Source of the DNA: a virus | Lineage: Duplodnaviria; Heunggongvirae; Uroviricota; Caudoviricetes | Virus record (IMG/VR): IMGVR_UViG_2778261067_000003 | Location: 1-14,003 of that record | Strand: one strand, 5' to 3' | Length of the DNA: 14,003 nt | In this document: positions 1 through 14,003 of the stretch, piece by piece | Position numbering within the stretch: the stretch's first letter is position 1 | Layout of the letters: each line of letters opens with the position of its first letter | The notes under the pieces: model-generated | Seen by the model: only the letters and a program-made list of their open reading frames with translations | What the model was told of the DNA's origin: nothing | Database searches by the model: none | Translations under genes and position numbers: made by a program

Positions 1-95
1 ACCGTCATCCCTGGTTCAAAGCTCTGCTGAACAATTGCGATCTTTTCCTGTGTGGTACGCCGTCTGCGTTTCTCCGGCCCTAAGACATCAATCAT
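1..95 (-). CDS. insC: IS2 OrfA/InsC transposase subunit, N-terminal part (partial, runs off the window)
   Basis: ATG at 93-95 on the minus strand, translating [31 protein letters not shown]..., the recalled InsC N-terminus. Open to the window edge, so it is absent from the ORF track. Confidence 0.75.
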
Positions 96-186
96 CTGTT
101 CTCCAATGACTAGTCTAAAAACTAGTATTAAGACTATCACTTATTTAAGTGATATTGGTTGTCTGGAGATTCAGGAGGCCAGTCTA
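1..186 (-). mobile_element. IS2 insertion sequence, left end (IRL plus start of orfA), continuing beyond the window edge
   Basis: Reverse complement of 186..71 reads TAGACTGGCCTCCTGAATCTCCAGACAACCAATATCACTTAAATAAGTGATAGTCTTAATACTAGTTTTTAGACTAGTCATTGGAGAACAGATGATTGATGTC..., which matches the IS2 terminus as I remember it. Not checked against ISfinder. Confidence 0.8.
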
Positions 187-435
187 ATGGCCACAGAACA
201 GGTAAAGACTTCCGGCAGGTTTCAGCACCCGCCAGAACTGCGCCAGACACTGGTCCAGCCACTTCAGGTAATCATCGTCGCCCTTCCACTGGTTATCCCA
301 GCCTTCAGGCTTCACTTTAAAGTACGGCGGGTCCGTGACTATCAGGTCAACAGAATTTTCGGGTAACGACCGGATAAATTCCAGGCAGTCGGCGTTGATT
401 AACTCACAACTGGATATTTTTACAGTATTAAGCAT
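187..435 (-). pseudogene. N6-adenine DNA methyltransferase (beta-class, DPPY motif), N-terminal 83 codons, interrupted by IS2
   Basis: Track ORF 184..435 carries ...VDLIVTDPPYF..., motif IV of amino-methyltransferases placed near the N-terminus as in beta-class enzymes. The TAG stop at 184-186 is supplied by the first bases of the IS2 terminus, and 83 aa is far short of a full enzyme. Confidence 0.7.
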
Positions 436-572
436 GGATCATTAAGCCTGTCTCTGATAGGCTCATTCTGCTTTTGCGCAAAGCAGATGGGCCTGAGGTT
501 TGCTTGTGACCCCAACGCATGAGCAGATGGCTGGTGAGTGCCCCTAACACCCACCAGCCGCCCATTTACCAC

Positions 573-600
573 AAATAAAAAAGCCTTCAGGACTGAAGGC
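573..600 (-). terminator. Rho-independent terminator (minus strand)
   Basis: Stem 583-589 GCCTTCA / 594-600 TGAAGGC with loop GGAC; on the minus-strand transcript it is followed by UUUUUUAUUU (plus-strand A-run 573-582). It overlaps the stop of the 587..784 ORF. Confidence 0.55.
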
Positions 601-784
601 GTCTGTAACAACCGAACTGATAGTCTGCCAGACCCGCCATAACAAGCTGGGTCAGTATTAGCTGGCAGCGTTCGCGTGAAAGGTACGTATTCTGTGCAAT
701 CTCCCCGACAGTCGCCGGTTCGGTGGCACTTAATTCATTAAAAACCACTCTGGCGGTTTCGGTCATATCCTGCTGTTTCAGCAT
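587..784 (-). CDS. Small hypothetical protein (about 65 aa) with a possible HTH/winged-helix segment
   Basis: Track ORF 587..877 trimmed to the internal ATG at 782-784 (MLKQQDMTETARVVFNELSATEPATVGEIAQNTYLSRERCQLILTQL...), with a purine-rich stretch about 10 nt upstream. A terminator sits at its 3' end. Function unknown. Confidence 0.45.
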   Translation of the reverse strand: MLKQQDMTETARVVFNELSATEPATVGEIAQNTYLSRERCQLILTQLVMAGLADYQFGCYRRLQS

Positions 785-957
785 GTCTTTTTCCCTTTTC
801 CGGTTAACGTGACACACCAATAACTCTTGTCGAAAAAGCCAGCAAGCTGAAAGACCGGTATTAATAACCACCTGCACATTTTATGTACTGCACCATTTTT
901 CTGGCATAAAAAAACCGCTCAATGCCGGGCAGTAAAATCTTTATTACTCAGGAAATT

Positions 958-1671
958 TTAACGTACTCTGACAGTATTAATTTCAAAATCATTAATATTT
1001 CCGCTATTAAATATAACGAATTTCTTACCCCCACTCCTGTATGATTTCGATAACACCAGACGATCATCATAGCGCGCAATAATGTAATACCATACATTCT
1101 CATAGTGGACCGTCTGATATTCCCTCTTAAACTGTGGTTTGTACCAACCGGCAATAAGAGAGAATGCCCAGAAATAAATCATAAACCCAGCCATCATGAA
1201 CTCAATTCGGTGATGGCGAATAACAGACATTTCCGAAAAACATTTGACTGAAACAAGTCTTCTTCCAGACCTGACAAAAAGCGTGATTGCAAAGGCAGCA
1301 AGAACACAGAAAATCAGTACATCTGGCTCAACATGCTGATGAATTACAGAAAACTCCAGAACAGGTGGAATAAAAAGCAGCAATATCGCGAGAAAAAGCC
1401 GGATAAAACTCAAATTTTGTATATTGCGCTTTTGTTTTATGCCCAAAAAGAAAACAATACCAACTCCCCATCCAATAAGGAATATAACGATAACTGTCAC
1501 AGCATAAAACAAACTTCGTGCTACATCATCGACACCAGCCCCGACAACCCACCATGGAAAGCCATAGTAAAATGAAGTACCCCATCCATAGAAATAAGCG
1601 CTCCCCCATCCGAGACAGCCCATATAAGCAACAAAAAGTGAAGAGTTTCTGAGCAGAGCACTGTCATCCAT
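958..1671 (-). CDS. Multi-pass membrane protein (about 5 predicted TM segments plus a roughly 60-aa soluble C-terminus), function unknown; AT-rich moron
   Basis: 237-aa ORF with a true ATG at 1669-1671. Hydrophobic stretches such as SLFYAVTVIVIFLIGWGVGIVFFLGI and LSFIRLFLAILLLFIPPVL. The region is visibly AT-rich compared with its neighbours. No recognisable catalytic motif. Confidence 0.6.
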   Translation of the reverse strand: MDDSALLRNSSLFVAYMGCLGWGSAYFYGWGTSFYYGFPWWVVGAGVDDVARSLFYAVTVIVIFLIGWGVGIVFFLGIKQKRNIQNLSFIRLFLAILLLFIPPVLEFSVIHQHVEPDVLIFCVLAAFAITLFVRSGRRLVSVKCFSEMSVIRHHRIEFMMAGFMIYFWAFSLIAGWYKPQFKREYQTVHYENVWYYIIARYDDRLVLSKSYRSGGKKFVIFNSGNINDFEINTVRVR

Positions 1672-1710
1672 AGTAACACCATTAACAACTCAAAAATATC
1701 AACACACATT

Positions 1711-1739
1711 ACATAACAAATTGGATTCCATGCAGTCAA
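1711..1739 (-). promoter_or_regulatory. Candidate sigma70 promoter for the membrane-protein moron
   Basis: Minus strand: TTGACT (plus 1734-1739), 17-bp spacer, TTATGT (plus 1711-1716), about 35 nt upstream of the ATG at 1671. Hexamer match only. Confidence 0.3.
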
Positions 1740-1811
1740 GGGGCGTCATTGATGGAGAAAGTATTGGCACAATCGTCATCACGTTTAATGTCTATGCCAT
1801 TTTTTGGGGGG

Positions 1812-1836
1812 TAAAAAACCCGCTCGGTCACGGGTT
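1812..1836 (-). terminator. Rho-independent terminator, tR'-like (downstream of the Q-like gene)
   Basis: Stem 1817-1822 AACCCG / 1831-1836 CGGGTT with an 8-nt loop; the minus-strand transcript continues with UUUUUUA. It lies about 70 nt downstream of the candidate pR'. Confidence 0.55.
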
Positions 1837-1888
1837 TTAGTGGCTTTGTCATCACGTATAATAACGGCAAAATATCAGATTTACACGA

Positions 1889-1917
1889 AACATATGCCTT
1901 TTTATCTACTTTTGCAA
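1889..1917 (-). promoter_or_regulatory. Candidate late promoter (pR'-like) just downstream of the Q-like gene
   Basis: Minus strand: TTGCAA (plus 1912-1917), 17-bp spacer, TATGTT (plus 1889-1894). Its position after the Q stop at 1925 and before the tR'-like terminator mirrors the lambdoid pR'/tR' layout. Confidence 0.4.
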
Positions 1918-1924
1918 TACTTTG

Positions 1925-2590
1925 CTATGAAAATGCCGCCTTTTGTTTTGAACGTGTTCCCTCCACCAACAATAAAGCTTCACTATCCAGCCGATGAAAA
2001 ATGTGTTTCATTGCAACCCAGTGACCAGTAAATGTCTTGGACCAGTTTTTGGTTGTTACTCCCACCAGTAACGCCAGTTCCTGGTATTCGTAACCTTCCC
2101 CACCAAAAAGCTCAGCTTTTACCGCCTGCGCCGCCAACCAGATCAACGTCTTCAGGCGCACCAGAGTTTTTCCTGCAATTTTTCTGGTACCGGATTGAGC
2201 ATTAAATTCAGTCCACGCCCACTGCGTTATCGCGATCTGATGCTCCCAGCAAATGCTACCGCTGTAACACCACAGCAGCCAGGCTTTATGATGTTCTTCA
2301 AGAGACAGAACGGCGCGTCGCCATGATGATGTCGAAAACTCAACCGGACTGACCAGGGCAATTGATGAGCCTTTCGCCAGTGATTGTTTACCCGGGATCG
2401 GGGGATTATCCCGCGTGATCATTTTTCCGGTTACCTCATCGCGGTAACGAATTTTTTTGCGTCTGTAACGCCCTGTATCGAACAGGGCATTTTCCTGCCA
2501 GGCTTCCAGCTGGCCTTTTGTCGACCCACTAAGATCCGCAGTGGCAATCATGAGTTGCTCACGAACAAACTGTAAATACTGGTTATTCAT
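1925..2590 (-). CDS. Putative late-gene antiterminator Q-like protein
   Basis: 221 aa from the ATG at 2588-2590 (the track start at 2596 is GTG). The start overlaps the rusA stop (ATGAATAA). The call rests on synteny (RusA, then this gene, then pR'/tR'); family assignment by sequence is uncertain. Confidence 0.5.
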   Translation of the reverse strand: MNNQYLQFVREQLMIATADLSGSTKGQLEAWQENALFDTGRYRRKKIRYRDEVTGKMITRDNPPIPGKQSLAKGSSIALVSPVEFSTSSWRRAVLSLEEHHKAWLLWCYSGSICWEHQIAITQWAWTEFNAQSGTRKIAGKTLVRLKTLIWLAAQAVKAELFGGEGYEYQELALLVGVTTKNWSKTFTGHWVAMKHIFHRLDSEALLLVEGTRSKQKAAFS

Positions 2591-2945
2591 GCACACCCAC
2601 CTCTGTAATTCTTATCTCCAGCCGTCCACCAGATACTGGCTTGCCACGTACAATATTGATTTCATCAAACTGCTCATCGTCCATTAACAACCCCGCGTGC
2701 GTCAGCGCATCCAGCGGTGCTTTCAGAATATTGTCCAGGTCACGGCGGCGCTTATCCGGTGGCTCTGCAATAATTTTTATTGCCAGCCGTCCGGACAGGC
2801 TTAATTTCAGTCGCTGCTGGCGAACAATAAGCGCCACTGCCCGGCGATAACGCTCCCCGGCTTTTGATACAAAATATGTGCTGCCACGGCGTCGCCAGTA
2901 AGTGTTCACCGTCGGCGGGTAAGGTAAAACCAAATCTATGAGCAT
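2583..2945 (-). CDS. rusA: Holliday junction resolvase RusA
   Basis: 120 aa, MLIDLVLPYPPTVNTYWRRRG...RRDLDNILKAPLDALTHAGLLMDDEQ...GGRLEIRITE, closely resembling E. coli RusA as I recall it. RBS AAGAGGTGA upstream of the ATG at 2943-2945. Confidence 0.9.
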   Translation of the reverse strand: MLIDLVLPYPPTVNTYWRRRGSTYFVSKAGERYRRAVALIVRQQRLKLSLSGRLAIKIIAEPPDKRRRDLDNILKAPLDALTHAGLLMDDEQFDEINIVRGKPVSGGRLEIRITEVGVHE

Positions 2946-2957
2946 CAGTCACCTCTT

Positions 2958-4007
2958 TTACCCGAGCACGCCAGTCGCAAAGGCGTGATCAAGAAAACGA
3001 AAAATTAACTCAATCTGAGAGCCGTACTTTTTCTCAAACTTCAGCGGGTCTGCATGAAGTTCGTTGTGGTGCTCCCGGCACAACGGTAGCGTGAAAATAT
3101 CGTGGGCCTTTGTTCCCACTCCCCCCTGACCATGACCAATCAGGTGATGCGGATCGTCAGCTGGCTTACCACAACACGCACACGGCTGTGTCTTTACCCA
3201 GCGCGTGTATTTCTCATTAACCCAACGGCGACGTTTAGGCCGCCTCATGAACGATTCAGGAGACTCCGGATCAACGGCGATACTGACAACCGTTTTTTTC
3301 TGTGGTGGATTTTGTTGCTGGTGGACGTGAAGTGGCAGCGCAATATTTTTTGTGCGCTGCTTCAGTATGCTGATGGCTGTCTGTTCTCCCGGTACGATGT
3401 CACTCTCACGGTATACGGAGCGGATTTTTTCCGCTGGTAATCCCAGCGAACGACGCGCTACTGCCTCAGGTAGTGCATCCACCACCTGATTGCAGGCCGC
3501 CCACCAGGATAATTCGGCCAGCGATAACTCCCTCTCCTGCGTACCGCTTATTGCGTGACGGATGACATCAATCATCCAGGCAACCAGATTCTGCTGAGCA
3601 AGTTGATCGAGTGATTCTGATGTCTGGTCGCGCAGCTGGTTGTCACAGTGCCAGCACAACACCATCGCGCCGGTACCATAACGGTGAATGACGGTTTCGC
3701 TGTGATGATAACCGCCGTGTGGCCACTGGCAGGATTTCACGTGACGTAATAACCAGTCAGACAGTGCACCTGCACCACCTGCAGCACGAATAACCCGCTC
3801 ATCGCTGAAAAATGGCAGTAATGTTTTATCCTCTGCCAGCGGCTGGCGAACGGCAGGAACGACTCCGGACGGCAGACCGCGCATGTTTTTCGGTTCCGGC
3901 TCCACCAATATTCTGCCGTTATGGAATACTGACATTGATTCACGGCCTGGCTTAACGATAACCAGACTGAGTTCCGGTACCAGAACAGGTCGAAGTAATA
4001 CCCGCAC
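2958..4007 (-). CDS. DUF968/YdfU-like phage protein with a C-terminal Cys/His cluster (HNH-like)
   Basis: 349 aa with a GTG start at 4005-4007 preceded by GGAGG at 5-nt spacing. C-terminus ...CACCGKPADDPHHLIGHGQGGVGTKAHDIFTLPLCREHHNELH.... Same length as the Qin YdfU I recall. Confidence 0.8.
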   Translation of the reverse strand: MRVLLRPVLVPELSLVIVKPGRESMSVFHNGRILVEPEPKNMRGLPSGVVPAVRQPLAEDKTLLPFFSDERVIRAAGGAGALSDWLLRHVKSCQWPHGGYHHSETVIHRYGTGAMVLCWHCDNQLRDQTSESLDQLAQQNLVAWMIDVIRHAISGTQERELSLAELSWWAACNQVVDALPEAVARRSLGLPAEKIRSVYRESDIVPGEQTAISILKQRTKNIALPLHVHQQQNPPQKKTVVSIAVDPESPESFMRRPKRRRWVNEKYTRWVKTQPCACCGKPADDPHHLIGHGQGGVGTKAHDIFTLPLCREHHNELHADPLKFEKKYGSQIELIFRFLDHAFATGVLG

Positions 4008-4008
4008 G

Positions 4009-4281
4009 TTACCTCCAGATGCGTTGCTGATATGTGCGGGACGGACGCGGCGGGCGTTCGGAATAAGGGAGCCTGACGGAAATTATCCAGTGTCGGAAGT
4101 CAGGACTGAGGCCTTTCTGAAACTGGTATCCACGTCTGCGGTAATTCTGAATCAGCCACTCGGCCTGTTCTTCAGTGCATTGGTCATGCTGGTACCAGTC
4201 ATATTTGAATGCGTGAGAGCGCCGTCCGTGTCTGCTGGCAGGGTCGGCATCAGAATTGTGGTGTTTGGTATTGTGCGCCAT
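4009..4281 (-). CDS. Hypothetical nin-region protein (about 90 aa)
   Basis: Track ORF 4009..4362 starts on TTG inside the U-tract of the upstream terminator, so I place the start at the internal ATG 4279-4281 (MAHNTKHHNSDADPASRHGRRSHAFKYDWYQHDQ...). Its stop abuts the RBS of the DUF968 gene. Confidence 0.5.
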   Translation of the reverse strand: MAHNTKHHNSDADPASRHGRRSHAFKYDWYQHDQCTEEQAEWLIQNYRRRGYQFQKGLSPDFRHWIISVRLPYSERPPRPSRTYQQRIWR

Positions 4282-4352
4282 CGGTTGTCTCTGCTGGCGC
4301 AGCAGGTGCCAGTTGTTCAGGCTGGCGTGTGGATTGTAAACCAGAATGCCAG

Positions 4353-4379
4353 GAAAAAACAAAACCCGCGAAGCGGGTT
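4353..4379 (-). terminator. Rho-independent terminator closing the R-M cassette
   Basis: Stem 4363-4369 AACCCGC / 4373-4379 GCGGGTT with loop GAA; the minus-strand transcript continues UUUUGUUUUUU. It lies 70-100 bp downstream of the endonuclease stop at 4452. Confidence 0.55.
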
Positions 4380-4451
4380 AGTAAAAATGTACTGAAGTCA
4401 ATGACGTGCCATCACAGTTAAAATATGACAGACTCTATTTACGTAGAGATG

Positions 4452-5330
4452 TCAGACTGCAAGATCCAAGGGAAGATCAGAAATATCCTTTAATCTTTTA
4501 CCATTAACCATCACGGAAAGCATGTCAGCTGCATCGCTGAGCCCCAGTATTTCAACTGCTGATATAAGTTCATAAAGCGCAAAATGATACACGCAATCTA
4601 TATCACCAGTACCAAGAGCAATAGACGCCAGACGACTTGGAGTAGGCTCAGCAGTAACAACCATTACATGAGGGAGATTTCCCTTACGGTTGCGAATAAG
4701 ATTTAATGCCTCAGAACGAGCATTCTGGGCCCGGTCGCTTCTTATTGTCCATTTGCAGGAAATACTTGCGTGTAATATTGGTTTCCCACCATTCGAACTC
4801 CTGAGAGCTGACATGCGGGTAACAGAATCATCCACCAGTAATTCAGGACTGTTGATAACTTGATCACATTCAGGTTCTCTTTCAACAATAATATCTGGTG
4901 AAATCGTATAATCACTCCCCAGTGCAGCAGCTAGCTGAGGATTACTTTTTGCAGCACTATCCAATGCTATAAGATGGGCATATTGTTCATATTTAGCTAT
5001 CTCTAATCTGTTTCTACCAGAAACCTGATGTACATTCCATTTTCCAGGGCGTAAGTGGCTGAGTTTAAAAAAGGTTTTTTCTATAAACTCTGCGCAGATA
5101 CTCTCAAACTGATTACCAGATGTTTGCCCTGCAACACGTTCACCAATCGTTTCAGCCTGCAAGAAGCGAGCAATTTCTCTTGCTATAGCTTTACTGTTTT
5201 TGTTACTGCTATCTGCGTTACTAACAACTCCGGCAGTATTAATTGTGAGCGTATTCAGTAACAATTGGGCATGAAACTCCTTTCTGGCTTCAGCAAAACC
5301 AACTATGCTGTCAACCAAATCTCCATTCAT
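4452..5330 (-). CDS. Type II restriction endonuclease, NgoMIV/Cfr10I/Bse634I-like (predicted CCGG-core recognition)
   Basis: 292 aa, ATG at 5328-5330 with AAGGA RBS, 13 bp after the methyltransferase stop. PD-(D/E)XK-type signature ...SPDIIVE... (D146) and ...SCKWTIRSDRAQNARSE... (K193, E207). The D-to-K (47) and K-to-E (14) spacing matches what I recall for NgoMIV (D140/K187/E201). Confidence 0.75.
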   Translation of the reverse strand: MNGDLVDSIVGFAEARKEFHAQLLLNTLTINTAGVVSNADSSNKNSKAIAREIARFLQAETIGERVAGQTSGNQFESICAEFIEKTFFKLSHLRPGKWNVHQVSGRNRLEIAKYEQYAHLIALDSAAKSNPQLAAALGSDYTISPDIIVEREPECDQVINSPELLVDDSVTRMSALRSSNGGKPILHASISCKWTIRSDRAQNARSEALNLIRNRKGNLPHVMVVTAEPTPSRLASIALGTGDIDCVYHFALYELISAVEILGLSDAADMLSVMVNGKRLKDISDLPLDLAV

Positions 5331-5343
5331 TTCTGGATTTCCT

Positions 5344-6468
5344 TCAGGCTACTTGACTATTCTTACTGATGTTATTCTTATACCGTCCCTGCAAAACTCC
5401 ATACACATATTGTGCGATTTTTGCCGCAAATAGCGGTGGAACAGCATTCCCGATCTGCTTTGCAATCTCAGTTTTTGAACCGGTAAAAATGAAATTATCA
5501 GGAAAAGACATTAATCTCGCTGCCTCACGATGAGTTATTGGCCGATCCTCTTCCGGATGTAAATATCGCCCTTTCTCCGGTTTGAAAAACTCAGTACGAA
5601 TCGTTACTGAAGGTCTGTCCCACCACAGACGTCCAAACAAATCGGTCCCTCCAGATTTCTTTTTTAGCCAGCACGCCGGGGTTATATCAGGTCTTTTTTT
5701 CTGTAAATCGAAACGGTTACCTCCTGGTGGAACCGCTTTATATCGCTCCAGAGAAACAGGTGTGGGATTACGCCCAAAATGTAAGTTCAGCGGAGGAAGT
5801 TCATTACGAATATCAGTTCCAACAGGAGCAGGTAAGTCACCAATTGCATCACGCGTACAGACCCATTCAGGCAAAGCGACATCCTTATCAGGGGAACGAT
5901 GCGTTGGTGCTGGCGGGAACGCCGGAATACTATGCACATCGAAGAGTTCTCGTTTGATACCGATTGCTATCGTTCGTTTTCTTGTCTGAGGTACTCCATA
6001 GTCAGCAGTATTCAACACCATTGGATTAAGCAGAATAAAGCCCATGGATTTCGCTCTAAACGTAATGTCCGCAAACTCATCGCTTATCAGCAATCCGGGG
6101 ACATTTTCCATGACGAACATACAAGCCCTTGAACGCTCAATGACATCCATATAAGGCTCCCACAATGCTCTTCGGTGATCACCATAACGATTCTTATTCA
6201 ATAAACTGAATCCCTGACACGGGGGGCCACCTATGACCACATCAGCCTCAGGAACAGTATTGCTGGATGCCCACTCCTCAATATTTGCCTGAACTCCATG
6301 CAAACCAAAATTGGCATTGTAGGTATTTATAGCTGCAGCATTATTATCAATAGCAAGGATACTTTCAAAGTAGTCAGACATCTCTCCATGAAGAAAACCA
6401 TAAGATAATCCACCTGCCCCACAAAAGAGGTCTATCACTCTGAATTTATTTAATTCTTTCATCCGCAT
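5344..6468 (-). CDS. DNA cytosine-5 methyltransferase (Type II R-M modification subunit)
   Basis: 374 aa with canonical m5C motifs: I DLFCGAGGLSYGF, IV GPPCQGFS (catalytic Cys), VI ENVPGL, VIII QTRKR, X GNAVPP. ATG at 6466-6468. Confidence 0.9.
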   Translation of the reverse strand: MRMKELNKFRVIDLFCGAGGLSYGFLHGEMSDYFESILAIDNNAAAINTYNANFGLHGVQANIEEWASSNTVPEADVVIGGPPCQGFSLLNKNRYGDHRRALWEPYMDVIERSRACMFVMENVPGLLISDEFADITFRAKSMGFILLNPMVLNTADYGVPQTRKRTIAIGIKRELFDVHSIPAFPPAPTHRSPDKDVALPEWVCTRDAIGDLPAPVGTDIRNELPPLNLHFGRNPTPVSLERYKAVPPGGNRFDLQKKRPDITPACWLKKKSGGTDLFGRLWWDRPSVTIRTEFFKPEKGRYLHPEEDRPITHREAARLMSFPDNFIFTGSKTEIAKQIGNAVPPLFAAKIAQYVYGVLQGRYKNNISKNSQVA

Positions 6469-6646
6469 CCATATGCCTCAGATTAATGTTGAGCGTCTTA
6501 CAGGACGCGTAATGTTAACTGGGGCTTTCTCTATCTGCCTTTTGGTGTTCATGCCTGAGGCAGACAGCCTCAGGCACCCGCAGCAATTCTACTTAACTCA
6601 CGTCACCTCGCCAATATGAAATCAATCAGAAAGGTGATCCATAAAA

Positions 6647-7333
6647 TCACTCCTTCTCTTCTTTTCCGTAGTGGAGTTGGCCAATTTTGATAAGAGGGCG
6701 TCCCTGAGATTTGCGGTGTAGATTGGTATCGCGCAGAGAATACACACAGCCACAATATTCCTGCTGATAGAATTTTTCGCGCTTGCTGATTTCAATCATA
6801 CGGGACGAGCCGCCCTGCTTGCGCCAGTTATAATCCCAGTACACCATACCCGGATAATGCGCAACAGCTCGCCGCCCACACTCGTTAACCTGCTGCATAT
6901 TTTTCCAGCGTGAAATGCCCAGTGAACTGCTGATCACACTGAAACCATTTTCAGCAGCGTACAACGCTGTCCGCTCAAAACGCATGTCAAAACACATGGT
7001 ACAACGGATCCCCCTCTCAGGCTCCCATTCCATTCCTTTGGCACGTTCAAACCAGTTGTCGGTGTCGTAATCAGCATCGATAAACGGCACGCCGTGTTGT
7101 TCAGCAAAGCGAATATTTTCATCCTTACGAATTAAATACTCTTTCTGAGGATGAATGTTCGGGTTGTAGAAAAAGATGGTGTAGTCGATTCCCGAGGCCT
7201 GAAGCGCCTCCATCACTTCACCGGAACATGGAGCACAGCAAGAGTGCAGTAGTAGTTTGTTTGCCCCGTTTGGGAGTTCCAATTTAGGCCGTTTGAAATC
7301 AGCAATAGTCATAAATATTTTTATTGGGGTCAT
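6647..7333 (-). CDS. queH: QueH (DUF208) family protein, epoxyqueuosine reductase homolog
   Basis: 228 aa with conserved cysteine clusters [22 protein letters not shown] and EYCGCVYS, typical of QueH/DUF208. No other queuosine pathway genes are present in the window. Confidence 0.8.
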
Positions 7334-7486
7334 GAAAATAGCACAGAGTGTAGCATCAGAGCAGGGCTATCGGGAATATATGTCTAAATCTGGTAATATC
7401 TGGTTTTGACGCAAAGCGGACAACCACGCTGGCTCTACCCTGCGCCATGAAAATGTCAATTCACATCTGAACTAATGCTCTTTAAT

Positions 7487-7882
7487 CTAGTAACGTCTAA
7501 AATACCTAACATTTCCTTGATAAAATGCCAGTACACGCTGCATAGCTTCGCTCTTCCGGCACTCGCGACAGATTATATTCAGGCGCCTGTCGTAGCGGCG
7601 TATTTCTCCGTCTGGTAACTTTCGAATCAGTGTCGGGTCAGCAGCCTTCTCCGGTGTCTTACGCCATACGCGATACGCCTGCTCTGATGGAAATACCCCG
7701 CAATCACAGAGCCAGACATCACCACTGGCCGCAAGCGCACCAGATAAACGACGAATAGCGGTCTTACTGACACCCGTTTTATCTGCCAGTTGTCGAAAAG
7801 TTTCTCGTCCGCTCAGGCGCACGAATTCCACAATGCGCGCCTTCACTTCTTCCCGCTCTTCTGGTGTAAATACTTTTGCCAT
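7487..7882 (-). CDS. Hypothetical phage protein (about 131 aa) with an HTH-like segment and Cys pairs
   Basis: The track start at 7897 is TTG; the ATG at 7880-7882 has GGAGG 7 nt upstream (MAKVFTPEEREEVKARIVEFVRLSGRETFRQLADKTGVSKTAIRRL...WLCDCG...ICRECR...). Confidence 0.6.
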   Translation of the reverse strand: MAKVFTPEEREEVKARIVEFVRLSGRETFRQLADKTGVSKTAIRRLSGALAASGDVWLCDCGVFPSEQAYRVWRKTPEKAADPTLIRKLPDGEIRRYDRRLNIICRECRKSEAMQRVLAFYQGNVRYFRRY

Positions 7883-7897
7883 AAGCGCCTCCGGCAA

Positions 7898-8668
7898 TCA
7901 CTTTTCCGACACAATACGACCGGATGAATCGACAATCTGTCGAACAATATCCCGGTGCTTGTTCAGCTCCCGCAGCGCGGCGCAGACTCGCTCCCACTTC
8001 TGAACCTGACCTTTTGCCCGGCGCAGCTCGCGGTTAGCCACATGCAGCGATGGTAAAATCAGACCATCCGGATGTTTTCTGGTGAACGACGGCTGTGACT
8101 GCACTGTGACCGCCACACTTTCAGTTTTTATTTCTTCCTGTGTTTCCGCTTCCCGGACAGGTAACGCAATACCTGCTGGCTGAGGAATGGCTTTACCATC
8201 CGTTTCCGCTACGGATGCAGCTTCCGGCTCTGCCGGTAAATCAGCGCCCGGTATGCAGTAACGAAATTTACCGTTCTGATTTACGCGTGCCAGGCGCCCC
8301 GTTGCTGTTACGACCGCCAACGTGGAAGCAACCTTGCGAATGCTAACACCGAACTTATCCGCCAGTTCCTCACACGTTTTAGCCCCATCCTGACAGATAA
8401 ACTCAATCATCATGTCCGCGGTAACTTTTTGTTCGACCTCCCCGGTCAGCACATCCGGTACTTCAGACTGTGCTGGCTGTTCTTCGGTTACCCCGGATTC
8501 ACCTTCACCAGCCAGAAACCAGGTGTGACCCGTTTTATCAACAACGCCATTTTCTTTGAGTTCCCACAGTTCGTTGAGAACTTCTTCACGGCTGATATCA
8601 AGCCGCGCCGCCAGTTCAACAGAATTGGCTTTACCCATCGCTTTCAGTGCATGCAATACGGTTTCCAT
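7898..8668 (-). CDS. Hypothetical phage protein (256 aa) with an N-terminal winged-helix-like segment and an acidic linker
   Basis: ATG at 8666-8668 with GGAGGAAG RBS. N-terminus [43 protein letters not shown], with a second similar segment ([19 protein letters not shown]). Directly downstream of the DnaC-like gene. Confidence 0.65.
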
Positions 8669-8697
8669 TAAAACTTCCTCCGGATAAAAATTACTTC

Positions 8698-9438
8698 TCA
8701 GTTCCTGTGCTGGCTGACGTTCGGACGCCAGCTCTCCCAGTTAAACGTCACCCAGCGACCACCGTTCATGGACATGCGGTCCATCACCCGCTCGCCGAGA
8801 AGTGTATTCATCGCTGCATGGTTAAGATTTGTCAGCATCCCCACACTGAGTAACGATGCCGTTCTGCGGTCAACAATCTGATTCAGCGTGACCTGCTCAT
8901 TACGCGTATCCCGTTGCATGCCAATTTCATCCAGTACCAGCAGGTCAACGCCACACAATCCCTGCAAAAATTTTTCGCCCGAGTTTTTGTTGTCGTAGCT
9001 GCCATGTAACGCCAGCATCACATCCGCCACTGTTATCACAATCACACTGCGACCTTTCGCCAGAAGGTGGTTGCCAATAGCCGCCGCCAGGTGGTTTTTT
9101 CCTGTGCCAGGCCTGCCACTGAAAACAAAATTCGTACAGCCGCCTTCCAGCTCTGCCGCAATGGATTTCGCCTGACTCAGGGCATGGCGCTGACCATCGT
9201 TCTGCACCCGGTAGTTACCGAACGTACACTTCCGGTGAAGCAGCTGGATACCGGAGCGGTTAATAATTTTTTCAACCCGCGTCTGATGATTCAGACGATT
9301 AACCTCCTCGCTGCGCTTACGCCCTTCAGCAAGCTGCCATTCCCGCCACTCCGCCACCGTACGGTACGGAGGGATTGCATCCTGCGGCACAAATCTGCTG
9401 ACTCTTGCCAGAACACCACCTGACGTAATGTTTTTCAT
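8698..9438 (-). CDS. DnaC-like replicative helicase loader (AAA+)
   Basis: 246 aa with Walker [16 protein letters not shown] and Walker B LLVLDEIG; end-to-end resemblance to recalled E. coli DnaC (...NRSGI..L....F.NYRV......ALS.A......F.G......[15 protein letters not shown]...). Confidence 0.9.
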
Positions 9439-9444
9439 GGTGCG

Positions 9445-10392
9445 CTACCCCCTGAAACCCGGCGGAATTTCGGTATCCGGTTCAGAAATATGATTCACGC
9501 AACGCTGCGCGGGACCACGCCACAGTCGAATAACCAGTTCATCCCATTTCTCACGGAGTTTTTCCGGGCTCTTGATGTTTTTTATCCAGAACGGATCTCG
9601 TTGTGCCCGGCTGAACATTTCGCAAATTTGTCTGTGACTTCTTCCATCCAGCATCCGCATTGTGCGCACGTCATTGGCCCACGCCGTCCAGTTGGGCTCT
9701 TTCGGTCGCGTGATCTCACCATCGTCACTGGCAGCCTGTTCGTAAAGACTCACGATTCGTCCCCAGATCCACTGTGCGCACACCAAATCTTCCTGACTTC
9801 CCCACTGGCGTTTTTTCGCACTGAACACAACCGCGTCAGGGTGTCGGGTTAAAAAATCCTGTTCAGCCGTCTGCGGGTCCGGTTGCGAAGCGTCCGGACA
9901 AGAAGATCTTTTATCTGACGGATCAGGTTTTAATACTGACGGATCGGGGTCAATCATCGGCCCCCTAATCGGCAGTTTTTTATCAACAGTTGATCCATCA
10001 AAATTTGACGGGTCAACCGTTGAGGGGTCAATATTTGACGGGTCATTTTTTGCCGGGCTAATTTTTCTTTTCGGTTTATATGACTCACGCGCCGCCGCCG
10101 CAGCTGCTTCGAGTTTTTCCACATTAAGCCGATAGATATTGCTTACATTACGCCCACCGACCTTACGCTCTTCCTTCGTCAGCCAGCCCTCTTTCGCCAG
10201 TTCTGCAATAGCCGATTTCACTGTGGATTCACTTCTTGCACCGATCTGACGCCGGATAGTTTCAATGGCAGGCCATGACACGCCCTCGTCATTGCTGTAG
10301 TCTGCAAGACGGGCCATAACCGCCACCCTGGATAAGATCATGCCGGTGAAGGCGCACCCTTCCCAGACAAGACCATGAAGCTTGCTGCTCAT
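9445..10392 (-). CDS. Phage replication initiation protein (O-like: N-terminal HTH, repeat linker, DnaT-like C-terminus)
   Basis: Start placed at ATG 10390-10392 (MSSKL..., GGGGG upstream) rather than the track start at 10407. The C-terminus ...VNHISEPDTEIPPGFRG resembles the E. coli DnaT C-terminus (...SEPDSQIPPGFRG). A DPS-repeat linker (DPSNIDPSTVDPSNFDGSTVD) is encoded by the iteron DNA. Confidence 0.85.
   Translation of the reverse strand: MSSKLHGLVWEGCAFTGMILSRVAVMARLADYSNDEGVSWPAIETIRRQIGARSESTVKSAIAELAKEGWLTKEERKVGGRNVSNIYRLNVEKLEAAAAAARESYKPKRKISPAKNDPSNIDPSTVDPSNFDGSTVDKKLPIRGPMIDPDPSVLKPDPSDKRSSCPDASQPDPQTAEQDFLTRHPDAVVFSAKKRQWGSQEDLVCAQWIWGRIVSLYEQAASDDGEITRPKEPNWTAWANDVRTMRMLDGRSHRQICEMFSRAQRDPFWIKNIKSPEKLREKWDELVIRLWRGPAQRCVNHISEPDTEIPPGFRG
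9911..10080. repeat. Iteron-like repeats plus AT-rich tract inside the O-like gene: candidate replication origin
   Basis: TTGACGGGTCA at 10005-10015 and 10035-10045, TTGAGGGGTCA 10020-10030, TTGATCCATCA 9990-10000, TGACGGATC at 9916-9924 and 9937-9945, followed by an AT-rich stretch at about 10046-10080. This parallels lambda ori lying within gene O. Confidence 0.5.
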
Positions 10393-10414
10393 AAAACCCC
10401 CGAACACCGTGCTT

Positions 10415-10840
10415 TTAGTGCATCACCACAGCATTCCCTGCCGGGCCGCCGCGATTCATCTGGTCATACAAAACAACCGCTGACGCAACAAAATCATCGA
10501 CATCCTTCACCAGCCGATCCCTCCGTTCGACGATCTCACGGTAATATTCAGAACTGTGGCTGCGCATACGGGCCACCAGCAAAGGCGGCATCGCCTTTTC
10601 GATCGCCGGTAACAGAGCCTGCATTTTTTCAACAGCATCAGGGGTGTCTTTATCCAGCCAACGGAAAATTTTCTGGGTATTACGGGCCAGGGCTTCCGGA
10701 TGGCTGTCGTCATACAGTTCCGGGAACGTCATTCCCAGCTCGAAATACGCTTTGGTAATTTTCGCAGCCGGCACTTTTTCGCCGTCCGGATGCGCCCAGA
10801 CATTCATCGCCATGCGGATGTGTTCATGCTTGATTTTCAT
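10415..10840 (-). CDS. YdaT-like protein (CII-position regulator of Rac/Qin-type prophages)
   Basis: 141 aa, ATG at 10838-10840 with GGGGGG RBS; start overlaps the stop of the Cro-like gene (ATGA). N-terminus MKIKHEHIRMAMN... matches my recollection of the YdaT family. Confidence 0.7.
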   Translation of the reverse strand: MKIKHEHIRMAMNVWAHPDGEKVPAAKITKAYFELGMTFPELYDDSHPEALARNTQKIFRWLDKDTPDAVEKMQALLPAIEKAMPPLLVARMRSHSSEYYREIVERRDRLVKDVDDFVASAVVLYDQMNRGGPAGNAVVMH

Positions 10841-11067
10841 GAATCCCCCCCTTGGTTAGAAGGCGGATTATGATCAGAACCGGGAATGACAACCGTCGGT
10901 ATGTGTAACTCATATTTGAGCGCCCCGGCAGTGACTGCCTGAATTAGCAACGCCCATTTCCACGGAACCTCTTCCCCCCACATGCTGACTGTGGTTTTTG
11001 ACGTTCCTAGAGCTGCGGCTGTTTTAACAACTCCGCCAAAATAGCCTAATACTTCTGATTTTTTCAT
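10837..11067 (-). CDS. Cro-like / YdaS-like HTH regulator
   Basis: 76 aa from the ATG at 11065-11067 (MKKSEVLGYFGGVVKTAAALGTSKTTVSMWGEEVP...) with GGAG about 8 nt upstream. Divergent from the CI-like repressor; HTH pattern of the YdaS family. Confidence 0.7.
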   Translation of the reverse strand: MKKSEVLGYFGGVVKTAAALGTSKTTVSMWGEEVPWKWALLIQAVTAGALKYELHIPTVVIPGSDHNPPSNQGGDS

Positions 11068-11141
11068 GAGTCGCTCCATAAAACTGAACGTCAAAAGTTT
11101 AATAATCAAAACCAAAGAAAGTCAAGAAACAAAACCATCTG

Positions 11142-11159
11142 TGTTTTAAAATCAAAACA
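11142..11159. promoter_or_regulatory. Operator-like palindrome TGTTTT-N6-AAAACA abutting the repressor start codon
   Basis: TGTTTTaaaatcAAAACA at 11142-11159, a perfect 6-bp inverted repeat; the cI-like ATG is 11159-11161, implying a leaderless or very short-leader repressor mRNA. An identical motif recurs at 11864-11881. Confidence 0.5.
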
Positions 11160-11797
11160 TGAGCAAGCAAACTATATCTGAACGCATAACCCAACGTATG
11201 CATGCGCTAAACCTGAAAGGCAAAGACCTTGTCAATGGCACTGGCGCATCAAAAGGCTCCGTAAGTCAATGGATGAACGGTGGAGGAGCGCCGTCCTCGC
11301 GTTACATAAGTTCACTGGCAAAAATATTGAAAGTAAACGAAAATTGGCTTCTTAATGGAGGAGAGTTAAATACAGGTGATTCGCTTGATCTATCTTTACC
11401 GCCGATAAAAACGGTTCCGCTACTATCACTTCAGCAGGCAGCAAGCTGGAGTGATTATATGAAAAATTCCTCAATAACCTCTTGTGTGCAGCTTGTCGGA
11501 GAAATCCCGGTCAATACCTTTGCAGTTGTTCTAGAGAGTGACAGTATGTCAACATCTGGTGGGGGAGTTTCCATCCCAAATGGTTCAACAGTTTTTGTTG
11601 ATCCCGATCGAACCGTACAACCAGGAAATATTGTCCTTGCCTTACCCAAAGGGACCACAACACCTGTCATTCGTAAACTGGAGATAGAAGGGCCGGATAT
11701 TCTTTTAGTCCCCACGAATCCTCGCTACCCTTCAATTATGCTGGATGATCTATCTTGCATATTGGGCGTATGCTTTAAAATTCAACAAGATATTTAA
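11159..11797 (+). CDS. Lambda CI-type prophage repressor (N-terminal HTH, C-terminal S24 LexA-like autopeptidase)
   Basis: 212 aa. N-terminus ...LNLKGKDLVNGTGASKGSVSQWMNG... (HTH). C-terminus ...LESDSMS...VFVDPDRTVQPGNIVLA...VIRKLE... aligns with the Ser/Lys dyad region of lambda CI/LexA. Confidence 0.9.
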   Translation: MSKQTISERITQRMHALNLKGKDLVNGTGASKGSVSQWMNGGGAPSSRYISSLAKILKVNENWLLNGGELNTGDSLDLSLPPIKTVPLLSLQQAASWSDYMKNSSITSCVQLVGEIPVNTFAVVLESDSMSTSGGGVSIPNGSTVFVDPDRTVQPGNIVLALPKGTTTPVIRKLEIEGPDILLVPTNPRYPSIMLDDLSCILGVCFKIQQDI

Positions 11798-11863
11798 CCA
11801 ACCTCATCTATTTGATTAACTGTATGCCATCGTGGTGATGGCTTAACAGCTGCCTGCTTAAAA

Positions 11864-11910
11864 TGTTTTGATAAAAAAACATTGACCTGAAAAGTTCGTT
11901 TTTCTAAACT
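11864..11910 (+). promoter_or_regulatory. Second operator copy fused to a candidate promoter for the dicB-type operon
   Basis: TGTTTTgataaaAAAACA at 11864-11881, immediately followed by TTGACC (11882-11887), 17 bp, TAAACT (11905-11910). Confidence 0.45.
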
Positions 11911-12089
11911 TCATTCGTTCCCTCACCCCATCCTACAGAATGCAGGGCAATACTTCGAGTTACCAGGCAGTGGTCAGGGGTTAAGTAGCCAGCCCGAGGC
12001 GTAAGAACATGACGGCAGGGTTCAACTTTAATAACTATGCAGCAGGTTTTTGTTCCGCTACCCCGGCGTTAAGGGGAAATGAGGTCAGC

Positions 12090-12245
12090 ATGGATACTAT
12101 CGATCTTGGCAACAACGAATCTCTGGTGTACGGCGTGTTTCCAAACCAGGACGGCACCTTCACCGCAATGACGTATACAAAAAGCAAAACGTTTAAAACC
12201 GAAAATGGTGCCCGTCGCTGGCTGGAAAGAAACTCAGGTGAGTGA
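12090..12245 (+). CDS. ydfA: YdfA-like small protein (51 aa), first gene of the dicB-type operon
   Basis: ATG at 12090 with GAGG 5 nt upstream (MDTIDLGNNESLVYGVFPNQDGTFTAMTYTKSKTFKTENGARRWLERNSGE). Length and position match Qin ydfA as I recall it. The track ORF 12009..12245 is an N-terminal over-extension. Confidence 0.65.
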   Translation: MDTIDLGNNESLVYGVFPNQDGTFTAMTYTKSKTFKTENGARRWLERNSGE

Positions 12246-12246
12246 T

Positions 12247-12375
12247 ATGGATTTCAACACAATCATGGAAAAGGCTTACGAAGAATACTTCGAAGGCCTT
12301 GCCGAAGGCGAAGAAGCCCTCAGCTTCAGTGAGTTTAAACAGGCGCTTTCCAGTTCGGCAAAATCTAACGGCTGA
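12247..12375 (+). CDS. ydfB: YdfB-like small protein (42 aa)
   Basis: Not in the track (too short). ATG 12247-12249 overlaps the upstream stop (TGATATG). Translation MDFNTIMEKAYEEYFEGLAEGEEALSFSEFKQALSSSAKSNG, stop at 12373-12375. Confidence 0.6.
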   Translation: MDFNTIMEKAYEEYFEGLAEGEEALSFSEFKQALSSSAKSNG

Positions 12376-12404
12376 TAAGCGAAACAGCACCGCGAGGAAT
12401 CAGT

Positions 12405-12623
12405 ATGCAGAAACGAGAACCCGTCATCATCGCGCCAGACTATACCGATGATGAACTTTATGAGTGGATGCACCAGAAAATTAAGGCTGCGCAGGACCTG
12501 AAATGGGCCAATGAAGCCAAGACTAAGCAGGCTGAAAATCTGTCCGCTCTGGAGCAGGATATCACCAGGCTGGAAAAAGCAGCGGCATTAAGCATTGCCA
12601 GAATGATTACATACCCGCGTTAA
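12405..12623 (+). CDS. ydfC: YdfC-like small protein (72 aa)
   Basis: Track ORF with AGGAA RBS before the ATG at 12405. Length and position match Qin ydfC (72 aa) as recalled. Confidence 0.65.
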   Translation: MQKREPVIIAPDYTDDELYEWMHQKIKAAQDLKWANEAKTKQAENLSALEQDITRLEKAAALSIARMITYPR

Positions 12624-12934
12624 TAGCTAACCAACGAAGCTAAGGTTGGTAATTAAAGAGTTCTCCACGGGTGAGCATCCGGCACTGACAGTTTACTGAA
12701 AGGATATTTCCCTGAAAAGTCAGACCATAACGCGAAAGCGCACGGCGAGGTAGCTGGTTCATAGATAGCCTGTCGTTAAATTTTCGTCGACCGTGCGCTT
12801 CCGGTTGTGGCACTCCGCGAAATGGCGCGGCGGTAAGTATGGCGGGGTTATTCCTTCCCCGTTGAGGACACCGGGTTGTCAGGTTGACCATACGCTTAAG
12901 TGACAACCCCGCTGCAACGCCCTCTGTTATCAAT

Positions 12935-12992
12935 TTTCTGGTGACGTTTGGCGGTATCAGTTTTACTCCGTGACTGCTCTGCCGCCCTTTTT
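12935..12992 (+). ncRNA. dicF: DicF small regulatory RNA (ftsZ-targeting sRNA of the dicB operon)
   Basis: TTTCTGGTGACGTTTGGCGGTATCAGTTTTACTCCGTGACTGCTCTGCCGCCCTTTTT matches the DicF sequence as I remember it, ends in a T-run (12988-12992), and sits between the ydfC-like and dicB genes as in Qin. Confidence 0.75.
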
Positions 12993-13161
12993 AAAGTGAA
13001 TTTTGTGATGTGGTGAATGCGGCTGAGCGCACGCGGAACAGTTAAAACCAAAAACAGTGTTATGGGTGGATTCTCTGTATCCGGCGTTAATTGTTAACTG
13101 GTTAACGTCACCTGGAGGCACCAGGCACCGCATCACAAAATTCATTGTTGAGGACGCGATA

Positions 13162-13350
13162 ATGGAAACGTTATTACCAAACGTTAATACGTCTGAAGGT
13201 TGTTTTGAAATTGGTGTCACTATCAGTAACCCTGAATTTACTGAAGATGCCATTAACAAGAGAAAACACGAACGGGAGTTATTAAATAAAATATGCATTG
13301 TTTCAATGCTGGCCCGTTTACGCCTGATGCAAAAAGGACGCTGGCAATGA
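13162..13350 (+). CDS. dicB: Cell-division inhibitor DicB
   Basis: 62 aa from the ATG at 13162 with GAGGA RBS: METLLPNVNTSEGCFEIGVTISNPEFTEDAINKRKHERELLNKICIVSMLARLRLMQKGRWQ, near-identical to recalled E. coli DicB. The track ORF 13057..13350 is over-extended. Confidence 0.85.
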   Translation: METLLPNVNTSEGCFEIGVTISNPEFTEDAINKRKHERELLNKICIVSMLARLRLMQKGRWQ

Positions 13351-13550
13351 ATACTGCTGTTGCCCTCACTCTGACTGTTTTTCTTAATACTGGCGAACCT
13401 GTTGATGTGGTTACTGGTATATATGGTTCAATGAAAGAATGTATGGCTGCCGCAGCAGAACAGAAAATTCCTGGTAACTGTTATCCGGTCGAGAAAGTTA
13501 TTCGCATGGATAATAACGAAATCCCGGCAGGATTAAAAACAGCGCCGTAA
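13347..13550 (+). CDS. ydfD: YdfD-like small protein with hydrophobic N-terminus
   Basis: ATG 13347-13349 overlaps the dicB stop (ATGA). MNTAVALTLTVFLNTGEPVDVVTGIYGSMKECMAAAAEQKIPGNCYPVEK...; position matches ydfD in Qin. Confidence 0.7.
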   Translation: MNTAVALTLTVFLNTGEPVDVVTGIYGSMKECMAAAAEQKIPGNCYPVEKVIRMDNNEIPAGLKTAP

Positions 13551-13629
13551 TTAATATCCAGTTTCATTTTTATATGCCAGCAATGGCAGGGATTTGTTCA
13601 CCCTTAAATCTGTAATGAGGTAAAACAAA

Positions 13630-14003
13630 ATGAGTAAAGTCTTTATTTGCGCCGCCATTCCGGACGAACAGGCAATAAAGGAAGAAGGTGCAGTCGCTGT
13701 AGCCACTGCCATTGAAGCCGGTGATGAACGTCGCGCCCGTGCAAAATTTCACTGGCAATTCCTGGAACATTATCCGGCTGCTCAGGACTGCGCTTATAAA
13801 TTTCTTGTTTGCGAGGATAAACCCGGTATACCCCGCCCTGCCCTCGATTCCTGGGATGCTGAATATATGCAGGAAAACCGCTGGGATGAGGAGTCTGCTT
13901 CCTTTGTCCCGGTTGAGACTGAATCAGATCCGATGAACGTCACTTTTGACAAGCTGGCCCCTGAAGTACAGAACGCTGTCATGGTTAAGTTCGACACATG
14001 TGA
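13630..14003 (+). CDS. YdfE-like protein, N-terminal part (open to the right window edge)
   Basis: ATG at 13630 with GAGG RBS; the frame stays open for 124 codons to the window end (MSKVFICAAIPDEQAIKEEGAVAVATAIEAGDERRARAKFHWQFLEHYPAAQDCAYKF...). Missing from the track because there is no stop. Competing track ORFs here are in other frames or antisense. Confidence 0.6.
   Translation, partial: MSKVFICAAIPDEQAIKEEGAVAVATAIEAGDERRARAKFHWQFLEHYPAAQDCAYKFLVCEDKPGIPRPALDSWDAEYMQENRWDEESASFVPVETESDPMNVTFDKLAPEVQNAVMVKFDTC

Follow-up and report, generated by a model that had tools for sequence, protein, structure and literature searches.

What has become of the methyltransferase gene at the left end of this prophage sequence, where an open reading frame runs straight into an insertion element? 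The window, by which we mean the whole 14,003-bp stretch of DNA that was analyzed, is the entire draft contig PTRU01000051.1 of assembly GCA_002965245.1, as identified by exact-protein look-up. The source contig breaks inside IS2, and the left side is unreadable in the source assembly; sequence beyond that end was obtained from the complete E. coli genomes of RefSeq and through the same look-up. Our explanation, which as a whole we hold with great confidence, is that a single IS2 lies in a gene of the M.EcoGI/GII type, that no active enzyme is made, that the allele is inherited, and that the loss reflects neutral decay of a late prophage function. The features that bear on this question are collected in Table 1.

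Table 1. Positions in the window of the IS2 end, the interrupted methyltransferase gene, and the neighboring prophage genes
Feature	Position	Strand	Basis
Left end of IS2 (IS2 nt 1-186)	1..186	-	184/186 identity with K-12 IS2A
IS2 terminal inverted repeat IRL	about 146-186	-	Within IS2 left end, untranslated leader next
IS2 orfA start (InsC/InsA-type HTH protein), cut by contig end	1..95	-	Translation
5' part of M.EcoGI/GII-family N6-adenine DNA methyltransferase gene	184..435	-	PF01555; M.EcoGII identity; RefSeq pseudogene
One copy of 5-bp target-site duplication ATGGC (GCCAT in gene sense)	187..191	.	L001/L002 comparison
DPPY catalytic motif (motif IV), residues 35-38	322..333	-	GACCCGCCGTAC on minus strand, read directly
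Terminator-like hairpin and T-run between 65-aa ORF and methyltransferase start	583..600	-	Consensus scan only; putative function
65-aa ORF preceding methyltransferase gene	587..784	-	ORF list; hypothetical protein in ECA64 and STEC1585
Late-gene antiterminator Q	1925..2596	-	RefSeq of identical region; precomputed PF06323 Phage_antiter_Q
NgoMIV-family type II restriction endonuclease, full length	4452..5330	-	PF09015, E 6e-127, profile 1-275 of 275
C5-cytosine DNA methyltransferase, partner	5344..6468	-	PF00145, E 4e-54, profile 1-320 of 324; RefSeq DNA cytosine methyltransferase

The original prediction placed an IS2 terminus at the left of the stretch, with orfA beginning at position 95 and leaving the window, and both points hold. 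The reverse complement of window positions 1 to 186 was compared with IS2A of E. coli K-12 MG1655 (NC_000913.3, 381260-382590). Only IS2 nt 11 and 175 (window 176 and 12) differ, and the identity extends up to the element tip TAGACTGG..., of which window position 186 is the exact last base. We do not regard this match as a product of chance, because it covers 186 nt at 99%, ends at the tip of the element, and abuts a gene with a known intact form. The orfA ATG occupies positions 95 to 93 of the minus strand; 31 codons follow before the frame passes the window edge, and their translation equals the start of the orfA product from a full IS2 copy. At window 176, which lies inside the left terminal repeat, a T replaces the C of K-12 IS2A. 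The same substitution is found in four other sequences (L006, L008, L009, and L014), and the canonical base is found in two (L007 and L013) with the same insertion site. Since some same-site copies are canonical, the substitution at IS2 nt 11 is read from these sequences as a change or a gene conversion after insertion.

The second IS2 junction was inferred from relatives with the same junction, not read in the source genome. There are at least five such assemblies (ECA64, CB6837, CP027520.1, UGBM01000005.1, and CAUEIB010000003.1), identical or nearly so to the window around the junction. In ECA64 the element is complete (L001, 2856-4186): it measures 1331 bp, agrees with IS2A at 1329/1331 positions, and has both imperfect terminal inverted repeats. 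Besides ECA64, the sequences L006 to L009 show the same IS2 spacing of 1331 bp and identical flanks. Both orfA and orfB are open in the full ECA64 copy, which RefSeq labels an IS3-like IS2 family transposase with programmed frameshift; the two frames are joined by a programmed -1 frameshift, and the DDE (rve) domain is present (precomputed Pfam domains of IS2: HTH_Tnp_1, HTH_21, rve, and rve_3). ATGGC stands on both sides of IS2 in ECA64 and occurs once in the uninterrupted allele of STEC1585 (L002), which aligns straight through the insertion site; it is therefore a 5-bp target-site duplication. Past the right end of IS2 comes the rest of the methyltransferase gene, starting GCCATCGCCTGGCATCTG... 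and 269 codons long. RefSeq already calls this 3' part in ECA64 a pseudogene missing its N terminus and flags the CDS equivalent to positions 184-435 as a pseudogene missing its C terminus. The other IS2 end, the 5-bp duplication, the 3' part of the gene, and an uninterrupted homolog had been named at the outset as the things to look for, and all four are thus accounted for outside the source genome.

One point at the junction deserves separate mention. Uninterrupted alleles align with the window from position 168 or 171, not 187, which raised the suspicion of a misplaced IS2 boundary; the boundary at 186 stands. When the tip is set against the gene just past the insertion site (window 168-186), it reads CTGGCCTCCTGA-ATC against CTGGCAT-CTGATATC. 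This resemblance to the displaced target is weak (local score of 8, reached by 3.5% of shuffles) and could be due to chance or to a mild target preference.

How widely is the junction shared? Four RefSeq records of complete E. coli genomes match the first 1000 window bases at 99.9%. The records CM144250 and OZ392456 share both record length and match coordinates, as do CM144248 and OZ392453, so that the four probably stem from just two strains, ECA64 and CB6837. Over the first 5000 window bases ECA64 shows one difference. The exact-protein look-up retrieved the same junction from several short-read assemblies as well, while the exact IS2/gene junction is absent from GTDB representative genomes, IMG/VR viral contigs, and JGI metagenome contigs. 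The break in the source contig is explained by the multicopy nature of the IS repeat.

The gene itself can be identified from both the visible stub and its restored form. The minus-strand ORF at 184-435 comprises 83 codons, of which the native gene supplies positions 187-435; the TAG that closes it (186-184) consists of the first three bases of IS2, so that the frame indeed lacks a stop of its own, as had been read from the sequence. The stub matches the Pfam family PF01555 (N6_N4_Mtase; E 4e-10, profile positions 1-55 of 221), as do the 3' fragment and the intact allele. Together with the DPPY motif, this match agrees with the proposal of a DPPY-type prophage methyltransferase. Removal in silico of IS2 and one ATGGC copy restores an ORF of 352 codons, the product of which is identical to that of the intact STEC1585 allele at 351/352 residues. 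In the restored protein the motifs follow the order DPPY - TRD - FxGxG, with FMGSG at about residues 310-314. The same arrangement, an N-terminal DPPY, a central TRD, and a C-terminal FxGxG, characterizes the beta-class enzyme M.EcoGII, an experimentally characterized non-specific N6-adenine methyltransferase from a prophage of E. coli O104:H4 C227-11 (PMC5778455).

The similarity to M.EcoGII extends well beyond motif order. All 83 residues encoded in the window are identical to the M.EcoGII N terminus (83/83), and the restored protein is identical to M.EcoGII in 329/353 aligned columns (about 93%), a reference that was machine-read from the supplement of PMC11551740, so that a few of the differences may be misread residues. 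The differences lie mostly in residues 180-275 and in the C-terminal tail, and the restored protein has 352 residues compared with 349 for M.EcoGII. Structure matches in the PDB were to other beta-class enzymes (unnamed methyltransferases, M.RsrI, CcrM, and M1.MboII; E 1e-24 or weaker); the structure of M.EcoGII is absent from the PDB, and these matches add beta-class membership alone. By sequence, the disrupted enzyme is assigned to the M.EcoGI/GII family and not to a site-specific family, and the gene is very probably adenine specific, in line with the adenine type originally proposed. Like M.EcoGII and M.EcoGI, it resides in a lambdoid prophage; unlike M.EcoGII, it is split by IS2. Close relatives are found in phages: identity with the intact STEC1585 allele is 98-99% for the enzymes of Escherichia phage 1720a-02 and numerous Stx2a phages (e.g., Stx2a_WGPS2 gp29), and the authors of the M.EcoGII study named phage 1720a-02 as the carrier of a very similar enzyme (PMC5778455). 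Homologues that are about 93% similar have been predicted to be non-specific and were silent in O111 lysogens (PMC6602927).

These observations indicate that one IS2 (IS3 family, 1331 bp) entered the gene at codon 83/84 by transposition and duplicated ATGGC. The 83-residue stub keeps DPPY, and the target-recognition region and the C-terminal AdoMet-binding FxGxG are physically separated from it. Because IS2 after codon 83 parts DPPY from FxGxG, neither gene fragment is predicted to make active enzyme. The original claim that the phage's own methyltransferase is inactivated thus stands, with the break lying between the two motifs. The allele is inherited; its junction recurs unchanged in several assemblies of independent origin.

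The surroundings of the gene bear on when the enzyme would normally act. The ECA64 region belongs to a lambdoid prophage that adjoins potC. It encodes an integrase, an excisionase, and a RecE-like exonuclease, along with dicB, genes for repressors and replication, QueH, and the restriction-modification (R-M) pair. It also has DUF968, RusA, Q and two small ORFs, the methyltransferase gene split by IS2, the tRNA-Ile and tRNA-Arg genes, and a SASA esterase, holin, lysozyme, and terminase. Q is located upstream of the methyltransferase gene and is co-directional with it. In Stx2 phages, likewise, the methyltransferase gene follows a 65-aa ORF and precedes the ileZ/argN tRNA genes; the 65-aa hypothetical ORF of Stx2a phage WGPS2 at the equivalent spot was likened to the one in the window by position and size, not by alignment. 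In WGPS2, ileZ and argN are followed by argO and stx2AB. The ECA64-type prophage has in the place of stx two tRNA genes, a TolA-like ORF, a methyltransferase fragment, and an HTH gene, and stx is not annotated in the 49-kb ECA64 stretch examined. The conserved module runs from the 65-aa ORF through the methyltransferase and tRNA genes (then stx in Stx phages) to a nanS-p-like esterase and the lysis genes. Since the methyltransferase gene lies downstream of Q, on the same strand and within this module, it is most likely a late, Q-dependent gene that is silent in the lysogen. This would agree with the finding that M.EcoGII is silent in the lysogen and with the suggestion of its authors that the enzyme is switched on as the prophage excises (PMC5778455). 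By position and by analogy with this literature, the intact enzyme would add methyl groups to the adenines of progeny phage DNA and blunt restriction in the next host. For the allele studied here, a specificity for adenine, expression at a late stage, and a role against restriction may be proposed on the same analogy. A promoter scan of positions 1-2700 gave 5 sites compared with 4.6 in shuffles and did not place pR'.

Several other features of the prophage were observed along the way. A short second methyltransferase pseudogene fragment with an internal stop lies outside the window, past the tRNA genes (L001, 500-664; L002, 669-833); it accompanies both IS2-bearing and intact alleles and has no connection with the IS2 insertion. 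Between Q and the 65-aa ORF, a 237-aa ORF (958-1671, minus strand) is without a match in the Pfam scan and carries a precomputed assignment to PF27470 (TfpB); WGPS2 has other genes at the equivalent spot. In the early region, a QueH homologue (epoxyqueuosine reductase; PF02677, E 1e-65) at 6647-7333 on the minus strand adjoins the R-M pair. The ECA64 prophage, 99.98% identical elsewhere, has no equivalent of the immunity region at 10846-11923, which includes a 212-aa ORF (11159-11797), and positions 11924-12675 are just 95.9% identical to it, a pattern that looks like mosaic replacement of the repressor module.

The intact m5C R-M system that had been noted about 4 kb away is borne out by gene content. 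The endonuclease and C5-cytosine methyltransferase genes are both full length by Pfam, lie on the same strand, 13 bp apart, and are unaffected by IS2. The pair resembles the NgoMIV system of Neisseria gonorrhoeae (GCCGGC) in that the endonuclease fits the whole profile and the methyltransferase gene is immediately upstream on the same strand. It differs in its location, being situated within an E. coli prophage, in the nin-like part. The window contains one GCCGGC site (10767) compared with 2.6 +/- 1.6 in shuffles, a difference that is not significant.

Once formed, the null allele seems to have outlived the element that caused it. Two short-read contigs without IS2, L010 (SRR3657563) and L011 (ERR4843315), encode the same 83-aa product; the scar allele is represented in short-read (Logan) assemblies only, that of L010 in 7 samples and 4 similar places. 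In place of GGCCAT-CGC-CTGGCATCTG in the intact gene, the scar reads GGCCAT-TAGA-CTGGCATCTG (junction sequence GGCCATTAGACTGGCATCTG in both contigs, at 6226-6275 of L010 and 1698-1747 of L011, equivalent to window 184-191 and beyond). It is a +1 frameshift with the same TAG and represents what would be left by a deletion of 1335 bp with its end points in two copies of CTGGC: the first lies at IS2 nt 5-9, the second in the gene, 3 bp past the duplicated target. Nearly precise excision of this kind is a known microhomology-mediated process. The L010 flanks show no differences from the IS2-bearing allele (0/1749 upstream and 0/922 downstream), whereas the intact STEC1585 allele has 89 upstream and 4 downstream differences from the same flanks. 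For L011 the downstream flank is likewise identical (0/922), the upstream sequence in the contig being too short to compare. Because the L010 flanks are those of the IS2 allele and the intact allele differs, the scar is, judged by these flanks, a descendant of the insertion allele that lost IS2 by nearly precise excision. The scar allele is absent from the complete E. coli genomes searched, in which the best matches, at 98.5%, are intact alleles.

The persistence of the truncation in an IS2-free form is compatible with neutrality or with selection. Conceivably, the insertion and later the scar persist as the enzyme harms the lysogen if its expression is leaky, or exposes it to m6A-dependent restriction. 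Constitutive expression of M.EcoGII is indeed harmful to the cell (PMC5778455), and the null state was retained in the derived scar with identical flanks. On the other hand, the gene family is present in 2027 of 5426 complete E. coli genomes, at up to seven places per genome, and in 1917 of these 2027 at least one place covers at least 80% of the gene, which argues against a general cost. In addition, the homologues are silent in lysogens (PMC5778455, PMC6602927), and one insertion lineage with one derived scar counts as a single event. We therefore consider selected loss unlikely as an explanation of the locus. The more specific proposition that selection favors the null state in this E. coli lineage, the scar having kept the 83-aa truncation instead of restoring the gene, seems to us decidedly doubtful; if true, it would mean that lysogens pay a cost for an M.EcoGII-type enzyme. 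The IS2 allele is a rare, lineage-specific lesion, and the loss would, on our assumption, be explained most simply by neutral decay of a prophage function dispensable to the lysogen.

An effect of IS2 on neighboring genes is a very unlikely primary explanation. The element sits between Q and the tRNA and lysis genes, co-directional with them, and IS2 insertions are classically polar, so that it might act mainly as a regulatory element in the late operon, through polarity or an outward promoter, with the methyltransferase knock-out being incidental. Q-modified RNA polymerase, however, is expected from lambda biology to read through terminators, and further lesions of the ECA64 prophage point to general decay instead. 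These are an ISEc23 copy (IS66 family; L003, 44416-46832) between the terminase large subunit and capsid genes and a truncated DUF1327 pseudogene near the holin gene (L003, 37347-37595), both of which fit general prophage decay. Finally, it is hardly credible that the source IS2 marks the joint of an IS2-mediated deletion or inversion, with the 3' part of the gene elsewhere or lost: although the far side of the element is unseen in the source contig and IS2 is multicopy in related genomes, in five assemblies with an identical junction and flanking haplotype the IS2 is complete, has ATGGC duplicated around it, and leads on to the remainder of the gene, and a contig break in a multicopy repeat is expected short-read behavior.

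In conclusion, this is an ordinary IS2 insertion in a methyltransferase gene, one that near-identical public genomes already annotate as pseudogene fragments around IS2. To the original prediction the present analysis adds the M.EcoGI/GII identity of the gene, the sequence of the duplicated target (ATGGC), and the scar allele derived from the insertion. The end point of the draft contig is accounted for as well, since it falls in a multicopy IS. The ORF at 184-435 should be annotated as the 5' piece of an M.EcoGII-family gene disrupted by IS2 and not as a small gene. For the phage, the consequence would be that any particles released from such a lysogen would be without the broad adenine methylation that is thought to counter restriction in new hosts.

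What the first reader, a model, noticed from the sequence alone, without database searches (positions are those of the whole stretch)
4350..6646. Complete Type II R-M cassette (m5C methyltransferase plus NgoMIV-family endonuclease) inside the prophage nin region
A methyltransferase with all canonical m5C motifs is followed 13 bp later by an endonuclease whose catalytic spacing (D146, K193, E207 in PDIIV...SCKW...ARSE) matches the NgoMIV/Cfr10I/Bse634I family as I recall it. The pair ends in a strong terminator and sits between QueH and the DUF968/RusA/Q block, like an inserted defence or addiction module. At least one GCCGGC site is present in the phage itself (10767-10772).
Basis: partly seen in the sequence, partly recalled or inferred. 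Interest (0 to 1): 0.6.

Follow-up and report, generated by a model that had tools for sequence, protein, structure and literature searches.

The report
Restriction-modification cassette replacing prophage hokD toxin
An E. coli prophage carries an intact restriction enzyme and methylase pair that very probably targets GCCGGC; the pair is ordinary and already machine-annotated, but it has exactly replaced the toxin gene of a hok/sok killer locus and kept that locus's promoter, ribosome-binding site and terminator.

Summary
On the minus strand, an m5C methyltransferase gene (5344..6468, or 6462) lies 13 bp upstream of a 292-aa endonuclease gene (4452..5330). The endonuclease is 66% identical to crystallised NgoMIV over its full length, and every published catalytic and CCGG-recognition residue is conserved. 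It is therefore almost certainly a G/CCGGC Type IIF enzyme. RefSeq already annotates this pair in 60 of 5,426 complete E. coli genomes.

1. The cassette (4381..6474, 2,093 bp, 43% GC) is a substitution, not a free insertion. It replaces 287 bp of a hokD/sok type I toxin-antitoxin locus. The hok promoter, about 104 nt of leader and the mok ribosome-binding site remain directly upstream of the M start.
2. The "strong terminator" is hok's own.
3. Native copies in Cronobacter, Pantoea and another phage carry their own upstream region, which is missing here. The methyltransferase is only 22% identical to M.NgoMIV, so it belongs to a different lineage. Relatives of that lineage elsewhere pair with an HNH nuclease.

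GCCGGC avoidance is not specific to this system. Expression from the hok promoter is inferred, not shown. Interest is moderate.

The parts
6586..6614 (-). hok-type sigma-70 promoter, TTGGCG-17-TAGAAT; presumed promoter of the M-R operon in the lysogen
   Evidence: Promoter scan. The identical hexamers are found in the intact hokD locus L010 and are invariant in phages HannyBb and Evi.
6475..6579 (-). Retained 5' leader of the hok mRNA, from +1 (GGGTGCC...) to the mok Shine-Dalgarno GAGGC (GAGG = 6479..6476). It includes the complement of the Sok 3' hairpin.
   Evidence: Rfam RF01794 scores 61 bits (gathering 59), with good alignment only for model positions 1-88. The intact locus L010 scores 120.5 bits. 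Colinear with HannyBb, Evi and L010 up to GAGGC. This stretch is shared with 3,936 E. coli records.
4381..6474 (-). Foreign R-M cassette (2,093 bp, 42.7% GC against 51-53% in the flanks) that replaces 287 bp of mok/hokD ORFs, the Sok promoter region and the fbi element
   Evidence: Junction alignments. GC content. Present in exactly 60 of 5,426 E. coli genomes, always full-length and single-copy. No boundary repeats.
5344..6468 (-). m5C DNA methyltransferase gene. ATG 6468 lies 7 nt after the mok SD. ATG 6462 is the native and RefSeq start.
   Evidence: PF00145 E=4e-54 and TIGR00675. Motifs. RefSeq start. Alignment with native cassettes. dN/dS 0.044 against L004.
5331..5343 (-). 13-bp M-R spacer with an AGGA ribosome-binding site for R
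   Evidence: Sequence. The same 13-14-bp spacing occurs in L004-L009.
4452..5330 (-). NgoMIV-family Type II restriction endonuclease gene; predicted to cut G/CCGGC as a tetramer
   Evidence: PF09015 E=6e-127. PDB 1fiu E=1e-118. 66% identity to gonococcal R.NgoMIV. E76, D146, K193, E207, Q69 and RSDR197-200 are conserved (PMC2532715, PMC3413111). dN/dS 0.038.
4381..4451 (-). Cassette-derived 3' untranslated stretch of unknown origin
   Evidence: No homology to hok loci or to the other cassettes downstream of R.
4353..4380 (-). Retained hok mRNA intrinsic terminator, TAACCCGCTTCGCGGGTTTTGTTTTTTC, with one base fewer in the loop than in intact loci
   Evidence: Terminator scan. The homologous terminator is called in L010. 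Alignments.
10767..10772 (.). The only GCCGGC site in the window; the predicted target that must be methylated for self-protection

Best explanation
This is an intact Type II restriction-modification operon, M then R. Its endonuclease is a close homologue of NgoMIV, a tetrameric Type IIF enzyme that cuts G/CCGGC and needs two sites. Its m5C methyltransferase belongs to a different, Enterobacterales-wide lineage and must protect the same site. In this E. coli prophage the cassette arrived without its own upstream region. It replaced the 287 bp between the mok ribosome-binding site and the terminator hairpin of a resident hokD/sok type I toxin-antitoxin locus. The operon is therefore most likely transcribed in the lysogen from the weak constitutive hok promoter, with M translated from the mok initiation region and transcription ending at the hok terminator. 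Read-through from the early right operon probably adds transcription during lytic growth. The Hok toxin, the Sok promoter and Sok 5' tail, and the fbi element are gone, so the hok/sok function is lost. It has been exchanged for a different addiction and defence module. That module methylates host and prophage GCCGGC sites, cleaves unmethylated incoming DNA, and should kill cells that lose the prophage. SHOWN: gene identities, conserved residues, breakpoints, distribution and purifying selection. INFERRED: the promoter used, the start codon used, enzymatic activity, the methylated base, and the phenotype.
For: Endonuclease identity. The catalytic E, PD-X46-K-X13-E and RXDR residues match the published NgoMIV residues (PMC2532715; PMC3413111; positions). 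MTase motifs. Breakpoints: homology to the intact hok loci of phages HannyBb and Evi and of E. coli JE86-ST02 runs through promoter and leader to GAGGC (6475) and resumes at the terminator (4380). JE86-ST02 has the same QueH protein accession and an annotated hokD at this spot. The replaced segment is 287 bp. The Rfam hok/sok model scores 61 bits here against 120.5 in the intact locus. The Phok hexamers and terminator are called identically in both loci. Native cassettes in Cronobacter, Pantoea and phage L004 share an upstream region of about 70 bp that is absent here, and none has hok flanks. The cassette is always found with the hok flanks: the same 60 genomes appear. Purifying selection: dN/dS 0.04 for both genes. 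The hok promoter is weak and its mRNA stable, and R-M systems act as addiction modules (review PMC3874152).
Against: There are no expression, methylation or restriction data. The 60 E. coli copies are about 100% identical, so their intactness reflects recent spread, not long selection in this context. The predicted fold of the chimeric leader pairs the SD and both M start codons (z=-3.3), so translation from the mok site could be poor. No regulator (C protein) that would delay R during establishment was found. The M specificity is inferred only from partnership. A tetrameric two-site enzyme with a rare GC-rich target may give weak phage defence. Host McrBC or McrA compatibility with the new m5C mark was not examined.
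Confidence: 0.72

Rival explanations
1. The cassette is a silent or decaying passenger. Cut off from its native promoter and buried behind a structured hok leader, it is expressed too little to restrict or to addict, or only M is functionally expressed as a solitary methylase.
For: The native upstream region is lost. The predicted leader fold sequesters the SD and AUGs. The E. coli copies are too similar to each other to show selection in this context. Phok is described as weak (PMC3874152).
Against: Both ORFs are full-length in all 60 genomes across many serotypes. All catalytic and recognition residues are intact. The patch has spread between diverged prophage backbones, which is easier to explain if it is beneficial or selfishly stabilised. 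An expressed R without enough M would be lethal, so the balance is evidently tolerated.
Confidence: 0.15
2. The hok leader is an active regulatory input, not merely a borrowed promoter. Sok RNAs made by sibling hok/sok loci in the same genome pair with the retained leader and SD and tune M (and R) translation, or the leader confers hok-like mRNA stability that shapes post-segregational killing.
For: About 45 nt of Sok-complementary leader, including the SD, is retained. O157 carriers have about 5 further copies of this leader region (places per record 6-7). Antisense control of R-M systems has precedent in EcoRI and Eco29kI (PMC3874152).
Against: By alignment with intact loci, the target of the Sok 5' tail (the mok start region) lies in the deleted segment. 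By my reading of the sequence the local Sok promoter is deleted too. No promoter is predicted on the + strand at 6300-6700. Repressing M but not R would be self-destructive. Nothing here was tested experimentally.
Confidence: 0.1
3. The hok-like flanks are native parts of the R-M cassette, which moves as a unit, so no resident hok locus was replaced.
For: In E. coli the cassette is never seen without these flanks.
Against: None of the related cassettes in Cronobacter, Pantoea, Klebsiella-type prophages or phage L004 has any hok leader or terminator. The flanks are colinear with, and 90-95% identical to, thousands of ordinary hok loci in which a hok ORF lies between them. GC content changes at the junctions.
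Confidence: 0.03

Closest known systems
NgoMIV R-M system of Neisseria gonorrhoeae (R.NgoMIV, PDB 1FIU/4ABT; Type IIF, G/CCGGC)
   Same: The endonuclease is 66% identical over 282 aligned residues and nearly the same length (292 against 286 aa). The catalytic residues E70, D140, K187 and E201 are conserved, as are Q63 and the RSDR CCGG-reading motif. The gene order is M then R.
   Different: The methyltransferase is not the NgoMIV one: 22% identity, 372 against 312 aa. Here the system is on a lambdoid prophage and lacks its own promoter region. Activity and the methylated base are untested.
Native M-R(NgoMIV-type) cassettes of Cronobacter, Pantoea, Klebsiella-type prophages and phage contig L004
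   Same: Same two-gene architecture with a 13-14-bp spacer. R is 84-89% and M 78-85% identical. L004, L015 and L016 are also in lambdoid early or nin-like regions.
   Different: Those copies keep a conserved upstream region of about 70 bp and have no hok leader or terminator. The E. coli copy is fused to hok signals 0-2 bp from the point where homology to L004 begins (6473).
hokD (relF)/sok type I toxin-antitoxin locus of Qin/Rac-like prophages (Rfam RF01794; hok/sok of plasmid R1)
   Same: Same position between QueH and the DUF968 gene. Same promoter hexamers, leader, mok SD and terminator.
   Different: There are no mok or hok ORFs, no fbi, and no Sok promoter or 5' tail. The Rfam score is half that of the intact locus. 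It cannot function as hok/sok.
Other prophage-borne Type II R-M morons in lambdoid phages (for example the PstI-like EcoGIII system of the O104:H4 Stx2 phage; recalled from memory, not checked here)
   Same: An R-M system carried as accessory cargo in the early or nin region of a temperate coliphage, expected to give defence and prophage stabilisation.
   Different: Different enzymes and specificity. I know of no report of an R-M system substituted into a type I TA locus and using its expression signals.

Membership tests
NgoMIV-family Type II restriction endonuclease (PF09015; CCGG-family PD-(D/E)XK) | Full-length match to the family profile above the curated cut-off | tested here: met
   PF09015 at 423 bits against a cut-off of 23.2, profile positions 1-275 of 275. 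PADLOC REase_II E=8e-126.
NgoMIV-family Type II restriction endonuclease (PF09015; CCGG-family PD-(D/E)XK) | Catalytic motif PD-X46-53-K-X13-E plus the upstream Glu (NgoMIV E70, D140, K187, E201) | tested here: met
   E76, P145-D146, K193 (X46) and E207 (X13). Residue identities taken from PMC2532715 and PMC3413111.
NgoMIV-family Type II restriction endonuclease (PF09015; CCGG-family PD-(D/E)XK) | RXDR motif that reads the CCGG core, and the outer G:C contacts that make the site GCCGGC rather than RCCGGY | tested here: met
   R197-S-D199-R200 is identical to NgoMIV RSDR, and Q69 corresponds to NgoMIV Q63. D40 and R233, which correspond to D34 and R227, are also conserved, but their role is recalled from memory only.
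NgoMIV-family Type II restriction endonuclease (PF09015; CCGG-family PD-(D/E)XK) | Cleavage of G/CCGGC as a tetramer acting on two sites (Type IIF) | not testable with these tools
   Needs purified enzyme or in vivo restriction assays.
C5-cytosine DNA methyltransferase (PF00145) | Conserved motifs I (FxGxG), IV (PCQ), VI (ENV), VIII (QxRxR), IX (RE) and X (GNAVP), with a variable TRD between VIII and IX | tested here: met
   FCGAGG at 15, PPCQ at 82, ENV at 121, QTRKR at 161, RE at 314 and GNAVP at 340, in 374-aa numbering. PF00145 E=4e-54 and TIGR00675 at 154 bits against a cut-off of 100.65.
M.NgoMIV orthologue (the cognate methylase of the gonococcal system) | Sequence orthology to gonococcal M.NgoMIV, including its TRD | tested here: not met
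   22% identity with 20% gaps. Similarity is confined to the shared catalytic motifs.
Type II R-M operon (cognate pair) | M and R adjacent, co-oriented, and conserved as a pair across genomes | tested here: met
   13-bp spacer. The same pair occurs in L004-L009, L015 and L016. However, the M lineage at 70-75% identity pairs with an HNH nuclease in L012, L013, L014 and L017.
Type II R-M operon (cognate pair) | M methylates the site that R cuts (GCCGGC) | not testable with these tools
   Needs bisulfite, EM-seq or nanopore 5mC calling, or an NgoMIV/NaeI digestion test on carrier DNA.
hok/sok type I toxin-antitoxin locus (RF01794) | hok mRNA leader matching the covariance model | tested here: met
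   61 bits against a gathering score of 59, but only model positions 1-88 align convincingly. The intact locus scores 120.5 bits.
hok/sok type I toxin-antitoxin locus (RF01794) | Hok toxin ORF with overlapping mok, the 3' fbi element, and a Sok antisense promoter | tested here: not met
   The 287 bp that carry these in L010 are absent. No promoter is predicted on the + strand at 6300-6700.

The most novel reading that the evidence does not exclude
The substitution created a hybrid addiction module in which a Type II R-M operon is under type I TA control logic. The M-R mRNA inherits the stability and 5' folding of the hok leader. Because it keeps about 45 nt of Sok-complementary sequence including the ribosome-binding site, its translation is modulated in trans by Sok RNAs from the other hok/sok prophages in the same cell. 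This would couple restriction and post-segregational killing to the cell's prophage complement.
Probability: 0.1. Interest if true: 0.65.

Novelty: new member of a known kind. Interest (0 to 1): 0.38.

Why it matters
The R-M pair itself is routine and already labelled by RefSeq. What is worth recording is the clean "before and after" pair: JE86-ST02 has hokD and this prophage has M-R. It shows one addiction module being swapped for another at base-pair precision, with the newcomer borrowing the resident's promoter, ribosome-binding site and terminator. It is a concrete example of how promoterless defence cargo can become expressed in a repressed prophage, and of hok/sok loci acting as landing pads. 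The patch has spread at about 100% identity across O157:H7, O111, O103, EPEC and commensal lineages. There it would add an m5C epigenetic mark and a barrier to DNA exchange. That matters for the genetic tractability of these strains (transformation efficiency) and for phage and plasmid flow among STEC. The pairing of one MTase lineage, with a conserved TRD, with two unrelated nucleases is a small but tidy case of nuclease swapping in R-M evolution.

Tried and rejected
1. GCCGGC avoidance as evidence of activity. The window has 1 site against 3.3-5.9 expected (P=0.17). The 42-kb prophage has 7 against 14-26 expected. The control palindromes GGCGCC and GCGCGC are depleted as much or more, so the signal is not specific.
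2. A weak RyhB hit at 4356..4413 (24 bits, E=0.18) is just the terminator hairpin.
3. Transposon-like or site-specific insertion. There are no direct or inverted repeats at 4381 or 6474, no tRNA, and no integrase or transposase in the cassette. The junctions share at most 2-3 nt of microhomology.
4. Plasmid or phage source. No plasmid copy is closer than about 66% nucleotide identity, and there is no copy in 50,697 GenBank phage records.
5. Controller (C) protein or other regulator. There is no further ORF or HTH domain inside the cassette.
6. Locating the Sok promoter with the scanner. It is not called even in the intact locus. Its loss here therefore rests on the alignment and on published hok/sok anatomy, together with the absence of any + strand promoter call.
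7. Literature. Six full-text searches found no description of this cassette in E. coli or of R-M replacing hok. The library covers open-access papers only.
8. A 21-nt, 81% complementary inverted repeat between the transcript ends (4438-4458 and 6372-6392) is within what chance gives for this region and is not conserved in L004.
9. Loci L002 and L003 could not be read in the sandbox, so the alignment tool was used instead.
Full report
OBSERVATION. The window's early-region genes run on the minus strand. ORF listing and translation give a 374-aa ORF at 5344..6468 and a 292-aa ORF at 4452..5330, separated by exactly 13 bp (AGGAAATCCAGAA). The first ORF is a C5-cytosine methyltransferase: PF00145 E=4e-54, and TIGR00675 at 154 bits against a cut-off of 100.65. 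Motifs I, IV, VI, VIII, IX and X are present. The second matches PF09015 "NgoMIV restriction enzyme" end to end (E=6e-127). It also matches the crystallised NgoMIV chain (1fiu/4abt) at E=1e-118. The neighbours are QueH (6647..7333) upstream and a 90-aa ORF, DUF968, RusA and Q downstream. Replication genes lie further upstream, so this is the nin-equivalent region of a Qin/Rac-like lambdoid prophage.

THE ENDONUCLEASE. Against the authentic gonococcal gene, recovered from a N. gonorrhoeae record, the protein is 66% identical over 282 residues. Published work gives the NgoMIV active site as Glu70, Asp140 and Lys187 (PMC2532715). It gives the family motif as PD-X46-53-K-X13-E, an RXDR stretch that reads CCGG, and Gln63 contacting the outer C. 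It describes the enzyme as a tetrameric Type IIF nuclease cutting G/CCGGC (PMC3413111). With a +6 offset the query has E76, P145-D146, K193 (X46), E207 (X13), Q69 and R197-S-D199-R200. Specificity for GCCGGC is thus strongly predicted but not demonstrated.

THE METHYLTRANSFERASE IS NOT M.NgoMIV. The gonococcal M.NgoMIV (312 aa) and this protein share 22% identity, limited to the generic catalytic motifs. The protein belongs to a lineage common in Enterobacterales and other Gammaproteobacteria, at 70-85% identity. In Cronobacter, Pantoea, a Klebsiella-type prophage and a lambdoid phage contig (L004) this lineage is followed 13-14 bp later by an NgoMIV-family gene. At 70-75% identity, in P2-like prophages of Salmonella and Yersinia and in Cycloclasticus, it is instead followed by an overlapping 327-335-aa HNH-domain protein. 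The TRD region (about residues 176-300) is nearly invariant across both sets. This suggests one specificity served by two unrelated nucleases.

WHAT THE FLANKS REALLY ARE. Rfam places the hok/sok model RF01794 at 6399..6579 on the gene strand (61 bits, gathering score 59). Only model positions 1-88 align well, ending at the mok Shine-Dalgarno GAGGC. The only part of the flagged interval shared with ordinary phages and with 3,936 E. coli records is 6475..6646. Alignment with the intact loci of phages HannyBb and Evi and of the E. coli JE86-ST02 prophage was informative. JE86-ST02 has the same QueH protein accession as strain 9000 and an annotated hokD at this position. The window is colinear through the promoter TTGGCG-17-TAGAAT (6614..6586), the transcript start (~6579) and the leader, up to GAGGC (6479..6475). 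It then diverges, and homology resumes exactly at the terminator hairpin TAACCCGCTTCGCGGGTTTTGTTTTTTC (4380..4353). The promoter and terminator are called by the scanner at homologous positions in both loci. The segment missing from the window is 287 bp. By alignment and by published hok/sok organisation (PMC3874152), it holds the mok and hokD ORFs and the Sok reverse promoter with the Sok 5' end. By my reading of the sequence it also holds the 3' fold-back element complementary to the 5' end. In its place are 2,093 bp (4381..6474) of 42.7% GC DNA, against 51-53% in the flanks. The "strong terminator" is therefore hok's. The M start codons (6468, 7 nt after GAGG; 6462, the native and RefSeq start) sit where the mok start would be.

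THE CASSETTE LOST ITS OWN UPSTREAM REGION. The native copies in Cronobacter, Pantoea and L004 share a conserved stretch of about 70 bp upstream of M, which is absent here. Homology to L004 starts at 6473, within 2 bp of where hok homology ends. None of the other loci has any hok leader or terminator. There are no boundary repeats, tRNA genes or recombinase genes, and microhomology at the junctions is at most 2-3 nt. The event therefore looks like illegitimate recombination followed by spread through homologous recombination in the flanks.

DISTRIBUTION AND SELECTION. The 2,093-bp cassette occurs in exactly 60 of 5,426 complete E. coli genomes. It is single-copy, chromosomal and full-length, at 99.9-100% identity in 59 genomes and 97.4% in one. 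These are the same 60 genomes that contain the interval with its hok flanks. RefSeq annotates the genes as "DNA cytosine methyltransferase" and "NgoMIV family type II restriction endonuclease". The hosts include many O157:H7 isolates, O111:H8 and O111:H11, O103:H2, O39:NM, EPEC E110019 and human commensal or clinical strains. There is no close copy in the plasmid collection and no copy in the phage collection. Between this window and the O157 strain-9000 prophage, the QueH, leader, M and R stretch is 99.9-100% identical, while DUF968 is 90% and the whole colinear block 92%. This is a recently exchanged mosaic patch. Against the 79%-identical L004 copy, dN/dS is 0.044 for M and 0.038 for R. Both genes have therefore been under strong purifying selection in the lineage, although this does not prove function in the new context.

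MECHANISM (INFERRED). In the lysogen the phage operons are repressed, so a promoterless moron would be silent. Here the weak constitutive hok promoter, whose natural transcript is long-lived (PMC3874152), is positioned to drive a leader-M-R mRNA of about 2.2 kb ending at the hok terminator. No terminator is predicted between QueH and the promoter, so early-operon read-through could add expression during lytic growth and modify progeny DNA. M would methylate GCCGGC sites, of which there are 1 in the window and 7 in 42 kb of the strain-9000 prophage. R would cut unmethylated DNA carrying two or more sites, and loss of the prophage would expose the chromosome to residual R. Two cautions apply. 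The predicted fold of the chimeric 5' end (a 5' hairpin, with the SD and AUG region paired; -43.7 kcal/mol, z=-3.3) might limit M translation. No establishment regulator was found.

CHECKS THAT DID NOT SUPPORT EXTRA CLAIMS. GCCGGC is 2-3-fold under-represented, but GGCGCC and GCGCGC are equally or more depleted. The single site at 10767 says nothing about selection by this system. Six literature searches found no report of this cassette in E. coli or of an R-M system replacing hok.

VERDICT. The R-M pair is a new, automatically annotated but unstudied member of a very well known kind. The modest novelty lies in its precise substitution for hokD and its capture of hok expression signals, and in the mixed ancestry of the pair: an NgoMIV-type R with a non-NgoMIV M whose relatives also partner with an HNH nuclease. 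Interest is moderate (0.38). The most novel surviving reading, trans-Sok or hok-leader control of an R-M system, has a probability of about 0.1.

Noticed in passing
window 1-435 (minus strand): An IS2 element has inserted into the phage N6-adenine DNA methyltransferase gene. The left end of IS2 occupies 1-186, and the TnpA N-terminus starts at ATG 95 (NF006928, E=8e-17). The MTase ORF (187-435, DPPY motif) stops after codon 83, whereas the intact gene in strain 9000 encodes 352 aa.
   Followed up: yes
L012 3588-4571; L014 1822-2829; L017 3600-4592: The same m5C-MTase lineage (69-75% identical, TRD nearly invariant) is partnered with an overlapping 327-335-aa HNH-domain nuclease instead of an NgoMIV-type enzyme. 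This occurs in P2-like prophages of Salmonella and Yersinia and in Cycloclasticus, and looks like a nuclease swap on one methylase. The HNH domain resembles that of McrA (PDB 6ghc, E=4e-9). Its specificity is unknown.
   Followed up: partly
window 958-1671 (minus strand): A 237-aa predicted multi-pass membrane protein lies in a 39-40% GC island just downstream of the Q antiterminator. It matches PHROG 1521 (unknown function) and has no Pfam or PADLOC hit. It is a candidate moron of unknown role. Strain 9000 has only a 65-aa hypothetical ORF at this position.
   Followed up: partly
window 12936-12987 (+): A DicF antisense RNA (RF00039, 76.7 bits) lies next to ydfABC/dicB-type genes. This marks the prophage as Qin/Rac-like.
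   Followed up: no
window 4009-7333 against L001 19660-22963: This is a mosaic patch. QueH, the hok leader, M and R are 99.9-100% identical to the O157:H7 strain-9000 prophage and the 90-aa ORF is 97.8% identical. DUF968 is 90% identical, the whole colinear block is 92%, and the Q genes are of different types (223 against 273 aa).
   Followed up: partly
L004 2869-4879; L015/L016 2501-4504: Versions of the same M-R cassette that keep the native promoter region sit in other lambdoid prophages. In L004 it follows the O and P replication genes. In L015 and L016 it lies between DinI and a LexA-like gene plus DUF968. The nin-equivalent region is therefore a recurrent home for this cassette, independently of hok.
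   Followed up: partly
L017 972-2398: In the Yersinia P2-like prophage, the M-HNH pair is preceded by a PvuRts1I-like/SRA-domain protein (a modified-cytosine-dependent nuclease family) and a HicB antitoxin. Together they form a small defence island.
   Followed up: no
window 6470-6472 (minus strand): A third ATG lies only 3 nt after the mok SD and opens an 8-codon out-of-frame ORF (MDADERIK*) that overlaps both M start codons. It could compete with, or couple to, M initiation.
   Followed up: no

Follow-up and report, generated by a model that had tools for sequence, protein, structure and literature searches.

E. coli lacks de novo synthesis of cobalamin (vitamin B12), and its epoxyqueuosine reductase QueG thus relies on imported corrinoid. 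Enzymes of the QueH family (DUF208, COG1636, PF02677), represented structurally by QueH of T. maritima (PDB 7LC5), are reportedly independent of cobalamin, a property said to have been described by Zallot et al. in 2017. The QueG reaction needs cobalamin (PMC4646009). QueH is recognized as an enzyme that stands in for QueG without being its ortholog (PMC5372724). The two enzymes belong to unrelated families and differ in their sets of cofactors. Genes of the queuosine pathway are likewise borne by phages such as 9g and CAjan, whose 7-deazaguanine clusters (DpdA, FolE, QueD, QueE, and QueC) serve to produce bases of the preQ0 type and to place them in DNA; QueA, QueG, and QueH are missing from these clusters (PMC6884629). 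In a survey of phage deazaguanine genes, no homologs of QueA, QueG, or QueH were found among the viruses analyzed (PMC6884629). A further point of comparison is provided by the morons of the lambdoid nin and early-right regions, which are single non-essential, autonomously expressed cargo genes with their own promoter and terminator in a variable slot between conserved modules.

Here, we describe a queH gene within a stretch of 14,003 nucleotides of viral DNA (positions 1 to 14,003 of IMG/VR record IMGVR_UViG_2778261067_000003; hereafter, the window). Our analysis suggests that this is probably an active gene that lambdoid phages captured together with its own promoter and keep as an auxiliary, moron-type gene, which would mature queuosine (Q) in tRNA without the need for cobalamin.

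The ORF list of the window contains a minus-strand ORF of 228 residues at 6647–7333, the translation of which shows cysteine clusters, including CGC, and the first-pass annotation had assigned this ORF to the QueH/DUF208 family. While the ORF itself proved to be real, its start is more likely at 7312 than at 7333. The upstream ATG at 7333 is replaced by ATT in the allele GPEC657 and is missing 5' of the chromosomal orthologs in the upstream alignment, and because of this lack of conservation we placed the start at 7312, which is most likely the true one. The queH coding sequence thus covers 6647–7312 on the minus strand (221 residues plus stop), with an open frame that reaches back to the ATG at 7333. 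The PGAP start is also 7312, and the product (WP_000150294.1) is named "epoxyqueuosine reductase QueH." The naming of the protein as QueH therefore already exists in RefSeq, and the enzyme itself is ordinary.

The family assignment is borne out by several lines of evidence. Pfam PF02677 (QueH) matches the product with 221.5 bits (E = 1.1e-65) against a cut-off of 23.5 bits, with residues 27–201 aligned to profile positions 1–174 of 175. On this score, the ORF is far from a chance ORF, and a profile comparison that could have put the protein outside the QueH family places it well inside. No NCBIfam model matched the product. A sequence search of the PDB returned T. maritima QueH as the sole structure matched (7LC5 and its mutants; E = 8e-22). 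In order to examine individual residues, we used two alignments of 36–37 diverse homologs (35–86% identity) picked from a search of 1.84 billion representatives, one of which took in the 7LC5 sequence. All 16 family-invariant residues are present in the window QueH, namely Cys25, Cys26, Asn52, Glu58, Tyr59, Arg62, Glu99, Arg103, Cys104, Cys107, Lys137, Gln184, Cys187, Gly188, Cys189, and Ser192. These include the cysteine clusters (CCxxC/D, CxxC, and CxC) that, with the other invariant residues, form the [4Fe-4S]-plus-iron site of the family. Cys9 and Asp13 of T. maritima QueH, which are mutated in PDB 9D86 and 9DCO, align with Cys25 and Cys29 of the window protein, and at the latter position cysteine is the family norm.

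The AlphaFold2 model of the window QueH has a mean pLDDT of 93.3 and a pTM of 0.89. When compared with the PDB, its best five matches were all T. maritima QueH (E = 4e-14, TM-target 0.90–0.92, RMSD 1.5–2.0 Å), with 7LC5 being the closest (TM-target 0.92, RMSD 1.5 Å). More distant fold matches, all with E > 1e-4, included TtuA, LarE, and further proteins with an adenine nucleotide alpha-hydrolase fold. Overall, the window protein shares with T. maritima QueH the full-length profile, the invariant residues, and the predicted fold, and it is a member of the QueH family on all three counts.

The window represents the early-right region of a lambdoid prophage, as indicated by Pfam and PHROG matches and by gene content. 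The gene order begins with a cI-like repressor (11159–11797, plus strand), Cro, YdaT, an O-like initiator, a DnaC-like loader, and DUF1627, and it continues with a DUF977/Ren-like gene, queH, a C5 methyltransferase, an NgoMIV-family endonuclease, a small conserved ORF, DUF968, RusA, and the antiterminator Q. The DUF977 gene, which encodes a Ren-like exclusion protein and closes the replication module, lies at 7487–7897 on the minus strand (PF06163, E = 7e-39; phrog_142). It is the usual left-hand neighbor and is found 5' of queH in 77 of 78 IMG/VR loci. On the other side, a 170-bp 5' remnant of a hok/sok toxin–antitoxin locus (6476–6646, minus strand) begins right after the queH stop codon. 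The Rfam sok family (RF01794) matches at 6399–6579 with 61 bits, and a sigma-70 scan placed a promoter-like TTGGCG-17-TAGAAT at 6614–6586 within this segment. About 3950 E. coli genomes share this remnant segment, whether or not queH is present.

The remnant is followed by a type II restriction–modification (R-M) cassette (4452–6468, minus strand) with a GC content of 43%, and the earlier observation that queH lies directly upstream of this cassette was correct. The methyltransferase (5344–6468) matches the C5 cytosine methyltransferase family (PF00145, E = 4e-54), the endonuclease (4452–5330) matches the NgoMIV family (PF09015, E = 6e-127), and PADLOC labels the pair MTase_II and REase_II. 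Homology with the intact queH–hokD arrangement is lost at 6475/6476, immediately ahead of the methylase ATG, which indicates that the R-M cassette took the place of the hok coding region.

Among public sequences, the window is matched most closely by E. coli ECA64 (92% of the window aligned, with 99.7% identity in this part), where the matching region belongs to a prophage of 57 kb flanked by potB and potC. In addition, the isolated temperate phage HannyBb, the genome of which is complete, carries a 95%-identical queH in the same slot. The proposal that queH is carried by a prophage is thus supported both by the lambdoid gene content and by an isolated phage. Our evidence for phage carriage leaves out gut-contig, Acinetobacter, Staphylococcus, and Listeria records with QueH-like genes. 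These other records labeled as phage are mostly unannotated gut contigs, very large Acinetobacter or Staphylococcus records, and short Listeria fragments.

Within E. coli, queH is present in 995 of 5426 complete genomes (about 18%), almost always as a single chromosomal copy. The carriers include ST131, O157, O103/O111, and APEC strains, and the queH prophages occupy differing integration sites. Both immediate flanks are common to 942 of the 995 carriers. In IMG/VR, we found at least 188 matching stretches, and the protein is 100% identical among the 80 of these that were listed. The gene found most often after queH is hokD. Elsewhere, queH or hok is followed by alternative cargo, including Kiwa KwaAB, RosmerTA RmrT/RmrA, a ParE/RelE-like pair, and IS elements; PADLOC likewise detected KwaA/KwaB and RmrT/RmrA at other queH loci. 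The gene is therefore a constant one at the edge of a variable hotspot of defense cargo.

The adjacency of queH and the R-M cassette did not hold up as a general feature. The two are adjacent in only 57 complete genomes of about 985 carriers, and the cassette adjoins queH in 20 of 78 IMG/VR loci. Because so few genomes have this arrangement and because the cassette replaced hok in a cargo hotspot, we regard the adjacency as incidental. A functional tie between queH and the R-M system was accordingly rejected, the cassette being one of many cargos that replace or follow hok.

The hotspot raises the question of whether QueH itself takes part in conflict. The epoxyqueuosine (oQ) or Q state of host tRNA might be a stake in phage–host or phage–phage conflict, with QueH fixing the modification state of the anticodon; this state would change how sensitive tRNAs with GUN anticodons are to colicin E5-type toxins or anticodon nucleases, or QueH would work together with the neighboring defense cargo. 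This idea draws on the position of queH, which borders a hotspot occupied in different prophages by type II R-M, Kiwa, RosmerTA, hok/sok, or a ParE/RelE-like pair, as well as on its upstream neighbor, the Ren-like exclusion protein. Alternatively, such a role could leave lysogens that have lost the BtuB receptor unaffected by B12 starvation. Loss of BtuB also confers resistance to phages and colicins. If true, this would be the first phage to reprogram the host epitranscriptome via a queuosine-pathway enzyme for conflict. However, a search of PADLOC-DB v2 with QueH at E values up to 0.01 gave no match, and membership of QueH in a defense system was rejected on this ground. Moreover, queH is constant while the defense cargo varies, and it is therefore not a component of any one defense system. 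The protein is also near-identical to housekeeping enzymes and shows no signs of neofunctionalization, and no nuclease is known to tell oQ from Q. Taken together, a role of QueH in conflict appears very unlikely, both for the stake in the tRNA modification state and for cooperation with the cargo.

The near-identity to housekeeping enzymes points to the origin of the gene. The window QueH shares 88–92% identity with its counterparts in Scandinavium, Kluyvera, and Enterobacter and 80–86% with those in Erwinia, Providencia, Proteus, Photorhabdus, and further genera. In Enterobacter and Scandinavium, queH sits among ordinary chromosomal, non-phage genes, and among the 80 genome loci listed, only that of E. 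albertii has lambdoid neighbors. While the chromosomal Enterobacterales genes (80–92% identity over all) occupy a housekeeping locus, the window queH resides in a lambdoid (pro)phage, in a host that has QueG and in which it would be a second, redundant reductase.

The chromosomal and phage genes also have an upstream element in common. An extended -10 promoter-like element, TGCTACACT, is located at 7347–7355 on the minus strand and precedes the start codon at 7312 by 34 nt. Together with an A/U-rich leader, it forms a conserved 5' block (7313–7360, minus strand) that moves with queH in an upstream alignment of six contexts. In GPEC657, homology with the other alleles starts only about 45–50 nt upstream of the queH start. 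A stretch of roughly 45 nt is conserved in all contexts, one of which has an unrelated upstream gene. The element is kept in all phage and prophage alleles aligned, and it also precedes the chromosomal queH genes of Scandinavium, Kluyvera, Enterobacter, Symbiopectobacterium, and Brenneria. Among 77 chromosomal queH upstream regions, 21 contain TGnTAnnnT (background, 2.5%; p about 2e-16), always at 33–51 nt and mostly at 33–40 nt from the ATG. The element was found through comparative alignment only; a generic sigma-70 two-hexamer and terminator scan returned nothing specific to queH, and the element escaped the two-hexamer scan because it has no -35 match.

No obvious Shine–Dalgarno sequence was seen in the queH leader. 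An Rfam search over the window found no riboswitch or known RNA element in the leader at the gathering threshold, and a search of 7280–7500 with E values up to 10 gave chance-level matches only and no preQ1 riboswitch. A riboswitch or known RNA element in the leader was therefore rejected for want of Rfam support. We infer from the conservation of the element that it would be queH's own promoter, brought from the chromosomal ancestor. The 88–92% identity and the shared promoter-like element together argue for direct capture of a housekeeping gene, evidently with its native promoter-like element. The chromosome that supplied it was probably that of an Enterobacter/Scandinavium-like species within the Enterobacteriaceae.

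These features bear on the earlier suggestion that queH could be left over from a deazaguanine DNA-modification module. In a wider form of this explanation, the gene would either descend from a 7-deazaguanine system for DNA or form part of one, and the substrate of QueH would be DNA or a free base instead of tRNA. Phages do use preQ0-derived bases in DNA (PMC6884629), and an R-M system adjoins queH in the window. However, the partner genes of such a system are missing. The window ORFs and the complete HannyBb genome contain no queuosine or 7-deazaguanine gene besides queH, and no DpdA/TGT-like, FolE, or QueC, QueD, QueE, or QueF gene was present in either; the annotation of the 57-kb ECA64 prophage, taken as the closest match to the rest of the prophage, holds no FolE, QueC, QueD, QueE, QueF, TGT/DpdA, or QueA, so that a search for dpdA, queC, queD, and queE homologs beyond the window came back empty. 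The absence of companion genes noted previously thus holds in the window, in the ECA64 prophage, and in HannyBb, and queH is stand-alone for this reason. In contrast to Dpd-type clusters, the window prophage has only the last, tRNA-specific step and none of the DNA-modification genes of those clusters. The R-M adjacency is restricted to 57 of about 985 genomes, and the viruses surveyed for deazaguanines have no QueA, QueG, or QueH (PMC6884629). The close identity to chromosomal queH and the retained promoter-like element also speak against a remnant of DNA modification. Epoxyqueuosine is not known to occur in DNA. We consider this explanation to be highly improbable.

Compared with lambdoid morons, queH is likewise a single non-essential gene with its own promoter-like element in a variable slot between conserved modules. 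However, it encodes a predicted housekeeping tRNA-modification enzyme and not a virulence or exclusion factor, and it is not followed by a terminator. The terminator scan detected no terminator-like site between queH and hok or between DUF977 and queH, and the former is explained by the fact that queH runs directly into the hok promoter region. With regard to the features of a moron, queH has a conserved extended -10, a candidate promoter that matches the one of chromosomal queH, while the scan shows no terminator-like site 3' of the gene.

The position of queH within the delayed-early rightward operon means that its expression may be largely confined to the lytic cycle. It is conceivable, though doubtful, that QueH serves chiefly this phase instead of lysogenic conversion, in that delayed-early transcription from PR would lead to conversion of oQ to Q in the host tRNA pool and to better translation of late genes. 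The orientation and position of queH, which is co-oriented with the replication genes and the antiterminator Q and located between them, agree with this possibility, as do the lack of a terminator-like site on either side and the presence of queH in the same slot of the viable phage HannyBb. Nevertheless, the native chromosomal extended -10 is retained, which would be needless if read-through from PR sufficed. Defective prophage remnants such as that of strain B-1109, in which the late genes are gone, still have an intact queH. Codon usage offers no help either, as the fraction of NAU codons is 0.57 in the phage core genes and 0.53–0.59 in host genes. A simple rationale in which NAU-rich phage genes need Q is therefore unsupported and was rejected; only the foreign R-M cassette is NAU-rich (0.79).

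Alternatively, queH could be a neutral passenger that entered by illegitimate recombination and hitch-hikes with successful lambdoid modules, with no effect since QueG suffices. No genome lacks queG, which makes the gene fully redundant throughout, and the slot is known for variable cargo, with prophage Sp4 of strain Sakai having an unrelated gene there. Selection tells a different story. Across seven phage-borne alleles, dN/dS is 0.03–0.06 over dS values of up to 0.44, which points to sustained, housekeeping-grade purifying selection on queH while phage-borne. In addition, at least 80% of the queH length is covered in 985 of the 995 carrier genomes, and all catalytic residues are retained. 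A passenger without effect is thus unlikely.

The selection on phage-borne queH is consistent with the preferred reading, that of a captured, active auxiliary gene, in which lambdoid phages would keep queH, with the replication module on one side and the hok locus on the other, for its enzymatic activity. The host provides the setting for such an activity. The presence of QueG in E. coli, as had been stated, was confirmed in 5426 of 5426 complete genomes, and queA–tgt, which makes the oQ-tRNA substrate, was found in 5425 of 5426. Carriers of queH thus make oQ-tRNA and already have a cobalamin-dependent reductase, both queG and queH being present in every queH-carrying E. coli. As a [4Fe-4S]-plus-iron enzyme, the phage-borne QueH would reduce the epoxide of oQ to Q at wobble position 34 of the host tRNA-Asp, tRNA-Asn, tRNA-His, and tRNA-Tyr. 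This predicted reaction is the one that the host QueG carries out on the same tRNA substrates, and QueH would perform it without cobalamin and back up QueG. The only Pfam domain matched in QueH is PF02677, and the protein therefore has no detectable B12-binding domain.

If QueH acts on E. coli tRNA and is expressed in the lysogen, a queH lysogen or infected cell would complete the maturation of Q-tRNA whatever the supply of B12. Such maturation would be independent of corrinoid because E. coli has no de novo B12 synthesis and QueH would need none. The best reading of the locus is accordingly that phage queH would alter the queuosine status of host tRNA, and independence from B12 would be the selected benefit. 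The nature of this benefit is speculative, as a functional difference between oQ and Q in E. coli is not established.

An active queH would have several implications. It would represent a simple lysogenic conversion of the tRNA modification machinery, with carriers finishing queuosine synthesis without vitamin B12, which gut E. coli must scavenge. It would also make the physiological difference between oQ and Q, a long-standing loose end, directly testable in natural isogenic pairs of lysogens and cured strains.

While the QueH family itself is known, its phage context is unremarked in the literature searched, as full-text searches turned up no publication on QueH in phages or prophages. The phage queH is a counter-example to the statement that viruses are without QueA, QueG, and QueH homologs. 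The assignment also corrects phage resources: PHROGs lists the QueH family as phrog_3217 with "unknown function," and the product of the HannyBb gene is annotated as "hypothetical protein."

Directly 3' of queH, on the minus strand, lies the 5' remnant of a hok/sok locus (within 6399-6646; Rfam sok, 61 bits), which carries a promoter-like TTGGCG-17-TAGAAT element at 6614..6586. The mok/hok coding region is gone and the restriction-modification (R-M) cassette is found in its place, with the junction at 6475/6476. Because the ATG of the methylase (6468/6462) is located 7 to 13 nt beyond this junction with the surviving 5' part of hok, the R-M operon appears to have been placed downstream of the hok promoter and leader. 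The remnant, a 170-bp segment, is present in approximately 3950 E. coli genomes. The cassette itself (4452-6468, minus strand) has a GC content of 43% compared with 47.6% for the window, and the fraction of His, Asn, Asp, and Tyr codons ending in NAU is 0.79 in the cassette versus 0.57 in the phage core genes, both of which point to recent acquisition from a foreign source. The endonuclease gene is followed on its 3' side by a hairpin at 4379-4363 that resembles a strong terminator.

In lambdoid prophages, the interval from queH/hok to a conserved 90-aa "MAH.TK..." ORF serves as a cargo hotspot, spanning 4363-6475 in the window and, in the own coordinates of the compared prophage loci, 2153-3792 in L090/L091, 4891-6625 in L015, 9247-11003 in L076, and 9185-10162 in L006. 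The window holds a type II R-M system here; other prophages hold Kiwa KwaA/KwaB, RosmerTA RmrT/RmrA, a lipoprotein together with a ParE/RelE-like pair, or IS elements. The point of junction with the hok leader differs between Kiwa and the R-M cassette.

The position of queH is itself a variable slot, since in prophage Sp4 of the O157:H7 strain Sakai the same place between the DUF977 gene and hok is filled by ECs_1077 (L085, 4541-5314), an unrelated gene in the opposite orientation whose 257-aa product has no PADLOC match. The queH gene is unrecognized by phage-specific resources, unlike RefSeq PGAP, which names it QueH. PHROGs assigns the ORF (6647-7333) to phrog_3217, "unknown function," with a profile beginning at residue 41, and the copy in the temperate phage HannyBb (PP925841.1, 33011-33697) is labeled "hypothetical protein."

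Just downstream of antiterminator Q, a minus-strand gene at 958-1671 encodes a hydrophobic, apparently multi-pass membrane protein of 237 aa with no match in Pfam or PADLOC and with PHROGs matches all of unknown function (phrog_1521). Stx-type phages carry cargo at a like position by Q and the late promoter, and this gene could be another moron. The N-terminal part of an N6-adenine DNA methyltransferase, 83 aa long, is encoded at 184-435 (minus strand; match to NCBIfam PRK11524, E 3e-15); the copy in E. coli strain ECA64, the genome closest to the window, is interrupted by IS2, and the window-ECA64 alignment breaks at the same place. Finally, a full-length DicF antisense sRNA (12936-12987, plus strand; Rfam RF00039, 76.7 bits) is situated in the leftward early operon, 3' of the repressor and DUF1391 genes and 5' of a DUF1482 ORF, within a dicB-type region for inhibition of cell division, of the kind that Qin/Rac-like prophages typically carry.

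Follow-up and report, generated by a model that had tools for sequence, protein, structure and literature searches.

The window (the whole stretch of DNA analyzed, 14,003 nt) belongs to an E. coli prophage, and NZ_CM144250 matches it at 100%. The DicF and sok RNAs in it suggest a Qin-like element. The early region is lambdoid, with the repressor, Cro, replication initiator and helicase loader genes listed below; it also includes DUF1627, DUF977, QueH, a restriction-modification pair, DUF968, RusA and Q.

11159-11797, plus strand: CI-like repressor
10837-11115, minus strand: Cro
10415-10840, minus strand: YdaT/cII-like gene
9445-10392, minus strand: O-like replication initiator gene, an ORF of 315 aa with an ATG start (MSSKL)
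10099-10392, minus strand: N-terminal winged-helix DNA-binding domain of the initiator (residues 1-98, HTH_36), the presumed reader of the iterons
9529-9864, minus strand: C-terminal domain of the initiator (residues 177-288), homologous to the lambda O C-terminal domain
9448-9516, minus strand: C-terminal tail of the initiator, ...VNHISEPDTEIPPGFRG, common to host DnaT and Rac YdaU
8698-9438, minus strand: gene for a DnaC-type helicase loader, directly downstream of the initiator gene

The ATG start of the initiator was taken from the RefSeq annotation of a 94%-identical homolog; a mechanical ORF list puts the start at a GTG at 10407. Over its entire length (residues 1-315, against positions 1-298 of a 298-position profile) the protein matches PHROG 391, "replication initiation O-like" (E = 1.2e-112). 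The original prediction, made from the DNA letters and their open reading frames, had called this an O-like initiator, and for one half of the protein the description holds: the C-domain aligns with residues 171-270 of lambda O at 40% identity over 112 residues (BLASTP, E = 5e-25). The N-domain, however, is not of the lambda O type. Pfam HTH_36 matches it with 27.9 bits (cut-off 25), the DnaD_N match is weak, Phage_rep_O is absent from the initiator at E <= 0.01, and no relation to the N-domain of lambda O is detectable (hhalign probability 0.2%). The initiator is thus a hybrid, in which a lambda-O-type C-domain has been combined with an N-domain of no detectable lambda O kinship. The C-terminal half also matches the PHROG profiles "DnaD-like helicase loader" and "replisome organizer".

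The gene next door had been described as encoding a DnaC-like loader, and it is a true member of the DnaC family, with matches to Pfam IstB_IS21 (E = 9e-16) and NCBIfam PRK12377 (471 bits, cut-off 389). Since the DnaC equivalog model gives 300 bits, under its cut-off of 357, the loader is a relative of DnaC and not DnaC itself; it is 74% identical to YdaV of Rac. The replication module can accordingly be called complete, as was proposed, for the window. However, just 5 of 65 diverse relatives of the initiator have a DnaC-like neighbor, so that this completeness is not a defining trait of the family: nine closest or related relatives (L006-L012, L049, L069, L070) carry a lambda P-like gene instead, and many have neither a DnaC-like nor a lambda P-like neighbor.

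Within the initiator gene, between the two domains, lies a repeat region with the following parts.

10047-10075, minus strand: A-rich tract AAACCGAAAAGAAAAATTAGCCCGGCAAAAAA, 5' of the array in gene orientation, encoding KPKRKISPAK
9982-10046, minus strand: iteron array of four 15-nt units and a terminal half-site, from repeat finders and a motif scan
10036-10045, 10021-10030 and 10006-10015, minus strand: array cores TGACCCGTCA, TGACCCCTCA and TGACCCGTCA, respectively
9991-10000 and 9982-9986, minus strand: the remaining array cores, TGATGGATCA and TTGAT
10005-10015 and 10035-10045, plus strand: TTGACGGGTCA
10020-10030, plus strand: TTGAGGGGTCA
9990-10000, plus strand: TTGATCCATCA, a related motif
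9946-9981, minus strand: A6 run (9976-9981) and a decayed inverted repeat, read from the sequence
9946-9965, minus strand: the decayed inverted repeat itself, GGGGGCCGA-TGA-TTGACCCC
9904-9945, minus strand: GATC / AT-rich module, a candidate unwinding region conserved across the family, made up of GATCCGTCAG (9936-9945), TATTAAAACCT, GATCCGTCAG (9915-9924), ATAAA and AGATCT (9904-9909)
9916-9924 and 9937-9945, plus strand: TGACGGATC
9877-9903, minus strand: conserved 3' flank TCTTCTTGTCCGGACGCTTCGCAACCGGAC, with near-invariant codons to residue 172 (TGT 100%, GAC 100%)

Because the gene lies on the minus strand, the order in which the original prediction placed these parts needs correcting. 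In gene orientation, the A-rich tract comes first, followed by the array (ATGACCCGTCAAATA / TTGACCCCTCAACGG / TTGACCCGTCAAATT / TTGATGGATCAACTG / TTGAT) and the A6 run, and after A6 by the decayed inverted repeat and then GATCCGTCAG-TATTAAAACCT-GATCCGTCAG-ATAAA-AGATCT.

The several 11-bp copies of a TTGA(C/G)GGGTCA-type motif that were originally noticed, together with their related motifs, are present in this region and exceed chance expectation. On the coding (minus) strand of the O-like gene, the array core is of the palindromic type TGAC-CC-GTCA, and the half-sites TTGAC/GTCAA alternate in steps of 7 and 8 nt. Two repeat searches agree on the period of 15: Tandem Repeats Finder reports 3.2-4.2 copies, and the other search returns four in-register copies with spacings of 15/15/15, as well as two copies of a 13-nt CTGACGGATC(A/G)GG sequence 21 nt apart. 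A degenerate core, TGAYSSNTCA, has nine strand matches at five sites in the 14-kb window, every one of them inside 9916-10045; the expectation is 1.16 matches, and nine were reached by 0 of 200 dinucleotide-preserving shuffles. An inverted-repeat finder reported none, because the 5-nt arms fall below its seed length. Scored by script for dyad symmetry, the consensus 15-mers of the lineages have 5-7 palindromic positions out of 7. As had also been noted, the same DNA encodes the DPS-repeat linker of the initiator: translated in the O-like ORF on the minus strand, it gives DPSNI-DPSTV-DPSNF-DGSTV-D followed by DPDPSVLKPDPSD.

The AT-rich segment of the original prediction (10047-10080) is real but modest, at only about 63% A+T, and specific to a lineage. 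Segments of 40 nt across 10030-10079 have 62-65% A+T and a strong T skew on the plus strand, the A-rich tract has an AT skew of -0.68 on that strand, and a local stability minimum lies at 10055-10085. These topmost ~33 nt of the predicted range are unconserved across the family, and the SfIV-type lineage is without the 11 codons concerned. Since the tract is absent there, the relevant AT tract is probably the one at the other end of the array, which is also the order in lambda.

Toward that other end, the constrained element extends ~35 nt below the start of the predicted range, to ~9877, and includes the conserved AT-rich/GATC segment at 9904-9945. The least stable 30-nt stretch of the gene (9976-10006, 77% A+T) overlaps the last unit and the A6 run, and the least stable 40-nt stretch is the region of the GATC/AT-rich module (65% A+T at 9900-9940). 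Of the 66 genes, 53 have paired GATCC(G/A)TCAG motifs 18, 21 or 24 nt apart, with a spacer of 82% A+T on average; the conserved AT-rich core that separates the paired GATCC motifs is only ~8-14 nt. In the module, 100% of sequences have GAT at both Asp codons, GTA encodes Val in 97% and TCA encodes Ser in 98-100%. No other part of the window is as dense in GATC as 9905-9995, whose four sites amount to 4 per 100 bp where the mean is 0.29. The inverted repeat that is decayed in the window is intact in Erwinia relatives (GGGGTCAA-TGG-TTGACCCC), and the 3' flank holds a palindrome, GTCCGGAC, and two copies of CCGGAC 15 nt apart. In absolute terms the instability is modest: the least stable stretches of 20-40 nt in 9880-10090 fall within the top 1.7-4.9% of the window only, and the stretches flanking the iterons have 65-77% A+T, compared to 78-83% for the lambda AT-rich region by the same measure.

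How widely is the element conserved? The comparison set consisted of 66 distinct homologs (the window and 65 from other genera), covering ~30 genera, and a further set comprised 80 near-identical viral contigs and the named phages SfIV, SfII, phiNP and SKA5. A tandem repeat of 3 to ~10 units is found at the same position in all the relatives collected. Of 316 D-x-S units in the 66 genes, 89% encode their Ser by TCA; among the Ser codons of the two domains of these genes, TCA makes up 10% (N-domain) and 19% (C-domain). When the alignment is threaded by codon, the frequency of the commonest codon at conserved residues is 0.3-0.7 for residues 1-98 and 0.9-1.0 for residues 116-172, where the six-fold degenerate Ser is TCA or TCT at 93-100%. 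Among pairs with an N-domain identity of at most 80%, identical residues share the same codon in 38% of cases in the N-domain, 79% in the linker and 39% in the C-domain. Synonymous sites are saturated in both flanking domains, and the constrained stretch corresponds to codons 116-172 (9877-10047 in the window), which sit between the HTH_36 domain (1-98) and the lambda-O-like C-domain (177-288).

Selection on the repeat region acts on nucleotides, across many genera. The middle codon of the unit varies wholly (P, A, T, G or V), while the third positions of its neighbors are fixed. In relatives from Erwinia, Edwardsiella and Morganella, the unit occurs in both orientations, as TTGACCCCTCAA and as its reverse complement TTGAGGGGTCAA; this flip changes the peptide from DPS to EGS, yet the palindrome is kept. 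Other lineages have perfect 15-nt palindromes (CGTCAGAATCTGACG, GTTCAGATTCTGAAC and GTCCAGAATCTGGAC). Conservation tracks dyad symmetry, not peptide or codon structure, and the amino acid sequence of the linker is for the most part a passenger of the DNA element.

What reads the array? The type of iteron co-varies with the predicted recognition helix and wing variant of the N-domain, independently of the type of C-domain.

Helix STVK or TTVS, wing RK-GGRN: iteron GTCAA-N3-TTGAC
Helix STVRTAI, wing RR-GNRNAS: iteron (C)GTCA-AAATC-TGAC(G)
Helix STVITAI: iteron GTTCAGATTCTGAAC or GTCCAGAATCTGGAC
Helix STVYGAL: iteron CTCCAGAATCTGGAG

Thus, STVRT/STIRT heads keep type-B iterons whether they are joined to lambda-O-type, phiNP-type or other C-domains, and phiNP has retained the array despite its different C-domain. 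Because the iteron type follows the N-domain clade, the array is presumably bound by the N-domain, in keeping with the pattern of initiator-iteron specificity familiar from the lambdoid phages lambda, 434, phi80 and P22. On the other hand, the domain and the DNA are only 50-200 nt apart in the same gene, and their covariation could in part be linkage and not recognition; with the two so tightly linked, we infer this binding rather than observe it.

It is likely that 9877-10046 is the replication origin of a lambdoid (Qin/Rac-like) E. coli prophage, located inside the gene for its own initiator. The best reading, in which we have good though not complete confidence, is that of a lambda-type origin with a different initiator and iteron specificity. 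A lambda-like candidate origin in the linker of the O-like gene is what was originally proposed, and synonymous constraint confined to the linker, palindromes, covariation, copy numbers that vary by whole units, the lambda-O-type C-domain, the DnaC-family gene next door and the position of the array (codon 116, compared to 117 in lambda) all argue for it. By analogy with lambda, dimers of the initiator would bind the palindromic units via their N-domains, forming an O-some-like complex. This complex would destabilize the adjoining AT-rich, GATC-bearing segment at 9904-9945, downstream in the direction of transcription, and the lambda-O-type C-domain, with its DnaT-like tail, would recruit DnaB through the neighboring DnaC-type loader. 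Transcription of the cro / ydaT-like operon would pass through the site, and Dam methylation or SeqA, acting at the conserved GATC sites, would modulate firing.

Could the array serve some purpose other than initiation? It might truly bind the N-domain of the initiator but act in autoregulation of the replication operon, as an in-gene roadblock, or in a pairing-based control of copy number, and the true origin would then lie in another part of the prophage. The synonymous constraint and the covariation would fit any array of binding sites equally well, and the AT-rich component is weak. We nevertheless consider such a role unlikely, since a proven origin shows the same position in the linker, the same order of iterons and then AT-rich DNA, a C-domain of the same type and an array that starts at nearly the same codon (117, compared to 116 here). 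A pure operator would also give the GATC/AT-rich module no obvious role. Tandem Repeats Finder shows no other repeat cluster in the 14-kb window. Nor was one seen in the complete genome of a 44-kb phage whose initiator is related, where the repeated 10-mers of the linker are absent elsewhere.

A different explanation has been considered for the lower part of the element, ~9877-9945, which might be a linker at a module boundary, kept similar by homologous exchange of N- and C-domains and not for replication. The segment is located exactly where lambda-O-type, phiNP-type and other C-domains join the same N-domain clades, and it is conserved across genes that have otherwise diverged. However, this conservation spans ~30 genera with saturated synonymous sites on both sides, and it is specific to position (GAT and not GAC, TCA, GTA), which is not what a uniformly recent block of identity would look like. 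Exchange at a boundary also leaves the lineage-specific palindromic arrays upstream unexplained. We regard it as improbable as a full account, and it is in any case compatible with the origin reading and does not exclude it.

It seems more improbable still that the region is simply a disordered linker of DPS pentapeptides that changes by slippage, the DNA repeats being a by-product without function. In favor of such a peptide, the repeat keeps to the reading frame with a period divisible by three, relatives differ in copy number by whole units, and P, S, D and K abound in the linker. Slippage of a peptide repeat would not, however, select TCA among six Ser codons in 89% of units (10-19% elsewhere), raise synonymous identity to 79% from 38%, leave the middle residue of the unit free while third codon positions are fixed, or keep the palindrome through flips from DPS to EGS. 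Least plausible is that an overlapping gene, a promoter or terminator within the gene, or a structured RNA imposes the synonymous constraint: a 56-aa ORF in another frame of the minus strand (9954-10124) does overlap the region, but same-strand alternative frames are open across it in 0 of 66 homologs (antisense frames in 12-15 of 66), 9877-10080 is without promoter-like or terminator-like sites, and the element contains no Rfam family.

The copy of the prophage in the window may be impaired, given the loss of one unit and the decay of the inverted repeat at 9946-9965. Five units, the common E. coli allele, are present in all 80 close viral contigs and in the 94%-identical chromosomal copy; the allele in the window is without exactly one 15-nt unit, TGACCCGTTAACAGT. 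Six records match the window at 99% or above, against 1435 at 90-95%. The initiator itself is common, with a full-length relative in 1515 of 5426 complete E. coli genomes, and the type is carried, too, by serotype-converting phages of Shigella, by prophages of Klebsiella and by many further Enterobacterales. (Two records might have suggested a plasmid. A 16-kb circular record, given little weight as a hint of autonomous replication, consists of this prophage module alone, without a typed plasmid replicon, and has compensating homopolymer frameshifts typical of long-read errors, so it may be an assembly artifact; a 44-kb Klebsiella "plasmid" is a complete phage genome.)

Searches of the literature on iteron strings, on the origins of SfII, SfIV and SfV and on "replication modules" returned no description of this origin and no experiments on this type of initiator; reviews in subscription journals were outside the search, and an earlier prediction may exist. 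The candidate origin is now defined by sequence, in terms of its iterons, its specificity classes and the conserved GATC/AT-rich module, from which predictions follow for cloning the replicon, assaying prophage activity and typing incompatibility. The main value is a practical one, since the initiator family is so widespread. The region also offers a clean natural case in which a DNA element dictates the sequence of the protein linker that it encodes.

Beyond the lambda-type reading, two further proposals may be made jointly, and the pair should be taken as speculative. The first is that the 15-nt lattice of half-sites and the GATCC pair around an AT-rich spacer constitute a distinct origin design, in which the initiator would form a near-continuous DNA spiral and Dam methylation or SeqA would gate firing. 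The second is that the tail, ...SxPDxxIPPGFRG, would be a peptide that docks the DnaC-DnaB complex. The tail is common to the initiator, Rac YdaU and host DnaT, which are otherwise unrelated, and for each of the three a DnaC-type gene follows directly downstream. According to a 2026 structural study (PMC13377028), the way in which DnaT recruits the helicase is still unknown, and the docking role, if true, would explain it.

How does the proposed origin compare to known systems? DnaA boxes and IHF sites, which would mark an origin of the iteron-plasmid or DnaA-dependent type, are not associated with the iterons. DnaA-box-like sites in the window number 23, against 30 expected; the sole perfect relaxed DnaA box (10115-10123) falls on codons at which the SfIV lineage differs, and no match to the IHF consensus was found. 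In replisome-organizer genes of Gram-positive phages, such as gene 38 of SPP1, a winged-helix initiator is combined with repeats and an AT-rich stretch in its own gene. The weak DnaD_N match and the PHROG matches of the C-terminal half are reminiscent of these genes, a general likeness and not one drawn at the level of sequence; host range and partner proteins are different.

Closer to hand is the Rac module (ydaU-ydaV-ydaW, with oriJ), which has the same layout of repressor, cro-like gene, ydaT, initiator, DnaC-like gene and DUF1627, a closely similar loader, and an initiator with the same C-terminal IPPGFRG tail. Rac oriJ is reported to be active. YdaU, however, is a DUF1376 protein that, the tail aside, has no similarity to the initiator described here, and an array comparable to that in the window was not found in ydaU, where Tandem Repeats Finder reports ATAAAG x 3.3 only. 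Rac oriJ was therefore not accepted as a direct precedent.

In the lambdoid E. coli prophages Stx 933W and "P27", the origin lies inside O, and the number of iterons varies by whole units, which lengthens the linker (Kozlowska et al. 2020, PMC7466680). O and the iterons of these Stx phages are nearly identical to those of lambda, whereas the initiator in the window has an N-domain of another family and unrelated iterons. The footprinted O of Stx "P27" in that study is of the lambda type, outside the present initiator family, and was not taken as experimental support. (The sequenced phage phiP27, AJ298298, whose N-domain is 53% identical, is not the phage of the PMC7466680 study.)

The lambda origin itself is the nearest parallel. 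In both cases, the DNA that encodes the linker between the two initiator domains holds the origin or candidate origin, with the array starting at codon 117 of O (by the annotated iterons) and at codon 116 here. Palindromic iterons come first in the direction of transcription, and less stable AT-rich DNA, in the window a candidate unwinding region, lies beyond them. The C-domains are homologous, and the site is downstream of a cro/cII-like operon. The N-domains, on the other hand, are of different families (HTH_36 here, Phage_rep_O in lambda), and with this unrelated DNA-binding head the iterons are different and more tightly packed: lambda has 18-nt palindromes with start-to-start spacings of 20/24/23 nt, compared to a 15-nt period here (15/15/15 nt), with alternating 5-nt half-sites and almost no spacer. 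The AT-rich component, 40 nt at 78-80% directly downstream in lambda, is weaker here and divided between 9976-10006 (77%) and 9900-9940 (65%). Two or three GATC sites are conserved here and none is present in the lambda ori, and the loader partner is a DnaC-type ATPase in place of P. The candidate origin would thus extend the lambda paradigm to another DNA-binding head, as an element of an expected kind with new details of sequence.

In this E. coli prophage the O-like initiator, which has a lambda-O-type C-domain (window 9529-9864, minus), is paired with a DnaC-type loader encoded at window 8698-9438 (minus). The lambda O C-domain acts together with lambda P, and in the nearest iteron-type relatives (L006-L012) the same C-domain is present but the partner gene is lambda P-like. 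The initiator ends in a short peptide, the counterpart of which is found in the Rac prophage:

Window 9448-9516, minus: initiator C-terminal tail, RCVNHISEPDTEIPPGFRG, the final 19-23 residues
L157 (Rac locus) 3421-3477: 3' end of ydaU, coding for the tail

The tail matches the last residues of host DnaT, SEPDNHIPPGFRG, with E values of 5e-5 to 2e-4 (PDB 6aep, 2ru8 and 9zbt), and it is the sole similarity between the initiator and Rac YdaU, where it reads RQVNTVSLPDSAIPPGFRG. What might such a tail do? The genes for the initiator, DnaT and YdaU each lie directly upstream of a DnaC-type gene, and the combination of a GFRG tail with a lambda P-like partner was found in 0 of 9 cases among the relatives. 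The tail shared by the three proteins may be the peptide that docks DnaC/DnaB. According to a 2026 paper (PMC13377028), the recruitment of DnaB/DnaC by DnaT is still without explanation.

Elsewhere the window carries two RNAs and further genes:

Window 12936-12987, plus: DicF RNA (Rfam, 76.7 bits)
Window 6399-6579, minus: sok antitoxin RNA (Rfam, 61 bits)
Window 4452-6468, minus: NgoMIV-family restriction enzyme adjoining a C5 cytosine methyltransferase
Window 6647-7333, minus: homologue of QueH (epoxyqueuosine reductase)

The DicF and sok RNAs, with ydfB, ydfC and hokD observed as neighbours in relatives, mark the element as Qin-like. One circular record of 15,977 bp, deposited as a plasmid (L159; NZ_CP148542.1), contains nothing but the early and lysis region, repressor to lysozyme, of a prophage of this kind. 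No typed plasmid replicon was found in it, and its O-like and ydaT genes contain homopolymer frameshifts; it could represent a circle of the lambda-dv kind, or else an artefact of assembly.

Compared with the 94%-identical E. coli copy (L001) and the near-identical viral contigs (L077-L156), the window array (9982-10046), with its four units, is a rare allele. The usual E. coli allele has five units, the extra one, TGACCCGTTAACAGT (peptide DPLTV), being the most upstream of the array. Linker repeat periods are longer in the most divergent relatives (L063, L064 and L068), among which there is a 33-nt period (EPPVFRATSGL three times, flanked by CCTCCAGAATCTGGAGG palindromes) and, in L063, one of about 60 nt; the architecture of the array is itself evolving. 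Of all sites in the window, only TTTTCCACA (10115-10123, plus), about 70 nt from the array, fits the relaxed DnaA-box consensus perfectly. Its codons differ in the SfIV lineage, and overall, DnaA-box-like sites are not enriched in the window.

The 3' flank of the element (window 9877-9900, minus), where the codons are conserved across the family, contains the palindrome GTCCGGAC and a pair of CCGGAC motifs exactly 15 nt apart, which is the iteron period. The AT-rich region of lambda has on its right a palindrome, CGTCAGAGAATTCTGGCG (L158, around 562-580), that is similar to CCGTCAGAATCTGGCGG, a sequence conserved in the initiator family, which encodes the peptide PSESGG and is seen in family loci such as L003 and L020. 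Similarly, the lambda linker peptide SSENSGESSDQPENDL resembles SSSQNSNESSDQPKIDFL of the Providencia relatives. Together, these resemblances hint at a common ancestry for the origin right arms of lambda and the initiator family.

Follow-up and report, generated by a model that had tools for sequence, protein, structure and literature searches.

Control of host cell division by prophage genes has a textbook example in the dicBF operon, whose DicF was the first sRNA described as deriving from an operon. The operon is found in the stretch of viral DNA analysed here (14,003 nt in full; the window), and coordinates below are window positions on the + strand unless stated otherwise. The 53-nt form of DicF lies at 12935-12987, as placed by alignment to the annotated dicF of E. 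coli K-12 (NC_000913.3); the Rfam DicF model (RF00039) matches 12936-12987 with 76.7 bits. DicF ends in an intrinsic-terminator hairpin, followed by a U-run at 12988-12992, and its seed segment is GGUGACGUU (12940-12948). Further downstream (13150-13350) are the Shine-Dalgarno sequence of dicB (GAGGA, 13150-13154) and the dicB coding sequence (13162-13350), which starts with the ATG at 13162 and is identified both from the K-12 annotation and by Pfam (DicB, PF05358; 132.6 bits). Window positions are converted to NC_000913.3 positions by adding 1,636,447. The dicF-dicB spacer is the same as in K-12 apart from one C/T difference at 13129, and it occurs in approximately 4,000 of 5,426 complete E. 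coli genomes. Near-identical dicF-dicB DNA is also found in contigs labelled as Veillonella and Collinsella MAGs and under the names Aeromonas phage AP1 and Actinobacillus phage vB_Apl-pPE4 (L142, L148 and hits H54 and H62 taken together); these copies are probably mis-binned or contaminated assemblies and do not reflect true host range.

Elsewhere in the prophage, the Rfam sok model (RF01794) scores 61 bits on the minus strand at 6399-6579, slightly over its gathering score of 59, and this match suggests a hok/sok-type toxin-antitoxin locus. An immunity repressor is encoded at 11159-11797 (+) and carries HTH and Peptidase_S24 (LexA/cI-type self-cleavage) domains. DicA of K-12 is described as having no RecA-dependent cleavage site. 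Judging by these domains, this prophage may be SOS-inducible, unlike Qin.

Three repeats had been pointed out in and after DicF by an earlier reading made from the sequence alone (the sequence-only reading), and all three are present. A 14-nt segment, TGAATTTTGTGATG (12997-13010), is perfectly complementary to CATCACAAAATTCA (13131-13144). A 9-nt perfect inverted repeat links the DicF seed, GGTGACGTT (12940-12948), to AACGTCACC (13104-13112). The third is a tandem palindrome, GTTAAC-TG-GTTAAC, at 13093-13106. The 14-nt repeat extends to 19 nt at 95% in a repeat finder, and to 21 contiguous base pairs when G-U pairs are allowed (12995-13015 with 13126-13146). Chance expectation was assessed with 200 dinucleotide-preserving shuffles of 12800-13300, each scored for its longest perfect inverted repeat. 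The longest repeats in the shuffles were 7-12 nt. The 14-nt repeat is thus far above chance (the observed length was reached in 0 of 200), while the 9-nt repeat is not, as a longest repeat of at least 9 nt was seen in 68 of the 200 (34%).

Both pairs of repeats were proposed by the sequence-only reading as possible duplexes in the polycistronic transcript, of the kind cut by RNase III. When 12900-13170 is folded, this is borne out for the long repeat, which closes a multi-branched domain in the minimum free energy (MFE) structure (z = -4.2), but not for the DicF-seed repeat, which has a pairing probability of 0.0. The long helix is also part of the MFE structure of 12990-13150 (z = -6.4). Its pairing probability by partition function is approximately 0.99 in four transcript contexts of 270-800 nt, and the isolated duplex has a folding energy of -30.2 kcal/mol. 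The long inverted repeat is the closing, or basal, helix (P1) of an RNA domain at 12995-13146. This domain fills the dicF-dicB spacer and is predicted to be a single compact unit, with five helices (P1-P5) meeting at one junction and a pseudoknot between the start of the P3 arm and the loop of P4. P1 starts at 12995, past the U-run of the DicF terminator; the DicF model stops at 12987, and the repeats are not part of the DicF (RF00039) family model. The repeats had been described as bracketing the 3' side of DicF. This description has to be revised: what the helix encloses is a structured RNA in its own right, located past the terminator of DicF.

The two arms of P1, defined by repeat search, folds, pairing probability and RNAalifold, lie at 12995-13015 (the 5' arm, which holds the 14-nt segment) and 13126-13146 (the 3' arm, which ends 4 nt upstream of the dicB Shine-Dalgarno sequence). 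The one base that differs from K-12 falls within P1. C13129 forms a G-C pair near the top of the helix; the T found in K-12 (L124) turns this pair into G-U, and the difference is compatible with pairing in RNA. A linker, AAU (13016-13018), leads to hairpin P2 (13019-13034), which consists of GCGGC (13019-13023), the loop UGAGC (13024-13028), GC (13029-13030), a bulged A (13031) and CGC (13032-13034). P3 (13035-13082) is a variable arm closed by GGA (13035-13037) with UCC (13080-13082); RNAalifold recovers these pairs as columns 42-44 with 105-107 and finds AU-to-CG changes among them. Hairpin P4 (13083-13109) pairs GGCGUUAA (13083-13090) with UUAACGUC (13102-13109) around a loop at 13091-13101, with a pairing probability of 0.98. 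The pseudoknot joins CAGUUAA in the P3 arm (13039-13045) to UUAACUG in the P4 loop (13094-13100). The tandem GTTAAC is thereby explained: its first copy supplies the P4-loop strand of the pseudoknot, and its second copy forms the 3' strand of P4. Hairpin P5 (13111-13125; CCUGG, loop AGGCA, CCAGG) has a pairing probability of approximately 1.0, and no linker separates it from the 3' arm of P1. In the 9-nt repeat, the downstream arm (13104-13112) is thus made up of bases from the 3' strand of P4 (13104-13109), the linker A13110 and bases 1 and 2 of P5.

The junction linkers are 3, 0, 0, 1 and 0 nt long, relatives have a P1 of about 7-9 bp, and the last hairpin, of 5 bp, adjoins the P1 3' strand; in these respects the five-helix topology resembles that of a class II tRNA whose variable arm is long. 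No T-loop or CCA end is evident at 12995-13146, and a tRNA or tRNA-like gene was rejected: ARAGORN calls the true neighbouring tRNAs and none of the elements.

Support for the fold comes from sequence variation in relatives of the element. Across 100 distinct sequences, a set which includes copies recognised by Rfam as STnc100 (see below), 92.2% of alignment cells are paired, against 72.5% in shuffles. Double-sided changes are seen in 21 of 28 pairs, and the covariation score is 0.489, compared with 0.15 for shuffles and 0.04-0.14 for slid registers. P2 covaries between CCCCC/GG-GGG and GCGGC/GC-CGC, with 98.5% of cells paired. P4 has double-sided changes in all 8 of its pairs and 94% of its cells are paired. 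P5 shows a U-A/G-C exchange across the family. The inner 4 bp of P1 are near-invariant and the next 3-4 bp covary as UA/CG and GC/AU; it should be noted that P5 and the 3' motif of P1 were partly the search pattern, so that invariance there is partly by construction. Complementarity between the P3-arm strand and the P4 loop is seen in almost all copies, and the pseudoknot was examined by comparing each P3-arm strand with its own partner and with foreign partners. The mean run of complementarity is 6.86 with the own partner and 4.59 with foreign ones, the own-partner run is the longer in 88 of 94 cases, and more than 25 different duplex sequences are represented. Judged by the alignment, all of the helices and the pseudoknot covary across relatives. 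A coding reading of the region, as an ORF at 13057-13350 (+) or 12963-13298 (-), was rejected because these ORFs are mechanical calls, because substitutions track base pairing and not codons, and because dicB is known to begin at the internal ATG.

The domain is a divergent member of the Rfam STnc100 class. STnc100 (RF02076) aligns to 12985-13194 over model positions 1-206, with 38.7 bits (E = 6e-7); the window falls below the gathering score of 47 bits. In the permissive Rfam scan, the STnc100 consensus shares the closing stem of the window. Its consensus helices (the closing stem, a 5' hairpin, variable hairpins, a 7-8 bp hairpin and the GGGAGGCACCC hairpin) are all found in the window, where P1, P2, P4 and P5 have pairing probabilities of 0.7-1.0. 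Sequence motifs are also held in common. These are GGUG-AAU at the 5' end of the junction, UCACC-GGGAGGCACCC-GGCACC at the 3' end, and a hairpin of 5 bp that carries a bulged A and has U-N-N-G-C as its loop; in the window the first two correspond to GGUGAAU (13012-13018) and UCACCUGGAGGCACCAGGCACC (13108-13129). The same Rfam scan of 12700-13250, taken to E = 10, gave only noise matches besides DicF and STnc100 (MIR397, tsr32, mascRNA and ftsZ-DE) and no known ribozyme or riboswitch. A hammerhead-like CUGAUG...GAAA arrangement, seen by eye in copies of the P1-like type, was rejected since stem II would not fit.

In EHEC, RNAs from STnc100 copies have been detected (PMC5331693), and a 2026 preprint links STnc100 structurally to the PasD sRNAs. 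PasD1 and PasD2 are Hfq-dependent and have trans targets in EPEC (PMC8550237). STnc100 and PasD resemble the window element in helix order, closing stem and prophage setting. Several differences separate the window from the STnc100 model. Rfam gives 62-132 bits to members whose P2 is of the CCCCC type, and a covariance model built here from 49 diverse copies gives these members approximately 100 bits and the window 102 bits; in contrast, no member of the GCGGC-type P2 subgroup (dicB, kilR, P1-like, L004, L016 and L131) is called by Rfam at the gathering score. The STnc100 model includes its own terminator hairpin (positions ~170-206), whereas the window element has none and runs into the dicB ribosome-binding site: the next 110 nt contain no terminator-like hairpin, alignment to the model's 3' hairpin is poor, and the dicB start is 26 nt past the 10-bp core of P1. 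P1 is 21 bp long in the window, compared with about 8 bp in STnc100. Finally, the Rfam consensus shows no pseudoknot, whereas one was found here.

BLAST finds the module of approximately 150 nt without DicF or dicB, ahead of kilR in Rac-like prophages and ahead of a TerB-family gene in P1-like plasmids. Scans of viral contigs with the conserved 3' motif and of GTDB genomes with the 5' motif gave approximately 150 loci, in Escherichia, Shigella, Klebsiella, Raoultella, Enterobacter, Pantoea and Mixta. The covariance model then gave 137 and 56 matches in phage and genome loci, respectively, including tandem copies that do not have the exact search motif. Relatives are thus present in more than 100 enterobacterial phage and prophage loci. 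Their settings fall into several kinds. An intrinsic-terminator-like hairpin lies within 110 nt downstream of 55 of the 128 distinct copies. Some of the 55 are arrayed, each unit consisting of the element and a terminator, and phage tRNA genes often lie next to such arrays. In 33 of the 128 an ORF starts 24-41 nt past P1, as dicB does. Some copies begin a few nucleotides past a sigma-70-like promoter, with a terminator and a holin-lysozyme cassette downstream.

Individual loci illustrate these settings. Tandem arrays of STnc100-class elements with a period of approximately 250 nt are found in L025 (342-1038), L038 (1712-3286) and L080 (4366-5473), and in L025 a strong intrinsic terminator follows every unit. 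Phage tRNA genes adjoin copies in L025, L024, L003 and L014. In L087 (4008-4449), a copy starts a few nucleotides past a sigma-70-like promoter (TTGACA-18-TAAATT). A terminator comes next, then a P21-type holin and a lysozyme, and the copy resembles the short leader RNA of a late operon. L040 (8582-9392) has the element with lysis-type ORFs downstream. Copies of the kilR type are preceded by a DicF-like terminator hairpin, GGCGGCAUCAGU...ACUGAUGUCCGCC, with a U-run (L002, 2985-3047). This hairpin is also found in L012, L020, L043, L064, L068 and L128, with a different 5' single-stranded seed, UGCUGUGUGUAGUCUU. The Rfam DicF model does not call it at the gathering score. The kilR-side hairpin may be a DicF paralogue with other targets.

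The length of P1 varies with setting. Among 90 distinct viral copies, most have a contiguous closing stem of 6-10 bp, and a stem of 15-21 bp is found only in the dicB and kilR leaders. RNAalifold independently recovers the 21-bp helix from 14 sequences of the dicB/kilR subtype. These sequences are closely alike, so that covariation in the lower 11 bp of P1 is thin: there are 2 double-sided changes (UA to CG and AU to GC) and 4 broken cells, besides many switches from G-U to G-C or A-U. The kilR type of extended P1 tolerates one bulged A. The G-U pairs and the tolerated bulge indicate that extended P1 pairs as RNA and not as DNA. Conservation had been proposed as a check on the repeats, and the long helix passes it: it is kept across Escherichia, Shigella and phage loci, with both wobble-compatible and compensatory changes.

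These results bear on what the repeats are. There is practically no probability that the long repeat arose by chance in AT-rich spacer DNA. The lower half of the helix is indeed AU-rich and of low complexity (UGAAUUUU / AAAAUUCA), but the shuffles, the z score of -6.4 for the fold and the conservation with compensatory changes refute a chance origin. It is also very unlikely that the repeats are the terminal inverted repeats of a MITE-like element, or a recombination linker joining phage modules, with no role as RNA. A module of approximately 150 bp does recur ahead of unrelated genes (dicB, kilR, the TerB-family gene of P1-like plasmids and lysis cassettes), as a mobile element might. However, its arms vary between copies and yet stay complementary, in part through G-U pairs which are meaningless in duplex DNA; the internal helices and the pseudoknot covary as well. 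There is no target-site duplication at 12990-12994 and 13147-13151, and the orientation leans to the strand of the neighbouring ORFs (92 versus 44). The DNA-level reading was therefore rejected on the G-U pairs, the internal covariation and the missing target duplication.

The DicF-seed repeat is a separate matter. If both repeats formed precursor duplexes, pairing of the seed (12940-12948) with 13104-13112 could serve as an RNase III substrate or could mask the seed in the precursor. The complementarity extends to 12 of 13 positions, the isolated duplex has an energy of -16.6 kcal/mol, and by our own estimate the chance that the DicF seed specifically finds a 9-mer partner within 300 nt is approximately 1%. 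Nevertheless, repeats of this length are common in shuffled sequence, and the pairing probability is 0.0 in all four transcript contexts, the downstream arm being occupied by P4 (0.98) and P5 (1.0), both of which covary family-wide. Comparison between loci also speaks against it. The identical ACTGGTTAACGTCACC stands behind a different sRNA seed in L068, L043 and L128, behind a DicF variant of E. albertii (L125) and in a P1-like plasmid that has no DicF (L003); the best upstream complement in these five is just 4-6 nt. L020 has C in place of U13108, a change that makes P4 better paired and would disrupt the pairing with DicF. We regard a duplex at the DicF seed as highly improbable, and rejected it on zero pairing probability, no covariation and retention of the arm where DicF is absent. 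The 9-nt repeat is incidental: a coincidence between the DicF seed and a sequence that is fixed for other reasons, as part of P4 and P5.

The RNase III claim of the sequence-only reading is accordingly supported for the long repeat, which is in the MFE fold, pairs with a probability of about 0.99 and is conserved, but not for the DicF-seed repeat. RNase III acts on stems of about 20 bp or more; with 21 contiguous pairs, P1 is long enough. A 72-nt DicF made by RNase III has been reported in two papers which cite Faubladier 1990 (PMC5069750, Balasubramanian et al. 2016; PMC9438474, Ponath et al. 2022), and its dependence on RNase III is taken here as stated in the citing text. Counted from 12935, 72 nt end at 13006, inside the 5' arm of P1; this is simple arithmetic, perhaps uncertain by 1-2 nt. 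A cut by RNase III after U13006 would then form the 3' end of 72-nt DicF. From the 2-nt 3' overhang rule (PMC6212723), the staggered partner cut would fall after C13136 and the 5' end of dicB mRNA would be A13137. Pairs between staggered RNase III cuts are well paired and usually include a G-C (Altuvia 2018, PMC6212723); here they would be G13005-C13136 and U13006-A13135, with one G-C, provided that the 72-nt arithmetic holds.

An RNA-seq study of an rnc mutant bears on the same spacer. Table S1 of Gordon 2017 lists an RNase III-dependent position at 1649470, 'dicF-dicB', with 0 and 0 reads in wild type and 26 in an rnc mutant. This corresponds to window position 13023; it is of low depth and low resolution and stands among many similar weak sites. 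Gordon 2017 marks it as 'known' and does not distinguish an upstream from a downstream site. Wild-type reads inside the domain are 0 in this data set, in which the type of library used loses small RNAs. A 2023 operon study in J Bacteriol places RNase III only at the 5' end of a 190-nt species and mentions no 72-nt form (PMC10448788). This upstream site (approximately 12798-12803 by arithmetic) was rejected as a partner of either repeat: no complementarity to the 5' arm of P1 was seen by eye around 12770-12810, and 12770-12995 folds locally on its own.

Taken with the fold, P1 is probably the elongated basal stem, cut by RNase III, of a conserved pseudoknotted STnc100-class RNA in the dicF-dicB spacer. 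The proposed sequence of events is as follows. Relatives that stand alone carry a promoter and terminator of their own, and their P1 measures 6-10 bp. The copies in the dicB and kilR leaders, by contrast, are part of a polycistronic early transcript and have a P1 lengthened to 21 bp. In transcripts that pass the DicF terminator, RNase III would most likely cut both strands of P1, at approximately 13006/13007 and 13136/13137. The double cut would produce the 3' end of the 72-nt DicF (that is, DicF with a 19-nt tail), release an RNA of approximately 130 nt (13007-13136) that retains the family-typical 9-bp P1, and leave dicB mRNA with a short unstructured leader of 25 nt in place of the 21-bp helix, which could influence dicB translation.

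Comparable arrangements are well known. Long-range stems around 16S and 23S rRNA in the primary transcript are RNase III stalks, and the early mRNA of phage T7 has intercistronic RNase III sites. P1 resembles these: the helix is formed from the flanks of a folded RNA or lies between cistrons, has about two helical turns and would be cut on both strands, which splits the polycistronic products. The difference is that cleavage at dicBF is documented only through the 72-nt DicF, as cited from 1990, whereas the pairing partner of the cut strand, a second cut and release of the enclosed RNA are proposed from the structure. The early-leftward operon of phage lambda is under RNase III control at the N leader and at cIII mRNA structures. 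dicBF has the same setting, a lambdoid early-leftward operon with a structured leader just upstream of a small regulatory or kil-type gene, and RNase III can remodel a 5' UTR and alter translation in such a case. However, the dicB leader is a five-helix pseudoknotted domain and not a simple stem; the likeness is one of setting, and no homology in sequence or structure was seen.

The domain might instead act purely in cis on dicB, by insulating or occluding the ribosome-binding site, as a switch that responds to a ligand or protein, or by antitermination of the put type known from phage HK022. The position of P1, 4 nt ahead of the dicB Shine-Dalgarno sequence, would suit such a role, as would the 33 distinct members with an ORF start 24-41 nt past P1 and the copies directly behind a promoter and ahead of a terminator and lysis cassette. 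The five-helix pseudoknotted fold, with its invariant loop and junction bases, is also more elaborate than is usual for base-pairing sRNAs. Against this, 55 of 128 distinct members have their own terminator and some of these form arrays, with no ORF to regulate, there is no known ligand or protein partner, and a role in cis only would leave unexplained why P1 reaches RNase III length in just the operon-embedded copies. As to put, it is likewise a structured nascent phage RNA just downstream of the promoters of long operons, and some STnc100-class copies begin within a few nucleotides of a promoter. It differs in being approximately 72 nt long and in lacking a closing helix, its two stems forming a V, and a search of the HK022 genome with the family model gave nothing at E up to 10. 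Membership of the element among put-like antiterminators was rejected on these two counts; a put-like mode of action may still apply to the promoter-proximal relatives. Overall, a cis-only role is unlikely.

The RNase III reading of the long repeat is itself largely known already and, to the extent that the 1990 result is conveyed by the papers citing it, restates that result. What is new is the reading of the helix as a lengthened basal stem, belonging to a conserved STnc100/PasD-class RNA with a pseudoknot that occupies the dicF-dicB spacer, in K-12 as well as in the window. No link between the RNase III site and an STnc100/PasD-class RNA in the spacer was found in the annotation and the available literature. 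If P1 is processed as proposed, a single RNase III event would set the 3' end of DicF, free a third RNA and remodel the dicB leader, and this would be a concrete link between the two division inhibitors.

A wider reading, possible but considerably more tentative, is that STnc100/PasD RNAs go beyond ordinary base-pairing sRNAs and are widespread modular phage RNAs which bind a conserved host partner. Phages would use them in two forms: promoter-terminator cassettes, often arrayed next to tRNA genes, and operon copies excised by RNase III, the dicBF and kilR copies being released through the extended P1. The tRNA-sized, five-helix pseudoknotted fold would be the part that is recognised, and the partner could be a protein, the ribosome, RNA polymerase or a small molecule. 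Qin of K-12 would then have an unannotated third product between dicF and dicB, whose release is coupled to formation of the DicF 3' end and to maturation of dicB mRNA. For the family, the Rfam STnc100 model misses a whole subgroup, and the class holds a pseudoknot with good support, a finding relevant to the function of these abundant prophage RNAs.
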